A stretch of 62,701 bases of DNA, counting the filler, from Globobulimina sp. (lineage: Eukaryota), in the NCBI GenBank assembly GCA_003354225.1. It is 25 parts of 25 records of this genome, joined end to end, with 100 filler letters (N's around TTAATTAATTAA, not from the genome) between each part and the next. Parts side by side here need not be neighbours in the genome. Positions count along the whole stretch, not along the records: positions 7,543 to 9,956 come from PIVH01006824.1; 24 more parts are not named here. The stretch is one strand, 5' to 3'. The notes beneath the pieces are model-generated. The model searched no databases. It was not told the DNA's origin and saw nothing but the letters and a program-made list of their open reading frames with translations. Both the position numbers and the translations under genes were made by a program. Below, one piece after another: positions 1-62,701 of this stretch (position 1 is its first letter; each line of letters opens with the position of its first letter).

Positions 1-7
1 ACCAATA

Positions 8-1078
8 ATGAAAAAATTGTTTAGAAAGAAAAATCAAGAAATCGAAAAGCAAATGAAGCTCGAACAAGAAAAACAAAACAAAACATTAAAAATATTATTA
101 TTAGGTCCAGCCACCTCTGGCAAATCAACGTTATTGAAACAGATGAAAAAAATTGATAACAATTTCGATGAAAAGCAACAATGCAAATCGATGACGCAAA
201 CAATCAAAAGTGCAGTGGTCAGATATATGAAAACGTTATGTCAGAATAAAAACATTTGTGACAACGCCGACATTCAAGCATTACAAAATGATATCTTACA
301 ATTAGAAGCACCATTTGATTTAACCAAAGATGTTGGGAATAAAATCCAAACGCTTTGGGATGATGCCGACATTAAAGAAACGCTAAAACAGAAACAAAAA
401 TTTAAATGTTCTGCTGACTCTGACACTATCCGTTATTTCTTGGATAAAATGCCAGAGATTGCGGTGTCTGATTACTGTCCATCCTTTGAAGATTGTTTAA
501 GACTTCATACCGATTCAAAAGGTTTTCAACAAACCACCATTACAACGAATATTGATGAATATGGAGAGCATATCTTTGAATTTACAGATATCGGTGGCCA
601 GAAATCAGAAATTAAGAAATGGATCAAATTTATTGCAGAGGATGTTCATGCGGTGTTATATGTGGTATCTTTGTCTGACTATGACTGTGGCACAGATGTT
701 GATGATGTAAAATCGAATTCTATTTTGGACGCGATTCAATTGTTTAAAACCATTGCCATGAGTAATAAAGGAAAGTTCTTTAAAGATAAATCGATTTATG
801 TTATGTTGAATAAATTCGATAGATTTGAAGAAAAAATTAAAAATATACCAATTTCTGTCGGATTTGATGACTTCCCGCATGGCGAAATGAACCCGAATGA
901 TGAAAACGATGCGGTCAGATTTGTTGTTGCTAAATTTTTGCAGGTTTTGGATGATGAAAATATTGAATTGGCGGAGCCGATCCATGTGATAAGATCCAAT
1001 GCGTTATGTCAAGATAATACAAACAAAACGTTTTCAGATATTTCAGTCAATTTAATTAATAAAATATTATGTAAATAA
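8..1078 (+). CDS. Heterotrimeric G protein alpha subunit, divergent
   Basis: Intronless 356 aa ORF. P-loop KILLLGPATSGKSTLLKQM, helical domain, G3 DIGGQ, SLSDYD, G4 LNKFD. Confidence 0.93.
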   Translation: MKKLFRKKNQEIEKQMKLEQEKQNKTLKILLLGPATSGKSTLLKQMKKIDNNFDEKQQCKSMTQTIKSAVVRYMKTLCQNKNICDNADIQALQNDILQLEAPFDLTKDVGNKIQTLWDDADIKETLKQKQKFKCSADSDTIRYFLDKMPEIAVSDYCPSFEDCLRLHTDSKGFQQTTITTNIDEYGEHIFEFTDIGGQKSEIKKWIKFIAEDVHAVLYVVSLSDYDCGTDVDDVKSNSILDAIQLFKTIAMSNKGKFFKDKSIYVMLNKFDRFEEKIKNIPISVGFDDFPHGEMNPNDENDAVRFVVAKFLQVLDDENIELAEPIHVIRSNALCQDNTNKTFSDISVNLINKILCK

Positions 1079-1463
1079 CTAAATTAATATTTGTTTTCTG
1101 TTTTCTTTATTTCTCCACTCGTTTTTCTGTACGTGTTTGCTGTGTTTATATTGCCTCTGTTTTCTGATTGTTTTAGCGAGATTAACTCCGTATATTATTA
1201 GTACTTTTTGTGTGATTTTGTGCTCGGTTTTCTTTAATTTTGTTCAATCGCAATCTTCAATAATTAAAAAGTAAATAATAATAAGTCAAAGGGTCTGCGT
1301 TTTCATATTTACCAATGATTCATTATGATTGTTACCAACAAGATTGTGGCTAATGTCTATCAAATAAATGATGTAACAAAAAACACATGACCATCATATA
1401 TGTTTGTAGATGTTTTAATATTAAGGTCTAGCATTCCTAGCTAAACTAATTCATTATCAAAGA

Positions 1464-2167
1464 ATGGCAAACGCAAAGTCAGCTTTAAAAATATTAGTTT
1501 TACAATTGTTATTTCCCTTACTTATTATAGGGCTTTCAGGAGATTTTTGGTGGTTTGATGGATGGTTATGGACTATTTTAGCGATGTTGATGGGAAATAT
1601 AATTCATATTTATTTATTTTTTAAAAATCCAGGATTGTTCTATGAATTAAAAGATTGAAAACATCATCAAATGATCAAGTGGGGGCTGATAAAATCATAT
1701 TTAAGATAGGTTCGATAATAACGCTGAGCTGGTTTATTATTATTCCAATGGACGTAAAGAGATATAAATGGTCAACACATTTCCTTCAATTTAATATGAA
1801 TTATCCTTTATTAAAATGGTTTAATTTTGGGATGATGGTATTTGGTGAATATATTATTTTTCGTTCATATTATGATAATAGTTATTTATCGCCAATATTA
1901 AGACTACAAAAGGAACGAAAACAAAAAGTGGTCGACACCGGATTGTATGCTATTATCCGTCATCCAATGTACTGTGGAATTGTTGTATGGCAGCTATTCA
2001 GCTCAATGTTTTTTGCTTCATTTTATGGTTTACTTATATCGATTGCGACTGTTATCGTATTCCTGATACGGATTGGTTTCGAGGAACAAATGCTTGAAAA
2101 TGGCTTGGATGGATATATTAAATATAAAAAAAAGGTTCAATATAAATTACTTCCTTTTATTATTTGA
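1464..2167 (+). pseudogene. Isoprenylcysteine carboxyl methyltransferase (ICMT/PEMT) family membrane protein, frameshifted at ~1647-1651
   Basis: Two overlapping hydrophobic ORFs in different frames. The C-terminal part has VVDTGLYAIIRHPMY and RIGFEEQML..GY..Y. Removing TTAAA (1647-1651) gives ..PGLFYE-RLKT... There is no GT-AG intron at the junction. Confidence 0.75.
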
Positions 2168-2414
2168 TTCCGTAAAAACATTTTATAATTACTCAAAACA
2201 GAAATTTCTGGAAAAATTACATTATTTGACAAAAACAACTTTCTTGCATTCAGTTTACAATCCTGATTTTGTATTGTATAGTGTATTGGGTTTGTTACAA
2301 ATTAAATTAAATCTAAAAACGTTTTGCATATGAAAAATAAATTTAAAAAACATTTGGATGACTAGCTTACTTCGTTAAAATCCTAAAATCACTGTTAGCA
2401 CCACAAACGACAAA

Positions 2415-2514
2415 NNNNNNNNNNNNNNNNNNNNNNNNNNNNNNNNNNNNNNNNNNNNTTAATTAATTAANNNNNNNNNNNNNNNNNNNNNNNNNNNNNN
2501 NNNNNNNNNNNNNN
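2415..2514. other. Artificial contig-joining spacer (N44-TTAATTAATTAA-N44); first of 24 identical spacers
   Basis: The same 100-nt block recurs every ~2.51 kb. TTAATTAATTAA gives stops in all six frames. Contig lengths fall monotonically from 2414 to 2410. Confidence 0.99.
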
Positions 2515-4196
2515 ATTGATTTAAAACCATATTTTGGTTTAAAAGCGCATTCGATGTCAAAAATTTGATTTGTTTTTTGGTCACAAAATATCTCAGAATT
2601 GCCAACAACAACAATATTGAAACCGTAACAATGGATATAATCAACACTGTAATCATGAGTTCCGACAACATTCTATCATTATACGTTGACGGCGCTAAAC
2701 TGATTTGATTATTTTGATAATCATAGATAGAATAATAATTTTTTAGAAACGAATCTCCCATAATCCATATATTGATATTCGGCAACGGCATAAATCCCAA
2801 TTCATTGCTATCGTCCAAATACGAGGCTGCATCCAAATGCATTGTCGTTACATCACCATTCACATTGATCGCGGTAAATGCGATTGTCGGCAAATGCATC
2901 GTTGGATTGATAATATCTTGACAGATAAACACGTCCTGCGAGCTGGCGGACTCACACTGGCAATCTGGCCGATCCTTTGTCAATTCGCTCATAAATTGGT
3001 TATATTCCACCGACGGTATGCCAATGTATGTGGTGCAGGTATCGAATATGGCGGAGACATACTGATTGCTATCCGCATCCTCACTTAATTCATAATTATT
3101 GAACGAAATGGACTGTAAATGTATGCTCCATAGGCCAGGAATATCATAATCGATATTGTCGTTTACATTGAATGTTTGTAATTGCTTCGCATCATAATAT
3201 TTCTCATTATATACATCCTCTCCAATTATTAGTTTTGAGCCAGAGTCTGAATGCCGAGACAAATAAAATGCAAACTGACCATTGCTGTTTTGCTCATTGT
3301 CCACCAATGTTTGCATTATAGTCGGTCGCATTGCTTTTTCTGTCGCGGTCTCGCGCGCAAACCCACAAATGCCATCTGTCAATTTTTTATGCAGTATTCG
3401 TACAATTTGCATGCAAATATGCACAAAATGTATAGAAAATATAATTTCAACGCACTTCACTCGCATCCAAATGTATTCCAATGAGCTAAAAAGACATTTA
3501 GAATGCAATGGAAGTGCATCGAAATCATATTTTGCATGACATAAACACTAAAAACGTCGTTTTTATGTTCGCAAAATCGAACAAATTGAGCTTACCTTGA
3601 GGCTCATACTCAGAAATGGCCATATCCTCAACGGACGTGGCTTGCGCAAATACTTGCGATGCTGCGGTCAATCCGGCGATAACAACCTTGTCTGTGCCCG
3701 CAATGCCCGATGCTTGACCGGTGCCATAGGCGATGCTCCATGGCAATGACAACGAGGTATAAGTGGATGAATCAGCGGCGACAAAATATTTCAAATAATC
3801 TTCATTTATATCGCTATCTGCGGACAGTACCCATAGGTCTGCGGAACCGGTGTCAAACACAACATTAATGAATTCTTGCGGTGGTGTTCCGATGGAGATA
3901 GGTCCCGTGTACATTTTATTAAAAAAATTGGTCATTGTGGCGACATCATCAGAGGCTGCTCCATTTTCCACCATACTGCGTACTAACATATGTCCAGAAT
4001 ATCCGGTTGCGCGCACTCTGCCTTGTAAGGAAATATGTGCTAATTGATTCAGTGAATGGTGAGATAACAAGAAATCATGATGGCCCAACATCCATTTTAT
4101 GGCCAATACACATAATGCAGCTAAAAAAAAGCCAAACAATCCGCGATAAAATATTTTTCTTGCAGCTTTTAAATTTGCTGAAGCTGTCGCGGACAT
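2515..4196 (-). CDS. Membrane-anchored pepsin-family (A1) aspartic protease, 3' partial; intron 3376-3595
   Basis: YTGPISIGTPPQEF..VVFDTGSADLWV; second lobe AIFDTCTTYI; IMGDSFL..YYSIYD; N- and C-terminal TM segments. GTAAG..CAG splicing joins PQ-DGICGFA. Confidence 0.9.
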
Positions 4197-4252
4197 GTTA
4201 CTATATATGTACTTACAACTGAAGTTTTTCCAAAAGAAAATCCATTAAAATC

Positions 4253-4867
4253 ATGGCAACAAGAACAGTGTCCGTTCCTTATGCTTCTCTTGCAGGCGTT
4301 GGACAACTTGACCAGAGGCACTTTCATATTGCAGTGGATGAGGACGAGAAAGCTGGATATCAGTCAGGTAGACGCAAAGGTCATTCGTCATGCATTGTTG
4401 CTACAATTATAATAGTTTTGGCAACTTTGCTTTTGGGCTATTTGGGATACGCACTTTCCCAAATGATGCAATCTGAGGCAGTGGGATCTTTTACCCACAC
4501 ATTGCAAGCAATGGAGCAAAGTCGGCATCCCAATACGCAAATTGATCCGGATATTTTGAGGAAACAACATCATCAAAAAACAGCGGATAAAGTGGCAACT
4601 CGCAGAATAAAAGAAAGACCGATGCATCAGTTGTCATTTTATGATGATATAAGTGGTGGGAAGGTGGAAGAGAGTGAACCATTGATACGGAACTATGAGA
4701 CATTGCGAGCAATGCAAAAGAAACCAACGACATATTTGAGACATAAGACACATCCGAAATTGTTAAAGTTGAAACAAGAGGGAGCTGCACTGATTCATGC
4801 ACTTCGACAACACAAAAATTTGAAACAAAACTTATTAAATATTAATGGGAATAAAAAAGTAAATTAA
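4253..4867 (+). CDS. Hypothetical single-pass membrane protein
   Basis: 204 aa ORF with one hydrophobic helix (IVATIIIVLATLLLGYLGYAL); head-to-head with the protease gene. Confidence 0.6.
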   Translation: MATRTVSVPYASLAGVGQLDQRHFHIAVDEDEKAGYQSGRRKGHSSCIVATIIIVLATLLLGYLGYALSQMMQSEAVGSFTHTLQAMEQSRHPNTQIDPDILRKQHHQKTADKVATRRIKERPMHQLSFYDDISGGKVEESEPLIRNYETLRAMQKKPTTYLRHKTHPKLLKLKQEGAALIHALRQHKNLKQNLLNINGNKKVN

Positions 4868-5029
4868 ATTGTATATTTGTTGAACAATTGTTTTGAGTTT
4901 AAATAAATTTGCTTCTTTGACACCATTCNNNNNNNNNNNNNNNNNNNNNNNNNNNNNNNNNNNNNNNNNNNNTTAATTAATTAANNNNNNNNNNNNNNNN
5001 NNNNNNNNNNNNNNNNNNNNNNNNNNNNT

Positions 5030-5245
5030 TTTTCAAAACAAGATATTGTCAACATTCGTGGTACAAAATCTATGAAAAATGAAAAAAAAGAATCGAATAA
5101 AAAAAGAATGGATACTATTGTTACAAGAAGAAAATTAGTGGATTTGGTTAAAGCGCAATCGGACGAAATTCAATTTTTACGAAATGAATTGGATCGGTTA
5201 CGAAGAAAAACATTTCCTTCATTTTCTATTGCTGATTCACAATGA
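5030..5245 (+). CDS. CFAP43: Cilia- and flagella-associated protein 43 (WDR96), C-terminal fragment
   Basis: Not in the ORF track. The frame is open from the contig edge and reads ...MDTIVTRRKLVDLVKAQSDEIQFLRNELDRLRRKTFPSF..*, matching the RRKLVD...RLRxKTFP tail I recall for CFAP43. Confidence 0.75.
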   Translation, partial: FSKQDIVNIRGTKSMKNEKKESNKKRMDTIVTRRKLVDLVKAQSDEIQFLRNELDRLRRKTFPSFSIADSQ

Positions 5246-5346
5246 TTCAATGGAAAATATTTCGCATTTTCAACTTGTGTTGGGTTGGTTGTTTGAAATA
5301 TAAGTATTTAATTTTACTAAGTTCAAAGGTTTTAAATAGTCTAATC

Positions 5347-5904
5347 ATGGCTTCGTTTGTGGATTTTGTGTTTCCTGGCGAGAAACTAGGTTCCTCTAAA
5401 TCGTGCAAATCACTATTTGGCACTTATTGTAACGATAAAGAGGAAATAATCGCAACTATTTCAGGAATTAAGCAAAAAAATAGAAAGCATGGGATCAAGG
5501 TAGCTCATTGGAAAAGAGCAGGCAGAATACCTTCAGTCAATGATATTGTGATTGCCAAAATAGTTAAAATAGCACAACGATACGCCCAAGCACAAATTAT
5601 CTGTCTCAATGATAAACCATTATTGCATTCTTGCATTGGTATAATCAGACAGCAGGATGTCAGAGAAGTAGATTCCGACACGGTACAAATTTGGAAATGT
5701 TTCCGTCCCTCAGATATCATCAAAGCAAAGATAATATCGCTCGGAAATCAAAATGATTATTATCTATCAACATCGGACTCGCAATTTGGTGTCGTATCCG
5801 CCACCTCGGCACTGGGACATTCCATGAAACCAATCAGTTGGAACAAAATGCAATGTATAACCACAAACATCATCGAAGCGCGCAAAGTTGCCAAAGTCAC
5901 TTGA
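5347..5904 (+). CDS. CSL4: Exosome complex cap subunit Csl4/EXOSC1
   Basis: VFPGEKLG N-terminus and S1 domain (IPSVNDIVIAKI, GIIRQQDVR, CFRPSDIIKAKIISLG, YYLST, EARKVAK). Likely start is the ATG at 5347. Confidence 0.92.
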   Translation: MASFVDFVFPGEKLGSSKSCKSLFGTYCNDKEEIIATISGIKQKNRKHGIKVAHWKRAGRIPSVNDIVIAKIVKIAQRYAQAQIICLNDKPLLHSCIGIIRQQDVREVDSDTVQIWKCFRPSDIIKAKIISLGNQNDYYLSTSDSQFGVVSATSALGHSMKPISWNKMQCITTNIIEARKVAKVT

Positions 5905-5943
5905 TTTATGACTATATCCTTGCACTGATTTACAAAAAATGTC

Positions 5944-7151
5944 TTATAAAAACAACATTTTAACAGAAGCAACACCCAAAATAACACTAAATATAACTTT
6001 AAGATACGCGTCAGGTATCTCCAAAGCCACATTGGCTGACAAAGTCATTCCAGCAGCACACGAACCGCCTAAAATGAGCGCTATGGGTAGCACCACATGC
6101 TTCATTCTATAATGCACCAAGGAGCCAATCAGTGCCGTTGGCGCAATGCACATCAACGAAGTGGCCACAGCTTCGTGTTGGGATAAGTCCGTAAACCCCG
6201 CCATCGCCGCAGTCATAACCACTCCGCCTCCGATTCCAATTAAGCCGCTCAAAAAGCCAGACACGCAGCCAATGCCACAGAAATGCCAATTCTTTCTGTA
6301 CCATTGCAAGGTGTCATTTTGGAAGAACTCATCCTCTGCAATATGCTTCCTTATAATCTCGCTCATATCCTCGCGATTGGAGCCATGTCCCGGCGGTGGG
6401 ATGCTTGGGTCATACTTTTTAAGTATCAATGGGATGCAGGAAAACAATGAGATGCCAGTTATCCGCGTTAACAACTTTCCACTGAGCATTGAGTTTGTTT
6501 TTGCGCCCAACGCAGAGAACGCCATACTAAATAAGGCGATGTTTAATGCGATGGGCACACGCGTCACATCCGAGGACAGCGTATAATTTGCTGTGGCTAT
6601 CAAAGCGCCCGCTGCTACGGCTACTAAACTGTGGCAGAAACATAAGAGGCAGCGACTAGGGCTCAGAGATAGGGATACCTGGTCCCTGCGATTTGATGTG
6701 CGGTCATGGTGGTTATATAGCGTAATAACGGGATCATGACTATACCGCCACCCACACCGCACAGGGCGCCGCATAAACCGCCGAATGCGCCACAAATACC
6801 AACTTTCCATGGGTTGGCGTTGAAACCTAAGTCTCTGTAATATTGTTTCAAGCCGGGATTAAATGTACGTTGCCAATGGGATGGCTGTGCTTTCTTTGAA
6901 AATGAGCGTAATGAGTGGATATGGAAGAATCGGTTGGGTGTTACATTTATATTTCTGACTTTGCTGCATTTGATGAGGTTTATTGAGTTTGTGTTGATAT
7001 GGTGCTGCAATGAGAAATTTAGTTTATTTATATGGAGGTTTGAATTGTGAGTAATAGTGGATTGAATTGTATGGTTGGTCGTTTTGATTAGTTTGGGCAA
7101 TGTGGCGTCTTTTGAGATGGGATTTGTTGAAGAACTTAATCTGCACAGCAT
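5944..7151 (-). CDS. TSUP (TauE/SafE) family transporter with long N-terminal presequence; intron 6629-6678
   Basis: Two GxxGxGGGxx motifs (GALCGVGGGIVMIP; SGLIGIGGGVV) and AxxTSL motifs. A 50-nt GT..AG intron joins IAGT-SLVAV. Confidence 0.85.
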
Positions 7152-7543
7152 TGTTGAATTAACTGCAATCACAGAGTAAGCGTAGTAAAAATGGACTTAA
7201 CATTCCCAAGGCCGTTTTTATAATATTTTATGCATAATATTACACTTGAAGTGACTTGGTGATATTTCGCATCGATGTGTTCCAACCATTCTAAAGTATT
7301 TAATTTATGCATATATTCAAACTGCACAATATAAAATAGGAAAAGCACCTTGATTGACCTTTGTAGCATTTGGTGAGATTGACGCATTTGAGAAAGTTAT
7401 TTTCACTCCTTTTATTGTTACGGTTGTTTTTCCTGGTTTTATNNNNNNNNNNNNNNNNNNNNNNNNNNNNNNNNNNNNNNNNNNNNTTAATTAATTAANN
7501 NNNNNNNNNNNNNNNNNNNNNNNNNNNNNNNNNNNNNNNNNNT

Positions 7544-8131
7544 CGATTAAGAGCTGAAAATGGTATTAAACCGTTATGTGTCTGTCGATGCATTAAAAAT
7601 ATACAAACAATCACCACCGACACCACGCGCGACATTGCACATTCTGTGTCTGCGGCAGTTTCAACTACAATCAAAGCAAGAACTTCATCACAATTAACCC
7701 GTTCGGAAGCATTTAAAGCAAAATCTACATCTCGACCAACAATACAATTATCAGCCATTCAGGAAACAGTAAGTGATGGAAAAGCAACTTTAGACAGAAA
7801 AGAAGGCGATGGTCAGTATCCAACTTTAGACCGAAGGCGATCGTCAGTATCGATATCATCGCTTGACAGTGATCAGGAACATACTATTAATGATAATGAG
7901 AGTTACAGTCCTAAAAAACATGCAATTGATAAGACCGAAGGGGTGCTTGAAAGAAAAGAATTGTTGAAGTTAACCACAGTGAAATTAGCTAGAAAGTGTA
8001 GAGAAATGAATATATCATCAAAGGGAAGTAAAGCAGATTTGGTTAATCGTATAATAGCTTCGAACAAAGCATTAACAAAAGTTACACCAAAATTAAAATT
8101 AATTGCAAGTGATAGTACTTCCACAATATAG
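7544..8131 (+). CDS. Protein C-terminus with SAP-like DNA-binding motif, 5' partial
   Basis: Frame open from the contig edge; LLKLTTVKLARKCREMNISSKGSKADLVNRI fits the SAP pattern. Confidence 0.65.
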   Translation, partial: RLRAENGIKPLCVCRCIKNIQTITTDTTRDIAHSVSAAVSTTIKARTSSQLTRSEAFKAKSTSRPTIQLSAIQETVSDGKATLDRKEGDGQYPTLDRRRSSVSISSLDSDQEHTINDNESYSPKKHAIDKTEGVLERKELLKLTTVKLARKCREMNISSKGSKADLVNRIIASNKALTKVTPKLKLIASDSTSTI

Positions 8132-8345
8132 TATGTAAAGAGCATGCTAGCTTATTTAAATTTTTATGATTGTTTTTCTAAACTTTTTTGAGTGTGCTGT
8201 ACATGTGTTTTTTTTTTATGTTTTGCAAATCCATTGTGTAATAGTTTATTATTAGAATTTAGTGAAATTCGTGATCGTTTTTTGTGTCTTCATATAAAAT
8301 GAATGCGCGGACATAAACCTGAAAAAAAACCGTGTACTACATATT

Positions 8346-9026
8346 ATGAACATGTCACCGTTTTTGCTTTTGATAGCAAACCTAGTATTTATAGTTACAG
8401 GGTATAACGACTTATGTATTCGAGGGAGTGGCCTGACTGACTTAGATCAACGGTATATATTTGACCTAAATTCTGAGCAGCCATACGGTGAATTTAATTT
8501 AGTCTGGAAAGGAGTGCGAAAAACAGAATATTGGTTTTGGTTGGCATTTTATAATAAATCTTATGAATGGACTATTGATAATAAAAACGACCAAGTTTTA
8601 AGATATTGTACACTGACAACAAAGCAGCAGGATAATATTAAGAAAGGTGAGATTTCATACATTTATCCATATTCATGCGAATCTTGGCGTTCCCATAATC
8701 CGCAAACAAAAAAAAGCCAAGCTTTGGACCATATGGAGGTGTTTGACTGTGATATCTATTCAATCGATGAGTTGTTAGAATATATTGTATTTTCTACCGG
8801 CAAATCTGCCACAATTAATTCTGATGGAAAAATTGTAATTGATACCGATTCAAATACGAATGCTAAAAAATCTAATCATGAGACAAATGGATGGGATTTA
8901 AGATATATTGATATTATGTATATTGTGGTATTGACAATTATGGCATACTTTGTGTTTAAAAAGCAACAGAGAGAAAAAACACGAAGTTTATATCGTCCCG
9001 TCAATACTGATAATGATGAAACATGA
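8346..9026 (+). CDS. Hypothetical type I membrane protein
   Basis: Signal peptide, Cys/Trp-containing ectodomain, C-terminal TM segment and short basic tail. Confidence 0.7.
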   Translation: MNMSPFLLLIANLVFIVTGYNDLCIRGSGLTDLDQRYIFDLNSEQPYGEFNLVWKGVRKTEYWFWLAFYNKSYEWTIDNKNDQVLRYCTLTTKQQDNIKKGEISYIYPYSCESWRSHNPQTKKSQALDHMEVFDCDIYSIDELLEYIVFSTGKSATINSDGKIVIDTDSNTNAKKSNHETNGWDLRYIDIMYIVVLTIMAYFVFKKQQREKTRSLYRPVNTDNDET

Positions 9027-9156
9027 CAATGAAAACAGTTTATTGTTTGTAGTTTGCTCTCTATTATACGCCAGATGGTACTTTTTTTCATAACAAACTA
9101 TGTATCAAAACTTATCATCAATCAACAAAATCGGATAAGTAAAATAATAAAAAAAA

Positions 9157-9570
9157 GAGCGGATATAGCTAATGTTAATCAGAATCGCAGGCAAACGAAG
9201 CCTTGAAACATCCTAATGCTTACTGGCCAGTTTTGAATGCATATTGAATGCACGAACGAGGCTCATAACGTAGGCCAGCGGGGATGAACATAGATTCTAT
9301 TTGCGATTAATGCACTAAACTCATATCCTGACCAAATCCTATAACACTATATCTGCGCTACACGGTTGAGAGTAGAATGCATTACTTTGGATTTTGTTTG
9401 AAGTTAATACAGAAAGATCTTCAAATTTGTTTTTAGTGCAACTACACTAAACTAGGATTATGACGGTAATCTAGGAGCTAGGATGGTTATGAAGAACACG
9501 TATGCTCAACACAACCACTACAATCAACTGTATGGTGAATGTTATAACTGGATTGGCTTATTCCTTCCTT
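9157..9570 (+). ncRNA. Candidate structured non-coding RNA, family unassigned
   Basis: No ORF; GC is higher than in the flanks; many complementary segments whose imperfect pairs are G-U on the + strand (see findings). Confidence 0.5.
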
Positions 9571-9674
9571 GCATTACAAACATATATTTATAGTACAAAA
9601 ATATGCTATGAATTTATTTTATGGGACATTAATTGTTAAAAATAATTAAGTAAATTACGATCTGAAAAATTTAA

Positions 9675-9956
9675 TCAAACATTGGTTCGACAAACAGGAC
9701 ACCGTGGCTGCTGTGGTCTATTTAACCAATTATCAACACAATGTTGATGAAACTCATGCATACATTGCAATCTTCGCACTCTGTCACCAACACTAAAACT
9801 AACCAAACATATTTGACACTCTTTCTTATTTTCATCCTTATCCCTTACCCCAATATCATTAATATCCAATGTTTGTAGTGGCGAATTTCTCCATGAACCA
9901 TCATTATTATTACCACGCATATCATTGATATTCATAGTAACATCAGCTCCATTGTT
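9675..9956 (-). CDS. RING-H2 finger E3 ligase C-terminus, 5' partial
   Basis: CQIC-x14-CMHEFHQHCVDNWL-x6-CPVCR. Confidence 0.9.
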   Translation of the reverse strand, partial: NNGADVTMNINDMRGNNNDGSWRNSPLQTLDINDIGVRDKDENKKECQICLVSFSVGDRVRRLQCMHEFHQHCVDNWLNRPQQPRCPVCRTNV

Positions 9957-10058
9957 NNNNNNNNNNNNNNNNNNNNNNNNNNNNNNNNNNNNNNNNNNNN
10001 TTAATTAATTAANNNNNNNNNNNNNNNNNNNNNNNNNNNNNNNNNNNNNNNNNNNNAC

Positions 10059-11096
10059 ATGGTGAAAAACAGTATTCCTATTGGTGGCACCTACAGTGCG
10101 CTTGCAATCATCCACAACCACAATCATCCAAGCTGGAGACCCAAAAAAACACCCATTAATTATATTTTTGTGAGTGTAGGATCTTCGACATCCCAGGGAT
10201 TTGCTGTAGTTAATGATAAATTTCAACCTTTGCAATTTCCGACATTTGGTGCATTGACCAAAAATCTTGAACGTCAAACAGAAAACGTCGGAACGTTTGT
10301 CGATGAGGTTGAAAAACAAAGAGATCGAATATTTGGTGGTATTGCCGCGAATATACCTGTTATTTTAACAGGATCCATCGGGTATGGGGTCCATACACAA
10401 TTTGAAGACAATGGATTTGATGAACATTGGTTATCATTTAACGGAGCTCAAATATCACGTTATGGTCCTAAAGTAGTGTGGGAGCAAAATGAAAAAGAAT
10501 ATGTAAACAAGATCAGTGAAAAGGCATTTACAGCAGCTGCTGCGGTTAGTTTATTGCAAGAAAAAGTCAGTACAACAGATATCAAGATGTTTGTTCAAGT
10601 GCGAGGAAAAAAGGATCCACAAAATTCATGGGCTCAGTATTTAGCGAGCCAGAAACAAAAAGCTGTCGCAGATGTTGGTGGTGGACCAAGCAAACATGTG
10701 TGGGATGTAAATGGTGTGGATCATAAAGCCACAAAAGACGATGTAAATACATTGTTTGCTGCTGCATGTACGGCATCAGCGGGCGACCCCAGTGGTGAAG
10801 CTATCAAATTAGCACAACATATTAAGAGAATGGTGGAAGAAACAGTGACAGGGCAAACAATATTATTGCAAGACATATTTATTGCAATAACAGGAGATCT
10901 GAGAAACGAGTATTTTAAATCTGGTAAAGACAGTCAAGCTGAGGAAAGTAATGTTTTCCCTACACTAACACCTGCACAATTAACACGAGAAATAGCAAAA
11001 GCAAAAGCAAAATATGAACACTTTATGCAAGAAAGAGAGTCGTTGAGAGAGTCCGCTGCAAGTATTGCTGCAGAATTACAAGCAGCAGTGGTGTGA
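10059..11096 (+). CDS. Hypothetical protein, possibly ASKHA (Ppx/GppA or apyrase-like) fold, probably 5' partial
   Basis: 345 aa ORF with IFVSVGSSTSQ, VADVGGG and AITGDLR motifs, then a C-terminal coiled coil. The fold call is weak. Confidence 0.45.
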   Translation: MVKNSIPIGGTYSALAIIHNHNHPSWRPKKTPINYIFVSVGSSTSQGFAVVNDKFQPLQFPTFGALTKNLERQTENVGTFVDEVEKQRDRIFGGIAANIPVILTGSIGYGVHTQFEDNGFDEHWLSFNGAQISRYGPKVVWEQNEKEYVNKISEKAFTAAAAVSLLQEKVSTTDIKMFVQVRGKKDPQNSWAQYLASQKQKAVADVGGGPSKHVWDVNGVDHKATKDDVNTLFAAACTASAGDPSGEAIKLAQHIKRMVEETVTGQTILLQDIFIAITGDLRNEYFKSGKDSQAEESNVFPTLTPAQLTREIAKAKAKYEHFMQERESLRESAASIAAELQAAVV

Positions 11097-11138
11097 TTAT
11101 GATTGTTTGTATTGTTTGTGTTGTTACTTGTTATGCTA

Positions 11139-12014
11139 TTAATTCCCTTCTTTTTGTGTATTTGCCCCAGTCCCCGGAGAGTCTGTGTCCTCACTGACTA
11201 ATGATTTTATTGATAACAACGACTTATTCCGCTTCTCAATATCATAAACACCCCATCTCAATAAACAACTGTCATCCACATATTTTAATGCTTTACCTTT
11301 CACATTTTCCTGCGTACAGCCTTTAGTGATCAGCGTCTGATACTCCTTAAATGCGCCATTATCAACACTACAAATCCAATAAATAACATCTGTCACAATC
11401 CATTCTTTCCAATTTGATAACAATTTCCAATGACTATTTAACACGGTCAGTGTCAACCGACTCAGACTTTTTTCAATCTCCGTCATTTCTTGCAATAAGT
11501 TCATATTTTCATGCAAGATATTTTGGGTTAATTCTAATTTATTCGCTTGACCAAACTGATTGTTATCATTCTTTTTCTCCTCAATATCATTGCTTGATAT
11601 CATATGATTTAAACATTGCATAAGTTTCAATTGTTTTAATTGCAATGAATATGATTCCCGCATTACTTTATTAATATTTTTATCATTGATATCGTTATAT
11701 TTTGCATTATAAATAATATTTAATTCATTGCTTAGTTTATCACCTCGTTGATTGTGATGTTGTTTCACACCGCATCCAAAGCTTTAAAGTTTAAATTGAA
11801 TTAAACATTGAATTTATTTATCGGCTAAAGTGAATATAACAAACCAATAATCGAATCCATTTGAGTGTAATGCTATTTTCTCGCGTTTGGGGCAATGAAA
11901 TGTATATTCTTCTTTATCCATTGGTTTTTTACAACCATCACACCATGCTACTGATGTCTGATATGCGCTCATTATATGTTTTATTGTCATCTGAGTGTCA
12001 CATATACATTTCAC
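11139..12014 (-). CDS. Cys/His-finger + coiled-coil + SAM-like protein (spliced)
   Basis: Upstream exon CDGC..FHCP..H..GFD; downstream W...DVIYWI...ENVKGKAL...L..WGV (SAM-like). Probable intron at ~11785-11845. Confidence 0.6.
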
Positions 12015-12193
12015 TGGGAACTAAACAGTCAACACATACATATTTATATATATTTAACAAATTATTCATATCAATACAAAATAACATGTTTCGCAACAGA
12101 TTCCAACGCCTTTTGTGCGAGGTCCACAGGTATTATTTGTGAATGAGCCATAGTTTATTTCATCAATCCAAAAAACTTCTCTGCAGTCTACTA

Positions 12194-12336
12194 CTTTAGA
12201 ATAGGATGTTTGGAACACATTGTTTTTAAAATCCGCAAATTCGCAAGTCGTTTTGTTGGGGGAGATGGTGATGACCTCTCCATAGGTTTTAAAATGTTTC
12301 TAAAACGCGGTGTTTCAAACAGGTCCTATTCTAAAG
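12194..12336. mobile_element. MITE-like element, 143 bp
   Basis: The left end CTTTAGAATAGGA--TGTTTGGAACAC matches the reverse complement of the right end, CTTTAGAATAGGACCTGTTTGAAACAC. Flanks are TA and CA. Confidence 0.65.
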
Positions 12337-12590
12337 CACATTGATCATGTTGACAGTATTACATATTTTTTTTTCACTTGCAAGAAAACTTTGTGCGCGT
12401 TGTTCATTTCCATGGTGAGCGTCGTTATTTCGACGGGTGGGAGCCTAATTTAGGTTGTTTGTGTTTTCAANNNNNNNNNNNNNNNNNNNNNNNNNNNNNN
12501 NNNNNNNNNNNNNNTTAATTAATTAANNNNNNNNNNNNNNNNNNNNNNNNNNNNNNNNNNNNNNNNNNNNTAAATAAAACAAATATAAAA

Positions 12591-14234
12591 TTATCGGGCT
12601 AAATGGTTCCGCGAAGCGGAACGGGTTAACTAGTTACATAAATTACAAACATAGGGTGGATCTGGGATGGGTTTCCAAGCATAACGACGGGTACGTCTGT
12701 CAGGGTACAATTCTCTTTGCTTAACAATTTTAAGATGCTAATAAACTGGTCCTTGGGGACTAAGGGGATTAAAAATGGTTTCGTATTGTGCATCACACTT
12801 AATACAAGTAGCAAATTTTTCCCAGCTAAATTCACCCAATGTGGCTGAAATTGTCTTAATTTTCGACTGACTTTCCTTATTTAGTTTAGGAAATAGTTGG
12901 TGGAGCTTATTAATTTCAACCCTCTGCCCTTTTGGTGTCACATTATCATATGCTACTTCAAACTCCCTCAAAAATGTATGCAAAGGTGTTTCACCCTGAA
13001 CTAATTTCTCAAGCACAGAAACATAGAAATCATGTTGAGCACCCGGATTGCTATAATCCCTTTGCAATTGATCGAAAAATTTCTTATTATTGCCCTGTTT
13101 ATAACGACAAAATGAACGGTATTTTTCCTTAGGGGCACGCCGTAAAAAATTTGGAAATTTTCGCATAAAAAGTTTGTTATTGTTTCGGAAATGTAATTTA
13201 CAGTTTTGGACCCAATTTTCAAATAGTTCATTTTGTAACCCTTGAAAAATGCACTCATCAGGTATGTTATCCAAGTCAACTGCAGAACTACTCAGTGTGG
13301 TGGAATTTAGTTGTTTATAATTTCCATAACAAGTATCTCTACTTATTGTACTATCAGCCTGATCTGGATACATACTTTGTGACTGCAAAAACATGGTTTC
13401 CTGACTAATGATGGATGTCTCAGGGCTTGGTAACTGTTTGTTAACTTCCAAATTCTCACTGTCATCACATTCTGATAATAAGTTACCTGTCTCAGGATGA
13501 GCTATTAAACCATGATAAGGGTCATTTTGTATCGATGGGAGGCAAGTTGATTGATTTGTTTGTCTACGCAGGATTTCTGGTTTGACAACATCATTTTCTG
13601 GATGGAATACTTCTTGCCGGACTGAATGTTGTTCTGTTGACTCTACATTTCCCGGTTGGCTTGATGATTTTGTTGAATGATTGCTTTCCCTTTAATAATA
13701 GCCACTCAATTCACTGTACCTTGAAATAAAAGATTTGCATTGTTCAATAAAAACCTTCGGTACCAATTTATTTACTAAATCGTTCTCCAAAATCTCTGAG
13801 CCTACTTTAACTACGGAATGTGGTATGGGAATAGTTATTGGCTTTTGATGTTGTATACTACTAATTGATTGAGTAAAAACTCCAGTATCACTAGATAAAT
13901 CAAGCCTATTATTTACTGATCGTGGTCTGGCTGTATTTTGACTAAAACATTGGCTAGAAGTAATTGAAGAGCCAATACCAGTAGTTTCGGTGGCTTTAGA
14001 ATACGACGGACTAAAAACATCTATTTTTACATCATTACTAGGCAACATGCACAAGGCGGACGGAATATCTATGCTGTTATTTGAAACGGTCGGACTAGGA
14101 ACATTAGTTTTACGATTTTGTCTACTAAAAGAATCAATTTCACTATAAGGCTGTGCTCTCCTATGATGCCATTTATTAGTTTGTTTCCTTTCTTGCCAAT
14201 GCAATTTCTCCTTATTCTCTGACATAAATGACAT
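12591..14234 (-). pseudogene. gag-like ORF interrupted by in-frame stops
   Basis: ORFs 13692-14234 and 12738-13451 share one frame. Stops are TAA 13692, TAG 12738, TAG 12630 and TAA 12591, and the frame is open between them. Confidence 0.65.
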
Positions 14235-14454
14235 TTCTCAAATATTTTATTGCAATTTGTACACATATACAATAATAAGGCACCCTAATTTCAGATCACA
14301 ATAACCGACTTTTAATAATATTAACAAGATACTGCTCGAGATCGCTCTCCGCATTCAATAATAGAATACACCAACAAGAAATATACTAACAAAAAATATA
14401 CTTTCTGATCTCTCTTGATATTTTCGGCAGGCAAGACCGCAACACAGGAACGGA

Positions 14455-14468
14455 CACTGCTATCACCA
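14455..14468 (-). promoter_or_regulatory. tRNA primer-binding site (TGGTGATAGCAGTG)
   Basis: Complementary to a tRNA 3' end CACUGCUAUCA-CCA (resembles tRNA-Leu). It lies 3 nt after a CA-ending LTR-like terminus at 14472. Confidence 0.7.
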
Positions 14469-15084
14469 ATTTGTAACAGTATAGCTTATGTATGTACTAT
14501 CAATATACGCTCGGTTCTCCCGATGCATATATGTATGAAAGCACTATACTGTAGGCTAATAACTAATTACAATGACGGTTGGTAGCATGAGCCAGATGTT
14601 CTGATGACGGAGGCTTGAGATCGAACCGCTTCCGGCTGTGGAGAAGCCAAGTCTGCCTTGTTGTATTCTTCTTGTGGCGCCGACGATCGAGCACAAAGCC
14701 ACTGCTATGATGACGGAAGAGTCGGTTAAAAGGTGTCAAAGCCACAGCCCAAAGCACTCTTTTATAACAGGGAATGGTCAACAGCACAGTAGACGAGTCA
14801 TAACAATAATAGTAGACCAATAATAATCAGAGAACAATCAAGACTGAATAACATAAGAATGAATGATGGATAATAGATCGTTTATTATCGAATCCAGTTT
14901 CATTAGTATGATGCATTGTTCTGGCCAGTGATAGTCAAATTTATGTTGGATCACGCCATCTGCAGATTAGGGGCTGGGCTGGCTNNNNNNNNNNNNNNNN
15001 NNNNNNNNNNNNNNNNNNNNNNNNNNNNTTAATTAATTAANNNNNNNNNNNNNNNNNNNNNNNNNNNNNNNNNNNNNNNNNNNN

Positions 15085-15232
15085 GTAATGGTATTACTTC
15101 TGTACTGTCTGGATTTAATGTTACAACTGAATCATTATATGCTGCAGTTTTGGGACTTAACAAAGTTTGTTTTGTTATAATAGCAGCAGTAACAGCAATA
15201 TGTAGACATATGACTAACCAAAGTGACGACAT
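15085..15232 (-). CDS. Secreted/membrane protein N-terminus, 3' partial
   Basis: Signal-peptide-like MSSLWLVICLHIAVTA, running into the contig edge. Confidence 0.55.
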
Positions 15233-15488
15233 GATGCAAGATAACTAAAAAATAAAGATACTTGAAGCACCAAAAGAATCCGCATCATCTGCGCATTAAT
15301 GTATGAATAATTGTGATCGAAATGTCTGGCTGCTATTTTTTATCAAAAAACGTCAACAAAAAAATGCAAAAAACAAAAAATAATTATTTATTATTATTTA
15401 ACACACTACTAAATATTACAAAATATTTCAAGTACTAGTATATTACAGCTACATTTTATAAAAACGTACACATTTAACGAGCGAGTTA

Positions 15489-17482
15489 TTATTGAAGTGT
15501 TGTTGTAAAATTATTGACACCATTCATATTTATATCATCTAAAAGATCGTCATCATTTTCATCCTCATCATCAATAAAAACAGCACCTTTTCCACCACCC
15601 GGTGTCATCATTTGTATTTGTTTTAGAATATCCGAATCATCGTCGCTTGCTCCTCCTTCCTCTAACTTATCAACAGAATCCTCATTATCATTATTCATAA
15701 GATCACTCATAAGATCCTCATCATTTTCATTTATATTATAATCGCCATAATCAGTCATGTTCACAACATCATCATCACCGCCAATAATAATGTCATCCCC
15801 ACCGCACGTAATATCAAAATCGAAATTATCACTTACTCCGCCTACTCCTACTCCTACTCCGCCTTCCTGTAACTCGACAGAATCGCCACTGTCTCCATTT
15901 ATATTATCACCACCAATAATAATATCAGTGCCGCCATGTGGTGTCATAACTTGATTTATAATATCAATGTCAAAATCGTCATCAATTCCTCCACGTCCTC
16001 CTCCTTCCTGTAACTCAACTGCATTATTTTCAAGATTATCTACAGAATCTTCATTATCACTGTTTATATCATTTCCTTTTGTAATACAATTATCATTGGT
16101 TGCACTTAACACGTCGTCATCACTACACTCACTCCATTCATCTGCATTGACCACAAATTGCTGGTTTAAAAAACAAATCATATATTTTTTTGTGTCGAAA
16201 ACTGAAAACGAAATCTAAACTTTAGTAACAAAATCAGACTGAATAACTTCATCATTATTATTTACTTTATTTCCCTCACCATGGACATGGACATGGTCAC
16301 TATGTACATCTAATATCATATCATGTAAATGACGCGATTCACGCCCTTTTGCCATTGCTAATTCTTCACCATTGCAATTTGAATTATTCTTCATTGATAT
16401 TTGAACCATTTTGCCATCTATAAATTTATTATTCTCAGCTGTATTAATATTAGTCATTGATATTTGCGTTCCGCCATTAATCGCACGATCGTCTCCGCTG
16501 AGTCCGCTATCCATCCCAGATACGGATGTAACTTTACTATGTTGATTAATATCGGTAAATAAGTCCATTGTAATTTTGCTTCTCCGTTTTTTAGAATAAC
16601 GGCAACAAAAATATACCCCAATAAGTGCACAAAATAAAACCGACAACGCCCCGACGACAATAACTAATATCCCGGATACACTGCCTGTATTTGCAAGTAT
16701 TGTATCATTCTGTACACGCGTTGTATTTGAATTTATATCTGTATTTATATCGCTTGAGTCACCACCTTCACCTTCGCCGCCAACTTCACCGGATCTAAAT
16801 GTTGGACTTTTAGTTGGATGCTTTGTCGGATTGGTTGTTGGATCATGTGTGGGGTCAATGGTTGGATCAATACTTGGGTCAGATGTTGGATCTGTTGTGG
16901 GGTCGATTGTAGGGTCAACGCTTGGATCATTGGTAGGGTCCGCTGTAGGATCAGCGGTTGGGTCGTTGCTAGGATCATTCGTCGGACCTCCAGTTGGGTT
17001 TTTTGTTGGTGATTTTGTAGGTGTTTTGCTAGGTATCGCGGTAGGACTGGTTGGGCTTACTGTTGGTGCTGCAGTTGGCATTGTGGTTGGTGTTGCTGTT
17101 GGTCTTTTTGTTGGTGTTAGTGTCTAAATCAAATATTTATTTGTATATATTATAATGGAGTTTAGTCAATAAACACACTGATTATATATGTACGTAAATA
17201 AAGTGACTGTTTTTATATATGTACCGGTCGAGGAGTGGGTATAAAATCAGCAATTACTTTCATATTATCCCAACTGCAGTAATCGCAGCACTTATTGCTA
17301 GCATCAACCGTTTCGAATTTGACTCCAAAATATGGATTATTATCAGCAGCGCTGTTGCAATATTCTAATACATCTGTTTCGAATAAATTGTTCGTAGTGT
17401 GGTCGCCCACTGTTATCCAACTGCCGCCATTATTCGTTGAATATTTGACATAAACTATGAAATATATATACGTAATAATCAT
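15489..17482 (-). CDS. Type I membrane protein with PT-repeat stalk and acidic repetitive cytoplasmic tail (multi-exon, 5' partial)
   Basis: Exons at ~17225-17455, ~16220-17125 and 15489-~16161. PTxD/PTxS repeats, TM segment ILVIVVGALSVLFCALIGVYF, D/N/G-rich tail with duplicated VELQEGG and NEDSVDxLE. Confidence 0.75.
16800..17125 (-). repeat. Coding 12-bp-period PT repeat (PTxDPTxD)
   Basis: More than 20 tetrapeptide units; recurring GTTGG on the + strand. Confidence 0.9.
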
Positions 17483-17828
17483 ATTAAATTATAGAAANNN
17501 NNNNNNNNNNNNNNNNNNNNNNNNNNNNNNNNNNNNNNNNNTTAATTAATTAANNNNNNNNNNNNNNNNNNNNNNNNNNNNNNNNNNNNNNNNNNNNATT
17601 GGTGCCAGCCTGCTATCATATAGATTTCTTTTGCTTTCGGTTTTTCCCATAGATTGATTAGTTTGTTCATTGTGCCTCACTTTCGGGTGCGTCCCCAAAT
17701 TTTGGTGAGCGCAGGGGCGCGGGGGGGGGATTCGGGGGATATCCCCTCCAGTTTGTCCCGATTTCCTGAAATCTGGGTCACACCCCTCACTTTCTTTAGA
17801 AATTATAGGCGAAGTTTTTTTATTCTAG

Positions 17829-18145
17829 GTTCATTACAAGTCACGTTGAGCATTTTGGTCGTTGATAAATATGGAAAGTTTTGGGCTTTGGAAATTAATC
17901 AAACACCTACGATGTTTAACGACCACGCTTTCGGAATTAAAAAATTGATGAAAGATATAGTGAGGGAGTCTATTGACATTGTAATGGAAATCAGAGATTT
18001 GAAAATGAAGGGGAACATTGCTAATCAATATACACCATTGAAGACGCCCAAATTGTGGAGGAAAGCGTTTTTGGAGTATAGGCAATCCGCGGTGCAGATT
18101 GTTGATGGACTTATGAATAATATTGACCTGTTTCTGAGGGAGTAA
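17829..18145 (+). CDS. Tubulin-tyrosine ligase (TTL/TTLL)-like ATP-grasp C-terminal exon
   Basis: VVDKYGKFWALEINQTP resembles the D..L.PWLLEVN..P signature; preceded by a TTCTAG acceptor at 17828. Confidence 0.5.
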
Positions 18146-18206
18146 GACTGTACTAAAAGGTTTTTTTTGATAAACAGAATGTTATAAAAAACAGAGAAAA
18201 AAAAAA

Positions 18207-20010
18207 CTATTTTATTCCGGCAGCACCAGTCCCAAATTTGACAGATATCACATGTTTGTCATCTACAATATTATTCTGCTCCAAAGTGCTGTCTGATAGT
18301 AACTTCTGCAGTTTATAATAACAATGTATGTCATTAATATCTGCAGCAACACCAGACTGCACTTTATACAATGTCTTGATATATTGGATAGTCGCATATT
18401 TTGTCACCTTTTCATCCAATACCAAATGCTTTTCATGGCTAAAAATATTGATTGTAAATGTTTTGCTAAAATTTGCAATTTCCTGACAAATATTTCCCGG
18501 CAATTGTTGATTATCTGCAATCTCAAATGCATCTGCAACATCTTGTGCAGTTTTTAATAACTGAATATCTTTCCCAGTACACCCACATTTGGTAACTTTA
18601 TCCAATATTTTGCCTTCCAATTTTTTTGGTAACGTCATACTTTTTACCCAACTCAAAACATCATCATTCTTCCATTTTGACATTTTTATATGTCGCCAAT
18701 TGTTAACATTAATGATTGCATCGCTTGGATTATAAACAGGATCATATCCTTTGCGATCTTTCGATTTTTTAATTTTTAACGTTAGTATAACAAGTAACGT
18801 TATTATCAAACTGCCAATAACAAACAAAACGATTTCAGTAACACTGAATGCATGGCCTCCTTCTGCCCATTGAGTCACATAAACAGTCGAAGTCGCATTG
18901 TGTTCCGTGTTTCTATCATTTTTTGTATCTGTTGTCGAATAATTTTGTGCAGAAACAGTTGGATTACGTTTTGTGGTGCTTTGATATGTTGTTATTGGCG
19001 GAGTGCTTTCCATTTTATGAATTTCATCTCCATCATTAATACCAATTATATTATACGGTAAAATTGCATATAAAGCATTTGAAGAATGCAATATTGTTAT
19101 TTCTGATACACATTTAGAATATGATAGATTCCGTTTGTTTAAATTGTTTGATAGAGTGAGTTCTGTGATATTAAACCATTGGCTGTTAAGAAATATGTAA
19201 GTTTTGGCACCAATCTTGGTCATAATCACCATAAAATTTAAAGTGTCAACAGTATGGTCGTCACTATAGCATTGAATTAAATCATTATCCATCATATTAG
19301 CATCAGAATCAATTAACATGGTGCAATCTATATCATTTTGATGATGCGAATATAATTCATTATTTGCTATGAAAGTAAACGTTGTTTTGATATTATTCTT
19401 TAACTCCATACATAACTGAAATAAATCTAGATTGCTCCACAAAAACGTGATATTGTCGAAACGTTTTTTGTTTTCCATTTCAAACAACGATATTCCATCC
19501 AATGATGCATCGAATTTCATCGTAACGCCGCCGATAATTTGCGCGCCACCACCACAGTCACAACATGTTTGTATTGCATTTAATCCATAAACATAATCAG
19601 TGTGAGATATAAAGTTTTGTATATTTACATTTTGATTGATTGTATTATTATGGCACCATCCATATTCGACATAATAATAACACGAATCACCAGCTGCATC
19701 TGTCCAATCAGCTGGATAATTAACACAATAATTCTTATCCCCTTTAATTGCAACATAATTGTTATTGTTATGCTCTTGATGTAACTTACATTGTTTGTCG
19801 AAAATGTAACAGCGAGAATCTGTATCTGATTTACTATTTTCTAAATAATTCACCATTTCACATTTATCACCATATTGTAAGACGCAAACATCATATTTGA
19901 ATTCATCATAATTTATATTATATATCAAATCAATGGATTCGCTTAATCTCTCACAGGTATATGACCCATTCGCGTCTATTATTTTATATGGTGATGCGGT
20001 TGGAGCAGAA
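18207..20010 (-). CDS. Type I membrane protein: Cys-rich ectodomain, TM, SAM-like and ubiquitin-like cytoplasmic domains (5' partial)
   Basis: WTD..GDSC..Y...WC...CCDCGGG module; TM IVLFVIGSLIITLLVIL; WKNDDVLSWV..TGKDI (SAM-like); TIQYIK..K..SGV..DSTLEQNNI (UBL-like). Confidence 0.7.
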
Positions 20011-20455
20011 NNNNNNNNNNNNNNNNNNNNNNNNNNNNNNNNNNNNNNNNNNNNTTAATTAATTAANNNNNNNNNNNNNNNNNNNNNNNNNNNNNNNNNN
20101 NNNNNNNNNNGATAGATTTTTGCCGGATTCTAGCATATGAAAGAAAAGACAAATCTATGCAATAAAGGTAAAATTTGTCGTCTATGAGGTGAGAACCCTG
20201 ATATAAAGTTTTTCTTGAAGTGAGCTAGTCGTCCTCAAAATACCGCATATTATGAATCAATCAAACAACCATTCAAAATTAAAGCAAAAAAAGCAAGGAA
20301 ACGAAATTAAAATAAATAAAAAGAGAAGGAAAGAAATTAAATATAAAACACACACATATAAAAAAAATAAAACTAATTATAAATAATTCTAAAATAATAA
20401 AAAAAATAATCATATTCAACCAATGTTGCTTATTTGAATGTAAATCCGATCATCC

Positions 20456-22523
20456 TCAATCTTCAAATTGCAATGGTTCTTCTTCCACATCACCAGTACC
20501 TTCCACCTGCGCATTATCCTTCTTTTGCGACCTCACCACACAGCCAATTATACCAAAACATGTCAATAAACAAATACTTAATAAAATATAAAACATCGCA
20601 GATTCATAAAAATGCCCACCTTTATTCGTAATCGTATCAAACGTCGACTTGTTTTCTTTTTGCTCATCGCCTTGCACTCCATTGCCATCCCCACCATTTT
20701 CATTGTTATCCCCTACGACATAATTATTGACAGCACCGGTCGTTGTCGTAGTAGTTGTTGTTGTAAACACTGTCGATTCGCATTCCGGTGCTGGTATTTT
20801 CCATTGACATGACTCAAAATCATCATTCTCATTCGCTTTGCATTCAATATCATCCACACTGTCGATACTCACATTCAATGCCTTCGAAGTACGACATCCA
20901 TCACCATCCAGAATAGCAAACTGTACATAACCGCCACACGGCACAATCTCACATCGCATCTCGTCCTTAAACCACTGTTCAAATATCATATCATTATTCA
21001 TCTGTTCATCATCATATATCTCGCCATACGTAAACAACTCCTCATCCTTCATGCAATATGGATTGTTATTATTGAATCCAATGCAAACCTCATACATATC
21101 CTCGCTATCCAATAGGCGCCGACTCGCAGTCTGTCCGTGTACGGTATGCGCGGCAGGATTCATATCAACATTTGGCCGAATGGCAATATTCAAACACGGT
21201 GATTGCTCAATACACTCGTCCACAGAGCTGGCGATATTGGTAGGATATGGCGTTTGTGGCTTGCTGTTACGATCATAATTCCTATTCGCAGCACAATTAA
21301 ATGCATAAACACCTATACTCGCACTCGACTTATACCCTACAAATAAGTACGCCATTCCACCATCAATATCCTGTTGAAATATCAACGTTTCTGGCTCGAC
21401 ATCGCCAGAAGAAGCCGGAGGACGTACATCGTCGCCATATTCCACACTGAAATCACGCGAAGTGAGATATTGTACAAAATGTATCTCGTTATCATCCACA
21501 TCGGTCATATCATACACCATTATGCCGCCCACTCGTTCTAATCCAATAAAAACATACGTATCGCCATTGCTGCACTCACCAACCACTATCGACTCAGGTT
21601 CCGGTCCGCGATCATCACTGTTTTCGTTGTTTTAACCGTCATTTCTATCAAATTAACCTACGAATTAACTACAAACCTTCTTGTATCAAATGAGGGAACA
21701 TCAAAATCAGAATTAAATGAGTCCACAGCACCAAAAGCAGCCGTAATCTGTTCGAAATCATCATAACTTGAAAAAGTAAGTTTTAATCCCGATGGATAAC
21801 CGCAGGGACACTCTTCGTCATCGTTGTGATTTATTACACGCCAAATGGTAAAATCACGGCTGCCGAAGGTATACAACTTACTGAAACTGCCATCGTCCTC
21901 TTCGCCAAACTGCTCGCCGCCGGCCACGATCTGTAATCTGCCCAAATGATAATCATCGCGTAACGTCACATCGTCGCCATCTGTAAACGTTTCTGCATTT
22001 AATATCACTTGATTTACACGCAACGTATCATAATATTTAGGATTGCCTTCGTTCGCAGTCAGTATGTACTCATTGCCGCTCACACCCTGCTTATAATAGG
22101 CAATCCCATCCGGTTGGCGCAAGCCATACAAATTAGGGTATTTTTTTATATTGATACCGCCGTCGCGATCGGACGCATCTAAACCACTGAAACTGAAGTC
22201 GTGTACACCAAAGGAATAAATTTCTTCGATTTCGAGCTTGTTAATATCTAAAATCGCCACGCCATTGTTTTCCTGCAAGGTGATATATGCATATTTGTCC
22301 TGGGCGTCGATGGTAATATATTCCGGTTCCACATTGAGCGAAAATACAGCGTCTGGTTTGGAGAAATATATACCGTTTGGTAAGGGTTTGAGTGCGTCGT
22401 TGTTGTAACGGTCGAAGTCTTTGAAATCGATATTATAGATTTTCCACAGTGCTGCGTCGCTGTCGGTGATGTCGATGACCGATATAGAGCCTTCAGGGTC
22501 GTCGGCCTCGCCATCTGCTAAAC
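20456..22523 (-). CDS. Choice-of-anchor I (PhoA-associated beta-propeller) protein with C-terminal TM; intron 21618-21676; 5' partial
   Basis: EPEYI, TLQENN, GLDASDRDG, QPDGI, TANEG, FGSRDFTIW, FEQITA, spliced DTRSDDRGPEPES, and GLERVGGIMVYD. Confidence 0.88.
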
Positions 22524-22623
22524 NNNNNNNNNNNNNNNNNNNNNNNNNNNNNNNNNNNNNNNNNNNNTTAATTAATTAANNNNNNNNNNNNNNNNNNNNN
22601 NNNNNNNNNNNNNNNNNNNNNNN

Positions 22624-23909
22624 ATATTTTTTATATGATTCGTTAAATTACATTTCACCGTAAACCTATTGCCACATTTTTTGCATTGGAATGGTTTTTC
22701 ATTCGTATGACTCCTTATATGATTAGTTAAGTGTTGCTTACTTTTGCCACTAAATGGACAATGTGGACAGACATGCGATGGGGGATAATTATTTTTTTGA
22801 TTGTTATTATTATCATTTTGTATACAATTATGACGGTCTGAGACCGAGTCTGAATGTGTAGATATCGATGATGTGTTATTACTTTTTTGTTTTTTTTTTG
22901 GAAAAAATGATCTTGGTTTTACACTAATATTTGTATGCGATAATAGATGATGGTTGAAATTATTTTCAATTCCTGTAATGTATGGACAATATTTGCATTT
23001 CAATTTGCTGATTTTGCTAAATTTATTCAATATAAATGCATGTTTATCATGGCAACGACTATCTTTTTGCAGCTCTACAGTTTCTTTGCCATATTCAATG
23101 TTGCAAACCTGGCAAATATCTCTTAAATGCAAGTCAAAATGTAACAATTGCATTGCCTTCGATTCATTTTGAAATGATCCGTTACATATTTTGCAATGGA
23201 TCCGTTGGAAATAATTATTGTTTTCAGCCAAATTTGTATTTGGAACTGATATCGTCGCATTTTCTAATGGTTCGAGGCCAGGTACTGCTGCTATACTTTT
23301 TTGGCTATGATCTTTTAGGAAATGAGAAGTTAATTCATTTACAACAACTGTCTCAAATTCACACTCTGTACATTTTAATTTATCCATTTTAGTCTCATCA
23401 ATGTCTTCCAGACCAGGCACTGATTCTGATTTTATATTAGTATTGGATTCATTTTGCGTTTGTTGTTTTTGTTTATTGATATCTTCAATACAGATCCGAT
23501 TGATTTCATTATGCAAGTTTTTTATTTGTGATTTCAGCTCATTTTTTACATTATTTTGATATTGTTCCCATTTTGCAAACTGCAGTTCCATTGCTTTAAT
23601 AATATTCATATATTGAGCATCCAATTTATTTTTGCTTTCTTCTAACATTTTTATTTGCTGATTGGTATCGCCTGCATTGACATTGTTTGTTAAATCTATC
23701 CGATTATCATTATTTTGTGAGGCTAATAGGCTTAGAATAGAGGTTGATATTTCAATTACATTGTTATAATAATCCGCTCGGACAAGATTTAAATGCTTTG
23801 TTTTATTGATTGGTGTCAGTTGTTGGGCATTATAGATATCATTCAGTAGCTGGTCACAAGATTCATTGATTATGTCGTGAACGTTCCCAAACTGATTCTT
23901 CGATTCCAT
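22624..23909 (-). CDS. C2H2 zinc-finger protein, 3' partial
   Basis: Several CxxC..HxxxH fingers with an HTNEKPF linker; N-terminal coiled coil. Confidence 0.88.
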
Positions 23910-23979
23910 TAAATGTCTAAGTAATTATTTTAGCTTTCACAGTTTTTCTGAAAAACATCCATAAAACAAATACAGAACC

Positions 23980-24987
23980 ATGTCGCAAGCTATATCATCT
24001 GACACTTTCCTCTACAGTTTCACTTTACAGTCCGCCGGTGCTATAACCAACGCAATCTACGGCAATTTCTCCGCACCGCGCGCACAAGAAATCATCGTGT
24101 CCCGTGGTAAGATCATTGAGTTACTACGTCCTGACGATGAATCTGGTCGCATTGTCTCCGTCGTATCATGGCAATGTTTTGGCATCATCCAATCCCTCGC
24201 TCCATTCCGTTTAACCGGATCTAGTTTTGATTACATTGTCGTCGGCAGTGACAGCGGCAAAATAGTAATCTTGCAGTACTCGGCAGAGAAGAACAAATTC
24301 ATTGTGATCCACATGGAAACCTATGGCAAATCGGGTTGTCGCCGCATTGTACCCGGCAAGTATTTGGCCACCGATCCACGCGGTCGATCCTTAATGATCG
24401 GAGCTGTGGAAAAGTCAAAATTTGTATACATATTAAACCGCGACGCCTCGGCCAAACTAATCATCTCTTCGCCGTTGGAAGCGCACAAATCGAATACGAT
24501 CATATTTTGTATGTGCGGCGTGGACGTTGGCTTTGATAATCCGATGTTTTGCTGTTTGGAGATTGATTATCTTGACGTTGAGCGGGAATTGCAAGAAGAC
24601 CCAAATACTGATCCTATGAAACATAAATTATTAACGTTTTATGAGTTAGATTTGGGTTTAAATCATGTGACACGTAAATGTGCAGAGGAGGTCGATGCGG
24701 GTTTGTTTTTTTATTTTTGTTACAGCGCAAGGATTTGTTTTTGATGACATTGTAATTTGTGACAATATCTAGGCGCCAATATGTTGATAACAGTGCCCGG
24801 TGGCGATGATGGACCCGGCGGTGTATTGATATGTGCTGAAAATAAGATAATTTATCAAAATTATGATGCCGATACGGATGAAATCGTAGCACCAATACCC
24901 AGACGAATGGGGGATGACTCTCAAGGCATTTTGATTGTGTCTGCGGCGACGCACAAACAGAAGGATTTATTTTTCTTTCTCGTGCAA
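23980..24987 (+). CDS. SF3B3: Splicing factor 3B subunit 3 (SAP130/Rse1), 3' partial; intron 24701-24772
   Basis: LYSFTLQ, GNFS, VGSDSGKI, ETYGKSGCRRIVPG, SSPLEAHK, DVGFDNPMF, YELDLGLNHV, VPGGDDGPGGV. Confidence 0.97.
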
Positions 24988-25136
24988 GTTTGGTTGCTTT
25001 TTTTATATATTTTTCATAGAAACAAATGTTTTTTTANNNNNNNNNNNNNNNNNNNNNNNNNNNNNNNNNNNNNNNNNNNNTTAATTAATTAANNNNNNNN
25101 NNNNNNNNNNNNNNNNNNNNNNNNNNNNNNNNNNNN

Positions 25137-27346
25137 AAATATCAGCGAATCATATTGGATTTATGCAGCAAAAATACGACAAAATTGTGGAACAAACATT
25201 CAAATTTGATACAGTGTATAACACAAATTCCAAACAAGAAGACATATTCTCAAAAGAGGTAGAACCGCTCATGGAACACATATTAAATGGCAAGAAATGT
25301 ACAATATTTTGTTATGGTCCAACAGGTTCAGGAAAAACATTCACTGCTTTTGGTTGCAATGATAATCCTGGCATTATGGCAAGAACTATACAGTGTATAT
25401 TAGATGTTAAATTTGACAAAATCCAGGAAAATATGCATAAAAATAACAAATATGAATGCAAAATATTGTTATCGTCGCTAGAAATATATAATGAGAGAGT
25501 GTACGACTTATTGTCAATAAACAACAATATAACATTACACAAACAGGGCTTACAAGTTCGGCAAATCAACGACGACATTCTGGTTCAGGGTCTTAGCAAG
25601 GTTTGTGTGCTTTGTTTGCGTCGATCGGAATTGCGCTGCAACAAAATGCGAATAAAAACAGACCGAATTAACTTCCATGGAGCAATTCTATGCTATTTAT
25701 AACCGTTCAATGAAGCAAAGAAAGACTGCCTTCACTGTACTCAACGCACACTCTTCACGCTCGCATGCCATATTTACCATTTATATGGAACAGAAAATGC
25801 ATATAATATCAACTAAGAAGTGCAATAATAGCAAAACCAGGCATATTTGTGGCAAACTGTCAATTGCGGATTTAGCGGGATCTGAGAACAATAAACGGAC
25901 AGAAAACACCGGCGATCGATTGACAGAGAGTAAAAATATAAATAAGTCGTTATTTGCGCTGGGAAAAGTCATCGAGGCTTTGAATCGCGGCACAAAGCCG
26001 CCGTACAGAGATAGTGTGTTAACCCGTTTATTGTCTGACTGTTTGGGCGGACACTCTATGTCGACAATGATTTGTTGTGTTTCTGGCTCATTGACGGAGT
26101 GTTTGATGACGCGGAGATGCCTGGAATTTGGTAGTAATACTCGCAAAATCGAAAATAAAATTATTGCACATATTACGACTACGAATAATAACGCAAACAA
26201 CACAAACCACAAAAAGAGGAAATATAACGATGTGAATTCGAATATGAGTCATAAGCATAACAAAAGAATTAAATTAAGCAAAAAAACAGCGTCAATGTCG
26301 AGCACTGACGAAATTCATGGGACTCCCAATCAAAAATTAAATAAAAAGCAGAATAAAAAGAAGAAGAAAATTCGATACTCGATCCAGCCGACACCATCTA
26401 AATTTATCCCAAATGACGCACATAATTTGCAAAAACATGAAGAAATTGTCAGGAATAAAATGATTGAGTTAGGTGTGTGTTGTGTGCAGTGTATACAAGT
26501 TCAGACTTTGTAAAATTATGCAGTAAAATTGACGAATTAACAAAGAATGTGGTGAAAATCACGGGAATATTGGAACAAAAGTCAGAAGAAGTAAAGGAGG
26601 AAGAGAGGGAATTGAGTGTGTATAGGAATGATTCGTTTGGATTGCCGCCGGTTTATACGCCGGCAGTGGCCAATGCTGCTTTGGCTGTTTCTAAAATAAA
26701 AGAAGCGAGGAAATTGGAGAAAAAAGGCAAAATAAAACAAGCACTGCGGAAATATGAACAGGCAAAAATATTATTGCCGCAACATAAAAATTTACAAAAA
26801 AAAATAGAAAAATTGCTACTTAGTTTAGTGTTGAAGTCATTGCGGTTTTTAGTTTCTTTCATTTTTTTTTGAACAGAATTTGAACCGGGAATTATTCAAC
26901 AATTACATTTTGAGGATGATGATTGTTGTGAGGAGAATGAAGCTGTTAAAAGCAAGAAAAAAAGGAAAATATTGAGAAAAAAAAGAAACGTGGAGATTAA
27001 GATTAATGATCCGGTTAAAAATGATGTTGTTGCTGAGGATGAAGCGTTGGATAGCTCTGAATTTTCGTACAGACCGGACACAGAAAGGATTCTTAATACT
27101 ATGAACGACTCAACAATGGGACAGTTAAAAACCTTGGCAACGATCGGCTCATCAAAAGCCGCCGCCATTGTGGCATGTCGCCCGTTCCATAAAGTATGTT
27201 TCTTTATATATTTGTTTTATAGATTCATGATTGATGCATACAAATATAAACAGATAACGCATTTGAGAAAGATTAAAGGATTCAATACTTTAAAAAGTTG
27301 GAATAAATTTATTGAACACAATAAACTTGTTTTTCAAAACAAATGA
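25137..27346 (+). CDS. Kinesin motor with C-terminal helix-hairpin-helix (kinesin-10/KIF22-like), multi-exon, 5' partial
   Basis: YGPTGSGKT, LEIYNE, NAHSSRSH, DLAGSE, PYRDSVLTRLL; HhH motif LKTLATIGSSKAAAI. Introns at ~25601-25661, ~26474-26523, ~26820-26877 and ~27194-27253. Confidence 0.88.
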
Positions 27347-27649
27347 TTTTTCTAAAATAGGATATTGACTAGTTTTAGTACGTAATAATTGTTTTAAAAT
27401 ATCAATTATCAAATCGTAATTTATTTAATTTTTGTGATGTATTTTTGCGAATTTGTTCTGGTTTCATCCGTTCATAGTATCTCTCCCACTTTATTGTTTT
27501 TCTCCACTTCGCGATTGTTGCCAGTACTTCCTGTTTGATTTTATATAGCNNNNNNNNNNNNNNNNNNNNNNNNNNNNNNNNNNNNNNNNNNNNTTAATTA
27601 ATTAANNNNNNNNNNNNNNNNNNNNNNNNNNNNNNNNNNNNNNNNNNNN

Positions 27650-28211
27650 ATGACTGAGATTGTGGTTGATAGGCATGGTTCTGTTGGACATTGTGAGTGT
27701 ATGATGGCTGCGTTGGTTGAGAGTGATATGGATGTGGTTGAGGTTGAGGTTGATGTTGATATACATGTGGTTGTGGGTGATATGACTGCGGTTGTGGTTG
27801 ATACGCATGTGGCTGATGTTGATATGTATGAGTATGAGGTGGCTGTTTTGGTAGCGATGGACATGAATGGGCCTGTCGTTGGTGTGAATAGTTTTGATTT
27901 GTGGATTTGGATTTTGATTTTGATTTGTTTTGTTGTGCTATATGTGGCTGTATTGTATGCTGTTTATTGATTGAAGATTTAGGTTTTGTTTTATGTTTTG
28001 CTTTGTGACTAGATTTATATGATGACTTTTTCGGAGTTGATTTCTGTTTTGATTTAGATGATGATTTTGGTTTTGATTTGGATGATGATTTTTTCTTGCT
28101 CGATTTTTTCTTTTTTTTATTGAATGGATTCAAATTGTCAAGTCCTTCATGTATTTTTGCAGTGTTGACCCATGGATTTGAGTGGTGATCGCTAGATTGT
28201 TGTCCCCACAT
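27650..28211 (-). CDS. Low-complexity K/S- and Q/H/P-rich protein, 3' partial
   Basis: ATG at 28211; KSSSK and YQPQP/HPQP repeats run to the contig edge. Confidence 0.6.
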
Positions 28212-28293
28212 TGTATATATTTATGTTAGTGAACTATTTAATATTAGGAAAACCTCAATAAAAAAAACAAAAAAAAACACAAAAAAACACAAT

Positions 28294-29863
28294 TTATGAT
28301 GATTTGGTAAATTGCAATACTGTCGGAGCTATTATCTGTTGATGATTCGGTCTTGTTTTTGTTTGTGGGTTTAAATAATCGCGGACAATAAATGTTGTGT
28401 TTGTCTGAGTAGTCCATTCATGTTCATTCAAACAAAAACCTGGTAAATTATTAATACAATTTTGTGGTCGACTTAATTGAATAACAAACATATTTTGTTT
28501 ATATTTATTATCATGTCCAATATCAATCGGAAATATTAATGCACTCTCATCATATTGATAATTATTAATCGAAGGTCCAGCAGCATTTGAATGTACGTGC
28601 ACCGAATATAAGACAACATTTGAATATACGGTCATATTTACATCATGATGATTTACACCAACTACAATAAATATTGTATTGTCATCTAAATGAAAATAAG
28701 TAAAATTGGATATGTTCATACTCCAATATTGTGCATCACGATTATCACCAAGACAGTTGTTATCATAATCAATACATTCAAATCCGTAATGATACTCAGG
28801 TTCGTGGTAAAATTGTTTAAATGCATACGATCCTTCTAATGAATAACTTATATAATAAAATATGTGAAACATAATATGGCGGGTTAACAAATGCAATGTA
28901 TACACTCTAAAATGTGCAACAAAGCGAATTGTGTACGTCAACAAAAAGAACTTACCTTAAATTGTTGAAGAAATAATCAATTAAACTTGCTTTGTATTGT
29001 TGAAAAGGTTGGAGATATTCTGTATTCTCGTCATATTTATCTGTACTGTTTCTGGTGATTGGTTCAAATGGAATTCGTGGTTGCATACAATCTTTATTTT
29101 CAATGTAATATACGGTTTGATTTCTAGCAATAAACTGTTGATATTCTGTTTTATTTTCGGGCAACGCACTGCGATAAAGTACAGCCAAGCTGTCATACAT
29201 TTGGGTGTCTGATGTCGTGTCGTTATAAGGTGCAAAGTATACATATTGAGCAGGGATCGAATTTAAATTTATTGTTTTTGATAAGCCACTTTTAGTGAGT
29301 TCGGTTGATATATCATTAAATGTCTGTTGATCAGCAGTTGTAATGACTGTGGTTAATGAATCATAATTATTATTGATACTATGCTCAATACTCCAATTCA
29401 TATAATCTGTGGAATTAACTACTAAATTATTAATAGATGCTCCTAAAGATGCAAATAGTAGTTCCGTATGTCGATGTGATGCGTTTATTGGATTAAATCG
29501 TTGATAAATATATGGAACAAAACTAAAATATTTGATTTTTGGTGGAGTACATCCTGTCCATAATACAGCATCACAGCCACTGTACGGTCTCCACGATAGT
29601 TTTGATGTTTGTTGTATATCATTGTTTGTGGCAAATTGATAAACGCCATAAACTGAGCTTGGATTGGCATAAAAATGAGTTGCATTCACTAAAAATGTCA
29701 AATTTCCTTCGATAATGGTATATCCTATTTCAGATAATGAGTCCAAAACAGATTGGTATTTATTGTTATTATGACCATTAAGTCCAATGCACGATTGAGA
29801 GCTAACGTGCATTAAAAAACCAACAATTGCCGCAATCAAATATCGAGTTAAATCCATCGTCAC
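28294..29863 (-). CDS. Hypothetical secreted protein, two exons (intron ~28846-28955)
   Basis: Signal peptide; GCTPP..KYFSF..Y, LFASLG, CLGDNRDAQY and VGVNH motifs; GTAAG donor at ~28955. Confidence 0.7.
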
Positions 29864-30162
29864 TATGTTTCTTTGTTTGCGAAGATGATTATAGATTACA
29901 ACAGTACGTGACTTTCCTTTTCCGTTGCTTAAAAATAACAGTTAGTAGTGAACTAAAGATAATTTATTTAACTAAGCTAGCCGAGCTGTTCTATTTTTCA
30001 TGTATTCCCACCATGAGTCCTTCCTCACGGATCAACTTTTTTGCGGCAGCAATAGCATCTGCNNNNNNNNNNNNNNNNNNNNNNNNNNNNNNNNNNNNNN
30101 NNNNNNTTAATTAATTAANNNNNNNNNNNNNNNNNNNNNNNNNNNNNNNNNNNNNNNNNNNN

Positions 30163-32574
30163 CCCTGAATAGCGCTGTTTTTTGTGCATTGTGGAATGTT
30201 ATGGTTTTATATTGATTCAGTTTATCGATAATCATTCGGATTTCATTGATTGTGAAATAGGTAAATAGCGGAGAATTATTTCGTAGATTTTTAACGTAAT
30301 TATTCCATGCCAACACCCTTTGTTTCATTTCTTTGCGTTTATTATCAAATACCTTAAAATCTGAGGATGCTTTAATTTTATTCTCTTTTTCATCATTTTG
30401 ATGGGAATATCTTCCTCCTTTTAATATAAACTGTACTCTTAATTCGCTAATTTCTTTGCAAATTTCTAGCTTTTTGATATAATCTTCAACATTTCCTTCA
30501 TACCTTTCATACTTTTCATCATCTTTCAATTCGTCAAATTTTTCTTCTGTATATTCAATATTTTCTATATTCTCATCAATGATATCCAACTCATCATTTT
30601 CTTCTTCGCTCTCCTCCTCATCTTCGTTATAATTCATTCTTCGGCACAATAATATAATATCTATCATATTTTCTATCATTTCACAATCATATTTATCCAA
30701 ACTCAAGCACTGTTTACCAATCTCTGTAGCATTGACGTCTTCTGAACTATCAATCGTACATTTTATCGCATTTTGGTCTTGAAATGTAAAAAAATCCATT
30801 TGCATTGCCTTATCTACACACAATAAAAGCATAAAAACCATCTGTTCTGAAAAACACACAAACAAACAAATACCTAATTTTTGCATATCGCGCACCTCAG
30901 CCATCTTACCCGCGTCTTCAACTATTCTCTTAATACGCGGCAAAGCTTTGAAAATTCATAAACAAAATATATATTAATACAAATATTAATGTATAACACA
31001 CCATCGTGAACTTGCAATATATTATTTATATCATTTTGTTTCAACGCAATTTGTGCAAAATACCGCATTAATTGTGTCCTTCCTTTATATTCCTTCTCCC
31101 AAATGGCTTTGAATTTCTTTTGTACGGACCTTAACGCTCCGGATAATTGCGTTAGTTCCCCATCATTGGAATCGTCCAACAACGTTAATGTTTCAATAAA
31201 AAATTCATCTTTAAATTCCTCATCGTTGCTCATTCTGATCACGGAGGTGGAACAGGAACAAGTCGCTGCAATCCAGTCTTTATGTAATTTACTAAAATGA
31301 GTATGAATGGCATTTTCCATATTTTTATATAATTTTGCTGCTTCGGCAATATCCTGAAACTTATCATTTTGTTTTGATTTTGCAATGGCCAAAGTATGCA
31401 ATAAATCATTCCAATTCGCGTCTTTTTGTGATTTGATTTTGGTATTGCAATCAATAAATATTTGCACAATTTTAGTCAAATTAATCACAAATGGTATATA
31501 TAAATCTAATTTTAATGAATCCTCCATATCACGCTTGATCTCATTGATTTGCTTTTTGTTCACAGCCATTCCGCCCAATTCTTTGATCAAATCTAAATCT
31601 TTAAACCATTTCCTATTTATTTTCACATGAATATGATTTATATTTGTTTTCAAAGCCGAATTAAAGGGAAATTCACCTGTCTTCATAGGTCAATTTCTTT
31701 TTTTTTATACGATTTGTTAAATCATCCCATGATCTTTTTGCTTTTTTATACAAAACCTTGAGATAATGAACATATTGCCAGGTATATTCCATTTGTATCT
31801 GTCGTCGTTCGTAATACCATATATTAATAAACACCAAATTATCCTGTCTTTCATGCAAAAATTGTAACTTATCATCATTGTTATTATGCATTAATAACTG
31901 CTTCCATTCTCTTCGCCGTTTTACCGTTTTATAACTTGCCATATCCCAATTCTTCAAAAAATTCACAAACTCTTTCGTTTCATTAAATATCTCATCTTCA
32001 TCCTGTTTCGTATACTTTGTCAAAAATGTAATAAAATATGATTTCAAATTATACCAAATTCCATATTTTTTCACCATCGCATTCAACGTATTTATCCTCG
32101 ATTTCTTATTGAACCATGGCATGCATTTCTGTATCAATAACTTCATTGTATCCGCTTTCTTATCCAATAAATCAATACATTTTATATTCAACCGCTTCGA
32201 CGACATATATTTGTCTAACTTCTTCAATTGTTCTTGACAAAATAATATAAACTTATTCAACGATATCAAATGTTTATTTTTCACACTGAATCCCGCCCAT
32301 TTTATCATTAAAATGCAATATTCTAATTTCTCATAATATAAATTATCAATCACATCTAAAAACACATCATTGTCATCACTTTCATCCGAATCATCGCTTT
32401 TTAATTCCATATCAATCTCAAAATCTTCCTCGTTCTTATCCTCCATATCCTCCTTCTTATACAGCTCAAAATCATCAATTGTTAAATTATTATGATGCTG
32501 ATTCTTATCTTTGTCATTCGGCGATACTGCAAATCTAAGAATATCCTGCTCAGCGCCTGGTAAATCTATTAATT
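30163..32574 (-). CDS. Internal fragment of a large helical hypothetical protein (multi-exon)
   Basis: Consecutive long ORFs joined by GT-AG introns, e.g. 31613-31676 giving YEDR-KWFKD; open at both contig ends. Confidence 0.65.
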
Positions 32575-32674
32575 NNNNNNNNNNNNNNNNNNNNNNNNNN
32601 NNNNNNNNNNNNNNNNNNTTAATTAATTAANNNNNNNNNNNNNNNNNNNNNNNNNNNNNNNNNNNNNNNNNNNN

Positions 32675-34631
32675 GGTGCAGGCATTGGCATTGGCGACAG
32701 TGACGGTGATGGCGCCATTGGCGGAATCATTGTTTCCTTCTTATTGTTATAATCTGCCTCCTCTTTCTCTACGAAACAACCACCACAAATTACATGTGTT
32801 TTGTCGTTGGTTTTGTTGCAAAGCACACATTTCCAATCTTTTGCAATTGGTTTTGAGTTTAAATTTACATCAATTTTGTTTTTTAATCTAGCAATTCTTG
32901 ATAAAGTTGCTGTGGCTGATTCTTGTATTTGTTGAATTGCATCAATGGTTTGTGGCTCAGACGTGTTATTATCAGCATCTGATGAAATTGATGCTATCTG
33001 GATTGGATTTAATAGTCCCGGTGGTATCGGCATTGGTGCCGATGGTTTGCTGCATATAATATATTTTATTATTGTACGACCGTTGAGGTATAAATAGAAA
33101 ATATATGCATAGAAAAGAACTTTTCAACAATATGCGGTGTTGCTTGTGTTTGTGGGCCAAATTGAATCTGACCGGCAGACTTTGAACGTGTTCTATTTTG
33201 GGCTTTATTTGAATTATCTGCATCAATGGCCACTGGTATCGATCCTAAAGCAGATGTATTAATTTTTTCACGTATTACTTTATTTGTTTGTATGTCGACG
33301 CCCTTTGGAGCAGTAGGCATCAATCCCCTTAATTGTGGCGACGATGACACATCAAAATGTTTGTGTATATCTGGTAATGTTTTGGTTAAATCGATATCTG
33401 GAAATGGTGCAGTTTCAGTTCTCTCCTTGTTTGCTTTTTGCAGCCATTGTTCAATGGTAACTGGTGGCGATATCGAGGCAGAATTGTTTTCATTAAACAG
33501 CTTCAGATTGTCAATGGTTAATGGTGGCGCCTCTGGAGACGAAGCAGGACTACGCAAGGGATTACGTACCGGCCTATCTGTATAGTGTTGCTACGGTATA
33601 ACACGCAAAATAACACAAGGATAAGACAGAAACAACATACTGGATTTTATTAAAATATCCTTTAATTTGGGAAGCACTCGTTTTGGTTTCCATTTGGGGC
33701 TGATTTCGTGTGGTAAGGGGGTCATCTTTGTATTTCGAAAGGGCCACTCTTGATTCACTGCGTCAAATCTTTCAATTCCTAAATGTAACACACTTTGCTT
33801 ATCCACAGCGACAACTAATTTATCAATATCGCACAGAGTAACCTCTTCGAAATCATTTGGGACTTCGACCCATCGATTGATGTTCTCACTGGTTTTAATG
33901 CCAGCATTGTGATTGTGATATGCCTCAATTTGAGACATGTTTATTTTCATATGTTTGTTGTTGAGCGGATATATACGTTTTAAATAACGAAAATTAATCC
34001 AGACATGCACAAAATAGGAGTAATGCTGCGGATTGACATACGGCATAAAGTCACCCAATGAATGATAGTCATAATTATCTTTGCATCGTGCTTCTAATTC
34101 AATGGCTATCCTTCTTAATGTCGTATTTTCTTTTACTACAAATATTGTATCATGCTCATCCCTTAAAATGTCACTGTCGGGATATTTTTTTTCGTCTTGA
34201 TCGCAAATGTTATCTTGGTTGGGATTGTCGTGAATGTTATAATTTAATTTAATGAAATAGAAATTGAAATATTTTATGATCATATCTTTAATGACCGTGG
34301 GTATAATGTCTCTATTTTGTGAGCTACGAATGTAACCAGCCATTAATATTTGTGAAATGCGAGTGATTCGAAATTGAATGTATTCTTCAGGGATTTTGGG
34401 GATTTTCGACGGTAGTTTGGGTTCTAATGGACGTGGTATTGGTGTTGAAAATTTTGCAGCGTCACCAGACAATACACAATTTATTGCGCCTTCTGCATTT
34501 GAGCCGAATATTTGTGCCACTGTTACACTTTCAGCTGCAGCAAATCCCATGTTTATGAGTGTTTGATATGTGTGTAATTGGGACCCTATTAAGGATGCTG
34601 CGGGGTCTGCTGGTTGCTGTGGCGTTGCCAT
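32675..34631 (-). CDS. Multi-exon protein with N-terminal UBA-like motif and RanBP2-type zinc finger, 3' partial
   Basis: TLINMGF..A..AIN (UBA-like); WKCVLCNKTN...ICGGC; Pro-rich linkers. Confidence 0.6.
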
Positions 34632-35186
34632 TGTAAAATGTAAAGTAAAATGTGCTTTTCTGAAATAATCATGGAACGTAGATAAAAATCTGCGGGATTG
34701 AGAACATGTTTATAATTATTCATCGACAAACACGAGTATTAAAGTAAAGTTATATCATTATTATGTTTTCTAAACTGATTATATCTGCCATCGACTAACT
34801 GACCGACAAATTCATCAATTTCATTTTCATGAAATACGTTTTTTAACAACTTCCTAACCTCACTTCTATATTTTGAATATTTCTCATCAGAATTCAAAAA
34901 TGATTTGAATATTTCAGTGGTAATGTTTTCATTTGCTCCATATTTGTTAAATAAAACCCTTTCAATATTCCTACCGATTGCGATTTTCTGTTCAATTGTT
35001 TTATCATCAAATATCTGATTAATATCAATCTTCGTTTTACTTTTATTGAGTTGTCGCTCATTCTCAAATACAATATTGGCCTGTTTNNNNNNNNNNNNNN
35101 NNNNNNNNNNNNNNNNNNNNNNNNNNNNNNTTAATTAATTAANNNNNNNNNNNNNNNNNNNNNNNNNNNNNNNNNNNNNNNNNNNN

Positions 35187-37597
35187 TATTTCCTGAACCA
35201 TTTCAAGCGAATCAAAACCATTTTGAATAAACATATCATAATATCTAAGCAATCCAATTGAATCCAACCACAAATTAATCTCTTTAGCTCCGTCCTCATT
35301 AATATTATAATCAATTCCTTCAATCAAATCATTCTCCGCATGTTTAGGCATACTACCTGGCCCATTATCAATTATTTGTTTTGCTGCAAAATCGTCAATC
35401 ATAAAATTATTTTCATTAGAGTCAACTTGTATAATTGGCTCATTTCCAATTGTTTGTTTTCCTGTAAAATTATCATCAATATATCCACCATCAGTTTCAA
35501 CCACATCAACACCATGAAAATTATCCATAATTCCAAAATCCGTGGAATTCACCATTTCTAAGACATCATTGTCATTATCCACAGCAACTCCATCGCCATC
35601 ACCACTACTTTTTACATCTACAATCTCGACATCACTCATATTAATCATTCCCATATCTGTTTTATTAATAATTTCCACCACATCACTATCATTATTATGC
35701 GTATGTTCTCCTGAATTATAAATAATATCCAAAAATGTTTCATTGATATCCGCAATAACAACGTCATCATCTCCGCTACTTTTTACATTTACTATTTCGA
35801 CATCACTCATACTCGAAACCCGATCCTCAATAGTCATTGAAATATTTATTTGTTTTTTCTTACAAAATGTATAAAAAAATAATGCAGCAACACCAAATAC
35901 AAAACATATAACGATTAAAATCACTGCAATATACAGACCCGAATTACTACCTTTTTGATTTGCATCAATGTTACTTTCATAATCATTACCTGTGGAATAT
36001 ATTGTTGTTTCTCTTTGTTCTTGTTCTTGTTCTGCGAATATTGGTGATTTACTTGGTGACTTGGATGGATATTTGGTTGGCACAAAAGTAGATGGCACAG
36101 ATGTTGTTGGCACAGATGTTGTTGTCGGCACGGATGTTGTTGGGAAATTTGTTGGGAAATTAGTTGGATTTGTAGGTGCTTTGGTTTGTAGTGATGGAAT
36201 TGATGTGGGCACAAATGTTGGATCAAATGTCGGTTTCATTGATGGATTGGCAGTGTACAATTGTTGATTCTGAGGAAACGTAACACGCACTTTAGATATC
36301 CTGGCATCAGTACTAACAGTTCTAATGCCAACAGATCCAACGGCATAACTAGCATCTGAATAAGTAAATAAATACTCATTTTCTTCATAAAATTTGAATG
36401 TATTTCCAACACATTCAACACGGACTAAATACGGTGTACCCAAGGAATGTGCTCCTAATCCCATTGAATGATTATATAATGCATGGTATGTCCCATCAAG
36501 CTTTGCAAACTCATAGCCATCGGCCATCATTTTGACCACGTAAGCAGTACCACAATAATTATCACCACAATAATTGAGATTCGTTCCACGGAAAATAACT
36601 CCAACATTAAGTGCAGTACCATAGTCCCTTAAGACAGTACCACAACATATGAATGCGTTTTTTTTATCCGAAATTAAATACCACGAAAACGAATAATCCA
36701 TTAACATTAAAATATGTACAAAAAATGGCTAATGGCTTATTCGTTTTTGTGTTATTAAACTGGTTATTCACATCACAAATGTTGCGGTACTAAATGTACA
36801 TTTGATTTATTATCATTTCAATTTTATAGTCGGTCCAAAGCAATGAGTCTGGATCTTTCTCTCCAATCCAGGCCCATCTAACCACGTTTTGCATATCCGA
36901 CTGTCTGACACTGCAATCTCCATCAATTCCGCCTCCAATCCCTCCCCAATTCCAGGTGCCACCATTAGGTTCCGTCCATCTGTCGTCCCAATCGCAAATA
37001 TAATTCCTTACAACAATATGAGTTATGATATGCAATATAAAAAATAAAAACAAAAATACCAGAATGTTGTTTCAGGCGAATTTGCTGTGGTTACCACTAA
37101 ATTTCTTATTGTTGCATCAAATTCATCCGCCCAAATACTGCCTACATTTATAGCTTGATTCTTTACAATGGGATGGGATACAGAAACGCCTGAAACTTCA
37201 GCAGTGCCGCCACTATAATCATAGATATCATCATAGACATAATCGCCACCAAATGTCACTGTTAACCTTCTTTGCGTTTGATACAAAGTGTAATGATATT
37301 CAGTGTTCAATGCATAACTTGATGTCGTTATGGATTGTTCTGGATTTGATGTGGCCACAGTGGCAAAACTTGACATAATATTCTGTTGTTATGTGTTTCT
37401 TTGTTCACAACTGTGTATATATTATATATACATACTTGTGTAGGACCATGCACATATATTCCTGGATATCGCCGTGCATCGCTATCACCAAATTGTAGTA
37501 TATTGCCCCACATAATTGGCCATGAATGGAATGTGATATAAAAATCAATATATCTTTCATCCAAAATATCAATAACTCCGATATAGCCCGGAGGTTG
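35187..37597 (-). CDS. Type I membrane protein: beta-sandwich/lectin-like ectodomains, PT stalk, TM, acidic tail, SAM domain (both ends partial)
   Basis: GSVGIRT...ISKVRV (DUF1080/LamG-like), PTNFPT repeats, TM segment, WLDSIGLLRYYDMFIQNGFDSL (SAM). Confidence 0.72.
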
Positions 37598-37856
37598 NNN
37601 NNNNNNNNNNNNNNNNNNNNNNNNNNNNNNNNNNNNNNNNNTTAATTAATTAANNNNNNNNNNNNNNNNNNNNNNNNNNNNNNNNNNNNNNNNNNNNTTA
37701 ATATTGAACCAACAGAAAGTATCGATCGACAGATCTCACCATACATTTCATTTTCAGAGTATAATTTGAAAATGCAAAGGAAAATGAAACATATTCACAT
37801 ATTGTCTCATAAATGATTATGAATCTCATAATCTACAAAAATATTGTACTATCAAT

Positions 37857-39206
37857 ATGAAATTCCGACGTACAGCGTCAGTTGTAGTGATTTTATTGGT
37901 GGCTCTTTTTGTAGTTTGTCAAATATGCATGGAATGGGATCACACAAGTTTATCAATCACACCCTTAAGCCTTTATCAATCACACAAGGAATCTAAATCC
38001 AATATGAATGACCAACACAAGTTTAATTGGATAGACATTGCTGAACATGAACTAAAATCACATTTTACACATTACGAATTACAATCGATATCAATCAATA
38101 AAAGCGATCCAAAATGTGGCAAGCTGCCCCATCTGGATTCTCAATGTTGTTTAGGTGGATCCTCAGCGGGAGGTGGAACATATTGGAAGCCAGACCTATG
38201 TGCAAATAAACATATATTGAGAAAATTTGATTTTGATGGATTAGATGAAGATGAAATATTTAATATGAAACACATTGCAAATATTTTGCAAAACAATTCT
38301 GTGATTGCATCAATTGGTGACTCCACGCAACATCAAATTAATGATATGATTGAATGTAATTTCTATCGAAATGGTTTCATATTTATTCGAAACAACAAAA
38401 TATTAATTAATTATACAAAAGCAACAACTGACGACTGGCAATATAGGTTGGGAGCTACTAATAAAACATTCTGTGATGAACATATGCAATGCATTCACTT
38501 TGTGGCCATCAGTAATTACAAAATTAATAAAGAAGCATTGACACATTTTTGTGAGTGGGGTGATGTTTATTTGCTGAATTGGTCATTGCATTATAATTTT
38601 CAATTTGAAAGTATGAGAGAATATGATGATTCTTTACAATTTGTACTTAATCAAATCAAGCAATGTGAAAGAAATAAAGTTTTTGTGTGGAGAGAAAGAA
38701 CAAGTCAACATTTCTTTAATCCGGGCGGATATTACAGGACAAAAATGATAAACGAATCAGTTTGGAATGAATGGCATAAACATATTAAAATTCGTTCCGT
38801 TCGACTAAAGGCAACGGAATTGTATAATACATCATCGACTTGGTTGACAATCACCAATCAATCCGTGGCGTTTTCTGATAGTATATGGAAATATGGGTGC
38901 TTTCCAATGACATATATTGCTGATCTAGAAAAACAAGAAAAATATGTTTGGAGAAATAGGGTATTTGAGGCAGCCAAGTCAACGGATATTAAAATCAAAA
39001 TTGTGTATCATGACTCAAAGATAACTAATCATGATATGGATAAAAAACATTTATTGTATTTCATTCCATTTAAAGATGTTACAAATGATTTATGGGATCA
39101 TCATCCAAGTGAATGTACACATTATTGCACCACACCGTATTTGGCTCAATATATTTTCCATACATTGTATTTGGCTATAAACGCTTCGCAGACTATTCAA
39201 CTGTAG
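37857..39206 (+). CDS. Type II membrane SGNH/PC-esterase (TBL-like) acyl-esterase/transferase
   Basis: N-terminal TM anchor, SIGDST (GDS), LLNWSLHY, WRERTSQHF, C-terminal ECTHYC (DxxH-type). Confidence 0.75.
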   Translation: MKFRRTASVVVILLVALFVVCQICMEWDHTSLSITPLSLYQSHKESKSNMNDQHKFNWIDIAEHELKSHFTHYELQSISINKSDPKCGKLPHLDSQCCLGGSSAGGGTYWKPDLCANKHILRKFDFDGLDEDEIFNMKHIANILQNNSVIASIGDSTQHQINDMIECNFYRNGFIFIRNNKILINYTKATTDDWQYRLGATNKTFCDEHMQCIHFVAISNYKINKEALTHFCEWGDVYLLNWSLHYNFQFESMREYDDSLQFVLNQIKQCERNKVFVWRERTSQHFFNPGGYYRTKMINESVWNEWHKHIKIRSVRLKATELYNTSSTWLTITNQSVAFSDSIWKYGCFPMTYIADLEKQEKYVWRNRVFEAAKSTDIKIKIVYHDSKITNHDMDKKHLLYFIPFKDVTNDLWDHHPSECTHYCTTPYLAQYIFHTLYLAINASQTIQL

Positions 39207-39231
39207 AAGAGCCATGAATCAATCAAATAAA

Positions 39232-39329
39232 AATCTGTTAGTCTGGAATCGGACTACTTGATACTGCTTAATTGTAGTAGTGGTACGAAATTCGATCGCG
39301 ACATAAGTCCGATTCCAGGCTCACGGATT
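39232..39329. repeat. 24-bp inverted repeat / tiny MITE-like element between convergent genes
   Basis: AATCTGTTAGTCTGGAATCGGACT versus the reverse complement of the right arm, AATCCGTGAGCCTGGAATCGGACT (21/24). Confidence 0.7.
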
Positions 39330-39370
39330 ATAAAGGTGGGATATGAAAATGTATGTTTTTTTTGTGTTAA

Positions 39371-40108
39371 TTAATATTGGATCGCAAAAAATGACAAAAG
39401 CAATAAAGTCAACAGTAACAAAGCGATTTTTGCCTGTTTTGCAGAGGGTAAAATATTTCGTTCAATCCATGATCTCTGTAAATTAACAAATGGCAATGGA
39501 CAATTCTCACATTCTGGTTCTTTGTCCGCATCATATATATATTTTACATTAATGCTTTTATTATGCTTTGCTAATATTTTCGTAATTTTGTTTGCCTCTC
39601 TTTCTCCACTTTGTATCGCTCCATCCATGTAACCCAACCATTGATCGCTTAGTTCTGTTCCACAAAAATATATTTTCTCATTTTCAGCCTCCTTTAATAT
39701 GTTCCAATAATGTTGAGACATAACATTACAATTTGTGACACCAACAGGACCTCCTCCAGAATATATCTCTCCGCTCCATTTTTTCTCAAAATAACCAATA
39801 CATTCCGTCATAGCTTTTTTATTTTTAAATATTCTGCAATATTGTTGTAAAACGGATTGCTTTCGTTGTTCGTAACTCATATTTATATATTTATTTGTAT
39901 TCAATGTTAAACCCATTAATGATGGCACTGTTCCATCAGGTTTGCAATCATCAAATGTCACACATATCGGCGAATTATTATTATTCTCACCACAACAAAA
40001 TGATAAACCATTCAATCCATCTTCTCTCCAAAACGCAGTCTTAAAATAAGTATTTGTTTTAAATATGACAGCCATTGGCATATTTTTACAAATTTCCAGT
40101 CGTTTCCA
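39371..40108 (-). CDS. Flavin monoamine oxidase family, C-terminal half with tail anchor
   Basis: Y..AFWREDGLNG, W..E.YSGG, IYFCGTE...W.GYMDGAIQSGER.A, C-terminal TM segment. Confidence 0.9.
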   Translation of the reverse strand, partial: WKRLEICKNMPMAVIFKTNTYFKTAFWREDGLNGLSFCCGENNNNSPICVTFDDCKPDGTVPSLMGLTLNTNKYINMSYEQRKQSVLQQYCRIFKNKKAMTECIGYFEKKWSGEIYSGGGPVGVTNCNVMSQHYWNILKEAENEKIYFCGTELSDQWLGYMDGAIQSGEREANKITKILAKHNKSINVKYIYDADKEPECENCPLPFVNLQRSWIERNILPSAKQAKIALLLLTLLLLSFFAIQY

Positions 40109-40208
40109 NNNNNNNNNNNNNNNNNNNNNNNNNNNNNNNNNNNNNNNNNNNNTTAATTAATTAANNNNNNNNNNNNNNNNNNNNNNNNNNNNNNNNNNNN
40201 NNNNNNNN

Positions 40209-42524
40209 CCAAGTGGATCATTGTTTGTGATGGTTGAGTGTACGTATATTGATATCACATTTTTAATAGTCCCTCAATACATAACTTCCATCATCCATTT
40301 AATGCATACAATATTTTATAATGCCTTTTATTTTCTGCATCTATTAAAATTTATGATAAATAACGATATTTTAAAATCATTATTTAAATCATTTGCATTG
40401 TGTATTGAGGGTATAAATATTTTAATATCCACATTTTTAATATTTACTATTGTCTCAAAAGCGCTGTATAGCAATATACAGTTTAAACAAACTCATTATT
40501 CTCAATTTAATAAATCATTATCAAATATCTACGATAACGACATTTCAAATTTAATCAATAATAATTCATTAAAATTTGATACAAACATTGAAATAATTAA
40601 TAACGACATAAAGCAATACGTTGAGCTAACAATTTGGAGTGAAATATTCAATAAAAATCAATTGCCGTACGATATAAAATTAGCCACATACAAACCATTG
40701 AGATGGAGACCAACGGATAAAAACTATCAATTATTTGAAAATCACATGAAAAATATACCTATAAATTTCATTAAAAAAGTTGATAAAATTATAAACAAAC
40801 AATTTACAAAAAATCTCAATGTGTGGACGAGAATGCCATTTATGAGTAAATTTAACAAATTTAAGAATTTTATAAAAAATGAATTTAAACATTACAAAGA
40901 CAGCATCACCAATAAAAATATTAGAAATATTAACATGAATCAACAACAAATTAATATTTTAAAATATATACCAATCAAATATCCATCCACTGAGATTTTA
41001 ATATGTGATAAAAATCGTGGAAATGCAATCATTGACACATATATTTGGACTGAAATGCAAGCAAAATACATTGAAAATAATGGAAATAATTTCATTAATA
41101 TACAAAATTGCATATCTGTTGATGAGCTAATAAGCAATGGACGCACTGATTTAATTAATATAATATATAACAATAAATCATTGATGCCCGACTACGGCAA
41201 AACCATTGGCCTATTAAATGCAGGAAAATATGACAGAATTGGAAAATGGAAACCGATCCCCAAAATCCATAAAATATATAAAGAGGGCCCTAAGAAAGGA
41301 ACGCAAAAACCAGCAATTCGACCAATAATATCTTTGAAGGGGACCTTGTTAGAAATATCAGGTAAAATATCAATGGAAGGGGCAAGAAAAATTAATTACG
41401 GCCTTATCCACTATCATCCAAACAAAACATTTGAAAGCGATGATATCAGGGACATCGTAATTAAATTAGATGAAATAAATAATAATTTAATATTGAATGA
41501 AAATGATATTATATTTATCTCGGACATTAACGTAATGTACGACCATATTGATGGTGATATGGTACATAAATCATATGAAATTGCAAGAAATCACTTATTA
41601 CCACATAACTATGTAACGGACGCCGAAGCAAATCTATTCCACACAGCTACCAATCACGTATATGACAATGCGTATTTTAGTTATAATGACACTGTAAAGA
41701 AAATAATTAACTCGCAAGTACAAGGCAGCAAATCAGGAAATGATAACTGTTCATTGGTAATGAGAGTACATGAAATTGCGAATTATGAAACAATTGATAA
41801 TAATTGCAAAGTACTAATAAGATACAAAGACGATATTACGATCATTCCGTATGATCCAATCCTAACAGAAATGGAAGCAAATATTATCATAAAAATATTA
41901 TATCCACAATTTGACTTTGAAACGGATATCGATATCGAAAACAAGAAAGTTGAAATGTGCGATATGACGATATCGATTGGTGATGACTATAAAATAAATT
42001 ATGAAACAACAAGAGAGTCAAAGAAAGTAAGATCATACGTTTGCAAATCCTCAAATATTAAACAAGATATCAATGGAATTATGTTAACATTACAAGAAAG
42101 ATATATTATTATTAATGATAATAAAGCAAAATATCTATTAATGAAACAAATTGTATGTGATACGTTCATAAATTGCAATGAATGGAATTCCTACGATATC
42201 AGAAGATGTAAACACATTGACTACGATCAAAGAAATGAATTAATAAATAAATATTTAGTCAATAAAAAAGAAAAAATCAAAAAGTATATGAATAACAACA
42301 AAATTTATTTATTAAACAATAGGTGGTGGAAAACAGAAGAAAATAAACAACAAATTAATGAATACGCCACATATCAAAAAACATTCATTAATACAAAAAT
42401 CATAAATAAAATACTTTATAGAGCCATGGAATTATTACCACTTGAAGTTAAAGAAGAAATTACATTAAATATTTACTACAAATACGAACAAGCAATATCA
42501 ACTTTGATACATAAAAAACATTAA
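40209..42524 (+). mobile_element. Penelope-like retroelement reverse transcriptase ORF with no C-terminal GIY-YIG domain
   Basis: Uninterrupted 767-codon ORF: ICDKNRG (DKG-type), PKIHK..IRPIIS, ISDINVMYDHI (motif A), QVQGS (motif B), RYKDD (motif C), MCDMTI; stops after the thumb. Confidence 0.85.
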
Positions 42525-42810
42525 TTATTTTTATATTTAATTTCATAAAAATTCTCTATTTTATTTTTCACATTTTCTCTGTGTATGATTAAAAATAGAA
42601 ATATAAAACCTCTATTACANNNNNNNNNNNNNNNNNNNNNNNNNNNNNNNNNNNNNNNNNNNNTTAATTAATTAANNNNNNNNNNNNNNNNNNNNNNNNN
42701 NNNNNNNNNNNNNNNNNNNGCAATTTGTTCTAATAATTTTACTATCGACCAGTTATCTTCATCTGGATCACACAATGATGAAAGCATTTCCTTGAATACG
42801 ACCACGCCAG

Positions 42811-43980
42811 TGTGACGTGATTGCTGTGACGCATCAACCATCGAGTGATATATTTGCAATGTTGGATGTTTTGGTCATTTTAGCAAAAGGACATTGTATA
42901 TACTTTGGAGGCGCCATGGAAGTGGTGGAATATTTCAATAATTTGGGCTTTTTGTGTCCGCAGTATTGCAACATTGCAGATTATGCAATAAACCGTGTCC
43001 AAGAAAACAACGAATTGTTTATCCGCGCTTGGAAAGAAAATGAAGACAAATATATTGATTTACGTTTTAATTTGTATGGCGAATTAACACCGAAAGAGTC
43101 GCAAAACTCAGGTTTTTGGATGCAATCCGCGGAATTATTGAAACGCGAAGTGATAATTTTAAAAAGGGACCCTCGACCATCAAAAATCAGATTTGCGCAA
43201 ACTATCATATTTTCGTTAATACTCGGCATGTTATACTATGATTTGCCATATACGGCGGAAGGACTGCGGAACCGTTCTGCTTCGCTGTTTTTTCTGGCCA
43301 TTAACTCTTCGATGACCGGCCTACTGTCCACCATTTCGACGTTCCCAGAGCAGCGCATACTGTTTGAACGCGAAAGGAATAATAATATGTATTATACGAC
43401 AACCTATATCTTAGCAAAGATTTTAGTGCGTATCCCGGAACAAGCACTGTTTACATTGGTTTACGAATTGGTTTGTTATTGGTTGGTGGGCTTTGATTCC
43501 ACTTTTCTGCAGTTGTACATTTCACTGTTTTTATGTATCACATGTCTCAGTTCCGTGGGTATGATTGCCGGCTGTTTTGCAAATAATACCACCGAAGCTA
43601 TGAACATTATGCCCATCGCATTGTTGCCGCTCATGTTAATGACGAATTTTATGGTGTCAATGTCGCAGGTTCCAGTATTTTGGCGATGGCTCAGATGGGT
43701 GGATGGCTTTGCGTATCTTCTCGATTGCCTCAATATTATGGAATTCCAGGATGAAGAGCATGACTGTTACATTGATGCAGTGGGAGCCAAACACTGTTTA
43801 TATGACGGAAATGCACATTTGAAGCTGTTGAAGGTTGGTTATATGGATGATCCGTTCCTGAATCAATGGATTCAAACATATGACGATAGCGTCTATTTTG
43901 ATTGGACGATGCTAGCTATTTTGATGCTTTTTTTTTGGTTGTTAACATGGATTATTTTGGTGCACAGAAATGGATTTTGA
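42811..43980 (+). CDS. ABCG (White family) transporter, 5' partial
   Basis: THQPSS, GHCIYFG, CPQYCNIADY, ABC2 membrane domain with LFERER.NNMY. Confidence 0.92.
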   Translation, partial: CDVIAVTHQPSSDIFAMLDVLVILAKGHCIYFGGAMEVVEYFNNLGFLCPQYCNIADYAINRVQENNELFIRAWKENEDKYIDLRFNLYGELTPKESQNSGFWMQSAELLKREVIILKRDPRPSKIRFAQTIIFSLILGMLYYDLPYTAEGLRNRSASLFFLAINSSMTGLLSTISTFPEQRILFERERNNNMYYTTTYILAKILVRIPEQALFTLVYELVCYWLVGFDSTFLQLYISLFLCITCLSSVGMIAGCFANNTTEAMNIMPIALLPLMLMTNFMVSMSQVPVFWRWLRWVDGFAYLLDCLNIMEFQDEEHDCYIDAVGAKHCLYDGNAHLKLLKVGYMDDPFLNQWIQTYDDSVYFDWTMLAILMLFFWLLTWIILVHRNGF

Positions 43981-44180
43981 TTTTCTACCTATCTTTACTT
44001 TAATATTAATTTATTAATTTATTTTACAGACTCATTACATGTATTGCCATACTTTAAATTTGTATATAGTTGGATGCAAGGAAACAGTCTGTTGTACTTT
44101 GTAGAAACTTTGCTAGGGAAATATTTCGAATTCGTAGGTGTTTGTTAGTAACGTGCAAGGATAAATATTTACGAAATTCA

Positions 44181-45130
44181 TTATTTGAGCAACGACAATG
44201 AATAATCATAAAATGCTGAAAATCTACAAAGATGAAAATCTTGATTTGTAGTGTTTGAACCTTCCATGAAGCGAACATGTTTCACAAATTGCTGATCAAA
44301 CTGAACAGTTTGCCATGAAGCTTTATTCTGATGATTTGCAATTTGTTGCCATGATAAGCCATCTTTTGATATTTCAATTACATATTTATACACTCGATTG
44401 TCTCCATCATACAACCAAAATTTCAATGTATTTAATATATAAGCTCTATCAAAATTAATTTGAAAAATCTCTGTTGATTTAACATGTGAATAATTACTGA
44501 CAGCATATCCAGGTTGAAACATTTTGATTGGACCTACCACGGATTTATTTAATGTACAACACCTATCCATAGTGGCAACATTATTGCCGTTATTTCGTAA
44601 TAAATGATCAGTTTCATCATAAACCGGCTTTTCTGTTTTGGAATATTGAATATTGTCATAGCTGCTTGACACAACTATAAATTTACATAACTTGCATATA
44701 AAGGTGTTGTGTGCATATATTTTGGTTTGATATTCCAAAACCAAATAAATGTCATTGGGGAATTATTTGATTGTTTTGTATGGCTAATTTTAAATAATGT
44801 TTCTTGAGACACCTGCGTTTGTATCGATTCTTTAATCATATTAGCTGACTCTGAATGTGTTTTGTTATTTCTTCTGTTTGATTCACAGCGAAGGATTGGT
44901 GAATTTGTCATTCTTTTGACTGGGATTTGATTCCAATAATAAATTAAAATAACACCTGAATCGGTACTTGTTCGGGTTAGTATGATATCAATTAATTGAC
45001 TCATATTTTGGATATTATTTGAATTTACAAAAGCTAATGCATTGTCGACAAAATCCTCTGAAGAACTACCTTGTCGAATCTCTTTGATTTTGACTTCATT
45101 TATCTGTTCTTTTTCGTCTTGCATTATTTG
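44181..45130 (-). CDS. Protein with C-terminal F5/8C (BTBD9-like) domain, spliced, 5' partial
   Basis: LYDGDNRVYKYVIEISKDG..W, SWQ.V.F, G.NT.N..FH; probable intron at ~44662-44741. Confidence 0.62.
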
Positions 45131-45326
45131 NNNNNNNNNNNNNNNNNNNNNNNNNNNNNNNNNNNNNNNNNNNNTTAATTAATTAANNNNNNNNNNNNNN
45201 NNNNNNNNNNNNNNNNNNNNNNNNNNNNNNAAAAATCAATTTAATCAAAAAATCAAACTTACGAACAAAAGAAATCAATGCACAAAATATGAAAGAAAAT
45301 GATTGCGTTTGTGGGACATTGTCCAA

Positions 45327-46299
45327 TCATTGCACGGAACAACCCTGCCTCTGTTCACGTGATGATAACACTCTTGATCCATTAATTGTCTGTTCAGAGC
45401 CTGAACCATGAACACTTTGCTGTCTCTCTTCGACAACGCCATCACCATCAACTAAACACAACCACTGAACACTTTGTTGTCTCTTTTCGACATCAGCTGA
45501 ACTCAACCATGACAGAGCTATCTTCTGCTCAACTTGAACTTTTCCGATGTACATAGGCGTTCCATCATTCCGAATGAAACCTACCACTGGACTATCTCCA
45601 TCTGCGGGTCTTTTCCATACATATTTGTGCATGTTTTCAGTTGAAGTTGTCAAAATGCTGGAAATACATCCACTTATGGTTTGACCTTCACGTTGAGTTT
45701 GACATTCAGGTCGAGTGCCAAACATTGACCACCACCAATAATCTCGATTCGCTGAGGTGACTTCGCCAATGTACGTTACATTATCGTAAATACATTTCCC
45801 AATCCAACATCCCTTATCCATTGATTCATTCTCGTAAATACCAGGTATCGATCGGTAATTTTCGTAATCTGGATCCTTTTGGGACTCCCCTAAGGTTATC
45901 CAATGTGGATCTTCCAAGACTGTGGTGTAGTTTTGTGATTATTTATTTATTAATACACAATAAAAAAAGAAAGTATACTTAACACTTGACAAAAATAACA
46001 GCATCAGACAGAGCTCCTGTCTATCCATTTCTCATAGAAATCACAGGATCTCTGTCTGTAATACTCATCTGTGATTGTCTTCTGCCAATTATTTGGTTTT
46101 GTTGATCGTACAATGAAATAGCATTGGTGTTTAATTCTGACTGTGCGAGTTGATAAAGTGTGCCAATAGTCATGTCTGGATCACAGCGGTAATCATTAAT
46201 ATCGCCCAAATATAATTGGTCGTGATAACCTTTGAATATAATTCCTCCAAACACATGTGAACAAATGATAATCAATGCAAATAATGAATATTTGGACAT
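45327..46299 (-). CDS. Secreted protein with DM9-like repeats (two exons)
   Basis: Signal peptide MSKYSLFALIII; WIGK.IY...YIGEV and VVG...DGTPMYIGKV; tail with duplicated VExRQQSV. Confidence 0.5.
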
Positions 46300-46629
46300 T
46301 TTGTTGTTCTTCACTTTGTGGTGTTAGATCGGTGAATAAGTTTTGCACGCACGGAATTTGTGAATTGTATAATCGCCGAAGTTCGATATTGCGTAAATGT
46401 TTGAAATTGGTCCAGCTGCAAGAACAATGGCCTTCCAATTCGATCAACGATCGAAGACATGGTAAACTTTTTTTCTCAGGGTTGAAATTACTCACTTTTC
46501 AACAAATCATATTTTATATTTAGCATATGAGATTGGTATCAAACGAAAGAGAATAACATCGTACCAAACAAGGTTTACATTGTTCAAGAATTCTTTAGAT
46601 TATCATAATCTAGGCACATTTTTTTGAAA

Positions 46630-47237
46630 AAGACTTTTTAAAAATATCAAAATATGGGAGAGACTTTTTAAGAATATATAATAGAGTCTTTTTACAAACG
46701 AATAAAAAAAGTCGTTTCAAAAATATCAAGTCTTTTTATAAATATGGCGCTGTTCGTTAAAAGACCATCCAATCAGGGTAAATTTGGTTTTGGCTGGGAG
46801 TACAAGGCACTGATGATACTTTGCCTTCCAAGTATATATATATATATATATAAAATTCCTGCACTGATCGATAGCAGATTTACCCTGATTGGAGGGTCTT
46901 TTAACGAACAACGCCATATTGAGTCGTTTAAAAATATCAATTTATATATAGACAACCAATACACAACGGGATAAAAATGCCAGTGAGAGTCGTTTTTTTT
47001 TTCAGATCGACAGGTCAAGTAATGCAACTATACGACTACAGCTTCCTTCAATACTACAAAATATGCATCAACATCAACATATCCGACAATACATGACATG
47101 TGTCATATCGGACCATAAACAATATAGTAGTAGTAGTAGTATTTGTAAAACGACTTAATATTTATAAAACGACTTAATATTGGGAGATATCCAAAGGAAC
47201 GATTTTATTGAAACTTGAAAGTCGTTTTCGAAATATT
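46630..47237. repeat. Degenerate 19-bp repeat (AGTCGTTTTATAAATATTA-like) in both orientations
   Basis: Forward copies or cores at 46631, 46661, 46685, 46710, 46729, 46922, 46988 and 47220; reverse tandem copies at 47146-47162 and 47165-47181. Confidence 0.7.
46741..46920. mobile_element. MITE with ~40-bp terminal inverted repeats and a TA target duplication
   Basis: 46741-46783 matches the reverse complement of 46878-46920 at 41/43; internal (TA)n; TA at 46743-44 and 46917-18. Confidence 0.85.
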
Positions 47238-48022
47238 AGCGCCACATTGTCTGTGCAGTGCAGTGCACTCGCCAAAATTTCTGAGGAGAAGGAATTCACC
47301 CAGTTTATATGTAACACCAGCACTGATGATACATCATTTTGGATATTAAACCGTCCTGACTTTGTTGACCATGGCGCAACCACAGTTTAACAGGGATCAT
47401 GTGCATGATTTAGGAAACAAATATGACAGACAATCCTTTCCGTATTCACTTTACCAACACTCATTTGCATTGATCACAATTCCAAAAGACTTCTCATCAC
47501 ACAAAGACAATTTATTTAACATATTTAAACAGTTATTTGATTCAAACGAACATTTGAAATGTTCTGTTAATGATAGATTTATGGGACATATATCCACACC
47601 AAAAGTTAAGGTATTGTATCACAGGACGTAAAATTTGATATNNNNNNNNNNNNNNNNNNNNNNNNNNNNNNNNNNNNNNNNNNNNTTAATTAATTAANNN
47701 NNNNNNNNNNNNNNNNNNNNNNNNNNNNNNNNNNNNNNNNNAAGCAGTATTAACAAGTTTATAATCCAGTGCATTTTGAAACAAGTACAAAAAACAGCAA
47801 CTGGAAAACGGATTTTGTAGATTTAGAAAAAGGATATTAGTGCTATTTTCGACAACTTCGTTGGACAAATCCGACTGAATCGCGATAAATTAAATGTGTT
47901 GGGTATCAAAAATATCAGCTGTTTGTGATTAGAATTTTGATTCTCAACACTGTACATTTAATTTATCGGATTTATCCAATGTTTTATGCGATGATATATC
48001 CATTTAATTAAGGTAACACTTT

Positions 48023-50151
48023 TTATGTAATATTTAAATACCCTTTAATTTTTTTACAATGTGTTTGTTTGTGGACATATATATATTTATACACCAAAAG
48101 ACCATCCATAAGTAACAAGCATCCAATTAAGACCGCGCTCATAACATAATTTTGAATACAAAAAATAGAAAATGAGGATATTAATAGTTGCTCAAATACA
48201 ACGCCTAAAACCAAAAATTGTATTGGAAATGATAAAACATTTTGGTAATAACATACATCCCATTTCATTTTATCAATCATAATCTTATAAAAATACTTAT
48301 TTGACTCAATTGCTACCAACGTGATTGGTAATATCAATGGCGTAATCAATGAAAATGTAATAACTAACTCCAATTTATTTATAAGCATACAATATTCCAT
48401 ATCAATTACTGTCCTATTCTTTGAATATTTGTTTCGAAAATATTTAATGCAACACAACTTTGCACATATTTTCTGCCTCAAAGTCTTGATAAATATCACA
48501 AAAATTGGCATAAATATCATAATAATTATTTTTAACATAACAACCTGACACCACCGATACATAAACGCTCGGATACATTTACTCCAATCAATATCATACA
48601 ATCTTCTGCGATCACATACATCCGACGGTGTTATTAATTGAGTATATGGCAAACTTGGATGATATCCATTGGCAACAAGGCCCTGCCAGTTGATAGATAT
48701 AAAATATTCTCCAACATAGAAATATTTGCTTGCATTGTCGCCATGACAGTCGCTCCAAAATATAACCCACGAACGGCCGCAATCCTGCAACAATAAAATG
48801 GATGAAATACAAGGGATCACTATGGTAGTTAACGTCCGCAAACATAAAATTGTCGGTGTTCGATGCGTTGTTAAAATACCAACATAACAAGCAAGGGAAT
48901 CAACTAAATGTGGAACCACAATGGATGCATTAAACGCCAACACAAAGGATACGCCATTGATCACTAAATCTCTCATATCGTCGTTCAATGATAATATATT
49001 ATTATTCGGTAACGATTCACAAATGACATAAAAAACAGTAAAGGTAACACCGCACAAAAAAGTAAGGCACAAAAACGTAATCCATAATACTTGTAATATA
49101 TGATCACATTTCGTAATTTTTGTTGGATGAATGTTATGGTTTTCGTTTGATTTTCCTCTAAAACTAAATCGTGACACTACTAATAATTTGCTGTTCATTG
49201 AATAATCCGAATTGAGTCGAGATTGTCGAATATTGAAAGAATATAATCGAATAATGGTGATTATGACCATTATATTGAATGCAATAAATATTAACATTAG
49301 TAACCAATTTTGAAAATGATTTGGATTATTTTCATATGGATTGTCATCATTATTTGCTGTATAATACCAGCACAAACTAAACCAAGTTAAGAATGGAGTA
49401 CATTTTGAATCATAATATGTCGATTGTAATGCATATATAATACATAATATCACAACACAAATTAATAATTTATAATCTTCAAAGTCACGAACAATTTTAC
49501 CAACATTATCAGTGAAGGAAAATGATGTGTTGGCGTCAGAATCATTCACAATATCCACTTTATAATATAGTTTGTAAATTATTTTAAGAATCCACAATTC
49601 CAAACAAATAAAAGCAAAAACAACAATTAAATCAGATTCAAGCAATTGGAATTCTGTTATGTAGAGATTTTGGGCAGTTCCGAATGGAGAATTAACCCAT
49701 TTTGGTAACTTTGAAGACAAACAACGAAATAAATTGCTGGCTAATACCAATCGATGCCATCTTGTTTTATTTAAATACTTAATATGTTTCGAAGCATTGA
49801 TAATTTTATTATTTGTTATGTTAAAATGTTCAGAGATAAATTGTGGAGGAAGATCACAGGACATTCGATTATTATACAATGTCAATGCACTTAATGTTGT
49901 ATGCTCGAAAGATAAATGCATTGGAATGGAGCCAGTGATATCTGTGTTATGCGCTAGAAAATATTGCAAAACCATAGCTACATTATCATCAAATCCAGGG
50001 TCGGGTATCACGCCATGGATTCGTGGATTGTTAAACAATGTTAAAGTGGGAAGAACGGCGTTTGGTTTGTTTAAAGAATTTAAGGTAGCATATTGATTCC
50101 CAAGTACTGATGAATTATAGTCAATCATTACATATAAGAGAAAAAATAAGG
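48023..50151 (-). CDS. LRR-ectodomain multi-pass membrane protein, 5' partial
   Basis: LRR units (LTLFNN.RIHG.IP, FLAHNT.ITGSIP, LTLYNNRMSC.LP) followed by roughly 10 hydrophobic helices. Confidence 0.78.
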
Positions 50152-50251
50152 NNNNNNNNNNNNNNNNNNNNNNNNNNNNNNNNNNNNNNNNNNNNTTAAT
50201 TAATTAANNNNNNNNNNNNNNNNNNNNNNNNNNNNNNNNNNNNNNNNNNNN

Positions 50252-52405
50252 CACCCAATACATTCATGCGTGGATACACAACTTTTTCTGTCAACGGCAC
50301 AAAAACTATGATAGTGATGGTTGAGATCAGTGACAGCGACGAGATTGGGAACACAAAACCATTCCCCATCACCACATTCATTTGGCAGCCTTGCGAGTAA
50401 ACCAATGTCAACAGATTTGTGTATATAATATATGCCACAGGAAAGGGGATAAGTGCGGGCAACGCCGATATGGCAGTTTTGATATCTTCCACGAACATAT
50501 CTGAAAATTCGCCACCGTTGCTTTGTTTGCCCCAATCCAACATCGACGACCTCATCACACCGTAATTGTAGCTCATCGATGGTGTGTTTGGAGTGTTTGG
50601 TGTGTTTGGAGTCCTTGCTACAGTGTGGATGCTTTGCTTTGGTGTTGTCATTGTATTCATATTCACATTCACTTTCAATGGCAGTGATTCGTTGTCTTCC
50701 GAAAGTATCCCAATTGGCGAAGCTTGCATACTTCGCAGTTTTAACGGCGAGACCGCTGCTTGTGGCGATAGCGGCTGTGTTGACAAACTCTGTGGGTATG
50801 ATATGGCTCTCACTGGCGGCGCTTTTTTGCCTTTACAGCGAGCACGGCACGACACGCAACTCACTTTGATAAAATCACCAAATATGGAACCTTCCGGAGG
50901 GACGCAAATGAAGTAATTCTTGGCGCTGTAATAGCTCGCAATCGCTGCATACATGCAAAGCAACAGAAAAAACACACAACATGTCATGATGTTGAGTTAA
51001 GCTGAAAAACTGTTTTTTAAAGTTAAGTAACATCAAACCATGACAAGCTAAACTTGATTTTCAGAGATCCAGAGATCACATACCAAAAATGAGTGCAATA
51101 CACGCTAAAGACCACCCGATGGAAAAATCGATGTTCTGACAAATGTAGGCAATGACTGACGAAGCAAATATTGCACCCACTTGATTGGCCCAATACAACC
51201 AGCCAAAAAACGAAGACCTTTTCTGTTTTGCAATTTGTTTATCCGCCAAGGATCGTTTGTGTTTGGCATCAAACTGATCCGCACCCAGCGGCGACAGCGT
51301 TGGCTTAAAGCCACCAAAACCAACGCCGACAATCAACATTCCAAACCAAAACAGTCCATGTGTCGCAGTATAATATTTAACACCGAAATATGTAGAAATT
51401 GCAATTAAAAACATTCCAATCAAAAATATATACTGTGCTATCACTAAAGTTTTAGCTCTGCCCCATTTGGCATCTGCGCAATATGCAGAGAGCAGTGGGG
51501 TTAAATAGCACAATCCTGTCCATATTGAGATGGCCATGGCTGCCGAGGATGAGCTCATTTGTAAATCGGTCCTCATATATAAAGTTATTGACGATAACAA
51601 TCCTGTTGCAGTGCATTCATTTTTTGTATATACATTATTTATATATATATATATGCATTTGGAGTCATTTTGGACGCATATTGATTGTGTAAAAAATGCA
51701 TAGAAATGCATCAAACATACCAGAATAAGCCAGTTGATCATGAAAACGCATTTGCATCAAAGCAGAGATGCACACTTTTAATCGTTTAGCTTCATCACCT
51801 TTCCATTTTATATTTTTTTTTGGATCCGCTGTTTTGCGCCGTAATCGCTTGCCGGTTTTACTAGTTTTTTTATGTAAAAGTGGTCCTTTTAAGGCCTGTG
51901 AGACGACGCCGGGGAACAACAAAGAGGTGCTCTGTGTGACCGGTGGGGAATGGCTGAGAATGTGTCGTTGTTTTGGTATTGGACTGATTTGTGAGGAAGT
52001 TTGTAATGAAAATGAAGGGATTTCAATGTGATCGGTATCATAATCGCTATCCGTTTCCCATTCAGAGGAAGACCATTCTTCTTCATCTTCGTATTGTGTT
52101 TTTTGGGTCCATTTTTTATATTTTTTGCGGGCCCATTTGCTTACTGATTCCATGTAATTTCTTTGTTTTGTTTTGGACAAACGCAATTTTGCAGGCGATG
52201 AATAATGGCGTAATACGTTGTGGCGTTTATATTGTCGATGTAATGTTGGTCGTAGTTCGGGTGTGGTTGGTAAAGCGCATTGTTGCGGTGGATATTGTTT
52301 TAGGTCGTTTAGTGATAAGTCACTCATTTCTTGTAAGTAGTTGATATTTTCATCATATCGGATACGTTGGTTGGTGTATTCCCAAAATTGTTCAAAGGAA
52401 AACAT
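50252..52405 (-). CDS. POT/PTR2 proton-dependent oligopeptide transporter with long N-terminal extension, multi-exon, 3' partial
   Basis: YLTPLLSAY.AD..WGR..T, G.GGFKP.LSPLGADQF, SFF.W.YW..Q.GA, PPEGS, LVYSQG.QM. Confidence 0.88.
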
Positions 52406-52762
52406 GATGTTGAGGTTTTCTGATAAATTATTGACAAAGTTTTCTGTAAATAAATATAATAAAATAGTTATACGCAGTATACAAACTCCATTATATTAAA
52501 AATTATAATTTACTCTCATTTGAACGTGCATTACCAACATCTATCATTGCTTTACAAATATAACCATTTTTAACATCATTAATTGCGCATTTAAAATCAT
52601 TAAAATTATACAATTTAACAATAGACATTTCTTGTACCATATTTAAATCCATATATTTCTGNNNNNNNNNNNNNNNNNNNNNNNNNNNNNNNNNNNNNNN
52701 NNNNNTTAATTAATTAANNNNNNNNNNNNNNNNNNNNNNNNNNNNNNNNNNNNNNNNNNNNA

Positions 52763-53405
52763 TATGGCATTTGTGGAGCACCGGCAGCAAAGACGCCGGA
52801 TAATCGAGTGGTGGTTGTTGGCGGTGCTGGACGTAATACAATGACCGTATATACTCCATACACAAAAAAGGAAGATCATGAAGTTGAAGAAATTCCATTT
52901 CAGATTGGAGAAGGACCATCGATTGTATTTGATGATAAAATGGGCAAAAAATAAAGCAAATCGGGAAATAGTTTCATTGGGAAATACACCAAATTCATGT
53001 TATTATTCAGGAATTGTTCATTATAACAACAAATTATATGTAATGGGCAGTTATGATGGAAAACAAGATTCTTTATGGATTTATGACATCGCGAACCAAA
53101 CATGGAAAAATGGACCAAATATTCCATTGAACAGAAGCGGTTTTGGCTGTCATCTCATAAATGATGAAGATATTATTTTAGTGGGTGACCGTTATGGAAG
53201 TAAAGATTCCGATGTTATCTTATTGTATAATATTAAAACAAATAAATGGCGGAAAGCTAAAACCAAATTAAAACATACCATTGGTTTTCATGCAAGTGCG
53301 TTATTGCCACAAAGGCGTGAAATACATGGATTTAGCGGTTATAGTACAGATTCGGATAGAAATGTTTCACGCAATGTTGACACTCATTTTGTTGTTAAAT
53401 ATTGA
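52763..53405 (+). pseudogene. Kelch-repeat protein C-terminus with apparent frameshift at ~52937-52950
   Basis: The frame from 52763 gives VVVVGG..YTP and stops at ~52954. Kelch blades continue in another frame (KLYVMG..WIYD..W; LYNIKTNKW). Confidence 0.6.
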
Positions 53406-53539
53406 ACAAAATGTTTCATTTAAACTGTAAATGACTTTAGCAACAGTATTTCCTCAAAAATCCGATGAAAACCCATCTGAAAACACATGAACATATTCAC
53501 TCGGAGCGTACATAAGAAAGCAAAAAAAAAAGAAAAGAG

Positions 53540-55144
53540 TCAAACAATAGGGCCATATGGATCTTGCGTTTTATTTTTCCACGGTATCCTAAACTGCTGC
53601 ATTCCGCCTTTTCTGTATTCCGGACACAAATCTGGCGACAACTTGCTTAGATTATGAATGTTAATCCTTGTAAACTTCCAGAAATCCTCCACATCCCTCT
53701 TATCGCCCAGACCATAGACGTCGGCCTCCCTCAAATCGATCGAGGTGATCGGTATAAAATTGTGCAGCACATAGTGCAAACCCATGATATAATTCAATCT
53801 GAATTCAGAATACCTTGTGATTTTCCATTGCTTCTTTTTTTGCCAATCATCAGATTCCCAGAACACAGGCCTTATCTTGGCGTCATTTGGCGAATATAAA
53901 TGATACGCAACATCGGCATTTGGCGCGTAAAAATCATAGCCATTGGTCCACATCCTGACGGCCATAGACATTTCTTCTCCGTCAAACACAAACGCTGCGT
54001 AAGGATCGTACGGAACATTGACGATTCGATGTCCTCTTTGAAACGAAAAGCCTGCGGCAAAAAAGCCAGTCAATATCGGCTTGCCAGGGTTTTTGATAAT
54101 GTTTGCTGGCGATAACTTGAATGATTTGGTCAACTTATCCACCAACACACCGGTCTTACATATAACATATATGTCATTGCTATACGAGGCATCCAACGGC
54201 GTCCAGTGCCACAAAGTAGGGTTTTGCAGCGGTTTCGGATAAGTCGAGATTACGCCATAGTCATTGTTCAATTGCAAGTGCATTTGAATCAAAATGGTGT
54301 CCCAATTGAGTGCAAAAGCAGTGTGCGAATCCATTTGCAAATAATAGTCTTCATTCTGGTAAAACAATTCCGCGCGATAACGCCCGTAAGTTGGCCCTAA
54401 GCCATCGCGCCAAGCCACTCGTTGCGTTTTTATTTGATGCAATCTGCCGCATAGAACATGAGGTTTGTCCCTGTAGCGCTGCTGCCATTTATTCTTTTTC
54501 TGTTTCCGTTGCAGTTTCTCCACTTCTGCAGCTGTCAAGTTTTTTAGTTTGGCGCTTTTCTGCAGCTCCTTTTCGACATTGTCGTGCTGGAACATGTAGG
54601 AATACTTAGTTTGGTCACTGTGCATGTCACAGTTTAGTACATCACGGAAATCAGCACAGTCTTCGTCGGTCTTCATGTCGTTTTGGGTGAAGATACCTAT
54701 TCGTAAACGGTCCGGATACTCACTGTGCTCAAACACTTGTAACACTGTGTTGCGACATTCGGGGTCTCGGTACGCTGCGATTGCCACGAAGATTGTCGCG
54801 TGTTTTATGGCGGAATACTTGGCGCTCTCTCTCGACACTAATATGGAGACTGTTTTTGTGTGTTTCGATATCCATTTGGGCAGTAATGCGTCGTTGATTA
54901 TTATCTCGTCCATATTCAACACTGGACAGTTAAACATTGCGGTGAGAATAAAAAATGTTAGCATTGGACTGCATAATATGCAACACCAACATATGATGGA
55001 TAAACATGGGAATCTGGATCTTATTCTGAATAAGTGGCTCCTTTTAGTCTTAGAAGTTAACATATTTAAACTGTCAGTAAGAGTCGCTTGAAAATTTAAA
55101 ACTTGAAAACAAAGTCCTCGGAATTTGACATTATTATTAGTCAC
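53540..55144 (-). CDS. GT60 family GlcNAc-transferase (Gnt1/polypeptide GlcNAcT-like), type II membrane
   Basis: IFVAIAAYRDPEC, GPTYGRY, YLQMDSH, STYP, FAAGFSF, VPYDP, FDGEE, RMWTNGYD.Y.P; N-terminal TM segment. Confidence 0.9.
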   Translation of the reverse strand: MTNNNVKFRGLCFQVLNFQATLTDSLNMLTSKTKRSHLFRIRSRFPCLSIICWCCILCSPMLTFFILTAMFNCPVLNMDEIIINDALLPKWISKHTKTVSILVSRESAKYSAIKHATIFVAIAAYRDPECRNTVLQVFEHSEYPDRLRIGIFTQNDMKTDEDCADFRDVLNCDMHSDQTKYSYMFQHDNVEKELQKSAKLKNLTAAEVEKLQRKQKKNKWQQRYRDKPHVLCGRLHQIKTQRVAWRDGLGPTYGRYRAELFYQNEDYYLQMDSHTAFALNWDTILIQMHLQLNNDYGVISTYPKPLQNPTLWHWTPLDASYSNDIYVICKTGVLVDKLTKSFKLSPANIIKNPGKPILTGFFAAGFSFQRGHRIVNVPYDPYAAFVFDGEEMSMAVRMWTNGYDFYAPNADVAYHLYSPNDAKIRPVFWESDDWQKKKQWKITRYSEFRLNYIMGLHYVLHNFIPITSIDLREADVYGLGDKRDVEDFWKFTRINIHNLSKLSPDLCPEYRKGGMQQFRIPWKNKTQDPYGPIV

Positions 55145-55417
55145 TGTTCGTTCTGTTGCAATCGTAATTATNNNNNNNNNNNNNNNNNNNNNNNNNNNNN
55201 NNNNNNNNNNNNNNNTTAATTAATTAANNNNNNNNNNNNNNNNNNNNNNNNNNNNNNNNNNNNNNNNNNNNCATGAGTGCTGGTCTCGTTTCACATGTTG
55301 TTCTAAATGGACAATCATATTCATTACAATTCTAGCTGTCATTTGTACTTTTTGTACATTGCAAACATTATAATTTTTTAGCTCAATTTTCCATGATTTT
55401 ATCTCGAGTAAAAAAAA

Positions 55418-57681
55418 ATGGATACTAGTAGTAAACTAAAGAATGAGATTGATTTTACGATATTTGATTCAACAGAAATACTTTGTGATGAATGTAAAAC
55501 TGATATTATCTCAAATTGTTCAGCACTAAAACGAATAAGTGTAGCATTAAAATATTATGATTTATTATGTGGTAATAATAATAGTCCGGTAGGTCGTGAA
55601 TTATTTATTCCATTTTGTTGCGAAAAATATGATAATTTTTTGAATGATTATATTCATATTATTAAATGTCATGGTGATAGTAATTCATTAGTCGACATTA
55701 GCAACGAATTAATTGGGAGACATAGATTTAAAATATGTGATATAGCTTCATGTAAGAAGTTTGTTCGACATTTTGGTCGAGGAATAGATTTTGAGAATGA
55801 TATTAAATATTCATTTTATTCACAATATTGTGATAATATTCATTTCTTTTTCTTTCATTTATTTGATATGGCATTAAGAAGTGAAACAATTGCAAATGAG
55901 AAGAAAATGGATGATGACATGATACATTTTGTATCTGTGGATAATATATTTGCAACAAAAAGAGACAAAATAAGAAAAATCAAGCAAAAATATGCAAATG
56001 ACATTGACAGATTTAATCTTGATCAAAATACTAAATTTAATATAAAAATAACTCAACAAGAAAATGAAGAAAATAAAGAAATTACAGATACAACATTTTT
56101 AGATGAATTATATCAACATATACAAGATAAGGATAACAAGGTAGCAAATGACGATTTTACTGAGTTTACAGAGTATATCGAAGATAATGAATATGATACC
56201 GACGCACTCAAAGATGATATGAAAGATATTGGGTCAAATATATTTGTTTATATTCAAAAGAAAGTTGCAGAATTAGTTAAAAATTATATTAAATATAATA
56301 AGTTATCATCGACATCGCTTTCAACGGGTTTTAACTGGAATTATTGGGAGGATGACGATGAATTATTCGTGTCATCATATTATGCTTCGTTAAAAGAAGA
56401 GATATTATCCTCAGGATTCGTATCCATACAACACTGGAATGAGAAAATTATGTTTAAAGCACAAGAACTGATTCAAACTAAACGCGCAAAAAACATTAAA
56501 GCTGAATTCGAGGGCAGTTATCTCACCAATATACCAAAAGGTGCTTCAATAACCGTACCACATTTAGCATCACTGATATTATACTGCGATTGGAGCGCTT
56601 TAAGCAGTGCTTTTAGTGCTACTTTTCGCAAAAATAATATGTTCGAACCAATGGAATTCACAAAACAAAGGAACTCAAAATATTTTAATTTGAGTAAGTT
56701 ATTGGTTGAATGCGTAAACGAGTTTGGTATTTGTGGTGCCAGTACAAGCCGAGAGGTTGAATGTGGCCCATTTTATTGCGGAATTGATTGCGTTCTTAAT
56801 ATCCCAGTATTTGCTATCACATTTTTGGGGCCGTGTTCTACGAGCAAACAGATAGCGATTTCAATGAACTTTGCAAAACGGTCTGGGATTATTATGCAAT
56901 TAGAAAATGATGGAGATGGTGCATATCAACAGTTTTTTGACTGTTCGTGGATTTCAAATTATGCAGAAGAGGATGAACGCATTTTTGTGAGTGGTAACCG
57001 GACGATGGCATTAAGGATGGTGTCAATACGGATAATAGATACAAGTAAAAATTATGAGTTATATTGCCATGCGTTTTATTTATTTGATGCAATGGTAACA
57101 TGTATTGTATTGGATGAGAATATTATTATTAACGCCTCAGATATTCAAATATTAAATCGGTTAATAAATAATAAAATAAATAATACGGAATATGAATTTG
57201 ATCCCTATATGGTTGATACTTTTGACTTATATTGTCATAAAAAAGAAGAGATTCGGATATCATTTCGGTTCATAGATAAATATTTTTCAAAATTGAGTGG
57301 TTTAATAATGACAGATATTATTAATTATGGTGTAAAGAATAAGAAACGAGATGATTCTCTCAATTTATTAACACCACAAATATTCCAAATATTTCCAAAC
57401 TTAGAGGAAGTTTTTATTTATACGACAACGGCGGCTGATCTTACAGAAAAGGGAGAATATCCAATATATAGTTTTTCATTATCATCATTTCTATCAATGA
57501 TTGAGTTTGGTAAACCATCGACAATATATTATGTAACTGCATATCGTCAAGAAGATGATAATGATAATTTTACAGGAGTTACATGGTTGGACGATATTCC
57601 TTCTTCATCAACAGATAATGGATGGAATATTGAAAAGGAAAATCACGATACGTGCGATTGTTTAACTATTTTAAAGACTTA
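55418..57681 (+). CDS. Large hypothetical protein with ADP-ribosyltransferase-like (R-S-E type) motifs
   Basis: ILYCD, GPFYCG, PCSTS, FA..SGIIMQL, FFDCSWISNYAEEDERIF; His/Cys-rich N-terminal region. Confidence 0.6.
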
Positions 57682-57783
57682 NNNNNNNNNNNNNNNNNNN
57701 NNNNNNNNNNNNNNNNNNNNNNNNNTTAATTAATTAANNNNNNNNNNNNNNNNNNNNNNNNNNNNNNNNNNNNNNNNNNNNGA

Positions 57784-59670
57784 TATTATTTAACATTTAA
57801 TTTATCGCCACAAACCCACATAAATTATATCGTACAACGCATATATTTGGACATTAAAGATATTAAAAACATTCGTTTTTACACACAACAATTTCGTACA
57901 AAGAAACTTTTCCATTATCTGTCATCTGTCATACTGTCCAAAATTGAGTATCCAGTGTTATTATTTGCTTGTTCCACCGCTAAAAAAGACAGTAAATCCT
58001 TAAAACAAATGTATTATCGTATCATTAGATTACTTTTCAATGCATTACATACCATACCTTTAGATATATTAATTATACTTACTCCGTTTGTACATTATGA
58101 TAATTATATTGATATAAAATTGATTAAAAATTGGATTGGTTTATTATATTTGCATGATCGTAACATTTTATTTGATATAATTGCCAATCATTGGATGCCT
58201 ATTTGGAATAACCACATGTTATCATCTGTAAATATCAAGACACAAAAAGCGAAGTTGCAGTATATGAGAACCTATGATCGTAGAAATCCATTATTTAGGA
58301 TCTTTTTACTCGCAAAACAATATAAAATAATGCATTTTATAAATTATAATTGGCGATTTAATATGAATGAGAATGGCCGTAAAATTAAATTCATCCCATC
58401 CTACATTAATAAATGTAAATATATTGAATATATAAACGATTTGTATACAGAAACACAATTAAATAACAATTCACATGATACACTATATGCATTTACCGAT
58501 GGTTCTATCTTTAAAAATTGTGCAGGTATTGGCATATTGATAGAAATCCATAAAATTCACAATCATTTGCATGGTAACAAATATCAGGATAATATACAAA
58601 ATAATATAAATATGCATATACAGAATATCTGCGTTGATACTGATATTGATGTCTATTCACAGATAAATCGTTGCTTACAATATAATGTTGTTGCTATACA
58701 TCAAGATTTACTATCAATTGGCTTTGCAACTGATATAAATGTGGTGGAATTAATAGGAATACTCACCACAATTCAACAAATAATGAAATTACCAGATGAT
58801 TTTCTTGAAAACTATCGATTTGTCCATATTATTTCCGATAATATTAATGCCTTATTATGGTTGGCAAAATTACAAATAACGCATGATTATGTTTTAATAA
58901 AATACATTAAACGCATTCACCGCGATATTACTTATTTGTATACCAAATATAAAATCATAATACGTCTACAAAAATGTAAACGTGACACTAATCACGGAAT
59001 TCGCATCGCAGATATCTTCGCAAAGAAAGCAGCCCAAAATTGTTATGATAATAAGTATAATAAAAATAAATATGATTCATTACCCGTTTCCGAGAAAGTT
59101 GCAAAGAAATTAATTAGAAATTCAATAATTAATACGTTGAAATTTAATGATATTCACACATTGAAAGATTCTCATCTGATTTCACATAATATTTATAAAT
59201 GGAAATGGCACATATTACGGCATTTTGATGCAAAGAAAGAATTACATTTAATCCAATATCAATCAATGATTTTACTACAACTGCGATCAGGTCATATTCC
59301 TTTGAACCTTTATCATCATATACGACAACATCGAGCATATTATGACCACCAAAATCGCCGTAACAAAGGACATATTGAATATATTCATTGTGGCTCGAGT
59401 TGCTGTGTCGCAAATTGTAGTGGAAGGTGCCGTTTCTGTCATGATATAGAAGATGTTAATCACTTTTTATTATTTTGCCCGCAATATAACAAATCACGCA
59501 CCCTTTTAATGGATATCATCTCTGAATACTACAAAAATAGCCAATGGGATATTGAACGAAAGACGTTACTATTTCCGCCGACTGATATACGATGGAGACA
59601 TCGCAAATTGATCTTGCAATCGATAGTTACTTTTGTAACTATGACGGGACGCTTAAGGTATTCTAAATAA
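57784..59670 (+). mobile_element. Non-LTR retrotransposon ORF2 3' half: RT thumb, RNase H, CCHC zinc finger
   Basis: Frame open from the contig edge (YLTFNLSPQTHI); RNase H acidic residues in FTDGS, VELIGI, ISDN and IADIFAK; LLQLRSGH..LN and CRFC..EDVNHFLLFC. Confidence 0.88.
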
Positions 59671-59879
59671 TTTATTGAATCAATCGTTTCTGTCATTATT
59701 TATTGTATACTAATTTAATAATCATTTGACTTAGATTCCATTGCATTTATACATATTTCTTTATTTACTTTTGTTTTGCCATTTGTTAGGCTCTTTTTGC
59801 CATGGTGGCCTTTAATATAATAAACGAGTTTCTGTCACTAAAGAATTTGTTTGATTTCTTTTGCATTTATGTTATGTCT

Positions 59880-59905
59880 CAAACCTATAAGGAGTTATAG
59901 GTTTG
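59880..59905 (+). other. Perfect 11-bp hairpin in the LINE 3' UTR
   Basis: CAAACCTATAA-GGAG-TTATAGGTTTG. Confidence 0.75.
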
Positions 59906-60291
59906 CATGCTTTACACCGCACTCTTTAGGTTTTCCCTTTGAGAGCGTTTCTATTGATTTGTATATAACATATTATGAATATAAGTTATTTAATTAAATT
60001 CATCTTACTCTTTATCCTCACCCCCTTGAAAAATTATTTTTGTTACAATGCGCCAGAAAAAAAACTCAAAATAATAGAAAAGTTTATAATGAACAAAATT
60101 AATACTTAAACAACAGAAAAATAATAAAAAAAGACAGAAACAAAGCAAAAAAACGAGAAGAAAACACAACAAACAAATATACATAATATTANNNNNNNNN
60201 NNNNNNNNNNNNNNNNNNNNNNNNNNNNNNNNNNNTTAATTAATTAANNNNNNNNNNNNNNNNNNNNNNNNNNNNNNNNNNNNNNNNNNNN

Positions 60292-61084
60292 AAATAATTT
60301 TGCAAATATGAATGGCAAACGAGGTTTAATAGTCACATTTGGTGGCGGTGAGTATGGCGGTTCGGCATATTTTAGCTTGGATTGGCTCTCTGATTTTGCA
60401 AACGAGAAAGAATGTTTATTTGTTCAAACTGACAATCCATTGGAAATTGTAGATATTTGTTGTACGTGGAGTGGATTTGAAATGCATTCCATATTGAAAC
60501 CGTTGAAAATTGTTGATAAAATTTTTCGTTGTGGTTATATGCATGAAACGTTGGATGATGAGTTATGTGCTGTGATCAGCAAAATTGTTGACAATCAGCT
60601 GTCGTATAAATTTGCGGCGGAATTTCAAGCATTTGTAAGTTTGGATGAGTATGCTAAAGAATTGATAGATGTGTATTTTCGAAATAAATACAGAGTAGGA
60701 ATTGAGCTGAAAAAATCAAAGAAGTTTGTGTTGCATAAATTTAAACGAACAGATTTTGGCTGGATTAGATTGGATTTAATACAGACATTGTTTGCCAATC
60801 ATGAAATATTGAGTGTTTCGAAAGTACCATTAAATGAGAAAGTATTTGAGGATATTTTTCGTCATTTAAGGGAAAATATTGATATTAAATTGAAACTCAT
60901 TGAAATGGATCGGCCCAACTGCAGTGACGAAAGTGTTATCGAGTTGGTTTTTAGATATACACAGCGATTCAAGGAAATTGGATTTGATATTCATTTGTCA
61001 TATGATTGCATAGATTGGGAGCAGTTGGGTGGAGTGACAGAAGTGTATATTGAAAAAATTGACATTCCTATTCAAAAAAAGTAA
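60292..61084 (+). CDS. C-terminal fragment of a paralogue of the 55418 ART-like protein
   Basis: FA...RGLIVTF..YFSLDWLSDFANEKECLF, then Y..L.D.YF..K..V.I, parallel to 55418-57681. Confidence 0.6.
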
Positions 61085-61210
61085 CACTGCAATTTCATAA
61101 ATAATCTTTCTATAGTTTTCAGTGTAACTGAAGAATAAACCATAAAATGAAGGCTTGAATGATATGTCGGCGTGCCTAGTTTGCGTATAATATTCTCCGA
61201 CAAAAAACAT

Positions 61211-62608
61211 ATGATGGACACTAGTCACACTGTGTCAAATGTAGCGTTTGTAGTCAATATGCTTAATAGTTGTATAGGTGTTGGATTGTTAGCAAAACCA
61301 TATGCACTAATGATTGCTGGTTGGTATTCGTTTATATCAGTATCTATGGCATTCGTTGTCATATACTATACTGGACATCTATGGGCAAAAGTAACTATAA
61401 GAGCGTATAACATATCAAGCGATGAAAATATTAATTATGAGATGGTGAACATAGCTTCATCTGATCAGGACGCAGAACTCATGCAATCAAGTGATAATGA
61501 TCAGACTGCAGCGGTTGACATTGTCAAGAATAAAAAATCTGTATTTCAAGTATTGGGATACGCAGCGTTGGGGAAAGGCGGCGAACTGTATACCAGTCTC
61601 GCAACGCTGATCGTGTTATTTGGTGTATTTATTAGTATATCAATTATTGAATGGGAATTAATATCGAGAATTATTGAATATTCATTTAAATCTGAAGTGA
61701 TTCCATATTATTTACAAGAAGAATATATATTTATTTATATTTTTCTGTTTACATTACCAATCATTTTTGCCTTAAATTGGAAGCAACTGACATTTGTAGG
61801 GATAGTTTCTGTGATTAGTATCATCGTTATTGTATTAACTATTTTTGTGGTCTTTATATTGTGTCTGGCCACATTCAATTATGGCTCAGTCCCGGCAGCA
61901 TATTTCAATGATGATTCCAATTCACAAAATATTAATATAGCGCAGCATTCAATCGATGCAATGACAGAAAGTGAAAGGATGTTTTTTAGTTATCTTACAT
62001 TTAAGACAGGAATATCTGGCGCATCCACTATTCCTCCGTTGGTTATATCCATGAAAGACAAACGTTGGACTAATATTAGGCGTTTGATATTTGTCTCATA
62101 TGGTATTGTTACAGCATTCTGTGTACTGTTTGGCATATTTGGCGCTGCAGTGTATAGAGGCAATGTATCAATATTGATTGTCAATAATTTATTTGATTGG
62201 CCAGCCGGCATAGCGGTGGTACTCATTTGCATCATTAAGGTTGTCAATTTATGGGCATCTTTTGGATTATTGTTGTGCATTTTTTGTGATTTGTTTCAAA
62301 GCTCATTTTTAAGTATTAAAGGCGATGCAAACGATCGTAAAAAAAAATATTTATTGAGATTGTTTGTCGTGTTATTGACATTATGTATTTCATATTTGTT
62401 TCGTAATCATTTGGCATTTTTTATAGCAGTTCAAGGTGCGATTGCTTCCATGGTCGGTGCGGCGTTGATGTTGCCATTGGTTTTATATTTTGCAATGTTT
62501 TATCGCGAAATGACGTTTCTGTCGAAATTTATTCATGGATGCTTGTTTTTGTTTGCTGTTGGGGTTGGTGTCGATGTTTTGTGTGGTTCACTTGATCTCA
62601 TATTTTAA
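61211..62608 (+). CDS. Amino acid transporter (AAAP/Aa_trans family)
   Basis: NMLNSCIGVGLLAKPYAL..AGW, YYTG, SMKD, FGIFG..VY; about 11 TM helices. Confidence 0.88.
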   Translation: MMDTSHTVSNVAFVVNMLNSCIGVGLLAKPYALMIAGWYSFISVSMAFVVIYYTGHLWAKVTIRAYNISSDENINYEMVNIASSDQDAELMQSSDNDQTAAVDIVKNKKSVFQVLGYAALGKGGELYTSLATLIVLFGVFISISIIEWELISRIIEYSFKSEVIPYYLQEEYIFIYIFLFTLPIIFALNWKQLTFVGIVSVISIIVIVLTIFVVFILCLATFNYGSVPAAYFNDDSNSQNINIAQHSIDAMTESERMFFSYLTFKTGISGASTIPPLVISMKDKRWTNIRRLIFVSYGIVTAFCVLFGIFGAAVYRGNVSILIVNNLFDWPAGIAVVLICIIKVVNLWASFGLLLCIFCDLFQSSFLSIKGDANDRKKKYLLRLFVVLLTLCISYLFRNHLAFFIAVQGAIASMVGAALMLPLVLYFAMFYREMTFLSKFIHGCLFLFAVGVGVDVLCGSLDLIF

Positions 62609-62701
62609 ATTAACGCCAAACATGTACAACGCCATGGAATTGGATTTCATCGCGTGGTACCATAAGCTTTTGACATCCCATCTCAAATCGAGTTTGTTTT
62701 G

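Follow-up and report, generated by a model that had tools for sequence, protein, structure and literature searches.

A dispersed element with snRNA-type, Pol III-type signals that may encode a new RNA of about 400 nt in a Globobulimina assembly

Between two convergent genes in an assembly of Globobulimina sp. (GCA_003354225.1) lies a block of about 400 nt without an appreciable open reading frame. The question is what this block is and, if it is the gene of an RNA, which strand encodes that RNA. A reading made from the sequence only had proposed a structured, unassigned RNA on the plus strand at 9157-9570, with two domains and two pseudoknots, which might be a ribozyme or the RNA of a retroelement. 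We analysed the block within a stretch of 62,701 nt, hereafter the window, which is made of 25 pieces of ~2.41 kb with 24 linkers of the form N44-TTAATTAATTAA-N44 between them. The block falls in the piece at 7543-9956.

The setting of the block had been described correctly. It lies between a plus-strand ORF (8346-9026) and a convergent minus-strand RING-finger ORF (9675-9935), and the longest open frame in it is at most 35 codons in any of the six frames. It is also enriched in GC, with 0.387 in 9158-9558 against 0.26 (9027-9157) and 0.198 (9559-9674) in the flanking spacers. The gene content of the window is eukaryotic, including RING finger, SAP, G-alpha, kinesin and SF3B3-type propeller domains (Pfam). 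The best named match of the SF3B3 fragment, which is 62% identical, is from a chlorarachniophyte, and plants and animals are about as near; the G-alpha query gave 4 matches in all, the best of which is 69% identical. Judged from these protein sequences, the source lineage is a poorly sampled protist whose named relatives are distant. A dictyostelid origin is unsupported, since homology searches gave no close named relative for the proteins.

Neither a tRNA nor a tmRNA was found in the window by the tRNA scan, and no U6, U3, SRP or MRP gene was found in it at the Rfam gathering thresholds. There is no telomere-like array anywhere in the window and no tandem repeat in 9100-9660. The block has no second copy within the window; outside the locus, BLAST gave nothing better than a 28-nt match at 86%.

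Promoter-like and terminator-like signals on the minus strand

The signals from which an RNA gene can be predicted, together with the unit that contains them, are as follows.

9149-9630, minus strand: the whole repeated unit (~482 bp) of candidate promoter, predicted RNA and candidate terminator, as delimited by its copies
9627-9619, minus strand: USE/DUSE-like box GTCCCATAA, at -69 to -61 if +1 is 9558
9592-9585, minus strand: TATA box TATAAATA, at -34 to -27, recognised in the sequence and by regular expression
9558-9158, minus strand: predicted RNA of ~401 nt, with A 9558 as its first base and a 3' end ...CCGCU(C) before the T-run
9156-9149, minus strand: T8 run at the limit of the conserved sequence, a candidate terminator of the Pol III type

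The distance from the USE-like 9-mer to the start of the TATA box is 26 nt. We infer the RNA ends at 9558 and 9158 from the promoter geometry and the T-run. A USE-like 9-mer followed by a TATA box 15-40 nt downstream occurs once in the 62.7 kb (regular-expression search). Runs of at least eight T are found at 0.25 per kb per strand in the window, so that such a run should fall within a few bases of any one boundary in ~0.25% of cases. The 8-mer of the box taken alone is not enriched, with 9 found in the window against 10.3 expected. In run X3, one of the public runs described below, the variant 9588 T>A turns the TATA box into TATATATA. The sole other exact USE-like 9-mer is at 47579-47587 (minus strand), inside an ORF of 89 codons; neither this site nor that at 45309-45317 (minus strand, one mismatch) is followed by a recognisable RNA gene. 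On the plus strand of the block there is no promoter or terminator signal, and the conserved A-run would lie at the 5' side of an RNA from that strand. A bacterial promoter and terminator scan gave nothing above shuffles, with a bacterial model that is unsuited to a eukaryote.

The box GTCCCATAA fits the DUSE consensus [AT]CCCA[AT]AA and the USE cores GNCCCAYW and RTCCCWTA, which are consensuses from other lineages and may not be those of the host. In dictyostelids, DUSE is described ~60-63 nt upstream of ncRNA genes of both Pol II and Pol III, and many Class I RNA genes have downstream T-runs (PMC3188802, PMC7919456). A type 3 promoter, composed of USE and TATA, is described behind the genes of U1-U6, U3, SRP, MRP and the plant and ciliate telomerase RNAs; the USE cores given for distant protists are GNCCCAYW, RTCCCWTA and ACCCATAA, and T-rich terminators are found on these genes (PMC8287931). 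The spacing between USE and TATA in A. thaliana is given as 23-24 bp for Pol III and 32-34 bp for Pol II, by a measuring convention that may differ from ours (PMC8287931).

Because the USE-like box, the TATA box and the T-run are all on the minus strand, we favour a reading from that strand, and the plus-strand RNA proposed earlier is improbable. The block would belong to a family of dispersed snRNA-type genes of the Pol III type, whose product is a new ncRNA of ~400 nt encoded on the minus strand. Given these sequence features and the copies described below, we put the probability of this reading at about 0.5. In the mechanism that we infer, each copy would be a compact type 3 transcription unit on the minus strand, in which the upstream element GTCCCATAA (9627-9619) may recruit a SNAPc-like factor and the TATA box (9592-9585) would fix the start near A 9558. 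RNA polymerase III would then transcribe ~401 nt, terminate within the T8 run (9156-9149) and so yield a two-domain RNA outside all Rfam families. By analogy, the predicted RNA would share its gene class with U6, 7SK, SRP, MRP and the plant and ciliate telomerase RNAs, and this class suggests that it may act as an abundant lineage-specific RNP scaffold.

Copies of the unit and their limits

Contigs of four public runs (X1-X4), whose library kinds are unrecorded, were aligned to 8300-9950. The organism is present in X1, from which long clean pieces of the flanking genes were recovered (4 other letters in 426 and 0 in 219). Summed depth in X1 is 60-90 over the element against 2-7 over the flanking genes. 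The limits of similarity are sharp. On the left side, matching stops at 9149 in three X1 contigs and at 9151 in one; on the right side, it stops at 9601 (two contigs), 9619 (one) and 9630 (one), the last of which is also the limit in one X3 contig. Beyond both limits the X1 contigs run on into dissimilar flanks, four on the left and four on the right. An alternative letter at a single site is carried by up to 5 contigs, and the divergence of copies ranges from 0/98 to 14/96 letters. These are multiple copies of one unit with different flanks.

One piece of the element, at ~9420-9477 (~58 nt), stands apart in X1 with a summed depth of 27,843, the rest remaining at the depth given above. Cover in X1-X3 has gaps, e.g. 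at 9084-9139 and 9644-9699, which have no bearing on expression. The match in X4 is one 36-nt piece inside the upstream ORF and is irrelevant to the element. From the cover patterns, X2 and X3 are suspected to be RNA libraries and X1 to be DNA, and this was not used as evidence.

In metagenome contigs, 26 loci share an 18-mer with the element; 25 of them are chance matches of 18-25 nt, and one (L010) extends. This second locus is 97.85% identical to 9334-9149 over 186 nt, with 4 substitutions in 178 nt, and its contig begins inside the element. It has T9 where the window has T8, and similarity collapses directly past this run. The end of an unrelated convergent gene of 697 codons with TFIIIC Tau95 domains lies 5 nt past the T9. 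Candidate loci in viral contigs (two) and in prokaryote genomes (two) gave no match at E <= 0.001 in any of the four cases.

Between the copy limits lies exactly this group of signals: one limit is just upstream of the USE-like box, and the other is where the T-run ends. The earlier block limits of 9157-9570 were nearly right, and the copy evidence changes them to 9158-9558. The core idea of the sequence-only reading, an unassigned ncRNA gene of ~400 nt, gains support in this way, whereas its strand and its details fail. The promoter spacer of 72 nt is conserved whole between copies; recent duplication fits this conservation as well as selection does.

The multicopy state, the copies diverged by 6-15% and the piece at depth 27,843 are repeat-like. 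The element may simply be a non-autonomous dispersed repeat, such as a transposon relic, a solo LTR-like element or a satellite monomer, which has no RNA function and in which the signal words are chance features of AT-rich DNA. Copies between different flanks with up to ~15% divergence would be expected of such a repeat, as would the great depth of the sub-piece in X1, and two assemblies break inside or at the element. One head-to-tail joint, described below, suggests tandem copies. Conservation is uniform and extends to the spacer that separates the start from the USE-like box, perfect hairpins of 7-9 bp are present on both strands, and a loose AT-rich direct repeat of 9-10 nt (TAAAATAAT and TAAAAATAAT) lies near both ends. 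However, the element has no terminal inverted repeats, the sole inverted pair near its ends being an A/T 8-mer, and it has neither a TG...CA end nor a sense-side poly(A) on either strand. The candidate target duplication is ~7 nt off the similarity limit at 9630, and the joined positions 9558/9158 do not match the repeat limits 9149/9630. Moreover, both loci end exactly at the T-run and the start lies just upstream of the USE-like box. We regard a repeat without RNA function as less likely than the minus-strand gene, but as a serious rival to it.

SINEs are marked by internal A and B boxes, a 3' poly(A) or simple repeat and a target-site duplication. The element is like SINEs and other Pol III-derived repeats in its size of several hundred bp, its lack of coding capacity, its dispersed and diverged copies and its Pol III-like termination. 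It differs from them in that the external promoter region is inside the conserved unit, and in having neither a poly(A) or simple-repeat tail nor a clear target-site duplication. Resemblance to an A-box or B-box in the block is weak (by eye).

Comparison with known RNA families

At the gathering thresholds of Rfam, the whole window gave no match. At E <= 10, searches with 901 and 501 nt around the block returned miRNA-precursor noise only, with MIR5304 at 14.5 bits against a gathering threshold of 75 and mir-239 at 15.4 against 49. Hallmark words were also scanned on both strands; they covered RNase P CR-I and CR-V, the MRP CR-I core, SRP helix 8, box C, the hammerhead core, the Sm site, U6 and U2 words and the permutations of CCCTAA. 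None of these was present on either strand except a partial CR-V core.

Nuclear RNase P RNA has a P4 pseudoknot that is formed by CR-I (GNAANNUCNGNG) and CR-V (ACNNNAUNCNGANUA). Neither CR-I nor the full CR-V was found on either strand; the partial CR-V core, AUNCNGANUA, lies at 9185 on the minus strand, 27 nt from the 3' end. In RNase MRP, the P8 pentaloop GARAR is described as a defining feature, kept from protists to metazoans, and the catalytic pseudoknot as made up of CR-I, CR-IV and CR-V (PMC13184271). In the block, GARAR is found twice on the plus strand, in neither case closed by a base pair, and never on the minus strand. No MRP CR-I of the AAGUCCCC type was found on either strand. 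The element is like RNase P and MRP RNAs in its length, in the Pol III-type gene that these RNAs have in many lineages and in the CR-V-like word near its 3' end, but it is multicopy and differs in having no CR-I, no catalytic pseudoknot that we could build, no GARAR P8 pentaloop and no covariance-model match at E <= 10. The echo of RNase P/MRP CR-V that had been noticed in the block is unsupported by these features.

Eukaryotic SRP (7SL) RNA has a helix 8 with a GNAR tetraloop and with AGCAG as one side of a symmetric loop. Here, AGCAG was absent from both strands, as was any GNRA or GNAR tetraloop closed by at least 3 pairs, and no SRP covariance model matched. U3 and the box C/D snoRNAs have a box C/C' UGAUGA paired with a box D CUGA; in the block, UGAUGA is on neither strand and CUGA occurs once on each. 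Domain V of group II introns, a hairpin of 34 nt, is marked by an AGC triad, a bulge of 2 nt and a GNRA tetraloop. An echo of this domain had been seen at 9475-9507, where only the outer 4 bp GAGC/GCUC pair and no GNRA tetraloop is closed; no intron family of Rfam matched at E <= 10, and the likeness was dropped.

In Pol III telomerase RNAs, the template is described as complementary to ~1.5 telomere repeats and located within ~200 nt of the USE (PMC8287931). No permutation of CCCTAA is on either strand of the block, and the host telomere repeat may differ from it. A near-tandem word of 13 nt, UCCUAGCUCCUAG, at ~9484-9472 on the minus strand is like a template for a 7-nt repeat and may be there by chance.

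It is conceivable, as a special case of the minus-strand gene reading, that the predicted RNA is one of the known essential RNAs (RNase MRP, RNase P, SRP or telomerase RNA) that is too diverged for the Rfam models. A type 3 promoter with a T-run is the gene type of the MRP, SRP and Pol III telomerase RNAs (PMC8287931), and a length of ~400 nt would suit. The poor sampling of the lineage, as seen in the SF3B3 fragment (62%) and the G-alpha query (4 matches), also favours this idea, together with the partial CR-V core at 9185 and the 13-nt word that can be read as the template of a 7-nt repeat. On the other hand, no covariance model matched at E <= 10 even on 501 nt, and CR-I, the full CR-V, the AAGUCCCC-type word, a closed GARAR, GNRA or GNAR loop, AGCAG, UGAUGA and the CCCTAA permutations were all missing. 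In the minimum-energy fold, the 5' and 3' ends of the predicted RNA do not form a P1 pairing. Such RNAs are normally single-copy, whereas the element is multicopy. A diverged member of these families is an improbable explanation.

The Class I RNAs of dictyostelids measure ~42-65 nt. They are described as 50-60 bp in size, with a terminal stem that is short and a motif of 11 nt, and their genes are likewise a lineage-restricted multicopy family with the box [AT]CCCA[AT]AA ~60 nt upstream and often a T-run downstream (PMC7919456, PMC3188802). Unlike these short RNAs with their 11-nt motif, the RNA predicted here would be ~401 nt long and have two domains. Type 3 Pol III genes (U6, 7SK, MRP, SRP and telomerase RNA) likewise have a USE-like element near -65, a TATA box near -30 and a terminal T-run (PMC8287931), and they have no need of internal boxes, as would be the case here. 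The element differs from them in that the predicted RNA matches none of these RNAs and in its many diverged copies. A literature search for a protist Pol III RNA of this kind, multicopy or circular, found no paper, although such RNAs may exist; supplements outside its scope may list relevant USE motifs or ncRNA sets.

Head-to-tail joint, folding and choice of strand

One X2 contig reads 9508-9558, then one letter, then 9158-9355, which is a head-to-tail joint. The shorter side of the contig has 51 letters, and no letters are shared at the joint. The contig represents a diverged copy, with 10 other letters and 3 gaps in 198, at a depth of 5.8 and in an alignment made at 80% likeness. The joined positions, 9558 and 9158, coincide with the 5' and 3' ends of the predicted RNA. 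Such a joint could come from a circular RNA, from a tandem dimer or, as an artefact, from the alignment of a repeat at 80% likeness. In a bolder reading, the locus would encode an abundant lineage-specific Pol III RNA of ~400 nt outside the described families. The exact ends of this RNA would be joined head-to-tail, in a circular RNA or an RNA-templated tandem copy, and the piece at ~9420-9477 would have given rise to a repeat with thousands of copies in this genome. We consider this a long shot.

Hammerhead retrozymes and viroid-like RNAs carry a self-cleaving ribozyme in each unit and occur in head-to-tail or circular forms. A retrozyme- or viroid-like element of circular or rolling-circle RNA, with 9158-9558 as the unit that is processed and then ligated head-to-tail and with DNA copies in the genome, would agree with the contig that joins 9558 to 9158 across a single letter and with the multicopy state. 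However, no CUGANGA word was found and no ribozyme family (hammerhead, twister, HDV-like or others) matched at E <= 10; the ribozyme suggested earlier is equally not borne out, as no self-cleaving motif or family was found on either strand at this threshold. The circular fold of the minus strand is weaker than the linear one (-97.1 vs -101.6 kcal/mol), and the z values are far from viroid-like ones. Furthermore, the window contains a single unit, which carries promoter-like and terminator-like signals of its own, and the joint was seen in a diverged copy, in one contig from a library of unrecorded kind. A circular element of this type is very improbable.

Returning to the minus-strand gene, its predicted RNA would be divided into two domains.

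9333-9558, minus strand: 5' domain, a predicted multi-hairpin junction with stems at 9397-9425, 9432-9451, 9452-9475, ~9475-9507 and 9514-9536
9158-9332, minus strand: 3' domain, covered by the second locus, with a fold within chance

The folding energy of 9157-9570 has a z of -1.79 on the plus strand (2 of 100 shuffles as good) and -3.03 on the minus strand. For 9158-9558, z is -1.81 on the plus strand (200 shuffles) and -3.41 on the minus strand. The half at 9333-9558 reaches -3.61 on the minus strand, where 1 of 200 shuffles was as good, and -3.01 on the plus strand, while the half at 9158-9332 has -1.68 (12 of 200 shuffles as good) and -1.03, respectively. In the comparison with shuffles, the plus strand as a whole did no better than they did and the minus strand did better. 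The structural signal of the block overall, as modelled, is modest.

The long-range helices described for the plus strand are present at all 8 of their 8 positions, 7 without mismatch and 1 with one, and include five G-U pairs in total when read on that strand. The two helices that were taken for pseudoknots are there as complementary words, and the pseudoknots themselves are unsupported. The G-U pairs had been offered as an argument for the plus strand. This argument is circular, because the helices were chosen by reading the plus strand, and the minimum-energy folds contain 10 G-U pairs on the plus strand and 11 on the minus strand.

Substitutions between copies were compared with the folds in a set of 18, composed of 17 sites from the run table and the second locus, one of which has two alternatives. 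Eight fall in pairs of the minus-strand minimum-energy fold, 5 of them leaving the pair intact and 3 disrupting it; of the 6 in pairs of the plus-strand fold, 2 leave the pair intact and 4 disrupt it. Within the helices of the sequence-only reading, 9166 T>C produces C-A on the plus strand but G-U on the minus strand, and 9370 G>A produces A-C and U-G, respectively. At 9304, the run variant C>U leaves the helix 9183-9190/9301-9308 intact on the plus strand only, and C>G at the second locus breaks it on both strands. No compensatory double change is among the 18 substitutions. The substitutions lean weakly to the minus strand and are no proof of structure.

An RNA from the plus strand with two domains and two pseudoknots, whether ribozyme or retroelement RNA, is the least credible of the readings: its helices are all present with G-U as the imperfect pairs, the half at 9333-9558 folds well on that strand too (z -3.01) and the 9304 C>U variant suits it, but its whole fold is within shuffles (z -1.8), the strand has no promoter or terminator signal and would place the A-run 5', 9166 T>C and 9370 G>A leave wobble pairs on the minus strand only, the G-U counts of the two strands are about equal, and no ribozyme family or motif was found.

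What the finding means depends on which reading holds. If the element is merely a repeat that carries promoter-like words, it is ordinary. If the circular or mobile reading were true, a gene of the snRNA type would be, in a deep protist lineage, the master from which an RNA-mediated mobile or circular element is copied. If the minus-strand RNA is real, it would represent a new family of mid-sized Pol III RNAs in a lineage with almost no characterised ncRNAs. The upstream element of the CCCA(T/C)AA type, which is known from plants, ciliates and dictyostelids, would then mark ncRNA genes here too, and would provide a cheap handle for the other snRNA-type genes of the lineage, including its missing MRP, P and telomerase RNAs.

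Make-up of the window and other USE-like boxes

The window (1-62701) is composed of 25 pieces, each of about 2.41 kb and arranged by slowly falling length, and 24 artificial linkers. Gene neighbourhood across different pieces is not real. The linkers and the further occurrences of GTCCCATAA, the USE/DUSE-like 9-mer box that forms part of the proposed type 3 promoter of the element, are as follows.

2415-2514, 4929-5028, 7443-7542, 9957-10056 and so on: linker, composed of N44, TTAATTAATTAA and N44
47579-47587, - strand: second exact GTCCCATAA, within an 89-codon + strand ORF
45309-45317, - strand: GTCCCACAA, with one mismatch to GTCCCATAA

No RNA family was found downstream of the second exact box. 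A distance of 78 nt separates GTCCCACAA from the end of the piece on which it lies, so that any RNA there would run off this piece.

A near-perfect inverted repeat was found at ~46742-46921, with arms of ~42 nt (~46742-46783 and ~46878-46921) and a spacer that contains (TA)10 at 46833-46852. Direct repeats of 19 nt adjoin it, at 46709-46745 and at 47140-47181. The inverted repeat has the appearance of a small element of the foldback or MITE-like type.

Gene beside the second copy of the element

In L010, the metagenome contig with a second copy of the element, a convergent gene of 697 codons (193-2286, - strand) has its stop 5 nt from the end of this copy. The gene encodes TFIIIC Tau95 domains (PF17682, E 4e-20; PF09734, E 1.5e-12), and its position beside the element is read as a coincidence of neighbourhood.

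Head-to-tail joint and read depth within the element

One contig of sequencing run X2 joins 9558 head-to-tail to 9158, which are both ends of the 401-nt unit, with one extra letter between them. This joint could stem from a circular RNA or from a tandem dimer, or it could be artefactual. The 8-mer CAATCAAC is present twice, at 9119-9126 and 9521-9528, and its spacing of 402 nt equals the length of the head-to-tail unit. Since the surroundings of the two sites are only ~46% alike over 57 nt, as judged by eye, this recurrence is probably due to chance.

In run X1, the summed contig depth reached 27,843 at ~9420-9477 of the element; it was 60-90 elsewhere in the element and 2-7 in the flanking genes. 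No loose contig end fell in ~9420-9477 among those listed for X1, which implies that something very abundant has just that piece in common with the element.
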